DNA of 60,707 nucleotides, the filler included, from Hausera hauseri (Eukaryota): NCBI GenBank assembly GCA_046269625.1. It is 11 parts of 11 records of this genome, joined end to end, with 100 filler letters (N's around TTAATTAATTAA, not from the genome) between each part and the next. Parts side by side here need not be neighbours in the genome. Positions count along the whole stretch, not along the records: positions 10,510 to 16,271 come from JBJURY010192749.1; 10 more parts are not named here. One strand, 5' to 3'. Numbering within the stretch: the stretch's first letter is position 1; each line of letters begins with the position of its first letter. Shown piece by piece: positions 1 to 60,707 of the stretch. The translations under genes were made by a program, and so were the position numbers. The notes under the pieces were generated by a model. The model did no database searches. It worked only from the letters and a program-made list of their open reading frames with translations, and was not told where the DNA came from.

Positions 1-1616
1 TATAAATGTATGTTACAGTTTGTTACACAAGGTTAGGGACAATTCTCCGAAAATGACATAAAGATATACACACTATTACATTACAAACCCAAGGAGAAGA
101 ATCTCTAGAATTGTATAAATATGTGTTGTAGAAGGTTGCATCACTAAGCAAGTAAGGCAAAAATTATGTAAATAAATGACACACAATATTACTTTACTAA
201 AACATGAAATATAAGTCTGTGAAAATATATATATATAAAGATAGGCTACACAATGTTACATTGTTAATACAGGAGCAAATTATATAAACATATTACGCAA
301 TTTTACATTATTAATACAGGAGAGTATTATAGACACATGTTACGCAATCTTATATAAGAAAACAGGAGAACTGAGTACGCAAAGTTATTTTACTAAAACA
401 AGTCTCTAAACGTACAAAGATCACACGATTTTGTCATTTTGTCTATCTGTTTCCCGTGTCCCGTCTAGTTGTATACAAAATATTTGATCTTTGACCTGGT
501 TCACTCTGAATATAAATGAGCATGCTGGGAAATCAATGAGAAGTGACCGCTTGAGCCAATGGAGGTTACAGCTAGGGACGCACATCTGTCACTCACAACA
601 TGAAAATAATGATTAATAATGATAAATACTGACGAAGATGTGACAAGAGTTGCAGTTTATGAGAAGGTTGTATGTGAATCTCGACTTGTAAGGTTTGGGA
701 TCGGCTGAGATATTTACGTCAGTCTGTGATTTGTAAATTGTGATTACATCACAAAAACAGAGCCGCTGACATTTTTATCGCTTGTTTGTGTTGCCCATCA
801 AAGAGTGCTTCTTTCATGTTTGATTGAGAGTCGTATAAAATATTTCTTCTGTATAAAATTATTTTGAATATCTGGGATTCACAATATACAGCAATGGAGA
901 CTGCTCAAACGATGTAAGAAGGAGATTGAACAGGATTATGGCTGTGGCAAATGTACAAAGACTTGCGAATAAACACACGATTAGTGGTGGAGGGCAACAA
1001 TGCCACAAAGTCACAGATGTGATTTGGATCAACCAGTAGTGGACCATGGTTTTAATTCTGCTAATGACTAAAACCTGTCTGTCTCCTCAGTGGCCTTTAC
1101 CCCCAGCGGGATGCTGCCAAAGGTCACAATGTGAGGACGCAGCGATCAGTTGGCTGCTTGTGTCTGCTGTTGCTTTGGCTTTGATGGAAGAAGAGATGAA
1201 AGGGAGGAGGGATGGAGAGACTGAGCGTCTTGTTTCCTCTCCACCAGCAGAGGAAATACTGATTGAGCAGAGGTGTGGGAACGTCAAAGCCGGCAGCTAT
1301 GGGCTCGGCAGGACGCCGACCGCCTCCTTGGCAAGATGCTAGCAAAGGGGATTGTGGGAAATTACACGGGATTAGAGCTGGGGTCTAATGCCCTCATCCA
1401 GCAGGACATTTTCATCAAGAAACAAGGCTGGTGAATGGGCACAACGAGAGAAAAGAAACCTCAGCTAACCCCTTTCTCTTGCTCCCCAGGATGAACACTA
1501 CAGAAGCCATTTTTTTCTACTTTGTGGAAAGAAAAATATATCGAGATATATATTATATATTGCAAATTATCATAAAATATTGAGATATTAATTTTGGTCT
1601 ATATCGCCGAGCCCTA

Positions 1617-2144
1617 TCACAGAGGCCAGTTTGTGTTGTCATGGAGACCAGTTGTTACAGAACTTGTCATCACAGAGTCCTGTTGTTGTCGTCGTGGAAA
1701 CCAGTCAATACAGAAATTGTCATCACAGAGGTCAATTTGTGTTGTCATGGAGACCAGTTGTTACAGAACCTGTCATCACATAGGCCAGTTTTTGTCGTCA
1801 TGGAGACCAGTCGTTAAGAACTTGTCATCAAAGAGGCCAATTTGTGTTGTCATTTAGACCAGTCGTTACAGAACTTGTCAACACAGAGGCCAATTTGTGT
1901 CGTCATGGAGATCAGTCGTTACAGAACTTGTCATCACATAGGCCAGCTTGTGTCATCATGCAGACAGTTGTTACAGAACTTGTCATCAGTTTGTGTCGTC
2001 ATGCAGATCTTTTGTTACAGAACTTGTAATCACAGTTGCCGGTTTGGTATTGTCATGGAAACCAGTTTTTACAGAACTTGTCATTACCGAGGCCAGTTTG
2101 TGTCGTCATGGAGAACAGACGTAACAAAATTTGTCATCAAAGAG
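1617..2144 (+). repeat. 53-bp minisatellite array (copy 1)
   Basis: About 10 degenerate units of cacagaggccaatttgtgttgtcatggagaccagtcgttacagaacttgtcat. Confidence 0.92.
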
Positions 2145-3517
2145 TAGGGCTGAGCGATATCTCGAAAATTTTAAAATAGCGAGATAATTTCGTTTTTGAG
2201 TTATAAGTTGAGACTATGTTGGTATAAAACAATACAGTTTTATACTTGAAATTACTCCTGCTGCCTTCTTTCTCCCACTCGCCCCCCTCCTTCTCCCTCA
2301 CTGAACACAAACTCAGCCCCTCAGCCACGCTCCCCTCCTTCCTGCCTGCAGGAGGTGGGCCAGACGTTTAGCACAGCAAGTAAACACAGCAGATATGAAG
2401 AGCAGATTAGCTGCTGAAGAAAAAAAACAATGTTCTTTCAGAGCTAGTTTGGATTTAAATTGTCAGATGAGGGGCAGAAACATGATTTCTGTAGAAAATG
2501 CTGAAAATAGTCTCGACGAAAGGTCGGAACTATGAATCTTTTTCTCAATTTAAACAGCGGAGTGGAACATGAACCGTGAAGCGGCAGCTCCGAGTGTTTT
2601 TAGTCTGCTTCCTTAAAACAAACCACGGGTCAGAGCTCATTTAGCTGTGCTTTATGTAAAGACCAGAGAGAGGTGGAGACATTAATAAATCAGCAGTTTA
2701 TCAAATCACTAAAGACATGGTCCTTAGCGGCGAACAAGATGGCTAACGCTTTAGCCATCTTGTTCCACAGCTGAGACTGACTATGTCTTTAGCGATATGA
2801 TAAACTGCTGATTTATTAATGTCTCCACCTCGCTCTGCTCTTTTCATAAAGCTAAATGAGCTCTGACACGTGGTTTGTTTTAAGGAAGCAGACTAAAAAC
2901 ACTCGGAGCTGCCGCTTAATGGTTCTGAGTGGAGGCTCACATTACTGCAGTTCACACACACACACTTACTAATGTGAAGGCACCTTTCTATCTTATCAAG
3001 ACACTCAAAGCTCTTTACAACACAATCTGTGTCCTCATTTACCCATTCATACAGCACTCTACTAGATCTGTACAAGGATTAATCAGCACTTTATCACATT
3101 CATACACTTATGGGACACACATCAGTGACAATGAGGGGTTCAGTGTCTTGCCCAGGAACACTTCAGCATGTGACTGATGGTGGAATTGAACCCCCAGCTC
3201 TCCCATTGTAGGAGATTGCTCTAGCGTCTCAGCCACAGCTGCCCTCAGCTGAAGAGGATTAATATTTAATATGAGTAAATAAATGTCTAAAAAATAAAAA
3301 CGTATGTAAATAGATTATTTTTTAGACATTTATTTTGTAGTATTACAGCAGTTTGTAAATAAATATGCCTATGTGAAAACTGGGACAAAGCTTTGACTCA
3401 GAAATATACATTTTTTATTACTTTGTGGAAAGAAAAATATATCGAGATATATATTATATATTGCAAATTATCATAAAAAATTGAGATATTAATTTTGGTC
3501 TATATCGCCGAGCCCTA
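2145..3517. mobile_element. Non-autonomous hAT-type DNA transposon, teleost-like (copy A)
   Basis: 16-bp TIRs tagggctgagcgatat (2145) and atatcgccgagcccta (3502-3517); 8-bp flanks tcaaagag / tcacagag (near-perfect TSD); no transposase ORF. An orphan right end of the same element is at ~1510-1616. Confidence 0.8.
2572..2924. repeat. ~350-bp fold-back palindrome inside the hAT element (second copy ~4373-4725)
   Basis: ~150-bp inverted arms (aagcggcagctccgagtgtttttagtctgcttccttaaaacaaaccacg and its reverse complement) around a central hairpin gaacaagatggctaa-cgct-ttagccatcttgttc. Confidence 0.88.
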
Positions 3518-3946
3518 TCACAGAGGCCAGTTTGTGTTGTCATGGAGACCAGTCGTTACAGAACTTGTCATCACAGAGTCCTGTTGTCGTCATGGAGACC
3601 AGTCATTACAGAACTTGTCATCACAGAGGCCAATTTGTGTTGTCATGGAGACCAGTCGTTACAGAACTTGTCAACACAGAGGCCAATTTGTGTTGTCATG
3701 GAGACCAGTCTTTACAGAACTTGTCCTGACATAGGCCAGCTTGTGTCATCATGCAGACAGTTGTTACAGAACTTGTCATCAGTGAGGCCAGTTTGTGTCG
3801 TCATGCAGACCTTTTGTTACAGAACTTGTAATCACAGATGCCGGTTTGGTATTGTCATGGAAACCAGTTTTTACAGAACTTGTCATTACCGAGGCCAGTT
3901 TGTGTCATCATGGATACCAGTCGTAACAAAGTTTGTCATCAAACAG
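3518..3946 (+). repeat. 53-bp minisatellite array (copy 2)
   Basis: Same unit as 1617-2144; 53-bp period measured between 3621 and 3674. Confidence 0.92.
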
Positions 3947-5326
3947 TAGGGCTGGGCGATATCTCGAAATTTTAAAATAGAGAGATAATTTCATTTTTGA
4001 GTTATAAGTTGAGACTATGTTGGTATAAAACAATACAGTTTTATACTTGAAATTACTCCTGCTGCCTTCTTTCTCCCACTCGCCCCCCTCCTTCTCCCTC
4101 ACTGAACACAAACTCAGCCCCTCAGCCACGCTCCCCTCCTTCCTGCCTGCAGGAGGTGGGCCAGACGTTTAGCACAGCAAGTAAACACAGCAGATATGAA
4201 GAGCAGATTAGCTGCTGAAGAAAAAAAACAATGTTCTTTCAGAGCTAGTTTGGATTTAAATTGTCAGATGAGGGGCAGAAACATGATTTCTGTAGAAAAT
4301 GCTGAAAATAGTCTCGACGAAAGGTCGGAACTATGAATCTTTTTCTCAATTTAAACAGCGGAGTGGAACATGAACCGTGAAGCGGCAGCTCCGAGTGTTT
4401 TTAGTCTGCTTCCTTAAAACAAACCACGGGTCAGAGCTCATTTAGCTGTGCTTTATGTAAAGACCAGAGAGAGGTGGAGACATTAATAAATCAGCAGTTT
4501 ATCAAATCACTAAAGACATGGTCCTTAGCGGCGAACAAGATGGCTAACGCTTTAGCCATCTTGTTCCACAGCTGAGACTGACTATGTCTTTAGCGATATG
4601 ATAAACTGCTGATTTATTAATGTCTCCACCTCGCTCTGCTCTTTTCATAAAGCTAAATGAGCTCTGACACGTGGTTTGTTTTAAGGAAGCAGACTAAAAA
4701 CACTCGGAGCTGCCGCTTAATGGTTCTGAGTGGAGGCTCACATTACTGCAGTTCACACACACACACTTACTAATGTGAAGGCACCTTTCTATCTTATCAA
4801 GACACTCAAAGCTCTTTACAACACAATCTGTGTCCTCATTTACCCATTCATACAGCACTCTACTAGATCTGTACAAAGAATAATCAGTACTTTATCACAT
4901 TCATACACTGATGGGACACACATCAGAGGCAATGAGGGGTTCAGTGTTGCCCACTGCCCAGGAACACTTCAGCATGTGACTGCTGGTGGAATCAAACCCC
5001 CAGCTCTCCCATTGGAGGAGACTGCTCTAGCCTCTTAGCCACAGCCGTCCTCAGCTGAAGAGGATTATTATTTAATATGTGTAAATAAATGTCTAAAAAA
5101 TAAAGTAATGTATGTAAATAGTTTATTTTTTAGACATTTATTTTGTAGAGTTACAGCTGTTTGTTAATAAATGTTGCTGTGTGACAACTGGGACAAAGCT
5201 TTGACTCAGAAATATATTTTTGTTATTCTTTTATGGAAAGAAAATTATATTGAGATATATATCGTATATTGCGATATATCATAAACATATCAAGATATGA
5301 ATTTTGGTCCATATCGCCCAGCCCTA
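3947..5326. mobile_element. Non-autonomous hAT-type DNA transposon (copy B)
   Basis: TIRs tagggctgggcgatat (3947) and atatcgcccagcccta (5311-5326); near-identical to copy A up to ~4875, more diverged after; flanks do not form a TSD. Confidence 0.8.
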
Positions 5327-6120
5327 GCAGGTACCTATCTGTCTTGGGATTTATCATCAACATCGACACCCTGATGTTGATGATTCCTGAACAGCGACAG
5401 CGACACATCTGTAATTGTCGCTTTAGTCAATATCACTTGGAGCTGCTCTTCAGTTCAATCAGGGCATCAGGTTGAAATTTCAGTTTTTCTTTTTTCACTT
5501 TTGGTTAAAAGATAAACTGTTGCCTCAGTCCGAGTTTAACTGCACTTTTTAAAGGCTTTCTTCATTTCTAATTAAACAAAAAGCAAACAATAAAAAATAA
5601 CCAGAAGCTCAGGCTGCATACTTTGGGTACAAAGTGAGCTGAGGTGGGTATGATGTGGGCAGAGATGGACCTACCCGGGATTGGCAGAGTTGGTGTGGGC
5701 AGAGTTTGTCCTAACTGTGATTGGTCGGATTGACTTGTCTTGTGGGGCAACTTAAATTAGGAAGTAATGAAAATAGTAAAATAATATTATTTATTGACTG
5801 CCCAAGTACAGTTTAAAACAGAACAATGACTTAAATAAAAATGATTTCCTGTAAAAGGTCATCTTAGGCTTAGACAATGAAAAATCACATATCCTAACTA
5901 AAAGTAGCCTACATTAGGATAATACAATTCAAACGCAATGCCAATAATTCGAAGGGCGGCTCGAAGTTTCACGTATTTAGCTTGCTTCAGAATGCAGAAC
6001 TGAACGTCGTGTATTTAGACAGAGGGGTGTAAAAGGGTCCTCCGCCAACCGATAATTGCCGAGATGCCACGGGAGTTAATAATAATTAGCAATACCGATT
6101 TATAGTTTAATTTTTACTGA

Positions 6121-6220
6121 NNNNNNNNNNNNNNNNNNNNNNNNNNNNNNNNNNNNNNNNNNNNTTAATTAATTAANNNNNNNNNNNNNNNNNNNNNNNN
6201 NNNNNNNNNNNNNNNNNNNN
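6121..6220. other. Artificial contig linker (N-run + TTAATTAATTAA + N-run, 100 nt); also at 10410-10509, 16272-16371, 20575-20674, 24616-24715, 29668-29767, 34307-34406, 42536-42635, 48294-48393, 53132-53231
   Basis: The same six-frame-stop 12-mer sits inside each 100-nt N block, and content changes abruptly across each. Plain 100-N gaps at 19171-19270 and 58214-58313 lack the 12-mer and are scaffold gaps. Confidence 0.97.
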
Positions 6221-6945
6221 TTTTTCTCTGTTTTTTTTTTACTCTTCCTCGATTAGCCAACATTCATCTGTGTTCTCTTACTTTGGAATTTAAATAGAGC
6301 TGGTTCATAAATATAAATACTTGGATATTTTGATTGATGATTCAATGACTTTCAAACCTCATGTGGAATGTCTAATGAAAAGTCTAAAATTAAAGCCTGG
6401 TTTTTTATCTTTATAAATAAGTTGTGTTTTTCATATACTGCTAAAAGGCGACTTGTTTCTGCAACTTTTCAGTCTGTGCTGGACTATTGAGATCTTTTCT
6501 ATATGAATGCTTCCTCACAATGTCTTAAGATGCTTGATTCTGTCTACCACTCTTCTCTGAGGTTCATTACAAACTGTAAAATGTCAACACACCACTGATT
6601 TATACTCACAGGTAGCATGGTCTGGTCTGGCTACCTGAAGGAAATCCCATTGGTTAAGTTTTATTTACAAGGCACTACTTGGACTCCTGCCGGCATATAT
6701 TTGTGTTGTATTTTCACTGAGAAATGTTGACTCTTATACTTGTCGCTCACACAACTTGCTGCTTCTTTCTGTCTCTTTTGCTCAGACTGAATAAGGCAAG
6801 AAGGCTTTCGTTCACTCAGCTCCCTCTTCATGGAACTTGTTACAAGAAACTTTTAGATTGACTGAATTCATCTCTTTTAGTGCTTTTAAATCTAAACTAA
6901 AAGTTCTTGAGGGTGATTCTGTGACATGTACCTGTATTTTATAGC
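6221..6945 (+). mobile_element. Decayed 3' end of a non-LTR retrotransposon (L2/CR1-group LINE ORF2, teleost-type)
   Basis: Broken reading YKYLDILIDDSMTFKPHVECLMKSLKLK...KRRLVSATFQSVLDY*DLFYMNASSQCLKMLDSVYHSSLRFITNC fits the post-RT region of fish L2/CR1-group LINEs; stops and frameshifts. Confidence 0.75.
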
Positions 6946-6984
6946 TTGACATTTTATTTTAACTGTGTATTTTTCTGTGTTCTA

Positions 6985-8843
6985 CAAAAAGATTTCTGTG
7001 ATATTATGAACAGCAACATAGACTCTATTATTCCTGAAACTGAAGAGAATGGACGAGTTGTCCTTGTATACGAAGAAAAAAATTTGTCGTCCGATAAGTC
7101 TAAAAGCACCAAAGTTATTGTTAAAGGCACACCAGATAAATTACTTCAAAGTCTCATTATGGATCAGCACAAAACCGATCCTATGTATGTTGAAAATTTA
7201 TTCTTTCTGGCATGTACAAGCAATTCTAAACCAAGATTAATCAAGTTAAAACTCAAAAAGTGTATTTCATTTAGGCTAGCTGGTCTTCAAAACGGTTGGG
7301 GCCTATTTATAAAAGAGATTAAGAAACAGGAACTAGATGATCAAATTGATTTGCGAAAAGGGGATCAGGTTCTCGCTATTTCAAATTATTTCTGGGAGAG
7401 ATTCGGAACTCTCGATAAAGCTGTAGAATTGCTCAAAAGAAATTATGATTGCTCAATTGATTTACTGGTTCGTTACAATCCTTCAGAACTATACGACATC
7501 CTGTGCTACTTCTCCGATTGTGAATCCGGCATTGAATGCGACTCACCGAATGTAGATTCATTGACAATGTCTGGTAGTGTAACGTTGCACGCAATCAGTG
7601 ATCACACGAGAGTGGGAATGAATTCCCTAATTACACCAATGGCCGTACCAAGACCGAACGAGTTTTTTCCAACTTCTCCGCCAATGAAAGCTAAAAATAA
7701 TACTCGTAGTGCACATACGTCTCCCACTCGTCAACCGGTTCAACAACGGAGAAAGGTTGATGTATTTTTAAGTTATATAATATGATTGGTTCAGCCAAGA
7801 TGCAGTCCTGCTGTTGATAAAGATAAGAAAACTCTTGGTAATCGATCTTGCTCAAACCCTAATCTTAAAGCCAAAGATGATAATGTGTCAACATGTTCAT
7901 CTTCAACCAGTATAATGCCCGTAACTCAAGTTATAAAAGTTTATAAGCCTCTTTCTATGGATTTTAAACTTATATTGATTTCAAGTACTTTGTCAGCTAA
8001 AGATGTTTTGCCAATGATTCTAATAGACTTTTCTATTTCCGAATCTGAAGTTGACAATGATGGACTTTATTTCGTAACGATTGATAATGGACAAAATGGT
8101 GCAATATTTAAAAATGGTCGTGTTGCAATGTACGAAAGGGGTATTGAAGAGAATTGTCGTTGAATTAATGATATCATTCAAACCTCATAAATGATTCAGT
8201 TCTCGTTGACGATGAACAATCAAGGACCATTTTTAACGAATCGAAAGTAACCATTCATCAACTTACCCCTTTGGAGATTGCAACCAGATTGACACTATTC
8301 GATTACGCTCAATTTCAGGTATTCATGCAATGGAGTACATCACTTCTATATTCAAACAATCGTCACTGAAAAACATCAACTATGCAGACGGAATTGAAAA
8401 TCAAGGTGACACAGAAAACAAAATTTCCGTTGCAGGAGTTTCTACCGGCTATGAAAACTACGAAAAATTCGAAGATATTATTAATAAAGAAGCATTTTGG
8501 TCAACTACAGATATGTTTCGAATCCAATATTACAAAGCGTGTAGAACTTATTAATAAATTTATAAAGGTTGCAACAATAGCACTGTGTAAATATATCCGT
8601 TTGTATGAAGATTTGAGTATGTTAATAGATATGAGTTTGAATTTTCGTCATATTCGTCAGCTTATTTCAACAGAAGTCAACGAACCTCCGTTGATCCCAT
8701 GTTTGGCAATACATTCAAAAGATCTTGCTGCATTGCATTTGGATAATAAAACAGTTCTCAATGACGGTCTAATAAATTTAGAAAAGCTACGAATAATGGC
8801 TTCCTATATTCGTGAATTACTTAGCATGTGCATTACTGGTTAA
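6985..8843 (+). pseudogene. RAPGEF2: Divergent PDZ-GEF (RAPGEF2/RAPGEF6-like) pseudogene: partial REM, PDZ, RA, RasGEF
   Basis: Collinear motifs: QKDFCDIM..EENGRVVLV..IVKGTPDKLL..DPMYVE (REM start); GWGLFIK..LRKGDQVLAI (PDZ); QVIKVYK..ILISSTLSAKDV (RA); FEDIINKEAFW..KRVELINKFIKVA and PPLIPCL..KDLAALH..DGLINLEKLRIMA (CDC25/RasGEF). Internal deletions and frameshifts. A putative 39-nt GT-AG intron at 7756-7794 joins ORFs 6946 and 7786 in frame. Confidence 0.82.
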
Positions 8844-10269
8844 AGCCTTCAGACAATTATTTCTCCATTGGGAAATCAGAATTCCGGGTTTTTTTCTATT
8901 GCGTCACCCAGTTATAAATATTGGTGCTCTGATGACGACGTTTCTAGCAGAATATCGGACTGCAGCAAAAATTCAGATTATCTCCAAAAAGATTTGGTCT
9001 ACTTCAGTTAACCAATCAGCGCTCTGTGGCACGTTAAAAAAGGATAGCAAACAAAAGTCTCTGACAGTCCTACAATAGAACCAAAAAAATTGTCAACAAC
9101 TTTATGATGAATGTTTATCAACTTTGAAACTTCGTACACATTTATCAAATATGTACATTTTTACTGAACCATACATAAAAATTTGCAGGAATTGTCCATG
9201 AACGCTGATGAAGCAAATATTGTTTCTAAGAATTCGTCAAGGGAATTCTTGATTGACGAACAAACATCAACGTACGTTAAAGATAAAATCGTGGCGATTG
9301 TGAAAAAGATCGGTACATCTGAGTTTAGAATTATGAGCATAAACAGGACAAATGTTTGCGAGTTTTTATCCGGAATTGTTTGTTTTTCGACCGAATATTA
9401 CGCAACGTATTATGTAACGTGTCTATGTACAGATATACATAAAACCATAACCCCGCACAGACGGAATGTTATTCAACGTTCTGTTTTATTACATTGTTTA
9501 ACATTAAACAAAATTATCCTGTATTTTTCCAAGTCCATTTTGGCATTTCTGTCAAATTTAAACGGACCACGTGAATTGTACAGAGAAGTGCAAAAGAAAA
9601 TCGGTATTACGAAATCTACTGAATACAGAATGACTCGAGTTAATTTACTGTCCATGAATTTTTTCATTAAATTCAATGAATTAATATTGATGAGACTTTT
9701 TTTATAGGCCACCATACGGCCATACTGCCATGTTGAGGTTCTGTTACATGTTACACGGAATCTTGCCATTTACTGCGATTTTGATGATGCTCGACAGACC
9801 ATCGTCAATGATGAAGCCGATAATATAAGAACTAACATTTCTCTGTTGTCGAACCTTAACACAATTGAGAAAAGTTCTAAAGATATCTCACTCATTTAAA
9901 AAGGAAGTCGAAAATCTTAAATTGGATTCGTATAGGACGTTAATAGATTATGATAAAGGCGGAGAAATATCTTGCGAAAGATATCGAAAGGATATTAAAT
10001 TCGCGATCAACTGTCGTCAGATTGAATGGTACCGAAAATCATTTGTCTTTTCCCAAGGCAACCTCTTCCATCAGTGACATTCGCTCTGATAAAAGAAAGA
10101 AACCAGCACTAACTCTGGGTCACAGTCATGATTATACCGAATAGCCTGCTTGGTTGAAATCCATCTCGATGAATGTAAGTGGCTTTATAAGTTTAACATT
10201 GTCATTGTCGTTAATTACGCTTGATACAATTTTTGAAACTTTTGAAGCAATTTACATACAACCAAAAAG

Positions 10270-10409
10270 CAGAATAAGAATCGAACATGATGAAGTAAAG
10301 CGTCCAAGTGATTATATCTATGCGCAATTTGTACATAAGGATAGGGTATCTGATGCTTTATATTCAAATTCTAGGTTATTTAAAATTGTTAGTTTAATCA
10401 TGGAGTCTA
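10270..10409 (+). pseudogene. Degenerate RRM fragment (PABPN1-like)
   Basis: RIRIEHDEVKRPSDYIYAQFVHKDRVSDALYSNSRLFK resembles the RNP1-helix2 segment of PABPN1-type RRMs; short and cut by the contig end. Confidence 0.35.
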
Positions 10410-10509
10410 NNNNNNNNNNNNNNNNNNNNNNNNNNNNNNNNNNNNNNNNNNNNTTAATTAATTAANNNNNNNNNNNNNNNNNNNNNNNNNNNNNNNNNNN
10501 NNNNNNNNN

Positions 10510-11150
10510 AAACATAAGTTGTTTAAAGGGCAGTTTCTTCTAATGTGCCCATGTTTTCCACAGCAAAAACAATCACCCTTAGATAGTAATTCCTCTTTCG
10601 GTGCTAGTAAGTGTTTCACGCGGCAGTAGAGCTTACTGGCTTTATGATACGCAGAGTGCATTGGAGCCTGTCTTCTCCTATCTGCGATCAAACTGTAATG
10701 TGGTTTCTGGTCCTGGGCAATGTTGTTCATCGACCTTGTTTCAAACCTTTTTTTTTGAATATTCCCTTTCACTGTTGTGTATGAACGGTCTTCTATCATA
10801 TTCTTTTAGTTTCACGTATGCTGTCTTTCCGAAATTTTGGTTGGGAGTCTTTACCGCATCCCGGAAGGATTTCTTCACTGTAGCAACTTCTCTTTACTCT
10901 TCTACGGTTTGGCTGGCCTCCAAAATTTTAGCCTCCTCCTTCATCTCTTCTACTGTCATTTTTGGTTTGAAAACAAGCAGCTGTCCTAGCATTTTTGAAC
11001 TAATTCCTTTTCTAAGAACTTCATGAACGAATTCTTCTTTGTTCCACGCGAAAATTTTATCGACTGCTTGACGCACCCTGATCTCAAATGTAGAAAATTT
11101 TTTCCTTCTTTTTGACACATTGGCCAATTCGACTACCTCATTGAAGGATT
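10510..11150 (-). mobile_element. gag: LTR-retrotransposon gag remnant with CCHC zinc knuckle
   Basis: CFCCGKHGHIRRNC in ORF 10458-10799; capsid-like ORF 10894-11127 upstream; broken frame. Confidence 0.65.
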
Positions 11151-11199
11151 CATCTTCCCCATAAATTATTATTTATTTTTGAACCATCACTATTCTGAA

Positions 11200-12200
11200 G
11201 ATACAACTTCAACATATCAAGTTTGTGACGAATAATTTCCTTTGTTAACGTTTTAAATTCTTTTGTAGATGGTCTTCTGAATTCAAAATTACTCTTTATT
11301 TTCATTTTTTTTGTTCATTTACAGTTGATGGAAAATCAAGTCATACGGTCCAGAATGTTGAAATCTAGAAAATATGAAGATTGTTGTATCATGTGACAAT
11401 GCTTTTCGTTCAGGAAATTACGTATGTGAGCTGATACGTGAGGAAGTGTATTGTGCATGAGCAGACACTTTTACCATGACACACTCCGCCTATTTTGAAT
11501 TAGCTTATAGGAATTAAATTTACGCATGACTTCTGCAGGAAATTACTGCACAATTCTGAATTAGTAATTTCACCACGATCTAACAATTTGGAATGGTATA
11601 ATCCACAAAAATTAACGGCCACCAAGTAGTGAAACTTCCTATAGACTACTTTCCTCCTAGGAATATCTGCGCTATCTCCATACGAAGGAACCCAAGGTTT
11701 GCGAATTACATAATTTTCTAGTGGACGTGAAAAGAAAGCTGTTTAATCGGTAACAACTAGATAATGAACATTATTTCTGTTCGTTTCGCAAACTTCAGGC
11801 AAATCCTGTGAATAAGTAACTCTTTGTATCTTTTGTTCTTCATTGATTACACGTGGAATCCAATTACGCGAAACGTACTTCCATCTTAAAGCTTCTTTTA
11901 TTATTTTTAAAACCACTGAATGAGACAATCCAAATTGGTCCGACGTTCACCGTTTAAGTTTACCGTTATTTGAATGCTCCTGTTCAATTTTAGAGCAATA
12001 TAACATTCTTTCTTTATTTTTCTGCTTAATACTTCCAGACTTACGTGTGAAATCTTCTCGAGTTTTGTTTTCAAATTCTTTGTCTATTTGTTAGACTCTT
12101 CGCAACCCTATCAGGTTTTCTCCCCGCACCGTTAACAAAATATTATGGGTCGCACTTCTTTTCTAGTTGTCAATGTAAGCTAATTATTTTTCAAAAACAT
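11200..12200 (-). mobile_element. Heavily decayed mariner-type transposase
   Basis: VSRNWIPRVINEEQKIQRV matches the mariner WVP linker; degenerate YSPDLN-like motif near 11350-11390; boundaries approximate. Confidence 0.6.
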
Positions 12201-12239
12201 GGTGGAAGTGAGGTAGAAATCTCATGTTGAAGTATAATT

Positions 12240-12745
12240 GTAAAATGAGTTAACGAGATTGCGTGTTACGCAACATAACGTTGGAAATCACTTTTATACG
12301 GATCAATTTTTACAGATCTGGAATTATATATTCATTGAGTAATGGCTCAAAAATATATATGTACTTGGGACACTTACCGTTTGAAATAGTTTTTAAACGG
12401 GAAATTAACGTGCACGTAGCTGGAGGAATCACAAGACAGACCGATAATGCCAGACTGATACAAAGTATTACAAGACATTATAATGGCAGCTAACCGAATG
12501 AAAAATTTCGAGGTGGAGAAGAGAGGGAAAGGAAATTTAGAAATTGGACAGAAAGTGTTCGTGAAAGTAGACTTTCAGAAAAGAAGAAAAGTGCTTATCA
12601 GTTCGAAAGACCATATGAAATAATTCGACAAATTTTGCCGAATCAGTGGGAGTTGAAAAATATGGGAGATGGTAGAATGATTCGAAGAAGAGTGAAATGG
12701 TTGAAAAGAGTAAACAAGGATCATAAAGGAGAAAGGAAAATGATG
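12240..12745 (+). mobile_element. Ty3/Gypsy integrase C-terminal remnant with PPT
   Basis: LGHLPFEIVFKREI and FERPYEIIRQILPNQWELK (GPY/F-like), then purine tract aaaggagaaaggaaaa and TG. Confidence 0.45.
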
Positions 12746-13760
12746 ACTCAAAAATGAAGAATAATTAAAATTATTTATTTTTAATAAACGGAAAATCTGT
12801 TTCAAATTTGTAATTAATAAATTATATTTTAAACTTTAACTCTAATTCAACTTCGACGAAATGTGCGATAAAATGTCAAGTGATACTTCGTATTTCGATT
12901 CGACGATTTTGCCGAGCAAACCTCTCGAAACTGATTGTTTGAGTATGGAATCTCAAATATTGTTATTGAACAACTTCGGTGAGCTTAATTTAATGGTATA
13001 TTTGTTTTATAGTTGCTTGAGGTAAAATCAGAAGTCATTCAGAGTTTCATAAAACTATACCACGTAGGAATAATTATAAGACAGGACATTCAAGTTGTTG
13101 CGCTTGTAAAAAAGAAAACGTTTCTTAACGCATCTAGGAAATTTGATTTTCAATAATTTAAAGTCTTCACATAGAGCGCAGTAGATAATTCGGGATCAGA
13201 AATCCATACGTTGAACGAGAGTAGAATCCCAAAGGAAGATAGATGCCATCATATACTGTGTCACTGAAATCAGTATTTATGCAGGAATTAAATTTGTTAG
13301 TGTGAAAATCATTTTACACTTTTATACTGCACTAGTTGAGAGATGCGTTGAATGAAATAAAATATTTTCTAACAATTGAAAAAATTCTGTCAAAACAGTT
13401 CTCAAAGTTTCATCTAACAATTTTAAAAATCACCTTTCAACAAATCAAAAATCGAAAAATCTTTAAGCGTAGACAGATAGGAAACCACATGGCGAATCAG
13501 AATATAACGTCAGATATTGGAATACAAGTTCACGAGTCGAGTATTCGAAAACTGGAATATTCGAAAATCGATAAATTTAAAGATTAAAATCGATAAATAT
13601 AATGCAATATTATAGTAACGTTTCAACATAGTAAATTTAATAATTAATTGGTTTTAAAAATAATAAACAAATGTGAAATACATAATATGAATTTAAATAA
13701 TGGACTATACTAATAATCTTGTATCTGATATAAATAAAATTTCATTGGATCATGTGAGTC

Positions 13761-13943
13761 ATGAAGAAGATGAATATACACAAGTTCATTCAGAAGACCA
13801 TACAGAAAATTTACACATGGATACAACAAATAAAACAAACTGATAAAATTGATAAAGAATGTGAAAATTGCAAATACAATGAGTGTGATTGTGACGAAAA
13901 TGAGTTCAGTATTATCGAAGAACAAAGTTGCTGTGATGAATAA
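13761..13943 (+). CDS. Small Cys/acidic-rich hypothetical protein, convergent with the TBP-like gene
   Basis: 60-aa ATG ORF with CENC/CDC/CC clusters; AATAAA overlaps the stop. Confidence 0.3.
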   Translation: MKKMNIHKFIQKTIQKIYTWIQQIKQTDKIDKECENCKYNECDCDENEFSIIEEQSCCDE

Positions 13944-13988
13944 AAATGACAGTTAACGATTGTTAGTGTTGTACTGTTAATAAAGTTG

Positions 13989-15742
13989 TTACATATATAG
14001 ATTTTGTTTTTGAATAAAAAACAAGTCGATAACAATATATTGTCTAAAACAACTAACAAAATTACTATAATTCAAATCTTTCAAACCGGTTATAACAATT
14101 TTCCCGTGTAAAAACATTTACACATTGAGGATTATAAAAAGTTAGTCTAACTGCAGGAAACAATTCTGGTTCATAAAGACTTGGATTATTCCTCACCAAT
14201 CCATTGAGATCTATAGGCTGACCAAAATCACATGTCACGGTGATAGATTGTATGATCACAATGGAAATACTTAGTAGTCCAATAAATACTGTTAAACATA
14301 AATTATAAAATATTGACAATGAAGAGATTTTTCATTAATTTTGTTTGTTTATTGTCTATGGGTTAATAAAGTAATTTACAATATTTCATTCAAAATGGCC
14401 ACCTTTAGCCTTTACACAAGCTTTAAGACGGTTTGGCCAATCATCAATGGCAGCACGCACCTCATATGGGAAAATTCTCTATTGCTCGAGTAATTAATCG
14501 CTTTAAAGATTCAATGTTCGGGTGTTGTTTAGAGCAAGTCATGCCCTCTAAAACGAATCATAACTTGTAGTCCAAAGAGTTAAGATCCTGACTTCCAGTT
14601 GGTCACTCTTCCGGAGAAATGAAATCCGGTTTTCCAACCATGTTTGGGTGGTCTTAGCTTCATGAGCAAACGCAGAATCCTGCTGAAAGGTCCATGGCTG
14701 ATTTTTAAACATAATCGTGTTGAGTGGCTTCACAACACCTTCCAAAATGTCTTTATGGTAAACAGATGATGTTTTGACACATCTTTCACAAAAATGGATG
14801 GCAGTGGTCCCATCATAGCCCACTCCCCACTAAACCATCACTGAAGCAGGATGGTGACCACGCTGAACTCTGGGAAGAAATCCCACAGCTTCTTTTGAAG
14901 ATCTAGCATATACTCTATCATTTTGTTTCTTGTAAGATTCTTCAACGGAATTTTTCGATGCTTGACACGCACGTACCGCGCCAACAGCTGCTTTGATTTC
15001 ATCTTTCTCTTCTGCTTCAAATCCTCCGTAAGTTGTCCGATGTGCTTTTTATAAGCACCTTACCCCAAATCTTGTTTTATTATGCGAAACATGGAATTAC
15101 GCTCTAAATTCATTTCACGGCGCATGATTTTCTGTTTTCGTAGAGGATTTCTATCGATTCGGGCCATTACAGGTTTAATGGCTTGTGGTGTTCTTACAGG
15201 GCATGGTCTTCCCGATCTTTGAGGGTCAATCACATCACCAATATCCTCAAACAATTTCACAGCTCGGTACACAAACGTTCGACTAATTCCAAGTGACTTT
15301 AAAGATTACGGATTAAACATTAAAGCGTCTTAAGGATTACCGATTTTTCAATTTTGCATTTAAAGAGCACGATTACGGCAATACGATTTTCTTTGTCTCC
15401 CCATTCCATTTTTAAAAATATAATTTAAACAAAGCTATTGTATACAATAACGCTAGACTAACTACTTGACACATCAAATGACAAAACATGGATACATTCA
15501 ATATTTCATTATTCATGAATGCGTTCAAACATGCAACAATATTTATGGAACTACTGTGTATTATAGGGTAAACTGTATGAATCAATAGGTTGTTTGCAGG
15601 CCATTATTCGACATTTCCCACAGGAAAAGAATACAATTGTATATTCCAGATATCGTAAAAGACATTGTTTAGGCTTACTGCTGAATTGAAACCTACCTAA
15701 CGAATCTGTAGTGAAGCCCTTCTAATTAACATTGCTCAACAT
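13989..15742 (-). pseudogene. Minimal intronless TATA-binding-protein-like gene (~155 aa) interrupted by a maT transposon
   Basis: Removing 14270-15558 plus one TA joins 15742-15561 to 14267-13989 in frame: MLSNVN*KG...YTIVFFSCGKCRIMACK (repeat 1) ...IQSITVTCDFGQPIDLNGL..YEPELFPAVRL..CVNVF[frameshift]GKIVITGLK (repeat 2). Confidence 0.75.
14270..15558 (-). mobile_element. Full-length decayed Tc1/mariner element, maT/DD37D (Bmmar1-like); transposase 14386-15409
   Basis: TA on both sides (14268-14269, 15559-15560); imperfect TIRs cttagtagtccaataaatactgtt / aacaatatttatggaactactgtg; transposase begins MEWGDKENRIAVI, contains FQQDSA, ends WPNRLKACVKAKGGHFE*; several frameshifts. Confidence 0.88.
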
Positions 15743-16371
15743 TTCTAAAAATGACAAGTTTAATCGGATCTTTTATCATCAAGGTAGAGGTTGGGAAAGT
15801 AGACTAACACAACATGAATTTTTGCAAATTACAAACTTTTTAAAATGATATTTTCATATAAATTCATTCTATTCAAATCCATGAATATTGCCAATTATCA
15901 ACATTCAACATGATATTTAAACAAATAATTTTAAATTGCATACATGTAATAAAACTAAATTTCAATGAAACGAAACCTACAACATTTATTAACGCATATG
16001 AAATACTAATATGTACAATAAATATTATTCTGGGTCATATGAAACATGACACGGTAGAATCTACGAATCAGCATCATAGTTACAATCTCTAACAACATGA
16101 GCAGTTTCATTGCACTTGTAAAACTTTCTTTCATTTGAATCACCATTCGAGTATTTGTCAGAAACATGGTCAGAAACTTTTTTGAAAATGCTCACTGTAA
16201 GTAGATCGTGTATCTACCATTCCGACATCAACGTCACACGAGTATTGTAAAGTAGAATTTTCCATAAGGTTNNNNNNNNNNNNNNNNNNNNNNNNNNNNN
16301 NNNNNNNNNNNNNNNTTAATTAATTAANNNNNNNNNNNNNNNNNNNNNNNNNNNNNNNNNNNNNNNNNNNN

Positions 16372-16442
16372 CATCCATGTGCTGATTCTCGCATATCATC
16401 AATCATCATGACCGGCCGATCTCCGAATAAATCAGCGTGTCC
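16372..16442 (+). mobile_element. End of an IS5-family-like insertion sequence (71 bp, truncated at contig edge)
   Basis: Exact reverse complement of 20503-20573; terminus gaataaatcagcgtgtcc followed by ttag (YTAR target typical of the IS5 subgroup). Confidence 0.7.
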
Positions 16443-16951
16443 TTAGAGCTACATGTAACGCTTGATGTGTCGCAACTGCCTGGTTTTTATCAGAGAGGTT
16501 TTCCAGTAGGTCAACCTCTTGACAAAAAATTCAGAAAAGGCGTGGAGCAGACACTCGCATCTGTGCACCAAACAATTTCAGGCATTTTTGATTATATGGG
16601 AGAAAAGGCACCAACCCAGAGAGGACTTACTTACTATTTTTAGAATCTTGTTTGGTAAACAGCGTTAACTCCATAAATCAATTGAAATACCGGCACATGA
16701 CCGAATGTGTCTCTAATATGCCACACTTTTGCAAATTGCTTCAGCTTTAGCGCAAAACCCCTTGACCCATATTGAGAAAGAGTTGTACAAATGGCCACAG
16801 ATTGGCAAGTAATAGGTTAATTAGGGGTAGCAGATTTAATTGATTTGAAAGATGGTTTGGGCTGGGCAACCTGGCAATCTCTGCGGAACAACGAGATTTC
16901 TCTGCCGCCCTCAATTTTGTAGAAAGACATATTTTGTAGGAAGACATAGCT

Positions 16952-19900
16952 ATGGAAAATTCACTGAAAAGCCGTCCTGTAAGTGCAACCGTTGCGAAAT
17001 TTGGTGGTGTGAAGGATAAGTCACAACGCCTGAAGGCAGAGGGCGCTGTATTTAGTGCGGGTAATGACCCTGCACTCATGATCGACGGTGTCAGGCTGGA
17101 TGTGTCCAGCGCCATGCCGCAGAAGCCCAGGGTCATTATCAAATCCAAATCGAAACCAGCACCTCGGAAACCAGCGTCTCTCACAGAAGAAAGGGAGGAA
17201 GAAAGTTTTCAGGCCCAGCCTGAAGAGGTAGTTCCTGCCTCCAAACCCGTGATGGAGAGTCCTGCCTCCAAACCCGTGATGGAGAGTAAAGAGGCAAACG
17301 ATGTTGGGGGTGTTGTAGTGAGAGAGGGAAATACAGATTCTGTGACTCCCGGTAAGACAGCGGTTTCAGCAAATGCGCCGGCTCAAAAAGAAGAGAACAA
17401 TAATGTGGGGTTAATCCCCTTTTGGATATTGGGTGTTGGCGGCATAGCAGCTTATTCTTTACTAAGTGATAGCCAGTACAGTAGCTCTCCAGCGGCTACA
17501 ACTCCTTCACCCATTACTCCGCCGACTACAACAGGAGTGACGGTCAGCGGAACGGTAAATGCCGGGCCTGTGACGGGTGGAGCAAAAGTGGTTGCGTACA
17601 AAGCTGATGGCACAGTACTCAGTGAATCGGCTGTGGCGGCTAATGGCAGTTACAGTATCAACTTGGGGGACTACACAGGAAATGTCATTTTTGCGCTGGT
17701 TGACACCAATGGTTCCTCAACCAACTATATTAACGAAGCCACGGTAAACAGCAGTGTTTCAAAAGGGGCGACAGACCTGGGCAATGTGGTGCTCCGTGCA
17801 GCGACGTATATAGCACCGGGTACGACATCACTCAATATACATATCACCCCGTTGACCGAGTTGGCCGTGTTGAAGATGGGGCTACCGTCATTAACTTTTA
17901 ATAGCAGCACGTTAAACACGACGACAATTTCCAATGTAAACAAGGCGATTAGCAAATTATTTTTAAATGATGGCACGGCAGAAATTACCGCAGTAAACCC
18001 TGCTCCAGCCATTACCAGTACCGGTACAAATAATTCCGGTGTGAACACCTATGGTAAGGTGCTGGCTGCGTTATCTGGTGTGGATCAGACGACCAGGGGC
18101 ATTAGTCAGACCTTGGTGCAGTTGGCGGGACATATCAGCTCCGCGGTGGACGGATCAACTACGTGGGTAGCACAATTGGGGGAAATTGCCGCCAGAACGC
18201 TCATGACGAACGGGGTTGCACAAGTTAATACCGCATTCAAAGATGCCGGTGTGACACCAGTTTCAACGGTCCGCACCGATACCAACAATATTGCTTGGTT
18301 CAAGGTTCCTCAGGTAACCAGTATAACCAGCCCAACCAATGCAAGTGTCTATTATGGGTTGAACAGTCCTTCGGTCAAGGTGAATCTGAATTTTGACAGT
18401 CCGATCAAGCTTGCAGTTGGCAAGACTGTAACGATAACTGCCAAGCTGGGGGGGCAGGCATACACACTGACAGCAACCGGGGATACAACAACAGCAGGGG
18501 CGAACGGTGTTACAACATTAACGTTTGTTGGCCCCCAGATACCGGCAAATCTGAATAATATCCGTGCCAATTTCTCGATAGATGCCAATGGTTTGCAGCT
18601 CGGGACTGCTGCAAATACGGAATTTACCGATACCTATGGTAACAGCCTTCAAAAAACTCATTTGGGACTAACGGCCAGCGACGTCTTCATTTATACAGCA
18701 CCGCCGACGCAGGCTACGATTACGCTGGGAACTGGTGTTGCCGATGGCGCGACGTCTGCCGAAGCAACTCAAACTTCCGGTGTTGTCCTGGTGAGTGGTG
18801 AAAGTGGTGCTTCTGTCGCGGTAACTTTTGTCAATGGCACGAAGACGGTGACCAAAACAGTGACAGGCACGGGAAACAATCAAGCGGTAACCTTGGCCTC
18901 TACTGATCTCAGTACGCTTGGGGATGGTTCTGTCACTGTCAAGGCAACCGTCACGGATGCGGTGGGCAATTCCAGCAGTGCTGCCTCAACAGCGTTTGTG
19001 CTGGATGCAACCCCTCCGCCGGCGGCTACGATTACGCTGGGAACTGGTGTTGCCGATGGCGCGACGTCTGCCGAAGCAACTCAAACTTCCGGGGTTGTCC
19101 TGGTGAGTGGTGAAAGTGGTGCTTCTGTCGCGGTAACTTTTGTCAATGGCACGAAGACGGTGACCAAAACNNNNNNNNNNNNNNNNNNNNNNNNNNNNNN
19201 NNNNNNNNNNNNNNNNNNNNNNNNNNNNNNNNNNNNNNNNNNNNNNNNNNNNNNNNNNNNNNNNNNNNNNGTCAAGGCAACCGTCACGGATGCGGTGGGC
19301 AATTCCAGCAGTGCTGCCTCAACAGCGTTTGTGCTGGATGCAACCCCCCCAACGGTGTCTAGCGTTCTGATCAAGGGGGTTGATGGTACTTCGAGTACGG
19401 ATAAAACAGCATTGATCGTGAACGACAAGATTCAGGTTGTGGTGACAGCCAGTGAAGCGATCAATGTTAATATCAAAGATGGTGCACCTAGCTATACGAT
19501 TAGCGTAGGCGGGCAGAAGCGCTATGCCATTTATGATAAAGGTAGCGGAACGGATACAGTCACCTTCTCGTATCAGGTGCAATCTTCAGATGTCAATGTG
19601 ATCAATACCGACAAGGGCGGGATTGCATCTGGAGCTGGGGCGATTGCGTTAAATGGTGGGAAGATTACCGACACGGCGGGGAATAACATGATTACGGCAA
19701 CCCCTGCAGCATACAAGGCGTTATCAGTCACAACCGGGGTTGAGGACAAAGTGAATCCTACTTTGACAATAAACAGTGATAAAGCGGGTGTGAATTTGGG
19801 CGCAGGGGGTACCGCAACGCTGACGTTTATGTTCAGTGAGACGGTAAAGAATTTTGATGCAACCGATATTACGGTAGGAGGCAGTGGCGGAACGATTTCA

Positions 19901-20539
19901 AATCTCACGCAAAACACGGCAAACCCTCACGTCTATACGGCGACATTTACCAACTCCACCAATGCGGGTAACTACACTACTCCGCAAGTGTCTGTAGCGG
20001 CTGGCGCATATACAGACCTGGCCGGTAATGCCAACACGACATCGACCACATTAAATAATAATGGCAGTGGTGCCTTCACTGCCGGCCCCGCATTGGGAGG
20101 TATGACGGTTACGGTGTACGATGATCACGGGCGCGTTCTGGATAGGGCTGTGGTGCAAGCTGACGGCAGCTATCGCATCAACACCGGCAACTATAGCGGC
20201 AAGGTGTTGCTGGCCTTAACCGACAGCAATGGCAGTGCTACCAACTACATGGATGAAGCAACTTTGCAGGGCAAGGACTTGGGGAATAATGTACTGCGCG
20301 CAGTGGGTCATGTGCAGGCTGGTCGGCCATTCAACATCAACGTAACGCCATTGACAGAATTGGCCGTGTTGAAAATGGGTCTTTCCAGCGGTAAAACCGA
20401 TTTGTCTTCAGTAAGTGACGCAACGGTAAAACAAGCCAATAGCGCGATTGCCAAGTTGTTCTTGAACGACAGCGTACACTCCATTACAGAATTGTCACCT
20501 AAGGACACGCTGATTTATTCGGAGATCGGCCGGTCATGA
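16952..20539 (+). CDS. Bacterial giant Ig-like repeat surface adhesin (BapA/T1SS-type), C-terminally truncated by an IS end
   Basis: 1195-aa Thr/Gly/Ala/Val-rich ORF with an upstream agga RBS; hydrophobic LIPFWILGVGGIAAYSLL; ~104-aa near-identical Ig-like repeats (..TDAVGN..) spanning an N gap; further DTAGN/DLAGN Ig-like domains; two copies of a TPLTELAVLKMGL module; the last ~12 codons derive from IS sequence. Confidence 0.85.
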   Translation: MENSLKSRPVSATVAKFGGVKDKSQRLKAEGAVFSAGNDPALMIDGVRLDVSSAMPQKPRVIIKSKSKPAPRKPASLTEEREEESFQAQPEEVVPASKPVMESPASKPVMESKEANDVGGVVVREGNTDSVTPGKTAVSANAPAQKEENNNVGLIPFWILGVGGIAAYSLLSDSQYSSSPAATTPSPITPPTTTGVTVSGTVNAGPVTGGAKVVAYKADGTVLSESAVAANGSYSINLGDYTGNVIFALVDTNGSSTNYINEATVNSSVSKGATDLGNVVLRAATYIAPGTTSLNIHITPLTELAVLKMGLPSLTFNSSTLNTTTISNVNKAISKLFLNDGTAEITAVNPAPAITSTGTNNSGVNTYGKVLAALSGVDQTTRGISQTLVQLAGHISSAVDGSTTWVAQLGEIAARTLMTNGVAQVNTAFKDAGVTPVSTVRTDTNNIAWFKVPQVTSITSPTNASVYYGLNSPSVKVNLNFDSPIKLAVGKTVTITAKLGGQAYTLTATGDTTTAGANGVTTLTFVGPQIPANLNNIRANFSIDANGLQLGTAANTEFTDTYGNSLQKTHLGLTASDVFIYTAPPTQATITLGTGVADGATSAEATQTSGVVLVSGESGASVAVTFVNGTKTVTKTVTGTGNNQAVTLASTDLSTLGDGSVTVKATVTDAVGNSSSAASTAFVLDATPPPAATITLGTGVADGATSAEATQTSGVVLVSGESGASVAVTFVNGTKTVTKXXXXXXXXXXXXXXXXXXXXXXXXXXXXXXXXXXVKATVTDAVGNSSSAASTAFVLDATPPTVSSVLIKGVDGTSSTDKTALIVNDKIQVVVTASEAINVNIKDGAPSYTISVGGQKRYAIYDKGSGTDTVTFSYQVQSSDVNVINTDKGGIASGAGAIALNGGKITDTAGNNMITATPAAYKALSVTTGVEDKVNPTLTINSDKAGVNLGAGGTATLTFMFSETVKNFDATDITVGGSGGTISNLTQNTANPHVYTATFTNSTNAGNYTTPQVSVAAGAYTDLAGNANTTSTTLNNNGSGAFTAGPALGGMTVTVYDDHGRVLDRAVVQADGSYRINTGNYSGKVLLALTDSNGSATNYMDEATLQGKDLGNNVLRAVGHVQAGRPFNINVTPLTELAVLKMGLSSGKTDLSSVSDATVKQANSAIAKLFLNDSVHSITELSPKDTLIYSEIGRS

Positions 20540-20574
20540 TGATTGATGATATGCGAGAATCAGCACATGGATGG
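20503..20574 (-). mobile_element. Second, inverted copy of the same IS5-like end
   Basis: ctaa (20499-20502) + ggacacgctgatttattc...; interrupts the adhesin ORF. Confidence 0.7.
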
Positions 20575-20674
20575 NNNNNNNNNNNNNNNNNNNNNNNNNN
20601 NNNNNNNNNNNNNNNNNNTTAATTAATTAANNNNNNNNNNNNNNNNNNNNNNNNNNNNNNNNNNNNNNNNNNNN

Positions 20675-23600
20675 AGCTTCCAATTATCATACTCCCAACT
20701 TTTATTTCGCCCCATCCACTTTCGTTTATCATCGTTACATGAAAAAGCGATTTTCGCACTAGTTATTGTGTACAGCTGGTGTTCAATTGATCGGATGATC
20801 GTTTCAGACACAACAGCCACTGATTGTCCTCCTTCTGCCGCGTCTTCATCTATACGGTGATAATCACTGTGGTCGGTTTCCATCTGCCTCAGCTGGACTC
20901 CTTTTGCCTGCATTTTTGGCCCATAGTCCGTCAGAAGACTGTAGCAATTTGGGCGTAGGAATATCCATTCCCGATATTGAACCCTGCCTTTACTTTCATC
21001 CTTGAAACAGCCGATTTTGTTGGTGATCACGCTGCTGTACAACGGATGATCCGGTGGGTAGGTGGACGTGTCCAGTAATCCATCTGACTGCATTTACTGC
21101 AGTAGCTGTTCGCGATTGACTTTTTTCAGCCGCAGGAAAAAACTGGCTGTGTCACCGGCAATTATACTAATATCATAGTCGTCAAACATTTACCTGTAAC
21201 GTTTCAAGTCGCAATACTGTAGCTCATGCATTCTCAACTTATTCAGGTCCAATACCACTTGTCCGATGTAATTTGGCCGGTCCAGAATGACTTCTTCTCG
21301 GTTTAACAGCACCGCAGCCAATCCATCAGCAATGTGCATTGACCGCCGAAACTGTGTTTTGCTGATATATGTAACCAGCCACTTTTCCACGTTACATACG
21401 AGCATATTAAGCCGCTTTTTCAGATTCGCCACTATTTTTCCGTACAGGGAATTGATTTTCAGCTTGTAGTAGTCCTTTTCGAACTTTGTACAACTTGCGG
21501 CTCATTTCTCCGAATTTCCATCTATGTACGCCTTGAATATTGGAGCCTGAGCAAATAGGACTGCACGATGCAGCTGTGTAACGCGTACACCGAGCTGCAT
21601 GTAGAACTCTAACAGACGCCATTTGACCACTTAAATCAGCTTCGGTTCATGCGTCATGAGCAGTTCCTTCACTTTTGAGCCTGGCGGACATTAGTTAAAT
21701 GGTGCGACAGGTAAATCGTCCAAAACGTAATGCAGTTCATTTTGTATCTTGAAATCAACCTCCATCAGGTATCCGACTAAGCCTGCCATGTCTGCTCGTG
21801 GTAGTTTGACCATTACGTTGTACAAATCCTGTCTGTCGACAACCCATTCGAGTGAACCGTACGGCAAGGGTTGCGAAAGCGCCCAACCATAAAGTTTATT
21901 AATATCAATATACAGCAGTGATGTGATATCGGTAGCACTGACCTAATGCTTGTTGACAAATGTCATGCCGCCGCGAATACCAACATCAAACAGACGGTAA
22001 ATTTCTGGGTCTTGCAGCAGGTCAATATCTCGATCCATTGACATTAGAGCTGAGGCTCAACTCATTCCCGGTATGGAATAAAAGTTGAGTAGCTCCAGCC
22101 TGTCTTCAGCCAACGCTTTTGCTCGGAACGCTTAAAACACGTCGGCTAATAAGTGCACGTCCAGTTTAGGATAGTGCAGTATGTAATCCAACATATTTCT
22201 ACAGCTGAGTTCTGTCCAACATCTCTGTGCTTTCCGGTATTCATCCTCTTTGATATCTGTCCATCGCGGAGGTAATTCCTCTGTTGTCCGAAGTCGCTCC
22301 TATTATGTTGCAAAGTCATATGGGAATATGCCTTGCTGCGCGCGATGTGTTCGGGAACTGCGTCAGTGCTATTGGCACATTTGGCAAGGCATTTACCAGT
22401 TTTGGCAATGATTGCCAAATTGCAGCTAATCAAGGAAGCATACCTGGAACCGGTTTATACGAGCAGACAGTGACAGGTATTTCTCCATCGTAGTCGGAAT
22501 TATGGATAGTTCCCAGTGCACAAATCCGTTTGTTGCCCATTTCAAAATATGGTGACAATCATAACCCCTGAAGTTATGAAATACCACCGGTAAGAATGGT
22601 CGCACACGCCTTGCCAAATTGCATGAATTACATGCTGTTCCGAAATATCGACTAGTAAAATGATCGTGATCCGGTACGAGCCGTTCCTATGCGTCAGAGG
22701 GTAATATTTTGTTGCACCGGTAACATTCATTTGTGACTGCAAACGTCAGGCGTTCATCTTCATCTGTCCACATCAAGGGTTTATTGCTATTTATACTATA
22801 CCAGGGTGCGATTTCAGGTTCCACTATGGTTTGCAACTGTTGCAAGAAATCGCGTACACAATTTCATCCGTGGAAAACAATATTGAGGTTGACCTGCGGC
22901 TTTTATTGGGACAATCAACTTACCGACGGCGATTGGAACGCTTTTGGTCATATATGTTGGGCCGTGGTAAGATAGCTTCGATATTGGCATATACTACATA
23001 TGCCGGACTGTCTGTTTTTGACCAATCAGTGAACCTGAGTTCCCGTTTGACGAGCATGACATACATTGTGGTTCCTGACAAATTTTGTCTGCACAGTCAC
23101 ATGTTTCTCCCATGTTGTTTCCGACCTGAATCCATGAAGACATGCAGGACATCATTTACACTGTATCCGTTTTTGGAGGAATTGGTCATGCTCCATGTTC
23201 AGTAGTCTGTCCAGATTTGTCACAGAAACGTAATTGTACTTTTCTTTTTGTTCCAGTAGCAACAAATTTACTGAGCGGCCATTTGGGTTCCGACTACGAT
23301 AGATTATATCCACATGAGGATTTTTGTAAATTTCTTTATCCGCCTGTATTTCTACGATTGTGTTGTACCGGAACACGTTGATTGCCAGTGTCGGATTACG
23401 TCGTTCAAAAGCCGGAATGGATTTCAATTTCATCGTCATCCAGCTTTCATCGAAATCCAATTCGAAAAAATATTTCTGATACTGTTTTGAACGATTTGCA
23501 TGATATCTGTTTACTTCGCTGTACTTCAATATAGCCAGAATACTGTACAGAAAACAGTAATCGTCGTCAGTATTTTGTACATTCACTACCGCCCGAGACT

Positions 23601-23862
23601 GCTTTAGAGCTGCAGGTGTCGGTATGAATGATCGTCCAGACAAATATATGTCACTCGACTTTGTTATGATAAAGCCGAGGGTGACAATTCGTATAATTCG
23701 CCATCTACTACCCTTTTCCGTGTAGTTGGCGATTTTCTCCCAGAGCTTTTCGCCTACGTCGGAAATAAAATCATTGGCATATGGTACAGCTCGATATGAC
23801 AAGTACCATTGTTTCCTGTCATCTTCAACGTTTTCAAATTCTACAAGTACATAATATTGCAC
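20675..23862 (-). pseudogene. polB: Polinton/Maverick (adintovirus-like) protein-primed DNA polymerase B, fragmented
   Basis: Ordered motifs: GRSFIPTPAAL..VVNVQNTDDDYCFLYSILA (Polinton PolB N-terminus), DHDH EndoVII-like insert, FHNFRGYD (ExoII), LLYIDINKLYGWALSQPLP (motif A), KLKINSLYGK (B), IAGDTASF (C), IGCFKDE..IFLRPNCYS; many stops and frameshifts. Confidence 0.92.
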
Positions 23863-23933
23863 TTTACAGTGTTAGTGTTGGAATTTCTCCACTTCTGATT
23901 TCAACCGGTTGCGCACATTTTGCGGAACATGTC

Positions 23934-24533
23934 TCAACTGCGTTGTTGTTGTTTCGCCGACAGGTTCGCTTTTATGTCCACGTATGATCTGTTCAGATCG
24001 TACTTGACATTAATGTCGGGTTTCTGTTGTATCTGTTCCTCTTGCTGTTGTTGCTCCTGCTGATCCTGCTGTTGGTCTTGCTGCTCGGTACTGGTTCTGA
24101 TGTATTTGTCCAGACTTATTGATGCCTTACGTTTTCTCCTGGTTGTTGTTGTTGTTGTTGAAGGGATTCTGCTGATTTTTGTTGATTCCATTAATATTTG
24201 TTTTTTCGACCACCGCTGAAACTGGTTTAAGTGGTCCTGGTGCTCATTGTAAAATTGTTTGTAGTTGATTTCATCAACTATTGAACAAGCGGGACAAATA
24301 TAGGCCCGTTTACCGTGCACCGTTGTGGCGCCGTAGTATTGCTCTATTGCACTATAGCAACCATCAACGTCGTGCACTGTACTTGTGCAGTACCGTGGGT
24401 ACATAGGGCAATGCACTAGCATCATCTTCGACCGTGTAAACGGTCCGAGATGATGCTTGTGCATCTCATAAAATTCGGGGTACGGACATTGTGCTGAAAT
24501 ATTACACGTCGGACACAGATGTGTCCATTCCAA
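23934..24533 (-). CDS. Polinton ORF upstream of pPolB with two CxxC...HxxH modules, basic RRKRK patch and Q-rich tract
   Basis: CPTC..EFYEMHKHHL and CPAC..QFYNEHQDHL; same strand as and directly 5' of polB; possibly the PolB N-terminus. Confidence 0.55.
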   Translation of the reverse strand: MEWTHLCPTCNISAQCPYPEFYEMHKHHLGPFTRSKMMLVHCPMYPRYCTSTVHDVDGCYSAIEQYYGATTVHGKRAYICPACSIVDEINYKQFYNEHQDHLNQFQRWSKKQILMESTKISRIPSTTTTTTRRKRKASISLDKYIRTSTEQQDQQQDQQEQQQQEEQIQQKPDINVKYDLNRSYVDIKANLSAKQQQRS

Positions 24534-24715
24534 CGTTGTAATATTTCACCATCTAATGATGGCACTGTTCTGCCTTCTCGTGTATGCGAGAGACGTAGTA
24601 TATGGGATATTGTGANNNNNNNNNNNNNNNNNNNNNNNNNNNNNNNNNNNNNNNNNNNNTTAATTAATTAANNNNNNNNNNNNNNNNNNNNNNNNNNNNN
24701 NNNNNNNNNNNNNNN

Positions 24716-25950
24716 CACTGCTGTATATTGATATTAATAACCTGTACGGCTGGGCGCTTTCGCAACCCTTGCCGTACGGTTCATTCGAATGGATTGTCGA
24801 CAGACAATATCTGGACGACATAATAGTCAACCTACCACGAGCAGACATGGCAGGCTCAGTCGGATACCTGATGGAGGTCGATCTCTTACCAGATGAGCTG
24901 CATGACGTTTTGGACGATTTACCGGTCGCACCATTTGACCAATGTCCGCCAGGCCCAAAAGTGAAGAAACGGCTCATGACGCGTGAACCGAAGCTGAATT
25001 ACGTGATCATTTGGCGTCTGATACAGTTCTACATGCGACTCGGTGTACGCGTCACACAGCTGCATCGTGTAATCCGATTTGCTCAGGCTCCTATACTCAA
25101 GGCGTACATAGATGGAAATTCGGAGAAACGAACTGCAGCTTGTACAAAGTTCGCAAAGGACTATTACGAGCTGAAAAACAATTCTCTGTATAAAAAACAG
25201 TGGAGAATCTTAAAAGCGACTCAATGTACGCCTATGAAACAGCGAAACGAGGTTGGCCACGTACACGAGTAATGCGCAATTTCGGCGGCCAATGCACATT
25301 GCCGATGGGCTGGTTGCGATGCTGTTAAACCGGAAAGAAGTCATTCTAGACCGGCCAAGTTACATCGGACAAGTGGTATTGGACTTGAGCAAGTTGCGAA
25401 TGTACGAGCTGCAGTATCGCAAATTGGTACGTTACCGGCAAATGTTCGACGGCTGTGAGATCAGTATCGTTGCCGGTGACACAGACAGTTTTTGCCTTGA
25501 GCTAAAAAACGTCAATCGCAACCAACTGCTCCGACAAATGATGGCAGATGGACTACTGGACATGTCCAATTATCCACCGGATCATCCGTTGTACAGCAGC
25601 GGGATTATCAATAAAATCGGATGCTTCAAGGATGAAAGTGAAGGCAGGGTTCAGTATCGGGAATGGATATTCCTACATCCAAAGTGCCAATCTTCTGATG
25701 GACTGTGGACCGAAAATGCTCGCCGAAGGAGTCCAGCTGAGATAGACGGAAATCGACCACGGTGATTATCGACGTATCTATGAAGGAGGACAATCAAAGG
25801 CTGTTGTGTCACAAACGATCATCCGATCGATTGAGCACAAGCTGTATACTGTGACCAATACAAAAGTCGCTTTATCATGCAATAATGATAAGCGTAAGTG
25901 GGTGGGGCGAGAAGAGTTAAGCGTAAGGACATTGGCGTATGGAATAAAAC
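24716..25950 (+). pseudogene. polB: Second Polinton pPolB copy (C-terminal half), fragmented
   Basis: LLYIDINNLYGWALSQPLPYG, ELKNNSLY, IVAGDTDSF, IGCFKDE, LSCNNDKR; clearly homologous to 20675-21920 but with different lesions. Confidence 0.92.
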
Positions 25951-26172
25951 ACGCACGCGCATGCAGAATTCGGTGCAGACAGACAAATCAAATTACTGTG
26001 ACAATTCATTGTGATCTGTTTGTTTTGTATAAAGAATGTATATTGTTCGTTGTTTTGGCCTTTTTGTTTAATTGTCATTTAATTTATCTGTTTGACTTAA
26101 TGTGAGAGCAAATATAAAAAGACGACAAAATCAATAAAATTTATTAATCATAAGCTAAAATCAAAAATAAAG

Positions 26173-26616
26173 TCAAATCAGCGTAAACTTTCCCAGCTTC
26201 CATATTGATGATTTAACGCCGTGCAGATCCTTGTATCCTTTCAACTTCAATGTTAGATTACCTTTAGCTCCTTCCGGTGGTAAAACTGTTGCTGCTGCTG
26301 CTGCTGTTTCTCCGCCATGTGAACTGACAATTTTCGCCATGTCCTTTGAGAAAAATCGGCAATGTATCTAGAATATCGTTACTCAACGCCAAATCACTGT
26401 CAACTTTTCTAATTGTCTTCCATCGTATCCAAATCATCGTCGCTGATCTTTTTCATCAATAGACCATATTTCACCGGTTTAATGTTGACAGTTTGCGTCA
26501 ATGGCAATTGAATAGAGTTGCGCAGATAATGTAAGTTGTATCCATTATATAACCGGGAATTTCTGAGCGAATATTCGCTGAACCGTGGCTTTTTTGAGAC
26601 ACTGTAACCTGCTCAT
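26173..26616 (-). pseudogene. Decayed Polinton accessory gene, possibly a ssDNA-binding protein
   Basis: Frameshifted reading ..NIKPVKYGLLMKKISDDDLDTME..PPEGAKGNLTLKLKGYKDLHGVKSSIWKLGKFTLI*; TATAAA upstream; function is a guess from the beta-strand pattern. Confidence 0.3.
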
Positions 26617-26790
26617 TTGTTTTCCAAAGACAATGTTTAAAAACAAACGTGAAATAAAATTGCATTTCTATTTATATCAAAGGTTTGTTTTCATTGTAAA
26701 CAATAGAAATTTACTTTGAGTATTGTCTCATATAACAGTGATACAAATTAACTACACGTCATTGAAGCCCATGTTCCGTTATTGAAGAAG

Positions 26791-27264
26791 TCAATCGTAA
26801 TAAACGTGTACAAGTTCCATTATAGCACATTAACATACCGGACACTGGTGGGTTACTTTGGTGGAACACATTTGACAAACAACGAGATGGCGGCACATTA
26901 TGAATACCGTATCCACTTTTCTTTGTTTAAATACTACACATAAAGTGACAGTCTCGTACTTTGTCCATTATTTTCTCTTTCAAGTTCGTTAATTCACTGC
27001 GTACCTTTTGAACAGTATCAAGGTAATTTGTATCGTATAATCGGTGAATGTACATTTGATTTAACACACACAATAATTAGATTTTCTATAGAGCTACAAT
27101 CTGTTCAGGTCATCAATGCTATTGACGCTAAATTTTCTTTAAATACAAAATAACCTGTTGCTCTCGCAACCAGCTCACTATTAATGTACTTGTCACCGTA
27201 CCAAATCTGAAATTAATAATCCATCAAAATTTTGCAATTCCTTCAGTTGATTAACTATTTCCAT
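26791..27264 (-). pseudogene. RING-HC (IAP-type) E3 ligase-like gene, decayed; RING at 26791-26940
   Basis: Manual translation LCVVFKQRKVDTVFIMCRHLVVCQMCSTKVTHQCPVC*CAIMELVHVYYD* fits the C-terminal IAP/MGRN-type C3HC4 pattern with one C->F and one nonsense change; absent from the ORF track. Confidence 0.78.
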
Positions 27265-27370
27265 GATAATTAATATTATTTCCTACCCGTATTTATAGTT
27301 TATGAATTATTAAACTGACCAATACGACGTACCATATTTAGGGAAAGAAAAAAAACAGAAATACGTTTAT

Positions 27371-27865
27371 TTATTTGCATGAAATATAGTCAATGCAAAG
27401 CCGTAGACATTTTTTGTAAGCACAATACGGTCCATGATCACTATTCGGACATTGGATGTTGTTAGGTACCACCGCCAGCAAGCTGTTTGATGCTGTTGTT
27501 GAATACGTCGTCATTCTCAGCTCGGAAAACTGTGAATGGAGTTGTGCAAACTTTTGTCCGCCAATTTGATCTTTAATGTAAAATATTGTATTTTTAATGT
27601 CAAAACGATCACAAATATCTCTCATAATACACGGCGCAAAAAACGTTGAATTGCCTTCATACCAATAAAGTCCATGACAATGTCGAAAGAGTAATCCATT
27701 TGTAATTTTCGCTTTATCCGTCAGGTCTTTTCACACAATACAGGGCTTGAATATGTACACAAGCGGTTCGAAAATGTTACCACGGTCAATACTGCATAAT
27801 TCCTTTATTATGTACCGGGCATTATCATCTTGGAAAGCTTCAATATTTATAAATCTTGTCGCCAT
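27371..27865 (-). pseudogene. DEDDh/Maelstrom-like nuclease-fold protein (164 aa, one in-frame TGA)
   Basis: MATRFINIEAF..YIIKELC..YIFKPCIV*KDL..TNGLLFRHCHGLYWYEG...QCPNSDHGPYCAYKKC: (D/N)xE strand plus E..C..H..C arrangement like the MAEL ECHC zinc site. Confidence 0.55.
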
Positions 27866-27916
27866 TACTTATCTGGTACAAAATTATTTTTTGTTTTTAA
27901 CAGTCAAAACAGCTAA

Positions 27917-28450
27917 CTATTTATTATTATCACAATCACCAAAGCCAAATTCTTTGCGTTCATTTCGTATCGATTCATTGACGCAAAACAATCCCCATTG
28001 TTCCGATGACATTACATTGAATTCCGCCTCTTCACTGCGAAGAAAAACGATTTGTGTGATTGCACTGCCTTTCGAAAAAGCATACGGTTCTCCGGATTGG
28101 TTTTCCAGCAACACCTTAATTTCACCACAAAAGTCTGAATCAATGACACCGCCCACAACCGTCAGTGGGAGCTTTCCCAGTCCACTTTTGGATAACAGTT
28201 GACCGTAGTAACCCGGTGGAGTGGCCAATCGAATCCCAGTCGTTATGCATTTGATTGTGGAGTCAAAAATTGTCGTATTGACATTGGAAAACACATCGTA
28301 GCCTGCACTGTTTGCTGTAACACGTCTCGGTACAAAAGAATTTTCGTATGTTAACATAATCTTTACATCATTCATCATCATTATTCTTATGCCTATATTA
28401 AAATTACACGTCTCATCAGCATCAATACATCCTAAAAAAATGCGATTCAA
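27917..28450 (-). CDS. dut: Trimeric dUTPase
   Basis: All five motifs: SAGYDV, LSKSGL, GGVIDSDFCGEI, ITQIV, ERKEFGFG; ORF open; true start probably the MMM near 28378. Confidence 0.93.
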   Translation of the reverse strand: MNRIFLGCIDADETCNFNIGIRIMMMNDVKIMLTYENSFVPRRVTANSAGYDVFSNVNTTIFDSTIKCITTGIRLATPPGYYGQLLSKSGLGKLPLTVVGGVIDSDFCGEIKVLLENQSGEPYAFSKGSAITQIVFLRSEEAEFNVMSSEQWGLFCVNESIRNERKEFGFGDCDNNK

Positions 28451-28764
28451 ACGTAGTCAGCCGTACTTTATTGCTTTGCTCAAGGTACCTACGAGACAAG
28501 CGAAACATGATGCGATCATTCCCACAATTTGTAGTAGACGATTTGATGGAAATTTTATACAATATCATTGTGGGTCACGTTGACATTGGTAGTGAAAAGC
28601 GGAATTTACTAAAGTATAGAACACGACTCATTGGCCTTGCCAACGCTCGTAGTAAACGACTGAAACGAGAGGTCATGTACGAGCAAGATGGCGGATTCCT
28701 TGGTACAATTCTACCGATTGTCACGTCATTACTGGGTGTACTCATTGCTTCTGCAGCAGCATAG
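28440..28764 (+). pseudogene. Polinton/adintovirus pX-like small core protein (one frameshift near the 5' end)
   Basis: Basic segment followed by EQDGGFLGTILPIVTSLLG, resembling the GG|F cleavage site and hydrophobic tail of adenoviral pX; directly upstream of the integrase. Confidence 0.7.
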
Positions 28765-28906
28765 CATAAACAAAGACGGTAAGTATATAGTGATTCGGCG
28801 ATATAGGTGCATGGTTTTCATCATTTTGCCCCAGTTTACCTAATCTTTCATTTACGTTTCGTTCAAATTGTTGTAATTTTAACAAAAAGGACAAACGACA
28901 GCAACG

Positions 28907-29667
28907 ATGGGCGACGTGTCGTTCGACCCGCGTCATCCCGTTGGCTATACAGGTGTCGACAGATAGGGAAAGACTGTCAAAAAGACTCGGAAACAGACCC
29001 AGTGCTGGCTCGGGAAACAGTTAGCATACAGTCTAAACAAACCGATAAAGCGGTTTCTAACTCGTACATACCGTTCTGCCGGTGTAAATAATGTATGGCA
29101 AATGTATCTGATAAAAATTATTCCGTACGCCAGCATCAACGATGGGTATCGGTACGTGCTAACATGCGGTGATGTGTTAAGTCCTTTTGCACAAGCAATT
29201 GCCGTGAAATCTAAATCCAGTAGAGATTGCCGACGCTGTTCAGACAGTGATGCAACAACAGCCGAAGCATTTACAAACGGATTTAGGTAAGTAATTCTAC
29301 AACGCCCACGTTGCAGCGGTCTTGAAACGGTTCGGCGTAAACCACTGCTCGACGTTTTCCCAATACAAGGCTGCACTCGTTGAACGATTTAATCGAACAT
29401 TGCGCGGTAGCCTAAACAAATTCTTTACGAAGCAAGGCAACAAACGCTGGATAGATGTACTACCGGACAGCATTCATGCATACAATCATTCGACACATCG
29501 TGGTATCAATGGATTACGGCCGGTTGACGTACTCGATGATTTTAACATGCGGCTTTATAAAAACAACAACCAACTACAAGGTCGCCAAGCAATTAAACGT
29601 CGCCCAAAATATAAAATCGGTGCTTACGTACGTATTTCGAAAATAAGTACGACGCCATTCATTAAGA
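28907..29667 (+). pseudogene. int: Polinton retroviral-like (rve) integrase, fragmented and truncated by contig end
   Basis: FDPRHPVGYTG..WL..AYSLNKP..VWQM..NDGYRYVLTC.DVLS..; KAALVERFNRTLR..KRWIDVLP..AYNHSTHRGI; KYKIGAYVRISK. Confidence 0.88.
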
Positions 29668-29767
29668 NNNNNNNNNNNNNNNNNNNNNNNNNNNNNNNNN
29701 NNNNNNNNNNNTTAATTAATTAANNNNNNNNNNNNNNNNNNNNNNNNNNNNNNNNNNNNNNNNNNNN

Positions 29768-32700
29768 ATCCTCTCGTCTGTAGGAGTCTCCTCTCAAGCG
29801 GTTAATTTAAACAATGACCGTACAGGGGTTCCAAATAATGCTTGCGTTGGTGAACATCCTGTGGAAGTAGATGGAGTGTTCCGCCGACCAAGTAGAACGA
29901 ACTGTAGAAGTGTAGTCCAATTGATGTTTGACTGTGCAAGGATTCGAAGTGATGTTTTCAAGGTTCGGTGGAAATGTTCGAGAAGGCCATTTTATTGGTG
30001 ATGATAAGGTTTTGTATGAATGTGACTTATTCCCAATTGGTTCACTAGAGATTTGAACAGATTCGATTGGAATTGAGGACCTTGGTCTGAGATGATAGAA
30101 CGAGGGGATCCGAATCTACTAATCCACGTACGGATAAATGTATCGGCTATTGTGTCAGTGTTTGTGCTCCGCAGTGGAATGGCTTCCGGCCATCGTGAAG
30201 AACGATCCATTATGGTCAGAATAAATTGATGGCCGTTGTTTATTGGAAGATGACCAGTGATATCAATATGTACGGTTTCAAAAGGTGATGTGCATGGGAA
30301 GTGGTATAATGGAGATTTTAGATGTTTTATTGTTTTATATTTCTGACAAGGCAATCACTCTTTTTCCCACGTTTTCACATTAGAACACATAGTTGGCCAC
30401 ATCCCTTGTCGGTGGAGCAAGCGAAAAGTCGGCTTAGTACCAGGATGATGCAAGGAATGTACACTATTAAACGCTTGTCGTTGTAAAGGTGGTGCGAGAA
30501 TTATTACGGAATGACCCGGTTTGGAAGTGTCTAAAGCTACGTCGTCAACAATTGTACAAGACTTAAAAGATTTAAGCATGTCTTGTGGTGGTTGGTTCTG
30601 TTGAATTTGTGCTTGAGTGAAGATGGTTGAAAAGTTAATAAAACCAACCGTCCTTGATAAGAAATCGGCAACCAAATTATTGACGCCGTTAATATGTTTT
30701 ATGTCGAAGTTAAAAGGAGGCAGATATGATATTTGTCGTTCTTGGCGTGAGGAAGGATATTTCATAGCCATGATGTTTAGCAGAGGCTTGCTGTCGGTCT
30801 CTAAGGTAAAACGGCGAGCGAAAAGTAGGTGGGAGAAATGCTTTAAAGCGAGTACGATGGCCAATAATTCTCGATTAAACGTTGAATATCGAGTTTCAGG
30901 GATGTCAGCTTACGAGAGAAAAATACTAGTGGTTGATTTTCTCCTTTGTATATTTGATGAAGCAGAGCACATACCGCAGTGGTTGAAGCGTCTGTAGTAA
31001 GAATGAGTTCCGCGTCAGGCTCAGGGAAAGCGAGAATATCGACGGTCTTAATTCCTTCACGAAGCTTGTCAAACTTATCAAACAGGTCAGGTGTCTACAG
31101 GATTGGCTAATGTTTTTTTCCACCGCTTAAGTGGGCGAATGGTGCAGTAAGTTCAGAGCAGTACGGCACATACTTGTGAACGAAGCGCAAGGTTTCCAAA
31201 AAGCTCCTCATTTTTGATGTTGTTCGGGGTAGTTGTATACATTTGAGGGCTTCTACACGTTCGGGTTGAGGAGAATGACAATTCGCTGAAATGATGTGTC
31301 CGAGAAAGTTAATACGCTTTTGGAAGAAGTGACACTTCGTAAAATTAATTTGTAAATTATGGTGGTTAAGCCATTGGAAAATAGAACAAAGATGTTCCTC
31401 ATGCTGTTTGCTTGAAAATGAAGCAATCAAGATATCGTCGATATATGGGTGCGCGAAAGTGAAATCCGAGAGGATGGAATCGATGTGACTTTGGAAAGTC
31501 TGTGCAGCGTTGCGTAAACCAAAAGACATAAATGTATTCGTACAGACCGAAAGGTGTCGTAACGGCAATTTTCTCAATGTCCACAGGTGCTACAGGAATT
31601 TGATGATATGCCTTGGCTAAATCTATGGTTGAATATACTGTAGTGGAATTGAGCCGGTTCAGGATATCCTTAATTAATGGTAAAGGATATGCGTCCATAA
31701 CAGTTAGTGTTTAGCTGACGGTAATCACCGCATGGTCGGAAGGATTTATCCCTTTTTTAGACAATGTGCAAAGGTGAAGACCACGGAGATTAAGATATGC
31801 GTACAATGCCGGAACGTTCCAGGTCTAGAAATTCAGCATTGACAGCTTGCATACGACGAGGTGACAATGGACGTACCTTTTGCCGAATAGGTCTTTGGTG
31901 TTGCGTTATGATGTGATGAAAAGTGCTGTTTGTAGGTGTGAAGGTTCGATCTTTTTGAATTAAGCGGGGGCATGAATTGTGTATGTATTGCCGAATACTT
32001 TCGGACAATTGCGAGAGATCGTGTGATGGTTGTGGTGTTGATTCAATATGTACAGTTACTAGTGAAGTTGGCGAGTTATTGAAATCAAGAGGAATTTGGT
32101 GTAATATAGTAGTGTTACAAATTGTGTTTGTAGAGGTTAGTTTATCTAATGAATGTACTAAACCAAGGCAGTCATAGTTGTGAGAATCAAATCTCGATTG
32201 AATATCGATATTATCATTAAAAAATTTACGGATTGAAAAGAGCTTGTTGACGAAGTTTGGATTACTTACAGGATTTTTGAGTATAGTCTTCCGTGGGAAA
32301 ATCGTTTGTGCCTTAGCGGATATACTATTTATTTGTTAGGTAGGATGTCCAGTAGTGTTACGTTTCAGATATTGTTGTTTGCAGTCAACTAAAAGATTAT
32401 AGTGCGATAAGAAATCCGAACCTAGAATTGCTGTGCGGACGTTAGCGACGGTAAACGTCCAATGAAACGTGGACTGAAAGTTTGGTAAAGTGAACCACAA
32501 TTTAGATGTAGCTAAAATATCAAGTGGTGGTCCTGAAGCCGTAAATAACGATTTAGTTTTGAATGGTAGGTTTTGTACAGGGAAAGTGAGTGGTAGCAAA
32601 GAAACCGCAGTGCCTGTGTCGATAAGAAAATCTATGGATTGATTTGTTGGTGTGGTTATCGAAGCCTTTAGTGTAAAAACTGAAAAAGAAGAGTGTCGAC

Positions 32701-33640
32701 GGGTAGTTTTGGAGAAGTTGTCTTTGCCAGACACTGCCGTAAGCGCTGGGGGCGAAATCAGTGTTTTTGGATTGGTGAATTAGGGCGGTTACCTCTAGAG
32801 AAACTGGAACATTTATCAGTGGTGTAATTATTGTTAGTTTTATAGTTACAACTTGAAATACAGTTCCGAGCTCTAGATCCAAATTTTGCATGATAGATGC
32901 AGACTATGTTATCTGAGTGTAGATTCGGCGAATAATATCTACACTCAAAGCAGCAGTTATTTGTGTTGTTATTAAATTTTTTGTGATAATAGCATATAAA
33001 TGACCGCAGTGGTGACTGTGTTCGATTTCTGGAAGGAAAACGTATTGAATGAGACGAGGAAGCATTCCGTCGATGTAAGGAAAGGTCATTCAGATTATCA
33101 TTGATGATGTTAATTGTGTGTTGTAGTGCCGCATTTTCGGCGCGTAATTGGTTCAATTGATGCTTGATAGATGTATGTCGTTGATCGTCATCGGTCGTAA
33201 TAGTGGCTGATATGATGGGTTGTGATTGGATTTGTAAGCCGTCGTGTGCTTTATCGGCCAATTCAGCTAGTTTATCTAAGCTGTAGAATCTTCAACAACG
33301 GTAAGCAAAGCCCTGATTTGAATTGGTAAAGCGTTAGAGAAATATTGTCGAAGTAGATCGGGATTGTGTTCCTTGGTGACGCCTAGAGTATGTAAGTGAG
33401 CTAATGAGGTGCGTAGGAAATCGCTAGGTTCGCTACGCATTTCCACGCCGAATAACATTATCGCATTATAAAATTGGTGTTTCATTATAATGTCCTCAAG
33501 CGACTGATTCTGTTTCAAAGATGTTGATGTGCGCATGGATGTAATGGCGGCACTGATATTCTTCATTGATTTATTCGAATAGTAACAAAAATTTAGATAG
33601 AAACTACTATTGTCGATGTACGACAAAATAGGTATACGGC
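29768..33640 (-). mobile_element. Decayed Ty3/Gypsy LTR retrotransposon, CsRn1-like (gag-PR-RT-RH-INT)
   Basis: Gag with two C-x2-H-x9-C-x3-C motifs (CYYHKKF.., CIYHAKFGSRARNCISSC); LIDTGTAVS; YPLP..IDLAKAYHQIP..YIDDILI; ETDSKPL..VADFLSR; VHIDI..SDQGPQF; multiple frameshifts; no LTRs on the contig. Confidence 0.9.
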
Positions 33641-33641
33641 C

Positions 33642-34306
33642 TTGAATATGCGTTCTGATGTGCAACTGTGGGTTAAGGAGTGCGTGGCCTGTCAAAAATT
33701 TAAAATCACCAAACATTTGAAGCCACCACTTTATCATTCCCCTTGCACATCATGTCTGGAGTCTGTTCACATTGATCTCGTTGGCCCTCTTCCTCCTGAT
33801 AATGGCCATAAGTTCGTTTTGACCATGATGTATCGTTCCTCATGTTGGCCAGAAGCTGTCTTCCTACGAAGCACTAACACGGACACTATAGCCGATTTTT
33901 TCATACGCTCTTGGATCAGTAGATTTGAATCCCCTAGATTCATTAATACGGACCAAGGTACTCAGTTTGAGTCCAATTGGTTTAAATCTCTCATTAATCG
34001 ATTAGGGATCAACCATACACACACATCACCGTATCATTCCCAATCGAATGGTCTTTTAATTAGATTCCACAGAACACTAAAAACGTCACTGAGCATCCTC
34101 GCATAATCTAATAGCAGTAGGACTACTCTTCATCCGTTGGTTTTTCTGGGTTGGAGTAACATCTTTTCTACTTCTACTGTTTGTTTACCTACTGAAGCCC
34201 TTTTTGGAACATCTGTACGTTCACTATTTGAGTTAACTGCCTTGTAAGACATACTTACTGAAGAAACTATCCGAACGGCACAGGACCATTTTGTCTCAGT
34301 TAATAA
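33642..34306 (+). mobile_element. int: Inverted integrase fragment of a related CsRn1-like element
   Basis: CVACQK..VHIDLVGPLP..TDQGTQFES..SNGLLIRFHRTLK; homologous to 29800-30400 on the opposite strand. Confidence 0.88.
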
Positions 34307-34406
34307 NNNNNNNNNNNNNNNNNNNNNNNNNNNNNNNNNNNNNNNNNNNNTTAATTAATTAANNNNNNNNNNNNNNNNNNNNNNNNNNNNNNNNNNNNNN
34401 NNNNNN

Positions 34407-35030
34407 CCCTTGGGTGCACCCGTATGATTTTATTGAAATATATTAGGACATTAGTATTGATCTACGAATCAAAATAAATCCAGCCAAAAATATAAAGAAC
34501 TGAAAAAAAAACAAAAAAAACTTATATACAAATGAAGAAAATAAAGTGAAAACATGGAAATAAAATAATAATAATAAGCAAACTAACAAAATACTCAAGT
34601 TTTCAAGTTATACCATTTATCAAAATAAAAACACTTTTTCTATACCTGGAATCTCCTGTTCCAGTTCTTGAGAAAAAAATAATTCAATATCAATAAGACC
34701 CAATCTCAAAATCAAAATATTCAATCAAATATTGATGTCAAAACAATTATCAAAAAAATCTGCCAAAATTTCGAAACCCTAAGAAACCAAAACACATTAG
34801 AAAATGAGAAAATAACAAAATGAAAATTAAAATAAAAGCACTCACTTTATGATGGATGAAACCGGATAGTTAGAGAAAAGAATGAACAGAAGGTAAATAA
34901 AACTTAAAAGAAAGAAGCGGTTAAATTTTGTCACTAGTCACCCATCATTTACACTCATTCAAAAAAAAAAATCATTCACTCAACCTGTTACACAAAAATA
35001 TGAGGCAAAAACCTACCTATACTTACTACA
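34407..35030 (-). repeat. Partial 3' LTR (U3 side)
   Basis: Begins TGTAG right after the PPT on the minus strand; no visible overlap with the 5' LTR part, implying an LTR longer than about 1 kb. Confidence 0.75.
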
Positions 35031-35043
35031 TCCCTCCCACCTA
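35031..35043 (-). promoter_or_regulatory. Polypurine tract
   Basis: Minus strand taggtgggaggga directly before TGTAG, ~40 nt after the pol stop. Confidence 0.8.
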
Positions 35044-35083
35044 AGTTTGCCTCATATTTTTCCTAACCCACCTATTTTAACAC

Positions 35084-38000
35084 TTAAAATCCTTTATCCA
35101 TAACCCAATCATAATCTTTCACTCCTCCTCTACTCCTAGTTTGGGGTCCCTTGTACTCACTTTCATTCTCTCTATCATTCACAATACATTCCTTACATGC
35201 CTCTTGGTTAGCGTCTTCACATTCTCTCCTATGTAAGAATACAGATAGTTCTTCAATTTCTTTCTCAACCTCTTGTGACCTTACACTCATTGATACATTC
35301 CTTAATTCACTGACTATTTTCTCTATTTTCTCACAAAAATCATCTAAATCATTCACACTCAAACTGCCATCACACTTCTGATTCTCTTTAAACTCCTTCA
35401 GTCTTACTAAGATACTCTCACGTTCTTCTATCCTATCATCCAACGGAAATTTACACATTGTAAAGGTCTTGTCGGCAGTCATGTCCCCACCGTCATCCCA
35501 CCAGAAGCCAGAAAAATCATTTGATTGTCCACTGTCGTCAAATAGTCTTTTGTCTTTAATTTTGTCAGTCCTCCTACGCTTACGTTTCTCAACTAAAATT
35601 AATTCCTGTCCTTTCAACCAACATTCGTCCAGTTCATCCACACCCACAGTGACCTTACTATCTCTCTTAATCAACTCATAAACTGGATGCTCTTTCAAAT
35701 ATTCTGGAGGTTCCCTCCAAGGTCTCAGCTGCATCTGGTGTGCTCTAATTTCCTCCAAATCCTCATTATTACCCACTTTCTCTAACACATAACTAACTCC
35801 ATTCGACCTAACTTTTTTCACAACATAAGGACCTTCAAACTTTTCTCTCATCTTATTAACATTCAACCTACCCTTCTCATGCACTTCTTTCAAAACCTTT
35901 TCACCAATCTTAAAACTTTCAAACTTTTTACTTGATTCTCTCCATACTTCTCTATCATTCTCAGACAATCCTAACCTTGGTCTCACAAACCTTTCAAAAT
36001 TCATTACATATTTGCATGGAGATATACCTGTCGAACTATGTACAGTCATATTATATGCCCACAACACTCTACCTAAACACAAATCCCATTCATTTTCACT
36101 TTCACTCATCATTCTTAACATTTCACTCAAGGTACGGATTGTTCTCTCAGCTAAACCATTCGAACTTGGCATATACGGCGTCGTTCTTACATGTTCAATA
36201 CCCCATTCACTCAACAACTGTTCAAAAGCCTGACCTATAAACTCTGGCCCATTATCACTCAACATTCTTCTAGGTTTACATACACACATGGGCAACAAAA
36301 CCTCTCGCACTACTTTTGCTACATTCACACTCGTTTTGTTCTTTACAGGCACAGCATATGCAAACTTACTCTTATGATCCACCATAACTACCATTCCAAC
36401 ATACCCACTTGCAGTCACAGGTAAAGACACACAATCAATTACAACTAACTCAAAAGGCTCTTTCACATCCAACCTTAAAACAGGTGGCTGTACATACATT
36501 CTCTGAATCTTACCTTTCTGACACTCTTCACACGTTGTGGCTACATCATTCACGATCTTTCTCAACCAAGGACTAAACACTCGCTCTTTCATACATTCCC
36601 ATAACTTAAACTTCCCCAAATGTCCAAACCTATTATGCATAAGCATAACAATCCCAACTGTCCCTACTAATGAAAATACTGGCACATACACATCACTTTC
36701 CTTCAACTTTCTCATGAAATACACTACATTCATACATACTACAAACTTCCCAGCAAACCTTTTGAATTCTTCCAGCATGCATTTCCATTCATTCATAGGT
36801 CTACCAGACATAATACATTTCTTAAGTTCAACAATCATTGGACATTCCACTTGCATTCCTTCCACATCCTCATTGGTCAACAATTCCTCATCACCCACTC
36901 CCATTTTCAACATACCAACAAAATCAGCAGCACAAACATCACACTTTTGCATTTTTGAAATCACTTTACTCCCTTTCAATAACCATTCATTCCCTACATC
37001 TACTGACAACCCATTTATTCGCAAAAACTCTATTCCAAACAAAAAACAATATGGCATCTGTTCATCTTCCAATACTATAAATTGATGTGATACATTTTCT
37101 AACTTTCCCATGTTCACAATTATAGTTACTTCCTCCCAAGCAATCACTCTATTGTTACCAATCCCATTTATTCTTACACTCGTACTTCTTCTAGGAATAT
37201 ACCAACTAAATTCTTCCAATTCTCTCACAACTGAGGCATTCACTAGTGATATCTGCGCTCCAGTATCAATTAATCCACAATATATCTTATCATTCACTTG
37301 TACCTTGACTTCCATTCTTCCATTTATACCATGCACACAATGCACTGTATCTTTTATATCATCTGGCACTATAAAATTTACATCCTCATCAACAGCATTT
37401 AAATTGGGATTCTCTTCATCATTTTCATATTTCCTCTTATAACTTTTCTTCTCAATAACCCAGTTGTAATGCACTCCACTTAAACATTGCAAATGAAGTT
37501 CATTCACATTCTCTCCTTTCACACCTTTATCTCTATACACTACAGGCCTCTCACTCCCATAATGTACGCAAACTTTAACTCCAAACAACCTACTAACTAC
37601 CATTAAAACTTCCTGGAAGGGTAGAACTCCCGGATTACACATAGCTTTCAACTCTTTCACATACTTTCTAACCTTTTCTATCCCTATCTGCTCTGGCCTT
37701 TTACATGCATCTGTCATTACTTCTTTTCGCAAACCATTCACACTTTCAGGAACTCTCACATTTGCTCCATCTTTTGCCAAATCATTCAGTCCATATAACA
37801 CACTTTCAAACATAGAATCACCTCCACCTCTGGATTCCTTTCCTTTCATCAAACCTTGTGGCAAATACTCAGGATTAATAACTAAACTTTCACACTCTCT
37901 CTCACTACCAGGCAATCTCGACATCAAATCAGCAATCTCATTCCTTTCACCAGGCATGTACTCAACTATGTAGTCAAAATCACTTAAATCTTCCAATGTT

Positions 38001-40204
38001 CTTGCAAGCCTACTGTCAACTGTTCTCATTCGTTGCAAATATACTAAAGGCTGATGGTCTGTTCGTACAACAAATTTTATTCCATACAAAAACGGTCTCA
38101 ACGACTTCAAGCAAAACCTCAATGCAGCCAATTCTCTTTCAATCGTTGAATACTTTCGCTCTGTTGCACTAAAAGCCTTCGAAACATACGCGATTACTCT
38201 CTTTCGTTCACATCCATCAATCACCTGATCTTGCATCAGACATCCACCCATACAAAACCCACTTGCATCCGTATATACCTCAAGTGGACTAGCATTCTCA
38301 CTATAATCAGGATAAGCCAATTCAACATCCTTTGCAACTTCTTCTTTCAACTTTTCAAATGCTTCAATCATTCTATCATTCCATCTCACAACTGCATACT
38401 TCTTTTTCCCAGTCCACTCAGTCAAAGGCTTCATCACACCTGAACAATCTTTCATAAATTTCCTTCCAAACTCCACAAGCCCAAGAAAACCTCTCAGCTC
38501 TCTTACAGTCCTAGGCCTAGGAAAATTCTTAACTTTCTCAATGAACCTCTCAGCCTTTCGTAACCCAGATGAACTCACCTTATGCCCTAAAAATTCCACT
38601 TCATTTTCAAACCACTCACACTTAGCGACTTTCACTTTTACACCAACTTCTTCTAACTTTTGCAAAACTTCACTCACTAACCTGATGTGTTCCTCAAATG
38701 ATTCAGTCATAACTAAAATATCATCAATGAAAACCATTACATTCTTACAAGGAAACCCACTCAATACAACATTCATAGCCCTTTGAAATGCAGCAGGAGC
38801 ATTAGCCAGTCCAAAACTTAGATTTCTAAACTGGTAATGCTTCTTAGCAGTCGAAAATGCAGTCACACATCTACTATTCTCTTCCATAGGCATCTGATAA
38901 TAACCTCTCACAAGATCCATTTTCGTAAACACTTTCATCCCATACATACTATACACACACTCAGACACTACACACATCGGAAACCTATCTTTCACAGTTC
39001 TTTCATTTACCCTACGATAATCTATACACAATCTTAATCTACCATCAGGCTTTCGCACAGGCACAATCGGACTATTCCAAGGACTCGCACTCTCTTCCAA
39101 AACACCAATTCTCTCTAACTCTTCACACTGTTCTTCAATCTCATGTGCAACGGGTTGAGGGAAATGACGAGGCCTTTGGTATATAGGAGTGTCATTAGTT
39201 AAAATTATCTTAAATTCTGGTAAGTTGGAATTACCAAAATCATCATCCCCTTGACTCAAGGCCCTTCTCCTTTCCCATAACATTTGTAAAATTTTCTGCT
39301 TTTTCATTTCCCCCATCCCTTCATTCAATTTCACTTTTGCTACCAAATCATCATACATCCATTCATTCTTTTCAATTCCTCCCATAAAAGCATTCACTTC
39401 ATTTACCTGAGAAGTATCTTCCATGTTTACTACCGAATACAACTTCCCTAAAACATCACCCACATGTATTCCTCTTAATCTCTCTCTCTTCACTTCAGGT
39501 TTCACTTGCACACACACTCTAGGATTTTTTAAATCTACTATACCATCAAATACATAAGCTACTCTCTTAACTCTATACTTAGCATCATGACCATCTATCA
39601 AAAACATCTTATTCTTATCAACCTCAACTCCTACATTCTCATTCCATCCAACTTTCACACTAACAACTTTCTCCTTATCTAAAACAACATTCTCTCTTGC
39701 AAAAATTTCTATACCTTTTACCATTTTCACTCTCACATCACCTATTTCAGACACATACAATTGACACCATCCCTTTTTACCCACCTCACATTCAAACATC
39801 ATACTTTCTGGATGAATCACTATACCATTCTCTTTCAAAAACCTATAACCTAAGAGAACATCATATTTCTTACTTCTACTCTGAATTACATAAAAATCAC
39901 TTTCTTTCATCTTTACTCCACCAATTTCTACACATTCTCTAAACTTAGCAACTACAGGTACTATCATACTACCAATTCCCTTTAATTCTCCAACCACCTC
40001 TTCCTTACATTCATCCTTTAGCTTCATACTTTCATATCCTCCCATATACACAACATTCACAGTACACCCAGTATCCACTAAAGCTCTAACTTCTGCATTA
40101 CCACACTTAATCTTAACACTTAAACACTGATTCACAAAACTGCCTTGTAAAACATCTACACTCGAAAAACCTTCTCTAACATTCATAACATTCACCCCAG
40201 TCAC
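35084..40204 (-). CDS. pol: Pol polyprotein: PR1 - spacer - RT - RNase H - OTU-like - PR2 - integrase - C-terminal tail
   Basis: LVDTGC (DTG at 40067-40075); WNSP, LCIDYR, FIDD (38720-38731); YTDAS, ERELAA, TDHQPL, ADLMSR; GGGDSMFES..LHLQCLSGVHYNWV (~37455-37850); LIDTGAQIS (DTG at 37259-37267) ..FLFGIEFL; HNRFGH..CEEC, IDC, SDNGPEF, GLAERTIRT, FEGPY. Confidence 0.95.
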   Translation of the reverse strand: MTGVNVMNVREGFSSVDVLQGSFVNQCLSVKIKCGNAEVRALVDTGCTVNVVYMGGYESMKLKDECKEEVVGELKGIGSMIVPVVAKFRECVEIGGVKMKESDFYVIQSRSKKYDVLLGYRFLKENGIVIHPESMMFECEVGKKGWCQLYVSEIGDVRVKMVKGIEIFARENVVLDKEKVVSVKVGWNENVGVEVDKNKMFLIDGHDAKYRVKRVAYVFDGIVDLKNPRVCVQVKPEVKRERLRGIHVGDVLGKLYSVVNMEDTSQVNEVNAFMGGIEKNEWMYDDLVAKVKLNEGMGEMKKQKILQMLWERRRALSQGDDDFGNSNLPEFKIILTNDTPIYQRPRHFPQPVAHEIEEQCEELERIGVLEESASPWNSPIVPVRKPDGRLRLCIDYRRVNERTVKDRFPMCVVSECVYSMYGMKVFTKMDLVRGYYQMPMEENSRCVTAFSTAKKHYQFRNLSFGLANAPAAFQRAMNVVLSGFPCKNVMVFIDDILVMTESFEEHIRLVSEVLQKLEEVGVKVKVAKCEWFENEVEFLGHKVSSSGLRKAERFIEKVKNFPRPRTVRELRGFLGLVEFGRKFMKDCSGVMKPLTEWTGKKKYAVVRWNDRMIEAFEKLKEEVAKDVELAYPDYSENASPLEVYTDASGFCMGGCLMQDQVIDGCERKRVIAYVSKAFSATERKYSTIERELAALRFCLKSLRPFLYGIKFVVRTDHQPLVYLQRMRTVDSRLARTLEDLSDFDYIVEYMPGERNEIADLMSRLPGSERECESLVINPEYLPQGLMKGKESRGGGDSMFESVLYGLNDLAKDGANVRVPESVNGLRKEVMTDACKRPEQIGIEKVRKYVKELKAMCNPGVLPFQEVLMVVSRLFGVKVCVHYGSERPVVYRDKGVKGENVNELHLQCLSGVHYNWVIEKKSYKRKYENDEENPNLNAVDEDVNFIVPDDIKDTVHCVHGINGRMEVKVQVNDKIYCGLIDTGAQISLVNASVVRELEEFSWYIPRRSTSVRINGIGNNRVIAWEEVTIIVNMGKLENVSHQFIVLEDEQMPYCFLFGIEFLRINGLSVDVGNEWLLKGSKVISKMQKCDVCAADFVGMLKMGVGDEELLTNEDVEGMQVECPMIVELKKCIMSGRPMNEWKCMLEEFKRFAGKFVVCMNVVYFMRKLKESDVYVPVFSLVGTVGIVMLMHNRFGHLGKFKLWECMKERVFSPWLRKIVNDVATTCEECQKGKIQRMYVQPPVLRLDVKEPFELVVIDCVSLPVTASGYVGMVVMVDHKSKFAYAVPVKNKTSVNVAKVVREVLLPMCVCKPRRMLSDNGPEFIGQAFEQLLSEWGIEHVRTTPYMPSSNGLAERTIRTLSEMLRMMSESENEWDLCLGRVLWAYNMTVHSSTGISPCKYVMNFERFVRPRLGLSENDREVWRESSKKFESFKIGEKVLKEVHEKGRLNVNKMREKFEGPYVVKKVRSNGVSYVLEKVGNNEDLEEIRAHQMQLRPWREPPEYLKEHPVYELIKRDSKVTVGVDELDECWLKGQELILVEKRKRRRTDKIKDKRLFDDSGQSNDFSGFWWDDGGDMTADKTFTMCKFPLDDRIEERESILVRLKEFKENQKCDGSLSVNDLDDFCEKIEKIVSELRNVSMSVRSQEVEKEIEELSVFLHRRECEDANQEACKECIVNDRENESEYKGPQTRSRGGVKDYDWVMDKGF

Positions 40205-40208
40205 ACCT

Positions 40209-40249
40209 GAGGGTTCACAGACTTGAACCCTCTTCCTAATTAGTTTCCC
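40209..40249 (-). promoter_or_regulatory. -1 programmed ribosomal frameshift signal (G_GGA_AAC + 9-bp hairpin)
   Basis: Slippery heptamer at 40249-40243 directly before the gag TAA; the -1 frame is open into pol; downstream stem GAGGGTTCA-agtctg-TGAACCCTC (40232-40209). Confidence 0.85.
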
Positions 40250-42051
40250 CCTACGGAATTTCCAACAAAATTCCCATTAACATTCTCTTGTATATTACTT
40301 ACACTTCCCTCCACATTCCTACACTGATTTCCTTGCCCTTCAATTTGATTACTTCTACCATTCTGCCCCTGATTACCATTCACAAAACTTCTCACACTCC
40401 AACACATACCTGTCACATGACCTACTTTCCCACACTGAGTACAAGTACTTCTAGGTTCCCTACACATTCTAGAAAAATGCCCCTCTTGTCCACAATTACC
40501 ACAAATACATCTTATCATACTATTATTTACATTTGAAACCTGTGGACAGTTACGCACCCAATGGTCCATACCACCACATCGTCTGCAACCAGCCAACTGA
40601 GGATTCCTACATTCATTCGCCAAATGTCCAACTTGTCCACAACTAAAGCATGCACCTGTTGCCCATCTACACTCAGATCTCATATGTCCATTCTTACCAC
40701 ATCTAAAACATTTAACTATATCTCTATTTGGTATCACATTCCTATTAGTCACACTTCCATTCACTCTATTTCCTCCAGCCTGACCCCTTCTGTTACTCTG
40801 TCTAAATCTTTCATTATTCCTGGTATTCCCATTCATTCTATTGCCCTGACTTGCGAATTGCACATTCATTCCAGTCTGACTACCATAAAAATCCTCCAAA
40901 AACTTCACCATTACTTCTAATGGGTTGGCCTTCAAGGCATCTCTATAGGTAGGATATTGGGGCATTTGAGCATTGGCCACTCTTCCACTATTTACTTCCA
41001 CTCTCTCACTTTCATTCCTCTCAGTTACCTCAAATGCTCTATCTTCTACAATTTCTAACACATCATCCCATAACAATCTCTCACCAGTCCACTTCATTTT
41101 TTCCTTCCTTCTAGCATTTATATATTCAGACACAGTTATTGGAATCGTTTCTAAAAACTTTTTCATTAATTCTTTACATTCATTTATTCCCTCATCCCCA
41201 AATTTCTTTCTGGCCAAAGTTTCCAATCTATGAGCATACATGTCAATCCTTTCATTTCTTCCCATTCTGGCTTTATCAAAATCATTCACTTTCCTATACT
41301 TCACTCCAGCTTTCACTCTCTTCACTTGATCAATTATTCTCTGTTTCACTACTTCATACTTAGGTTCGCCTACACTCACAATTGCTTTATAAAAATCTAA
41401 CATTCGTCCTTCCAAAAATTCATTTAATTCTTTCACCCAAAAACTCTTATTTTCACTAAATCTTTCCCTACAATACTTTTCATACTCTTTAAAAAAGTCT
41501 GTCACGTCCCTTGGTCCATATACGTTGTATTTATTTATTTTTGGAATTTCTCTAATCAGTACACTTCTCGTTACATCATAGTCAGAGTCACTTTCATCAG
41601 ATTCATCCTCTTTCTCACATTCATTCTCACCATTTGAACTAGAATACAGGGAGTCAATACTTTTACTCTTTCTCAACCTCATTCTCCTTTCATGCCTTCT
41701 ATTCTTAGATGTTTTCTTTTTCCTTTTCTTTTCAGGTTCACTCTTTCTCATGTTCTCCTCCGGAATCTCATCCAATTCAAATTCCACTTTACCAACATCA
41801 TCCCCAACAGGAGTAGAGGTCACTTTCTTAGCAGCTCCCTCAACATTCCCAAGTCTACTATTTAACAATTCCTCCATTTTAAAAGCAATTTTCTCATCCA
41901 TTCTTCTTTCCATCTCTTTCATTCCTTCTGACATTTTACTCAACTGATCAATTAACTCTTCATTCTCTCTCTCTTTCTTCTTTAAGGCCTCCCGCAATCT
42001 TTCAACCTCCAACTGCCAGTCTTCATTCGTTTTCATTTTAGCCATAGCCAT
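40240..42051 (-). CDS. gag: Gag with N-terminal coiled coil and five CCHC zinc knuckles
   Basis: 603-aa open ORF; CFRCGKNGHMRSEC, CFSCGQVGHLANEC, CRRCGGMDHWVRNC, CGNCGQEGHFSRMC, CTQCGKVGHVTGMC. Confidence 0.93.
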   Translation of the reverse strand: MAMAKMKTNEDWQLEVERLREALKKKERENEELIDQLSKMSEGMKEMERRMDEKIAFKMEELLNSRLGNVEGAAKKVTSTPVGDDVGKVEFELDEIPEENMRKSEPEKKRKKKTSKNRRHERRMRLRKSKSIDSLYSSSNGENECEKEDESDESDSDYDVTRSVLIREIPKINKYNVYGPRDVTDFFKEYEKYCRERFSENKSFWVKELNEFLEGRMLDFYKAIVSVGEPKYEVVKQRIIDQVKRVKAGVKYRKVNDFDKARMGRNERIDMYAHRLETLARKKFGDEGINECKELMKKFLETIPITVSEYINARRKEKMKWTGERLLWDDVLEIVEDRAFEVTERNESERVEVNSGRVANAQMPQYPTYRDALKANPLEVMVKFLEDFYGSQTGMNVQFASQGNRMNGNTRNNERFRQSNRRGQAGGNRVNGSVTNRNVIPNRDIVKCFRCGKNGHMRSECRWATGACFSCGQVGHLANECRNPQLAGCRRCGGMDHWVRNCPQVSNVNNSMIRCICGNCGQEGHFSRMCREPRSTCTQCGKVGHVTGMCWSVRSFVNGNQGQNGRSNQIEGQGNQCRNVEGSVSNIQENVNGNFVGNSVGGN

Positions 42052-42080
42052 TTATCAAATCCTTCAATCCCCCAATGAGA

Positions 42081-42098
42081 GCCCCACGTTGGGCGCCA
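42081..42098 (-). promoter_or_regulatory. Primer-binding site, tRNA-Lys1,2
   Basis: Minus strand TGGCGCCCAACGTGGGGC, the canonical 18-nt Lys1,2 PBS, 7 nt after the LTR-terminal CA and 29 nt before the gag ATG. Confidence 0.92.
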
Positions 42099-42105
42099 AA
42101 AAATA

Positions 42106-42460
42106 TGTAGCAGATTTTACTTAAATATATGAAAATCTGGGCTCCCACGGGAGAACTGAAGGATATAAAACACTCGCACCACAGTCTTATGTTTATTAAA
42201 ATTTCTACAAAAGGAAGGAAGGAAGAAACACAAGATTTTATTTACAAGAAAAATAGCAGAGCGAAGAATTGAGCAGCAAAAAGCCAAAAAAATACAAAAA
42301 AATAAACTGCAGCAAAAAATAAAAAACAAATTCGATTGCAAAAAAATATATAAAATAAGCAAATCAATTTAATATATACAAGCAAAAAAAAAATATAATA
42401 CAAACTCAACAAAAATATACACTACAAATAAAGCATAAAATTTAAAGTGAAAATAACCAC

Positions 42461-42535
<75 letters not shown>
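42106..42535 (-). repeat. Partial 5' LTR (U5 side) running into an (AAT)n microsatellite at 42461-42535
   Basis: Ends CTACA before the PBS; the contig breaks in 25 AAT units. Confidence 0.75.
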
Positions 42536-43810
42536 NNNNNNNNNNNNNNNNNNNNNNNNNNNNNNNNNNNNNNNNNNNNTTAATTAATTAANNNNNNNNN
42601 NNNNNNNNNNNNNNNNNNNNNNNNNNNNNNNNNNNAGAAAAATCGAACTTGTTTTAATAATATTTTTGGAAACGATTTAAATAAATACAGATTTCGCCAT
42701 TTTCTTTGAGGAACTTGAATTACAATTTTCAACTTGTGCGATATAAAAATTAGTTTAATAGTTTTGAAAAGTTTGTTTTCTTTTTGTCGATTATTAGTCA
42801 AGGACCTTTGATATTAAAAACCATGTTAATCTGTGCAACGGAAGAGATTTCAAATCATTCGTATAGCTATTCAATTCAATTTGAGTCAATGTTCTTGGCT
42901 AATGAATTTAAAATTTTCAAAAAATTTTCACGTGTAAGAAATTTAATGGAGAATATATCCGACACATACGATTCATTCCATGTCAGAATCTGGACCGAAA
43001 ACTAAGATATATTCGACATCAGAATAATAAAAATAGTATCCAGTAGAGGATAATTTTAACGTTATTTAATGTTTTTTATCTACAACAATCAATTTTATAC
43101 AATCAATTTTTTATATCACAAAACATCTATATTATAAATACATAGGAAGTACATTAACTATATAAACCACAAAAAACAACTGTGCGCATATAAATGTCAC
43201 ATCTGCATGTTAGTAGAGGAGATTGTGGAAGTGTGAAATGACGTAACAATTTCACATATAACGAAATGAATATAAAACATCTGCATTCGGATTTGAGCAT
43301 ATTTCAGTATCTATCTTTGGAGCGGAAGTTGACTTGAATACTGGTTGAAAGTTGTTTGGAGTTGGAGGGGCAACTGACTAAATCAAAGGATTGAGCATTA
43401 GAATTAGTAACATGGAAGAATTTCGGTGCATATTTGATACTTTGAGAATTTGGTTGACCTTGGGACTGATGTGGACGAGAAAGTTATGTAGAGAGTTGGT
43501 ATCTGATTAAAATCGACGCATGTCAGGTGGAGAAGCAAAATGAGTAATGGATCTGTAAACTTGCAACATATTCCAAATAAAAGAAAACGTCCAAAATGTT
43601 CATGCTACACCAAATATGTTTTGACAACAGAAAGTTTGAAATTGTTCACACTGTTAAAAGTATCAATAGTAACTTTTGCAAAATGTTCGAACGAATACTT
43701 TTGGCGCACCTTTGTCTAAGATGACAACTTTTGTGTCGCATAGTCAGATGGCGGGGAAAGTCCTCTCACAGATCCGCTAACCCCTCCAGCGCAACCACAC
43801 TTTAAGCACT

Positions 43811-46385
43811 GCATCACCCCCCCCCCCCCGTGCCAAGTTGAAGACTATAAGGAGAAAATTAATAGAGATTAAAGTAGGAAAAGGAAGAACTTGTACCTAT
43901 TCTGTTTTAGTACGTGTTACACGTTGGATTTCATCTATGAACTTCTTCCTGATGTAAGTACTAAATATCAATTGGCGTGACATGTTTGATGTTACTGGTG
44001 ATTGTGGAGCTGTTTGAGGGAGAGATACGGTGGGTTTTGTGGTGTTTTAGGAGGTGCTTCGTGATGAGGTGAAGGTGGAGAAGAAGCTGAAAAAGGAAAC
44101 GGATCACGCGTAGAAGACGAGACTGGAGATGGCAGCGAATCGTGCGATAAAGGTGAAATGAGTAGTGGATGTGCAGGCGATGACGGAGAAGCAAATGGTG
44201 ATGGAGCAGTGGATGATGACGGAATTGAAGAATACTGATTGTGATGCGAGAGCGAATACTGCGAAGAATTAAAATCATGAAGGAAATTAGATGATGGCTC
44301 GAAGGTAGAGAAGTTAGAGTTGGGATTTGAAACAATGCTGCTAACCTGGTCATCGTCAACGAAAAAGGCTGGCTTATGATTATACATGTGAATGTTGTGA
44401 GGTTTGTCTTTGCGTAAAATGGTGGCAGTGTGCGAAGAAAGGTTCAGTAATTTGTAAGGGCCAACGTATTGGGGCCGAAAACCAGAAGGTGACGGACCCT
44501 TCAGCCATATAAACTTGGCTGAGTATAAGTTCTCTGGAATATAAGATTTGTCTTTATTTATGAGGCGGCAAAATGCGTTTAAGTTGACATCTACAAAGTG
44601 TGACTGTGCTGCACGAATACCTTCATTTGACGGGCTTTCATCGAGATTGAAGAGCTCAAATAGGGCACAAAATGGTGTCTCAAAGAGAGTTTCAGCTGAA
44701 GCACATCTGGTGGTGGTGGATGGCGTGTTGCGCCAACCGAGTAGGACAAAAGGAAGAATTGAGGTCCAGTTATGATTGTTGTTTGCCAGAATTTTTAAGG
44801 AAGTCTACATGGTGCGATGAAATCTCTCAAGAAGACCATTTGCTTGAAGATGGTACGGTGTCGTATGGAGTGGGCTATCCCCAAGTGCTTTACAAGAGAT
44901 TTGAAAAGATCCGCTTTAAATTGCGGACCCTAATATTATATGATGTGACGTGGTGAGCCAAAACGGCTGACCCATATCTTGATAAATGCATCTGTTACTG
45001 AGTCGGTGTTGGTTGATCGAAGCGAAGCGGCTTCAGGCAAGCGAGAAGCACGATCCATCATGGATAAGATGTATTGATAACCATTGTCGGAAGGTAGAGG
45101 ACCCACAAGATCCAAATGCACGGTTTCAAAAGGAGAAGTGCAAGGGAAGTGGTAAAGTGATGGTTTGAGGTGTTTATGGACTTTATATTGCTGACTTTCT
45201 ACACATCCCTTGACCCAGATCTGTACATCGGTACGCATAGTTGGCCATATAACGTGGCGTTGCAATAGACGAAATGTGACTTTTGAACCCGGGTGATGAA
45301 GAGAATGAAAATGAATGAAAGCTGTCTTTTGTAACGATGGAGCAAGAATGATTTTCTTATTTGTCAAGTTGGAAGTGACATAGGCGATGACATCATTGAT
45401 TTCAACAGATTTAAAAGCTTGGAGAATATCAGACAATGGTTGATTACTTCTCAGGATTTCAGATGAAAAAACTGGCTGAACTGTAATTGAGTTGACCGAC
45501 GGCGACAGAAAGTCCGCTACTAAATTTCCGGTGCCGGAAACGTACTTCATAAAAAAGCTAAATGTCGACATGTATGATATCTGTCGCTCTTGTCAGGGTG
45601 ATGTCTGTTTTAACGTCATGATATGAAGTAGAGGCTTGTGGACGGCTGGATGGTAAATTGTCGAGATAAAAGCAAATGCTTGAAATGCATTACCGATAGA
45701 ACGACGGCCAGGAGTTCAAGATCGAATGTTCAGTATCGGCTTTCCGGTTGCGTGAGCTTTCGGGAATAGAATTCCAATGGCTCGTCAACACCATTGCATA
45801 TTTGGTGTAATATTGCACCAGTGGTTGTAATTGAGGCATCGGTAGTTAATATCAGTTCCGCATTTGGTTTTGGAAAAGCCAAGATTTCAACGGTTTTTAG
45901 ACCTTCCCGAAGGCGATAAAATTGATTTACTAGATCGGGAGTCCAATAGATTATTTGTTTTTTCTTCCCGGATAAGAGATGTGCGAAAGGTGCCGTTAGC
46001 TCGGCGCAATGTGGCACGTATTTGTGTACGAAATTTAATGTCCCTAGAAAACTCCTCATATCGGTAGTAGTAGTTGGTGACGTCGCATTTTTTAATTGTT
46101 GTAAGCGATCAGGCTGGGGCAAATGCCCTTCGGGAGTAATTATGTGGCCTAAGAAGTTGACGCGTTTCTCAAAGAAATTTCATTTCGCGAAATTGATTTG
46201 CAGGTTGCTTTGATGCCATCTGTGGAAAATGATTTTAAGGTGCTCATGATGTTGTTTGATAGAGCTGGAAGCGACTAATGTCATCTATGTATGGATGAGC
46301 AAAATCAAGACCAGAAAGAACAGTGTCAATGTGGCGCTAAAAGGTCTGAGATGCGCTACGAAGGCCGAAAGGCATAAAGATGTAT
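43811..46385 (-). mobile_element. Decayed CsRn1-like Gypsy pol (mid-RT to INT), Ser/Pro-rich tail and G-run PPT
   Basis: EYIFMPFGL..HPYIDDI, LTTDAS..PLEFYSRKL, VADFLS, VHLDLVGPLP, YVGPY; G-run at 43817-43829 followed by TG; same family as 29768-34306. Confidence 0.88.
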
Positions 46386-47563
46386 TCAATTGAACGTATC
46401 ATCGTTGTAGAAATAGCTTTTGATCGAGTTTAAATAAACCAAAATGTCCTCAAATTGTTTTAACAGAAAGAAACACGATGCCATGCACTGTCGTCCGGGA
46501 ATTGTATCGCATTCACTCGCCGATCTGCCAACTAATTGGGAATATTGTTGGGCTAATTTTAGGTTTTCTCGAGATCCGTGTTCTTGCCGAATGGCAGTAT
46601 TAACGACGCCTTTCAAAATATATTCCAATGGTGTTGTTGGATCGACGTCTTTTATTAATTCTTATGCTTGCGTAACGTCATTCAGTTGTAAATAATAAAT
46701 TACTAAGTTTAATCGGGCTTCCGGTAGCGTATTTATTAATCCAGTTAGTGTTTGTAAAGCACCATCACCGTTACGGAAAACCGTTAGATTGTGTCGAAAT
46801 AGATCTTTAGCAAACACGAACGACTTTGTTGAAACGTCATAAAGAGCTTTCAAATCGGCTTCAGCAGCTTTGCTGTTGTATAGTTTGAAATGATTGCATG
46901 CTTTTAAATTGGTAGCAATAGCGCTATCTGGATAATGTTGAAGATAAATCTGAAGAACGTCCTGCGAAACGTCATAATAATCCAATTTGTAGTACCATAA
47001 TGCAACATAGACGTTCAAGGCAAGTAAATCTCGATTTTCCAACAAAATTCGTTTATAAACATCAATGGCTTCTAGATAATGATTACGCAAATAATGAATG
47101 GATGCAAGTGATAATTGATCTTCGATAACATCCTGCAAATTCTGATGGAACGACATTAGTCGACGTTCGTCATTGAATTTGTGCAATAAATGGCATTGCA
47201 GTCGGTTTTGGAGTCGGCTTTTCGGGGCTTTCTTTGTTGAAACATCGGCTTCTTGGTACATTCCGAGGAAAAACTGACAGAAACCTATATAAACCCAAAC
47301 GTCCGTGTTGTATTTAGATTTGGACGTTATGATTGTAAATTCATCAAGAGCTTTTTTATATTCGCCCACATGGAAACTGCAATATGCCACCCACAATTCG
47401 ACATTCTCCGGTAGACATTCGTTGTTTTCAAATAACCTAATAGCGTTATTGCGCCGGTGTAGTCGCGTTTTTCCGAAAAATCCTCTAACTTCGACAATTC
47501 TGTTTCTTTGTGGCTCTCTGGAAGACTAGCAGTGTCATTGACCGGTTTTGATTGAGACAACAA
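46386..47563 (-). pseudogene. IFT56: Intronless intraflagellar transport protein 56 (TTC26/DYF-13) pseudogene, 3' truncated
   Basis: Long conserved blocks [100 protein letters not shown]; frameshift ~47415, in-frame TAA at 46662, ends after YNDDTFN. Confidence 0.95.
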
Positions 47564-47580
47564 TATTTTACTTTAATATT

Positions 47581-47598
47581 ATCCCACTTCTGACACCA
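47581..47598 (-). promoter_or_regulatory. Primer-binding site, tRNA-Leu, preceded by an LTR-like end (..AAAACA at 47602)
   Basis: Minus strand aaaaca-aat-TGGTGTCAGAAGTGGGAT, an 18-nt Leu PBS used by Gypsy/Mag elements, 17 nt upstream of the IFT56 reading frame. Confidence 0.85.
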
Positions 47599-48393
47599 AT
47601 TTGTTTTATATTTGGTTACGCAAATAGTAAATCCACTGATAAATAAATCCACTCAACGACGAATTAAAAAAAATCTACTGATTCAAATTTTCAATCAATT
47701 TGTTAATTTTTTGTACAATTCTTTACATATATTTAAATATATACAAAAGCCAAAAATGTATAGTCAGACAGTCAGATAAGATAAAACTGCAATCAAGAGC
47801 AAGTGCAACTGTCTGTATTCTTGTCTGTCTGTTAGGAGAGAACATTACTGCTTGATTACAAATACCGCACTGGCAGCACACAATTCTTCTGCCTGCTAGT
47901 AGGGGATATTGTAGAAGTGTGAGATAACGTAAATATACTGAATCGTCGAGATTGTTATCCATGAATAATGGATGGTGAAATATTTTCATTGATGTTGTTA
48001 GTATAAGTGTAAAATAAATGGATACAAGAATTAATGACCCTATGACATTCATCAAATGTACTTTTCAACATCGTACTGTTCATCGTAAATTTCAGAAGCC
48101 GTAAATCCAATAGTTCCTAGCATCGTATCCAAAATCGCCAAGCTTAATATTGAGACATCGATCCGTTGTTTGCTTTCCAAAATGAGAGAGACACATGTCG
48201 GAGAGATTGCAATTTCTGTTGAGGTTGAATTTTCGAATTTGAGGAAAAAAGCTGTGCCCGCGACCGCGGCATCACAGGCACATTTCTAACAACNNNNNNN
48301 NNNNNNNNNNNNNNNNNNNNNNNNNNNNNNNNNNNNNTTAATTAATTAANNNNNNNNNNNNNNNNNNNNNNNNNNNNNNNNNNNNNNNNNNNN

Positions 48394-50093
48394 CAATATG
48401 CGTTGCACTGTATAATTGGCCAAGTAATGTTTTTAACGGATGCCTGTAGATTTCTTTGTAATTTGATTTGCTGAAGTAAATGTTTTGGCCCATCTGTGCA
48501 CTTCCATTGAGATTTAATATTGAACCACAGTGGGCCATAGTTGCCAACAACAAAGTGGGTTAGCGCATTTAGCTCAGTAGTTGGCTGTTCTGTGATGACA
48601 TTTAAACGGCATATTCTACTCGCAGTTGTTACCAATTTTGCCAAAGACATTGGTCCTAATCTTTCTTGTATTATATTACCACTGACGTTACCAGTACGTA
48701 TTACAATTATTATTCTATACAGATAGGATTGATCGAGACTAAGTTCGGCAAGATCAATATCCGGTAAAGGATCTCCATCATTGATAGTCTTAAATCCTGA
48801 CATGGCGAGTGCTTACCAATTGGTCCCTTCCACTGGTTTGGACCTTCGGATGGACCAATGTGCTCTTTGCATATGTGACGTAGTGTGAGCTCATTCAGAT
48901 GTATAAAACAAATAAGCCAATTTAAGGGACGGTCAAGTCTACGTTCTAACAGATGTATTTCTCCATTTCGATAACCTGTATTTACTTTTGCATTATCAGC
49001 TCCGACAGCCATGATCTTTTCTGCAGTGCTCATATCTACAATTGCTTCATAAAGTTCGTCAGCGATAGCAGTACCAGTTCCAAGATCTAACGTAATATAA
49101 CGTAAATAGAATGCTCCTGGTTCTCCAACATCTTCCATATACTATACCACTTTGTTTCTCTTTCCCTTTTTTACAAGTGTCTGATCCTTTTGACAATCAA
49201 AAATACTGTTTTTATATCCTCATCCTTTTCTGTTCTCTTGTTCCCCAAATTCCTTCTTAGCTTCTGTCTTGACCTCCACACTTTTCTATGATCATTTGTC
49301 ATACTTTCAAAAGTGATAATACCATAGTTCAACAGCGTTGCAGTGCTAATTGCTGCAGGAGCCCTGTTTGACACTCAATATTGATCTGCTTCCAGTGCGA
49401 CATTCGGACTTGGAATGGTATTTATATCTGGATTGCTCGTACCCTGCCACTTGTCAGCATCATCAGTGTCTTTTTTGTCTCCGTTTATATCGAGGTAACC
49501 TGAGAGTTCAACGTCCCCGCCAACAATATTTGATGAAATTTCTCAACTACTTTCAACTGTCCTTTGCCGTTCCTTTTTTTCTTTCCTTACAGTTTGTCTT
49601 GCTGCTTTTTTCTTCATTATACCTAAAACTTTTCTATCAACTCCACCGATCTGCATCACGCGTGAAGTTCTTTGGTCAAGTAAGAAATGCTGCTCTTGTC
49701 GTGGGACTTTAACTTCTTTGTCACAGGTACAAACAGAAAGTTGCACTAACAAGCCTCAATATTAAATAACTTGTCTAGACTATTTCTAAATCTTTTTGTC
49801 TTTTCGGCATCCTTGCTCTGCTTTGATGTCTGTGACCTTTCATGCATCAATCGAAGCAACTTAATCTTTACATTTTTGAGTAACTGGGTGAACTGTCAGC
49901 ATGATTCCATATCTTAATAATACTCGCATCTAACTGTGGAACGATGTTCTTGTTACTAGTATGCTTCTTCGCCTTTAAAAACACAAAATGTTGTCCAACT
50001 TTCAGTCGCGTTAGAAGGTGAGAAGCTGGTAATGACGACAATGATGATCCAAATGCACTATGGTTAGTTGATTTTCGTGTTGTGTTTGCTCAT
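48394..50093 (-). mobile_element. Decayed hAT-related (hATm/hATx-like) DDE transposase
   Basis: TRKSTNHSAFG.. N-terminus; VGADNAKVNTG..LERRLDRPLNWLICFIHLNELTLRH (D..NTG and CxxH); LSLDQSYLY..TTASRICRL..YGPLWFNIK; many frameshifts; subfamily uncertain. Confidence 0.7.
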
Positions 50094-52419
50094 TTAAACG
50101 TCTAAAAAATAAACATGTAGTAGTCATATCATAGAATACAGATATCGTGAAATAGTCACATGAAATAGTTATTCTGCCACTAATTAATACAGTTAACCAT
50201 GTTATATATTTACCGTGCTATTGTTATTAACTCATTTATATTCAAAATTACTTACTTGGCAACTCTGCCAAACAAATGTTTTAATTTGCACGAAAACATG
50301 ACTTTTCGTGATTTTTCTTCATTTTTATGTTACCACCTACATTATTTGTGCCAGTCTTCATTTTATTGATTAGAAACTTTATATAGCAACATAATATTGT
50401 ATTTTATGAAACATTTAATGGTGTATAAAAAATTGTAATTTTTTGTATCCAAAGGGTTATTATGTAAAAAGCCTATGATTATCCAGGTATAAATACCTGG
50501 CCATTTTTGGTAGAAAACACACAAAAACTGTTAGCTTGAACCGCTATACCTCTACTTGAATTTGTTCAATTAGTGAGTTTTGTTCATTTTATGATTATCA
50601 TTGTTTATTCATTCTTTTTGAAAATATTATTTTATTTTTGCTCTACCTTGTTTTTATTCTAAGTAAATAAATAAGTGAGTAACCTCTAAGTAATTTTGGA
50701 AAGCTAGCCGTCCAGGTCGAACCCTACCTGACGGCAACCTGTTTAATTTTAAGTAAAGAAAGAGAGCTATATTATAACCTTAGTAAGTAAAAGCAATCAC
50801 AGGCCCACAGCCTACTTGTCCCCGACACACAGACATAGGATAGCTTAGGTAAGGTCCTAGAGTCTGTACTTGTTCATCTCATATTTCACACGTAAAGAAA
50901 GTTAAAAGTCTCTCCCAGATGAAATATTGTAGATATTGAACATTCTATCAATAGTCATAAATATCATCATCATCATCATCACCATCATAAAAACAATTTC
51001 ATCGTCAGTAAAACTCAGTGGCCAATGCAGATTCCAGATTATTCTTTAAATGTACATAAAGGTAATACTATTTCCTCTTTATGCTTATTTCCTGGCACTA
51101 CTGCATTACATGGTACATCATAATTCCTTCCATTCGATTGCTAATGCAGCCTCGGCATTTCATCTAATATTTGAAACATTCAGGCATCCCTGACTTAAGA
51201 GCTCGATTGGTGCATTCCGAATATCTATTTGAAATCTAATTTTGATTACGTTTTGGCTGAGAAATCAAGAAAATACCAGTTTTGCAAACATGTGAATTTT
51301 ATATATGGAATATGAGGGTCTGTTTGAGAAAAATATTTTTTTCAACTATGAAATATTTTTATTTCATACGTATACGCTACCTTTTTCGCTTTCGTATGAT
51401 TACAAGAAAGTTTTTAAAACAAAACACTTGAAGGGTTTAGAGCGAAGAAAAAAGATCCTTGATACACGGTTTTGAATAAATCTACTATTCGATCGCTTAT
51501 ACAAAGGTTTTCACGCTTAATTAGAATGTGACTTAAATTATGTTCCGAATAATTTTTCATGATTTATTACTTCAGCCAAAGCGTTAATAAAATTAAATTT
51601 TAAGTAGATATTCGGAATCTACTAGTCAAGCTCTATCGAGTTCCATCAAAAATGCAGGGATTCATGTTCGTTTCGACACAACTGGATAAATGTTAGTTTG
51701 CCAGGTGACTAATATTTTATCGAAAACATTCAAACCAACGAAAAAAATAGTATTTCGAATATTCTCTGATACTCCCTACGGTGATACTTGACGTTTGAAT
51801 GCATCAAATTTTTGGTTGTAATGTTACTAACTGAAAGCAACTGAAAATACTGTAAAACTATCTGTCGATATATCCCACACCACAGGATCGAATAAAGGTC
51901 AGAATGAATGGCAATGTCGTGGAAATATTTAACTGTGGATGAAAAGAGGTGTAGACATTATTGATAATATTAATACTTTTTTCTGCCATAGCAGCCTGTA
52001 TAGCAGTGCATATATTTATATATTTATTTCCATATATCATCCTCAACTGTTTCTTGACGGTTTTTAATGATATTGAGGATTGATGAATTTTCTTTTGTGT
52101 GCATTACTGGTTTAATTTCTTGCATAACGGGAATTTCGGGATTCACTTTGACAACTTGCACGTGTGTCGTAATACCATCGGGATTTGCCATTTCATAAGC
52201 CTCCGGGCCATCATATGCGTGATTTGAATGGCATTCGTTCGTTTCATTCCGTGAATTGTCACAGAGTGGCTGTCGCTCTTCTTTGAAATTGTTTTTCTCG
52301 GAGATCGATGTTGACTCCCAACATACAAATTATTTTCACTCTTATCCATTTATAACTTGTTGAACAGACGTGCTTCGAAATTTGACATACAACTTTATGA
52401 ATGCATATTTTTGTTTCGG

Positions 52420-52561
52420 TAGAACGTCTAAAATCACCGATCAATTTTTCACAGATACCCCCATCTTGGCATTTAACATTTTACAAGTATCGACAAATAT
52501 CGACCTCGTGTCCCACGTGGACAGATACGTGTAAACTATTGATCTGATCTATACAACGACC
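52420..52561 (-). pseudogene. Degenerate EGF-like repeat fragment fused after SPAG1
   Basis: GRCIDQINS[frameshift]TRICPRGTRGRY..NVKCQDGGICEKLIGDFR resembles Notch/Slit/fibropellin-type EGF repeats. Confidence 0.55.
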
Positions 52562-52771
52562 TTGTGGTGCTAAATTTTTCAGCTTGTCCTCGCAAAACTT
52601 TTCCAACTCCGGGTACTTTCCTTCTTCTCCTGCCTTTAATGTTAGATATATTTTTTCTAACTCTCGAACATCTCTACATTTTTCAATATAATCAAAATCC
52701 AAATGACCGATTGGAATACCAAATGTTTTTGAAACTCCTTCACCAATTTCCATAGCTTCTATTACATGCAA
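52562..52771 (-). pseudogene. SPAG1: N-terminal fragment of SPAG1 (axonemal dynein assembly factor)
   Basis: GVSKTFGIPIGHLDFDYIEKCRDVRELEKIYLTLKAGEEGKYPELEKFCEDKLKNLAP matches the SPAG1 N-terminal signature; similarity stops after LAPQ. Confidence 0.85.
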
Positions 52772-52797
52772 TTATAAAACAATAGTTTTGTAAACAC

Positions 52798-53131
52798 TGT
52801 GTACGACCCTCAACACTCGGTGAACCATGGTCACTCTCGTCTTCCCAGTTCTCCGAACCCTGCCAGGGGTCATTCAATCATTATTTTTCACACTCTATTT
52901 TATGTCACGCATGCTCATTCAACCATATTAACCTTTTAACAACCCTTATTTTTGTACAACTTTTTATGCACAGTACAACCAACATGAGCACACATACATT
53001 CATATATACATTATATATAATTTTATATAATTACATTATATACATTTTATTCACCCCCTATACCTCTTCCGTTGGGGTTTGACCGGATTCCCCAACCAGT
53101 CAATCCGGTTCCAACATTTCCCCCCTCCTTG
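52798..53131 (-). mobile_element. PPT + putative 3' LTR (52798-53116) just upstream of the SPAG1 fragment
   Basis: Minus strand aaggaggggggaaa-TGTTGG...cgtacaCA with internal AATAAA; downstream boundary tentative. Confidence 0.55.
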
Positions 53132-53231
53132 NNNNNNNNNNNNNNNNNNNNNNNNNNNNNNNNNNNNNNNNNNNNTTAATTAATTAANNNNNNNNNNNNN
53201 NNNNNNNNNNNNNNNNNNNNNNNNNNNNNNN

Positions 53232-56200
53232 TGTTCCCCTCGTTCTTTCGTTCCTTCATTCGTTCTTTCGTTCTTTCTTTCATTTCTTCATTCGATCGCT
53301 CGTCCATTCGTTCGTTCCTTCGTTCTTTCGTTGGAGTGTTCATTCTTTCGTTTGTGCTTTTATTCGTTCTTTCGTTCTTTCTTTTGTTTCTTCATTCGTT
53401 CGCTCCTTCATTCGTTCGTTCCTTCGTTCTTTCGTTCGTTCTTTCCTTCTTATCTTTCGGTAGTTCGTTCATTCTTTCTTTTTTTCATTCTTTCATTTGC
53501 TTTTTCTTTAGTTCGTTCTTTCTTTCGTTCATTCGTTCTTTCTTTTTTTCGTTCCTCCGTTCTTTCACTCTTTCCTTCGTTCCTTTGCTCATCCGTTCTT
53601 TCACTCGTTTGTTTCTTAGTTCCTTCGTTCGGTCTTTCTTTTTCTCTTTCGTTCATTCGTTCGTTCATTCGTTCTTTTCTTCGTTCCTTCGCTCGTTCGT
53701 TCTTTCATTCGTTTGTTCTTTCATTTCTTCTTTCATTCTTTCGTTCGTTCCTTCATTCGTTCTTTCGTTCTTTCTTTCATTTCTTCATTTGATCGCTCGT
53801 CCATTCGTTCGTTCCTTCGTTCTTTCGTTCGATTGTTCATTCTTTCGTTTGTTCTTTCATTCGTTCTTTCGTTCTTTCTTTCGTTTCTTCATTCGTTCGC
53901 TCGTTCATTCCTTCGTTCCTTCGTTCCTTCGTTCGTTTTTTCTTTTTATCTTTCGTTCGTTCTTTCATTCATTCATTCGTTCGTTCGTTCTTTCTTTCGT
54001 TCGTTCGCTCGTTCTTTCTTTCCTTCGTTCTTTCATTTGTTCCTTCTTTCGTTCCTTCATTCATTCGTTCCTTCTTTCCTTTGTTCTTTCGTTTTATTGT
54101 TTGTTCCCTCCTTATTTCGTTCCTTATTTTGTTCATTCGTTCTTTCTTTTTTTCGATCATCCGTTCTTTCCTTCGTTCGTTCGTTCTTTCCTTCGTTCCT
54201 TCGCTCGTTCGTTTTTTCATTCGTTTGTTCTTTTATTTCTTCTTTTATTCTTTCTTTCGTTCCTTTATTCGTTCTTTCGTTCTTTCTTTCATTTCTTCAT
54301 TCGATCGCTCGTCCATTCGTTCGTTCCTTCGTTCTTTCAATCCTTCCTTCATTCTTTCGTTTGTTCCTTCTTTCTTTCCTTCATTTATTCCTTCCTTCTT
54401 TCCTTTGTTCTTTTGTTTTTTCGTTTGTTCCCTCGTTCTTTCGTTCTTTCTTTCATTTGTTTTTTTGCTCTTTCGTTCGTTCATTCGTTTGTTCTTTCAA
54501 TCCTTCGTTCATTCTTTCGTTTGTTCCTTCATTCATTCGTTCGTTATTTCTTTCGTTCCTTCGTTCCTTCGATCGTCCGTTCTTTCGTTAGTTCTTTCGT
54601 TCTTTCTTTCGTTTCTTCATTCGTTCGCTCCTTCCTTCGTTCGTTCCTTCATTCTTTCGTTCGTTCATTCGTTCTTCCTTTTTTTCGATCGTCCGTTCTT
54701 TCGTTCGTTCCTTCTTTCTTTCCTTCGTTCCTTCGCTCGTTCGTTCTTTCATTCGTTTGTTCTTTCATTCCTTCCTTCATTCTTTCATTCTTTCCTTCAT
54801 TCATTCGTTTGTTATTTCTTTCGTTCCTTTGTTCCTTCATTTCTTCGTTCGTTCTTTCCTTCTTTCGTTCGCTCTTTCGTTCTTTTGCTCATTCGTTCCT
54901 TCTTTCGTTCGTTCCTTCATTCATTTTTTCGTTCGTTCTTTCGTTTATACTTTAGTTCTTTCTTTCTTTCCTTCGTTCGTTCCTTCGTTTTTTCGTTTGT
55001 TCATTTCTTTGCTCATTCGTTCGCTCGTTCGTTTCTTCAATCGTTCACTCGTTGGCTCATTCGTTCCTTCTTTCTTTCCTTCATTCTTTCTTTGTTTCGT
55101 TCGTTCGTTCGTTCCTTCGCTCCATCATTCGTTCTTTCATTCGTTCATTCTTTCCTTCGTTCATTCTATCGTTCGTTCTTTCATTCGGTAGTTCTTTCAT
55201 TTTTTCTTTCCTTCATTCCCTTGCTCCTTCGTACTTTCATTCCTTCGTTATTCTTTCGTTCTTTCTTTGGTTCGTTATTTCATTTGTTCGATCTTTCTTT
55301 CGTTCGTTCGTTTGTTCTTTCATTCTTTCTTTCATTCGTTCGTTCTTTTGTTTGCTCCTTCGTTTCTTCGTTCGCTTATTCATACTTTCGTTTGTTTCTT
55401 CATTCGTTCGCTCGTTTGATTGTTCGTTCTTTCGTTCCTTCGTTCCTTCATTTCTTCGTTCGTTCTTTCCTTCGTTCATTCGCTCGTTCGTTCTTTCGCT
55501 CGTTCGTTACTTCTTTCTTTCGTTACTTCCTTCATTCTTTCGTTCGTTCGTTCATTCGTTCGGTCGTTTGTTTGTTCGTTCTTCCTTCGCTCCATCGTTC
55601 GTTTATTCGTTCGTTCATTCTTTCTTTCCTTTGTTCATTCGTTGCTTCGTTCTTTCCTGCGTTCTTTCTATTGTTCTTTCGTTCTTTCATTCATTCTTTC
55701 CTTCTTTCCTTTGTTCATTCATTTGTTCGTTCGGTCGTTCATTCTTTCGTTCCTTTCTTCATTCATTCGCTCGTTCGCTCGTTCATTCCTTCTTTCTTTC
55801 GTTCCGTCGTTCATTCTTTCGTTCGCTCGTTCATTCCTTCGCTCCATCGTTCATTCTTTCGTTCGTTCGTTCGTTCATTCGTTCCTTCGTTCATTCTTTC
55901 GTTCGTCCGTTCATTCGTTCCTTCTTTCGCTTTTTCTTTCATTCATTCCTTCGCTCCTTCTTTCTTCTTTCGTTCGTTTGATTTTTCGTTCGGTCCATCG
56001 TTCATTCGTTCCTTCTTTCGTTTGTTCTTTCCTTTCTTCGCTCGTTTGTTCGTTCATTCGTTTATTCGTTCATTGTTTCGTTCTTTCCTGCTTTGTTTCT
56101 ATCATTCTTTCGTTCTTTCATTCATTCGTTCCTTCTTTCCTTTCTTCGTTCCTTTGTTCGTTCATTCGTTCATTTTTTCATTCCTTCATTCATTCGTTTC

Positions 56201-59200
56201 TTCTTTCATTCCTTCATTCGTTCGTTCCTTCTTTCCTTTGTTCTTTCATTTGTTTGCTCGTTCGTTCCTTCTTTCTTTCGTTCCTTCGTTCATTCATTCG
56301 TTCTTTCGTTCGTTCTTTCATTCCTTTGTTTTTTCTTTCCATCGTTCATTCTTTCTTTCGTTCCTTCATTCATTCGATCGTTATTTCTTTCGTTCCTTTG
56401 TTCCTTCGCTTGTTCGTTCGTTCATTTGTTCGCTCGTTTGTTGGTTCGTTCTTTTGTTCCTTCGTTCCTTCATTTCTTCGTTCGTTCTTTCCTTCGTTCG
56501 TTCGCTCGTTCGCTCTTTCGATCGTTCCTTCCTTCTATCGTTCGTTCCTTTGTTCATTCCTTCGTTCGTTCTTTCGTTCATTCTTTTGTTCGTTCGTTCT
56601 TTCCTTTGTTCGTTCCTTCGTTTGATCGTCCGTTCATTTCTTCGTTCGTTCGTTCTTTCGTTCGTTCATTCTTTCGTTCTTTCTTTCGTTCGTTTGTTCG
56701 TTCTTTCCTTCGTTCGTTCGTTCATTCGTTCATTCCTTCGTTTGCTCTTTCGTTCGTTTTTTCATTCGTTCGTTAGTTCTTTCCTTCTTTCGTTCCTTCG
56801 CTTGTTCGTCCGTTCATTTCTTCGTTCGTACTTTCTTTAGTTCGTTCTTTCGTTCAATCGTTCGTTCTTTCATTCGTTCCTTCTTTCGTTCGTTCCTTCC
56901 TTTATTCTTTCGTTCTTTCCTTTGTTCTTTTATTCATTCACTCCTTCGTTTTTTCCTTTCTTCGTTCCTTCACACGCTCGTTCGTTCTTTCCTTCGTTCG
57001 TTCCTTCGTTTGTTCGTCCGTTCATTTCTTCGTTCGTTCGTTCTTTCGTTCTTTCATTCTTTCGTTCTTTCTTTCGTTCATTCGTTCGTTCTTTCTTTCG
57101 TTCGTTCGTTCATTCGTTCATTCTTTCATTCCTTCATTCATTCGTTTTTTCTTTCATTCCTTCATTCGTTCGTTCCTTCTTTCCTTTGTTCTTTCATTTG
57201 TTCGTTCTTTCGTTCCTTCTTTCTTTCTTTCCTTCGTTCATTCTTTCGTACCTTCGTTCGTTCCTTCTCTCCATCGTTTGCTCCTTCGTTCGTTCATTCG
57301 TTCATTCGTTTATTCGTTCGTTGCTTCGTTCTTTCCTGCGTTATGTCGATCGTCCTTTCGTACTTTCATTCATTCGTTCCTTCTTTCCTTTCTTCGTTCG
57401 TTTGTTCGTTCATTCGTTCATTCTTTCATTCCTTCATTCATTCGTTCCTTCTTTCATTACTTTATTCGTTCGTTCCTTTTATCCTTTGTTCTTTCATTTG
57501 TTTGCTCGTTCGTTGCTTCTTTCGTTCGTTCCTTCGTTTATTCTTTCGTTCGTTTGTTCGTTCTTTCATTCGATCTTTCATTCGTCCGCTCATTCATTCG
57601 TTCCTTCTTTCCTTTTTTCTTCCGTTTGTTCGTTTGTTCGTTCGTTCTTTCATTCGTTTCTTCATTCTTTCGCTCGTTCGTTCCTTCTTTCTTTCTTTCC
57701 TTCGTTCGTTCCTTCGCTCCATCGTTCGTTCCTTCGTTCGTCCATTCGTTCCTTTATTTATTCGTTCGTTGCTTCGTTCTTTCCTGCTTTGTTCTTCTCA
57801 TTCTTTCGTTCTTTCATTCATTCGTTCCTTTTTTCCTTTCTTCGTTCGTTTGTTCGTTCATTCGTTCATTCTTTCATTCCTTCATTCATTCGTTCCTTCT
57901 TTCATTCTTTCATTCGTTCGTTCCTTCTTTCCTTTGTTCTTTCATTTGTTCGTTCTTTCGTTCCTTCTTTCGTTCGTTCCTTTGTTCATTCTTTCGTTCG
58001 TTCTTTCGTTCATTCTTTCGTTCGTTCGTTCTTTCCTTTGTTCGTTCCTTCGTTTGTTCGTCCGTTCATTTCTTCGTTCGTTCGTTCTTTTGTTCGTTCA
58101 TTCTTTCGTTCTTTCTTTCGTTCGTTCGTTTATTCTTTCGTTCTTTCGTTCGTTCTTTCATTCCTTTGTTTTTTCTTTCCATCGTTCATTCTTTCTTTCG
58201 TTCCTTCATTCATNNNNNNNNNNNNNNNNNNNNNNNNNNNNNNNNNNNNNNNNNNNNNNNNNNNNNNNNNNNNNNNNNNNNNNNNNNNNNNNNNNNNNNN
58301 NNNNNNNNNNNNNTCGATCGTTATTTCTTTCGTTCCTTTGTTCCTTCGCTTGTTCGTTCGTTTATTTGTTCGCTCGTTTGTTGATTCGTTCTTTCGTTCC
58401 TTCGTTCCTTCATTTCTTCGTTCGTTCTTTCCTTCGTTCGTTCGTTCATTCTTTCATTCCTTCGTTCGTTTTTTCGTTCATTCTTTCGTTCGTTCGTTCT
58501 TTCCTTCGTTCGTTCCTTCGTTTGTTCGTCCCTTCATTTCTTCGTTCGTTCGTTCTTTCGTTCGTTCATTCTTTCGTTCATTCTTTCGTTCTTTTTTTCG
58601 TTCGTTCGTTCGTTCTTTCGTTCGTTCGTTCGTTCATTCTTTCATTCTTTCGTTCGTTTTTTCGTTCATTCCTTCGTTCCTTCGTTCTTTCCTTCGTTCG
58701 TTCCTTCGCTTGTTCTTCCGTTCATTTTTTCGTTCGTCCTTTCTTTAATTCGTTCTCTCGTTCGTTCTTTCGTTCAGTCATTCTTTCCTTTGTTCGTTGC
58801 TTCGTTCTTTCCTGCGTTCTTTCGATCGTTCTTTCGTTCTTTCATTCATTCGTTCCTTCTTTCCTTTGTTCATTCGTTTGTTCGTTCGTTCGTTCGTTCA
58901 TTCTTTCGTTTGTTTCTTCATTCGCTTGCTCTTTTGCCCGTTTGGTCGTTCGCTCGTTCGTTCCTTCTTTCTTTCGTTCATTCGTTCGTTCTTTCGTTCT
59001 TTCGTTCTTTCCTTCGCTCCATCGTTCGTTCATTCGTTCGCTCATTCGTTCCTTCGTTTGTTCGTTCGTTGCTTCGTTCTTTCATGCGTTATTTCGATCG
59101 TTCTTTCGTACTTTCATTCATTCGTTCCTTCTTTCCTTTCTTCGTTCGTTCCTTCGTTCATTCTTTCGTTCTTTCGTTCCTTTTTTCTTTCCTTCATTCA

Positions 59201-60707: not shown

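Follow-up and report, generated by a model that had tools for sequence, protein, structure and literature searches.

The DNA analysed here (the window, 60,707 nt with filler) comes from the genome assembly of Hausera hauseri, and the entire contig G000:C192749 is contained in it at positions 10510-16271. On the minus strand of this contig, two halves of a TBP-like gene were detected on either side of a 1,289-bp insert (Table 1). The C-terminal half scored 34 bits with the Pfam TBP family (PF00352; E 2.6e-8, cut-off 22.9), the N-terminal half by itself had no Pfam match, and the uninterrupted natural copies L007 and L009 scored 48.8 and 35 bits against the same cut-off, which agrees with the TBP identity assigned in the preliminary description. 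The description had also held that removal of the insert and one TA rejoins the gene, and this was borne out by sister copies that hold a single TA at the site and by L007 and L009, which cross it in one open frame. The rejoined product had been put at ~155 aa, which is longer than the natural family members (144-152 aa).

Table 1. Positions of the features in the window
Feature	Position	Strand	Evidence or remark
TBP-like gene, 5' half (repeat 1 and linker)	15560-15742	-	62% identity to P0001 residues 1-61
TBP-like gene, 3' half (repeat 2, YEPELFP stirrup)	14015-14269	-	Pfam TBP E 2.6e-8; tblastn of P0001 in three frames
maT transposon (DD37D, Tc1/mariner), decayed, flanked by a TA target duplication and bearing imperfect TIRs of 24 nt	14270-15558	-	Empty-site copies, TIR alignment, family search
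Polinton packaging ATPase remnant, ~80 bp, internal	15753-15834	+	DNA match to ATPase of L013, L038, L051, L053
Segment common to the deletion subfamily	15835-16174		Zinc-knuckle-like fragment on the minus strand at ~16082-16123
Non-coding element part common to sister copies	13449-13699		Sisters extend further left, window copy does not
Convergent small acidic CxxC-containing ORF, ~80 aa	13700-13942	+	Frameshifted near 13831; tblastn
Decayed gag-like ORF with zinc knuckle	10510-11172	-	
Weak Tf2-1 SH3 match	12494-12757	+	E 0.026
Further Polinton fragment	20675-24615		PolB
Further Polinton fragment	24716-29667		PolB, DEDD-like, PZ, INT

The one nonsense codon described earlier was located in the 5' half (TAG at 15724-15722), but the single frameshift was not upheld, since frameshifting indels lie at two places (~14102-14113 and ~14051). 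The window copy is dead, a fossil, because it carries one stop and frameshifts in two places and has lost its promoter. No YATAAAC box (see below) was present in the window stretch. The locus had been called a hidden gene; however, nothing in it is hidden or functional, because the copy belongs to a deletion subfamily, has decayed, and lacks a promoter. In short, a transposon has split this copy, now dead, of a gene that Polinton/Maverick elements carry for a TBP-fold protein of ~145 aa (mini-TBP hereafter).

The insert was correctly named a maT transposon, because it has imperfect 24-nt terminal inverted repeats (19/24 matching), relatives in the genome (~40 at 75-91% identity, among 55 candidates), and the DD37D spacing, which was found in three of eight maT loci, those with a readable motif (L187-L189). 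A TA lies on each side of it in the window, and L002, L005, L007, and L008 align to both flanks of 14269/15559 with a single TA. The transposase in the window insert itself is decayed, and its HTH matches were weak and below the Pfam cut-off.

Upstream of the TBP-like gene, the ATPase remnant is fused directly to the TBP start region, so that the TBP promoter and the neighbouring gene are gone; the 5' end of the ATPase is absent as well. This junction was spanned by 14 of the 40 scored contigs, and the sister copies of the window element showed 79-90% identity. The order of events appears to have been deletion, amplification, and then maT insertion and decay. The convergent tiny ORF noted in the preliminary description proved to be real, being conserved at 30 other loci of the genome in both subfamilies (32 listed by tblastn, two of them duplicates) and frameshifted in the window. 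Its assignment as an Oncoid was considered and dropped, as it has no clear LxCxE. Left of the Polinton fragment, the gag-like ORF and the Tf2-1 match are the remains of an LTR retroelement.

Association with Polinton elements

A genome search with L007 gave 5,006 candidates, and all of the 150 that were scored matched with at least 57% identity, indicating at least 150 copies. Other copies adjoin a Pox_A32-type ATPase, pPolB with an endonuclease VII domain, a protease-like ORF, and an integrase. A protein-primed PolB was linked to the TBP gene in L048 (Pfam DNA_pol_B_2 and Endonuclease_7), L182, L219, and L087; An rve integrase, an A32-type ATPase, and an adenain-type protease were linked to it as well, with Pfam rve, Pox_A32, and Peptidase_C5 matched on L078, L051, and L074 and further linkage on the contigs L044, L053, and L168 of the assembly. 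The 8.9-kb L219 carries PolB, DEDD-like, TBP, ATPase, PZ, and INT genes on a single contig, and L168 and L224 each carry TBP, ATPase, PZ, INT, putative minor capsid, pX, and putative major capsid genes, where the order of genes in Polintons is the basis for the presumptive names PZ, pX, DEDD-like, and capsid. The putative major and minor capsid ORFs have the expected size and order and gave no match in Pfam, PDB, or NCBIfam. The contigs examined from the assembly were at most 11.5 kb, short of the element ends. Thus, inspection of the neighbours of other copies revealed pPolB, ATPase, integrase, and putative capsid genes on the same contigs.

The metagenome sample consisted of 80 loci, namely the best 26 (L065-L090), 50 of cellular type, and four set aside as neither class. 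A core Polinton gene was found in 10 of the 26 (7 of 10 among loci of at least 3 kb) and in none of the 50 cellular-type loci. A conserved beta-rich gene often adjoins the TBP gene (L048:2477-2986, L067:659-1012, L087:8270-8839). It is suspected to encode an OB-fold single-strand binding protein; its single-sequence model had a pLDDT of 48, and Pfam and PDB profile searches returned only weak, scattered matches. In the assembly, the Polinton load is very heavy (an initial search for the putative major capsid gave 10,594 candidates, and 101 of 101 scored matched), and other copies of the lineage at 24716-29667 have a mini-TBP in divergent orientation to the ATPase.

Homology searches yielded 26 homologues with identities of 32-71%, of which the closest at full length measured 144-152 aa. 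With a profile, 59 clusters were recovered at E<=1e-30; a threshold of 1e-10 gave 648, but other TBPs are then included. In a scan of viral contigs with the TBP alignment, only two full-length TBPs were found. The ~145-aa Polinton TBP family is widespread and barely described. A second class of divergent TBP is full-length (168-176 aa; L098:2213-2728, P0176-P0295) and keeps helices H1 and H2 and F99. Polinton genes adjoin it in both loci with context (L098 and L110), and among its 154 homologues some are annotated as 'TATA-box-binding protein-like 1' in a bivalve genome. Additional very divergent TBP-like ORFs were observed at L155:497-1204, L153, and L154, with no Polinton neighbour detected.

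A tree was constructed from 57 of 99 aligned sequences (subsampled; 164 columns), with groups named by eye beforehand. The copies from the assembly nested in the mini clade (100/99), which lay within a clade with intermediate forms (100/97), sister to the full-length class (99/97), a union of long and reduced forms that long-branch attraction could inflate. The TBPs of the assembly, which has separate cellular TBP genes with 65-78% identity to fungal-type TBP, grouped with cellular TBP in this tree, rooted on one long archaeal branch. The paralogue L148/L149 also grouped there, apart from the mini family, in a tree from which verified TRF2 is absent; a homologue search with L149, sought as a source of TRF2, was empty. 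It might be argued that the gene is a host TBP/TRF paralogue or a processed pseudogene caught in a repeat, since the assembly has several cellular TBP-type genes and fragments and the tree is without a bona fide TRF2. This is very improbable in view of the high copy number, the Polinton neighbours, the nesting of the copies in a metagenomic clade, and the rejection of a tree in which the assembly's mini and host sequences were forced into one clade (AU p 1.4e-68). Within the limits of a tree lacking verified TRF2, the mini copies stand apart from the cellular TBPs of the assembly and do not represent a single-copy host gene. Together, the Polinton linkage, the copy number, and the phylogeny uphold the earlier suggestion of a TBP mimic from a Polinton-like element, not host TBP.

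Among 39 copies from the assembly (21 without an internal stop), dN/dS fell from 0.55 at dS<0.2 to 0.14 at dS>1 in 712 of 741 pairs, the 29 saturated pairs being dropped; the copies were top search matches, so that dN is biased downward. This pattern fits purifying selection between subfamilies, in replicating elements, and decay after insertion. The term host refers here to the assembly, which may mix DNA of more than one organism, because it holds two quite different Brf1-like genes (L198 and L200) and more than one TBP type (L152 and L145). A search for TFIIB in the assembly led to two best-scoring contigs that, when examined, resembled Brf1.

Predicted fold and DNA-facing residues

The predicted model of L007 had a pLDDT of 91.7 and contained no helix of four or more residues in repeat 1. 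It matched TBP in Foldseek (E 2.5e-9, TM 0.73), and VIA-align superposed it on human TBP with a Z of 13.7 (rmsd 2.4 A, 144 residues; the first match that is not a TBP had Z 6.8) and on yeast TBP 61-233 with a Z of 13.4 (rmsd 2.5). The two pseudo-repeats are predicted to form a saddle in which repeat 1 has lost helices H1 and H2, and the columns of these helices (85-94 and 135-142) were gapped in 91-100% of 35 mini sequences. Residues are given in yeast TBP numbering, which we set from N69. The two-repeat saddle is shared with cellular TBP (PF00352; human 1cdw/7egb, yeast 1ytb), but mini-TBP has ~145 residues instead of ~180, with ~23% identity, lacks two of the four convex helices (H1, H2, H1', and H2'), and is mobile and multicopy.

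As in cellular TBP, N69, F116, E186, E188, F190, P191, and F207 are kept in the 35 mini sequences at 94-100% (E186 at 97%; E188, F116, F190, and F207 at 100%), including the E186/E188 stirrup. Cellular TBP has four intercalating Phe, whereas mini-TBP has three, F99 having been replaced by Pro in 97% of the sequences in a register that could be one residue off. On the DNA face, V71>N, V122>R, T124>M, N159>S, I194>R, V203>C, and L205>N are fixed at 94-100%, all except V71>N at 97-100%, so that residues 71, 122, 194, and 205 are polar in mini-TBP.

The altered-specificity mutant TBPm3 carries changes at 194, 203, and 205 (PMC1636458); helix H2 has been cross-linked to TFIIA and NC2 (PMC2577341); Mot1 grips the convex side (PMC4565979); and the stirrup carries the main TFIIB contacts (PMC10005294). 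Mini-TBP is therefore predicted to keep the TFIIB surface, lose the regulator surfaces, and read a different sequence, because the stirrup is retained, H1 and H2 are deleted, and the DNA-face substitutions are fixed.

The YATAAAC box upstream of Polinton genes

The 90 nt upstream of automatically assigned starts were surveyed for a shared motif; a gene was kept only if an in-frame ATG lay close to its expected start, and L076 was excluded because it nearly duplicates L074. In the metagenome loci, YATAAAC was present upstream of the ATPase (6/6), DEDD-like (7/7), PZ (3/3), PLA2 (3/3), and putative major capsid protein (MCP; 3/4) genes, that is, of 22 of the 23 genes in these five classes, at a distance of 32-75 nt. 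The box preceded only 1 of 21 TBP genes, and its frequency was 2/4 for INT, 1/2 for the protease, 1/5 for the putative minor capsid, 0/2 for pX, and 1/7 for the gene neighbouring TBP. In the assembly itself, it was found ahead of 12/16 putative MCP and 2/4 PZ genes and of none of the pX (11), putative minor capsid (4), INT (4), and protease (3) genes, and ATPases located by Walker A carried it in five of six cases, in both lineages.

The box, in its fuller form YATAAAC(A/G), is strand-specific; YATAAAC fell in 71 windows on the gene strand versus 4 on the opposite strand (1,211 each). The top hexamer, ATAAAC, occurred in 26 of 28 regions against a background of 5%, and the associated p of 5.5e-32 overstates the case because the gene classes were chosen after the data had been seen and the loci are related. 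A canonical TATA was found ahead of TBP genes in 9/21 metagenome and 11/30 assembly cases versus 0/23 in the five box-bearing classes, and CCAAT preceded 26 of 51 TBP genes, mostly copies from the assembly. The long-form TBP element L098 had the box in none of three genes, and this is the only such contrast. A scan of viral contigs with an alignment of the putative capsid protein, made to obtain a control, turned up no TBP-less Polinton; nor did the other Polinton lineage of the window serve, since it carries a TBP gene too.

TATAAA and CATAAA are variants of the poly(A) signal. The box could be a 3'-end signal, in which case the DNA binding of the protein would serve something else, for instance replication or packaging. 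The 72 boxes examined give some ground for this: 20 overlap an upstream stop codon, 10 others are close to a stop and lack an ATG within 120 nt, and one lies past the MCP stop of L082, where the gene run ends and no further gene follows. Another 11 have neither a stop nor an ATG. The TBP gene of the assembly also adjoins the ATPase and a possibly DNA-binding gene. Against it, 22 boxes have a downstream ATG and no stop nearby, and an ATG lies 28-60 nt downstream of 32 (6.6% at random), with the distances clustering at 32-45 nt. Moreover, the box follows none of 39 TBP gene ends, and it is found ahead of ATPases oriented divergently from the neighbouring gene (L168, L219, and L222, with one-base variants in L223-L225). 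This explanation thus seems unlikely for the box as a whole, and some copies may nonetheless have a 3'-end role. The positional pattern favours a promoter role.

The box departs from TATA mainly at base 7, whereas the best-known specificity positions (194, 203, and 205) face base pair 2. Host TBP is reported to have 27% activity on TATAAACG in a plant assay (PMC10005294). This residual activity would suit a protein that acts as a decoy or repressor, occupying TATA boxes or sequestering TFIIB and so damping host or early viral transcription, while host TBP or another factor reads the box. Retention of the TFIIB stirrup with loss of one of the four intercalating Phe and of both N-lobe helices is likewise what a dominant-negative could look like. 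However, the polar residues fixed almost without exception on the DNA face point to a new specificity, and the non-canonical box that matches it is strand-specific and absent from the promoter of the TBP gene, which leaves such a decoy with little probability.

Possible role in late transcription

Judging from the sequence patterns, the intact product is probably a one-protein late-gene switch for host Pol II, that is, the element's own promoter factor. In the proposed mechanism, host TBP would transcribe the TBP-like gene from an ordinary TATA, often with CCAAT. The product would bind YATAAAC through its rewired concave face and recruit host TFIIB and Pol II, via the retained stirrup, to the packaging-module genes. 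Without the N-lobe helices, it would escape the TFIIA, NC2, and Mot1 controls on host TBP, and the outcome would be a cascade in two steps, from early to late genes, under the control of one small protein. Of the earlier suggestion that the protein redirects or antagonises Pol II, redirection to the element's own genes is thus favoured by the box pattern, and antagonism is the rival reading discussed above.

Several findings count against such a switch. The box is rare or absent ahead of the pX, putative minor capsid, integrase, and protease genes, and it is present ahead of the DEDD-like gene, which is not obviously late. The activity of host TBP on TATAAACG and the mismatch between base 7 and the specificity positions point the same way. 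The broader proposal, that animal Polintons run an early-to-late cascade through the smallest TBP known, a ~145-aa protein that shed its N-lobe helices stepwise, reads YATAAAC, and recruits TFIIB and Pol II without any other viral factor, is tentative, and we would place it a little short of an even chance. That the helices were lost stepwise is suggested by the tree, in which the forms (long, intermediate, and mini) are nested.

The closest functional parallel is ORF24 of KSHV, the vTBP of beta/gamma-herpesviruses, which is described as reading TATTWAA on late genes through a polar face (PMC12529657). Both would be viral TBP-fold factors with a polar DNA face and a non-canonical box. ORF24 is, however, reported to be large and multidomain, to bind Pol II directly, to keep four Phe, to lack the acidic TFIIB residues, and to need five viral partners (PMC12529657), whereas mini-TBP is a stand-alone domain of 144-152 aa with three Phe and an intact stirrup. 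By analogy, mini-TBP would work like ORF24 without being a member of its family, the two being unrelated in architecture. As ORF24 acts in a six-protein complex (PMC12529657), mini-TBP might similarly read the box with the help of other element-encoded or helper-virus factors, not host TFIIB alone; the loss of the convex helices removes surfaces for host partners, and conserved genes adjoin. The acidic TFIIB-contact residues absent from ORF24 are near-invariant in mini-TBP, though, and the neighbours vary between lineages, which makes a need for such partners quite improbable.

Nucleocytoviricota encode their own RNA polymerase, and no RNA polymerase gene was seen in the Polinton elements studied here. 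Their TBP-like proteins (BFVD matches; L063 and L064) share the viral TBP fold but are longer than mini-TBP, and the two in the tree grouped with cellular TBP. TRF2/TBPL1 is a chromosomal host gene with all four helices. It is a TBP paralogue with a reduced Phe set and altered DNA recognition (PMC10005294); mini-TBP shares the reduced Phe set and is predicted to share the altered recognition. A 'TBP' label appears in the MELD virus map of Starrett et al. (2021; Fig. 5 legend, PMC8502044), where the gene occurs in elements with an adintovirus-like PolB, as here, and the label may or may not denote the mini-TBP family. In the available portion of that paper it is a legend entry only, with no analysis of the fold, distribution, or promoter of the gene. 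A literature search whose coverage stopped short of most subscription journals found no study of a Polinton TBP or the YATAAAC box and nothing on TATAAAC with Hoogsteen and TBP.

With a dedicated factor and a matching box, the control of Polinton virion genes becomes a testable question about one small protein and a 7-bp motif. TBP is among the most highly conserved proteins in eukaryotes, and the mini-TBP family also amounts to a set of natural deletions in it, showing which surfaces are dispensable once regulation by TFIIA, NC2, and Mot1 is not wanted. If the cascade reading is true, the protein and its box would form a natural orthogonal TBP-promoter pair and provide direct evidence of virus-like timing of virion genes in Polintons.

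A divergent mini-TBP fragment was also observed at L181:2830-4500 (G000:C290725), where the gene immediately downstream has motifs resembling those of HUH proteins and superfamily-3 helicases, of the kind present in CRESS-type Rep. The neighbours of this fragment differ from the usual Polinton set.
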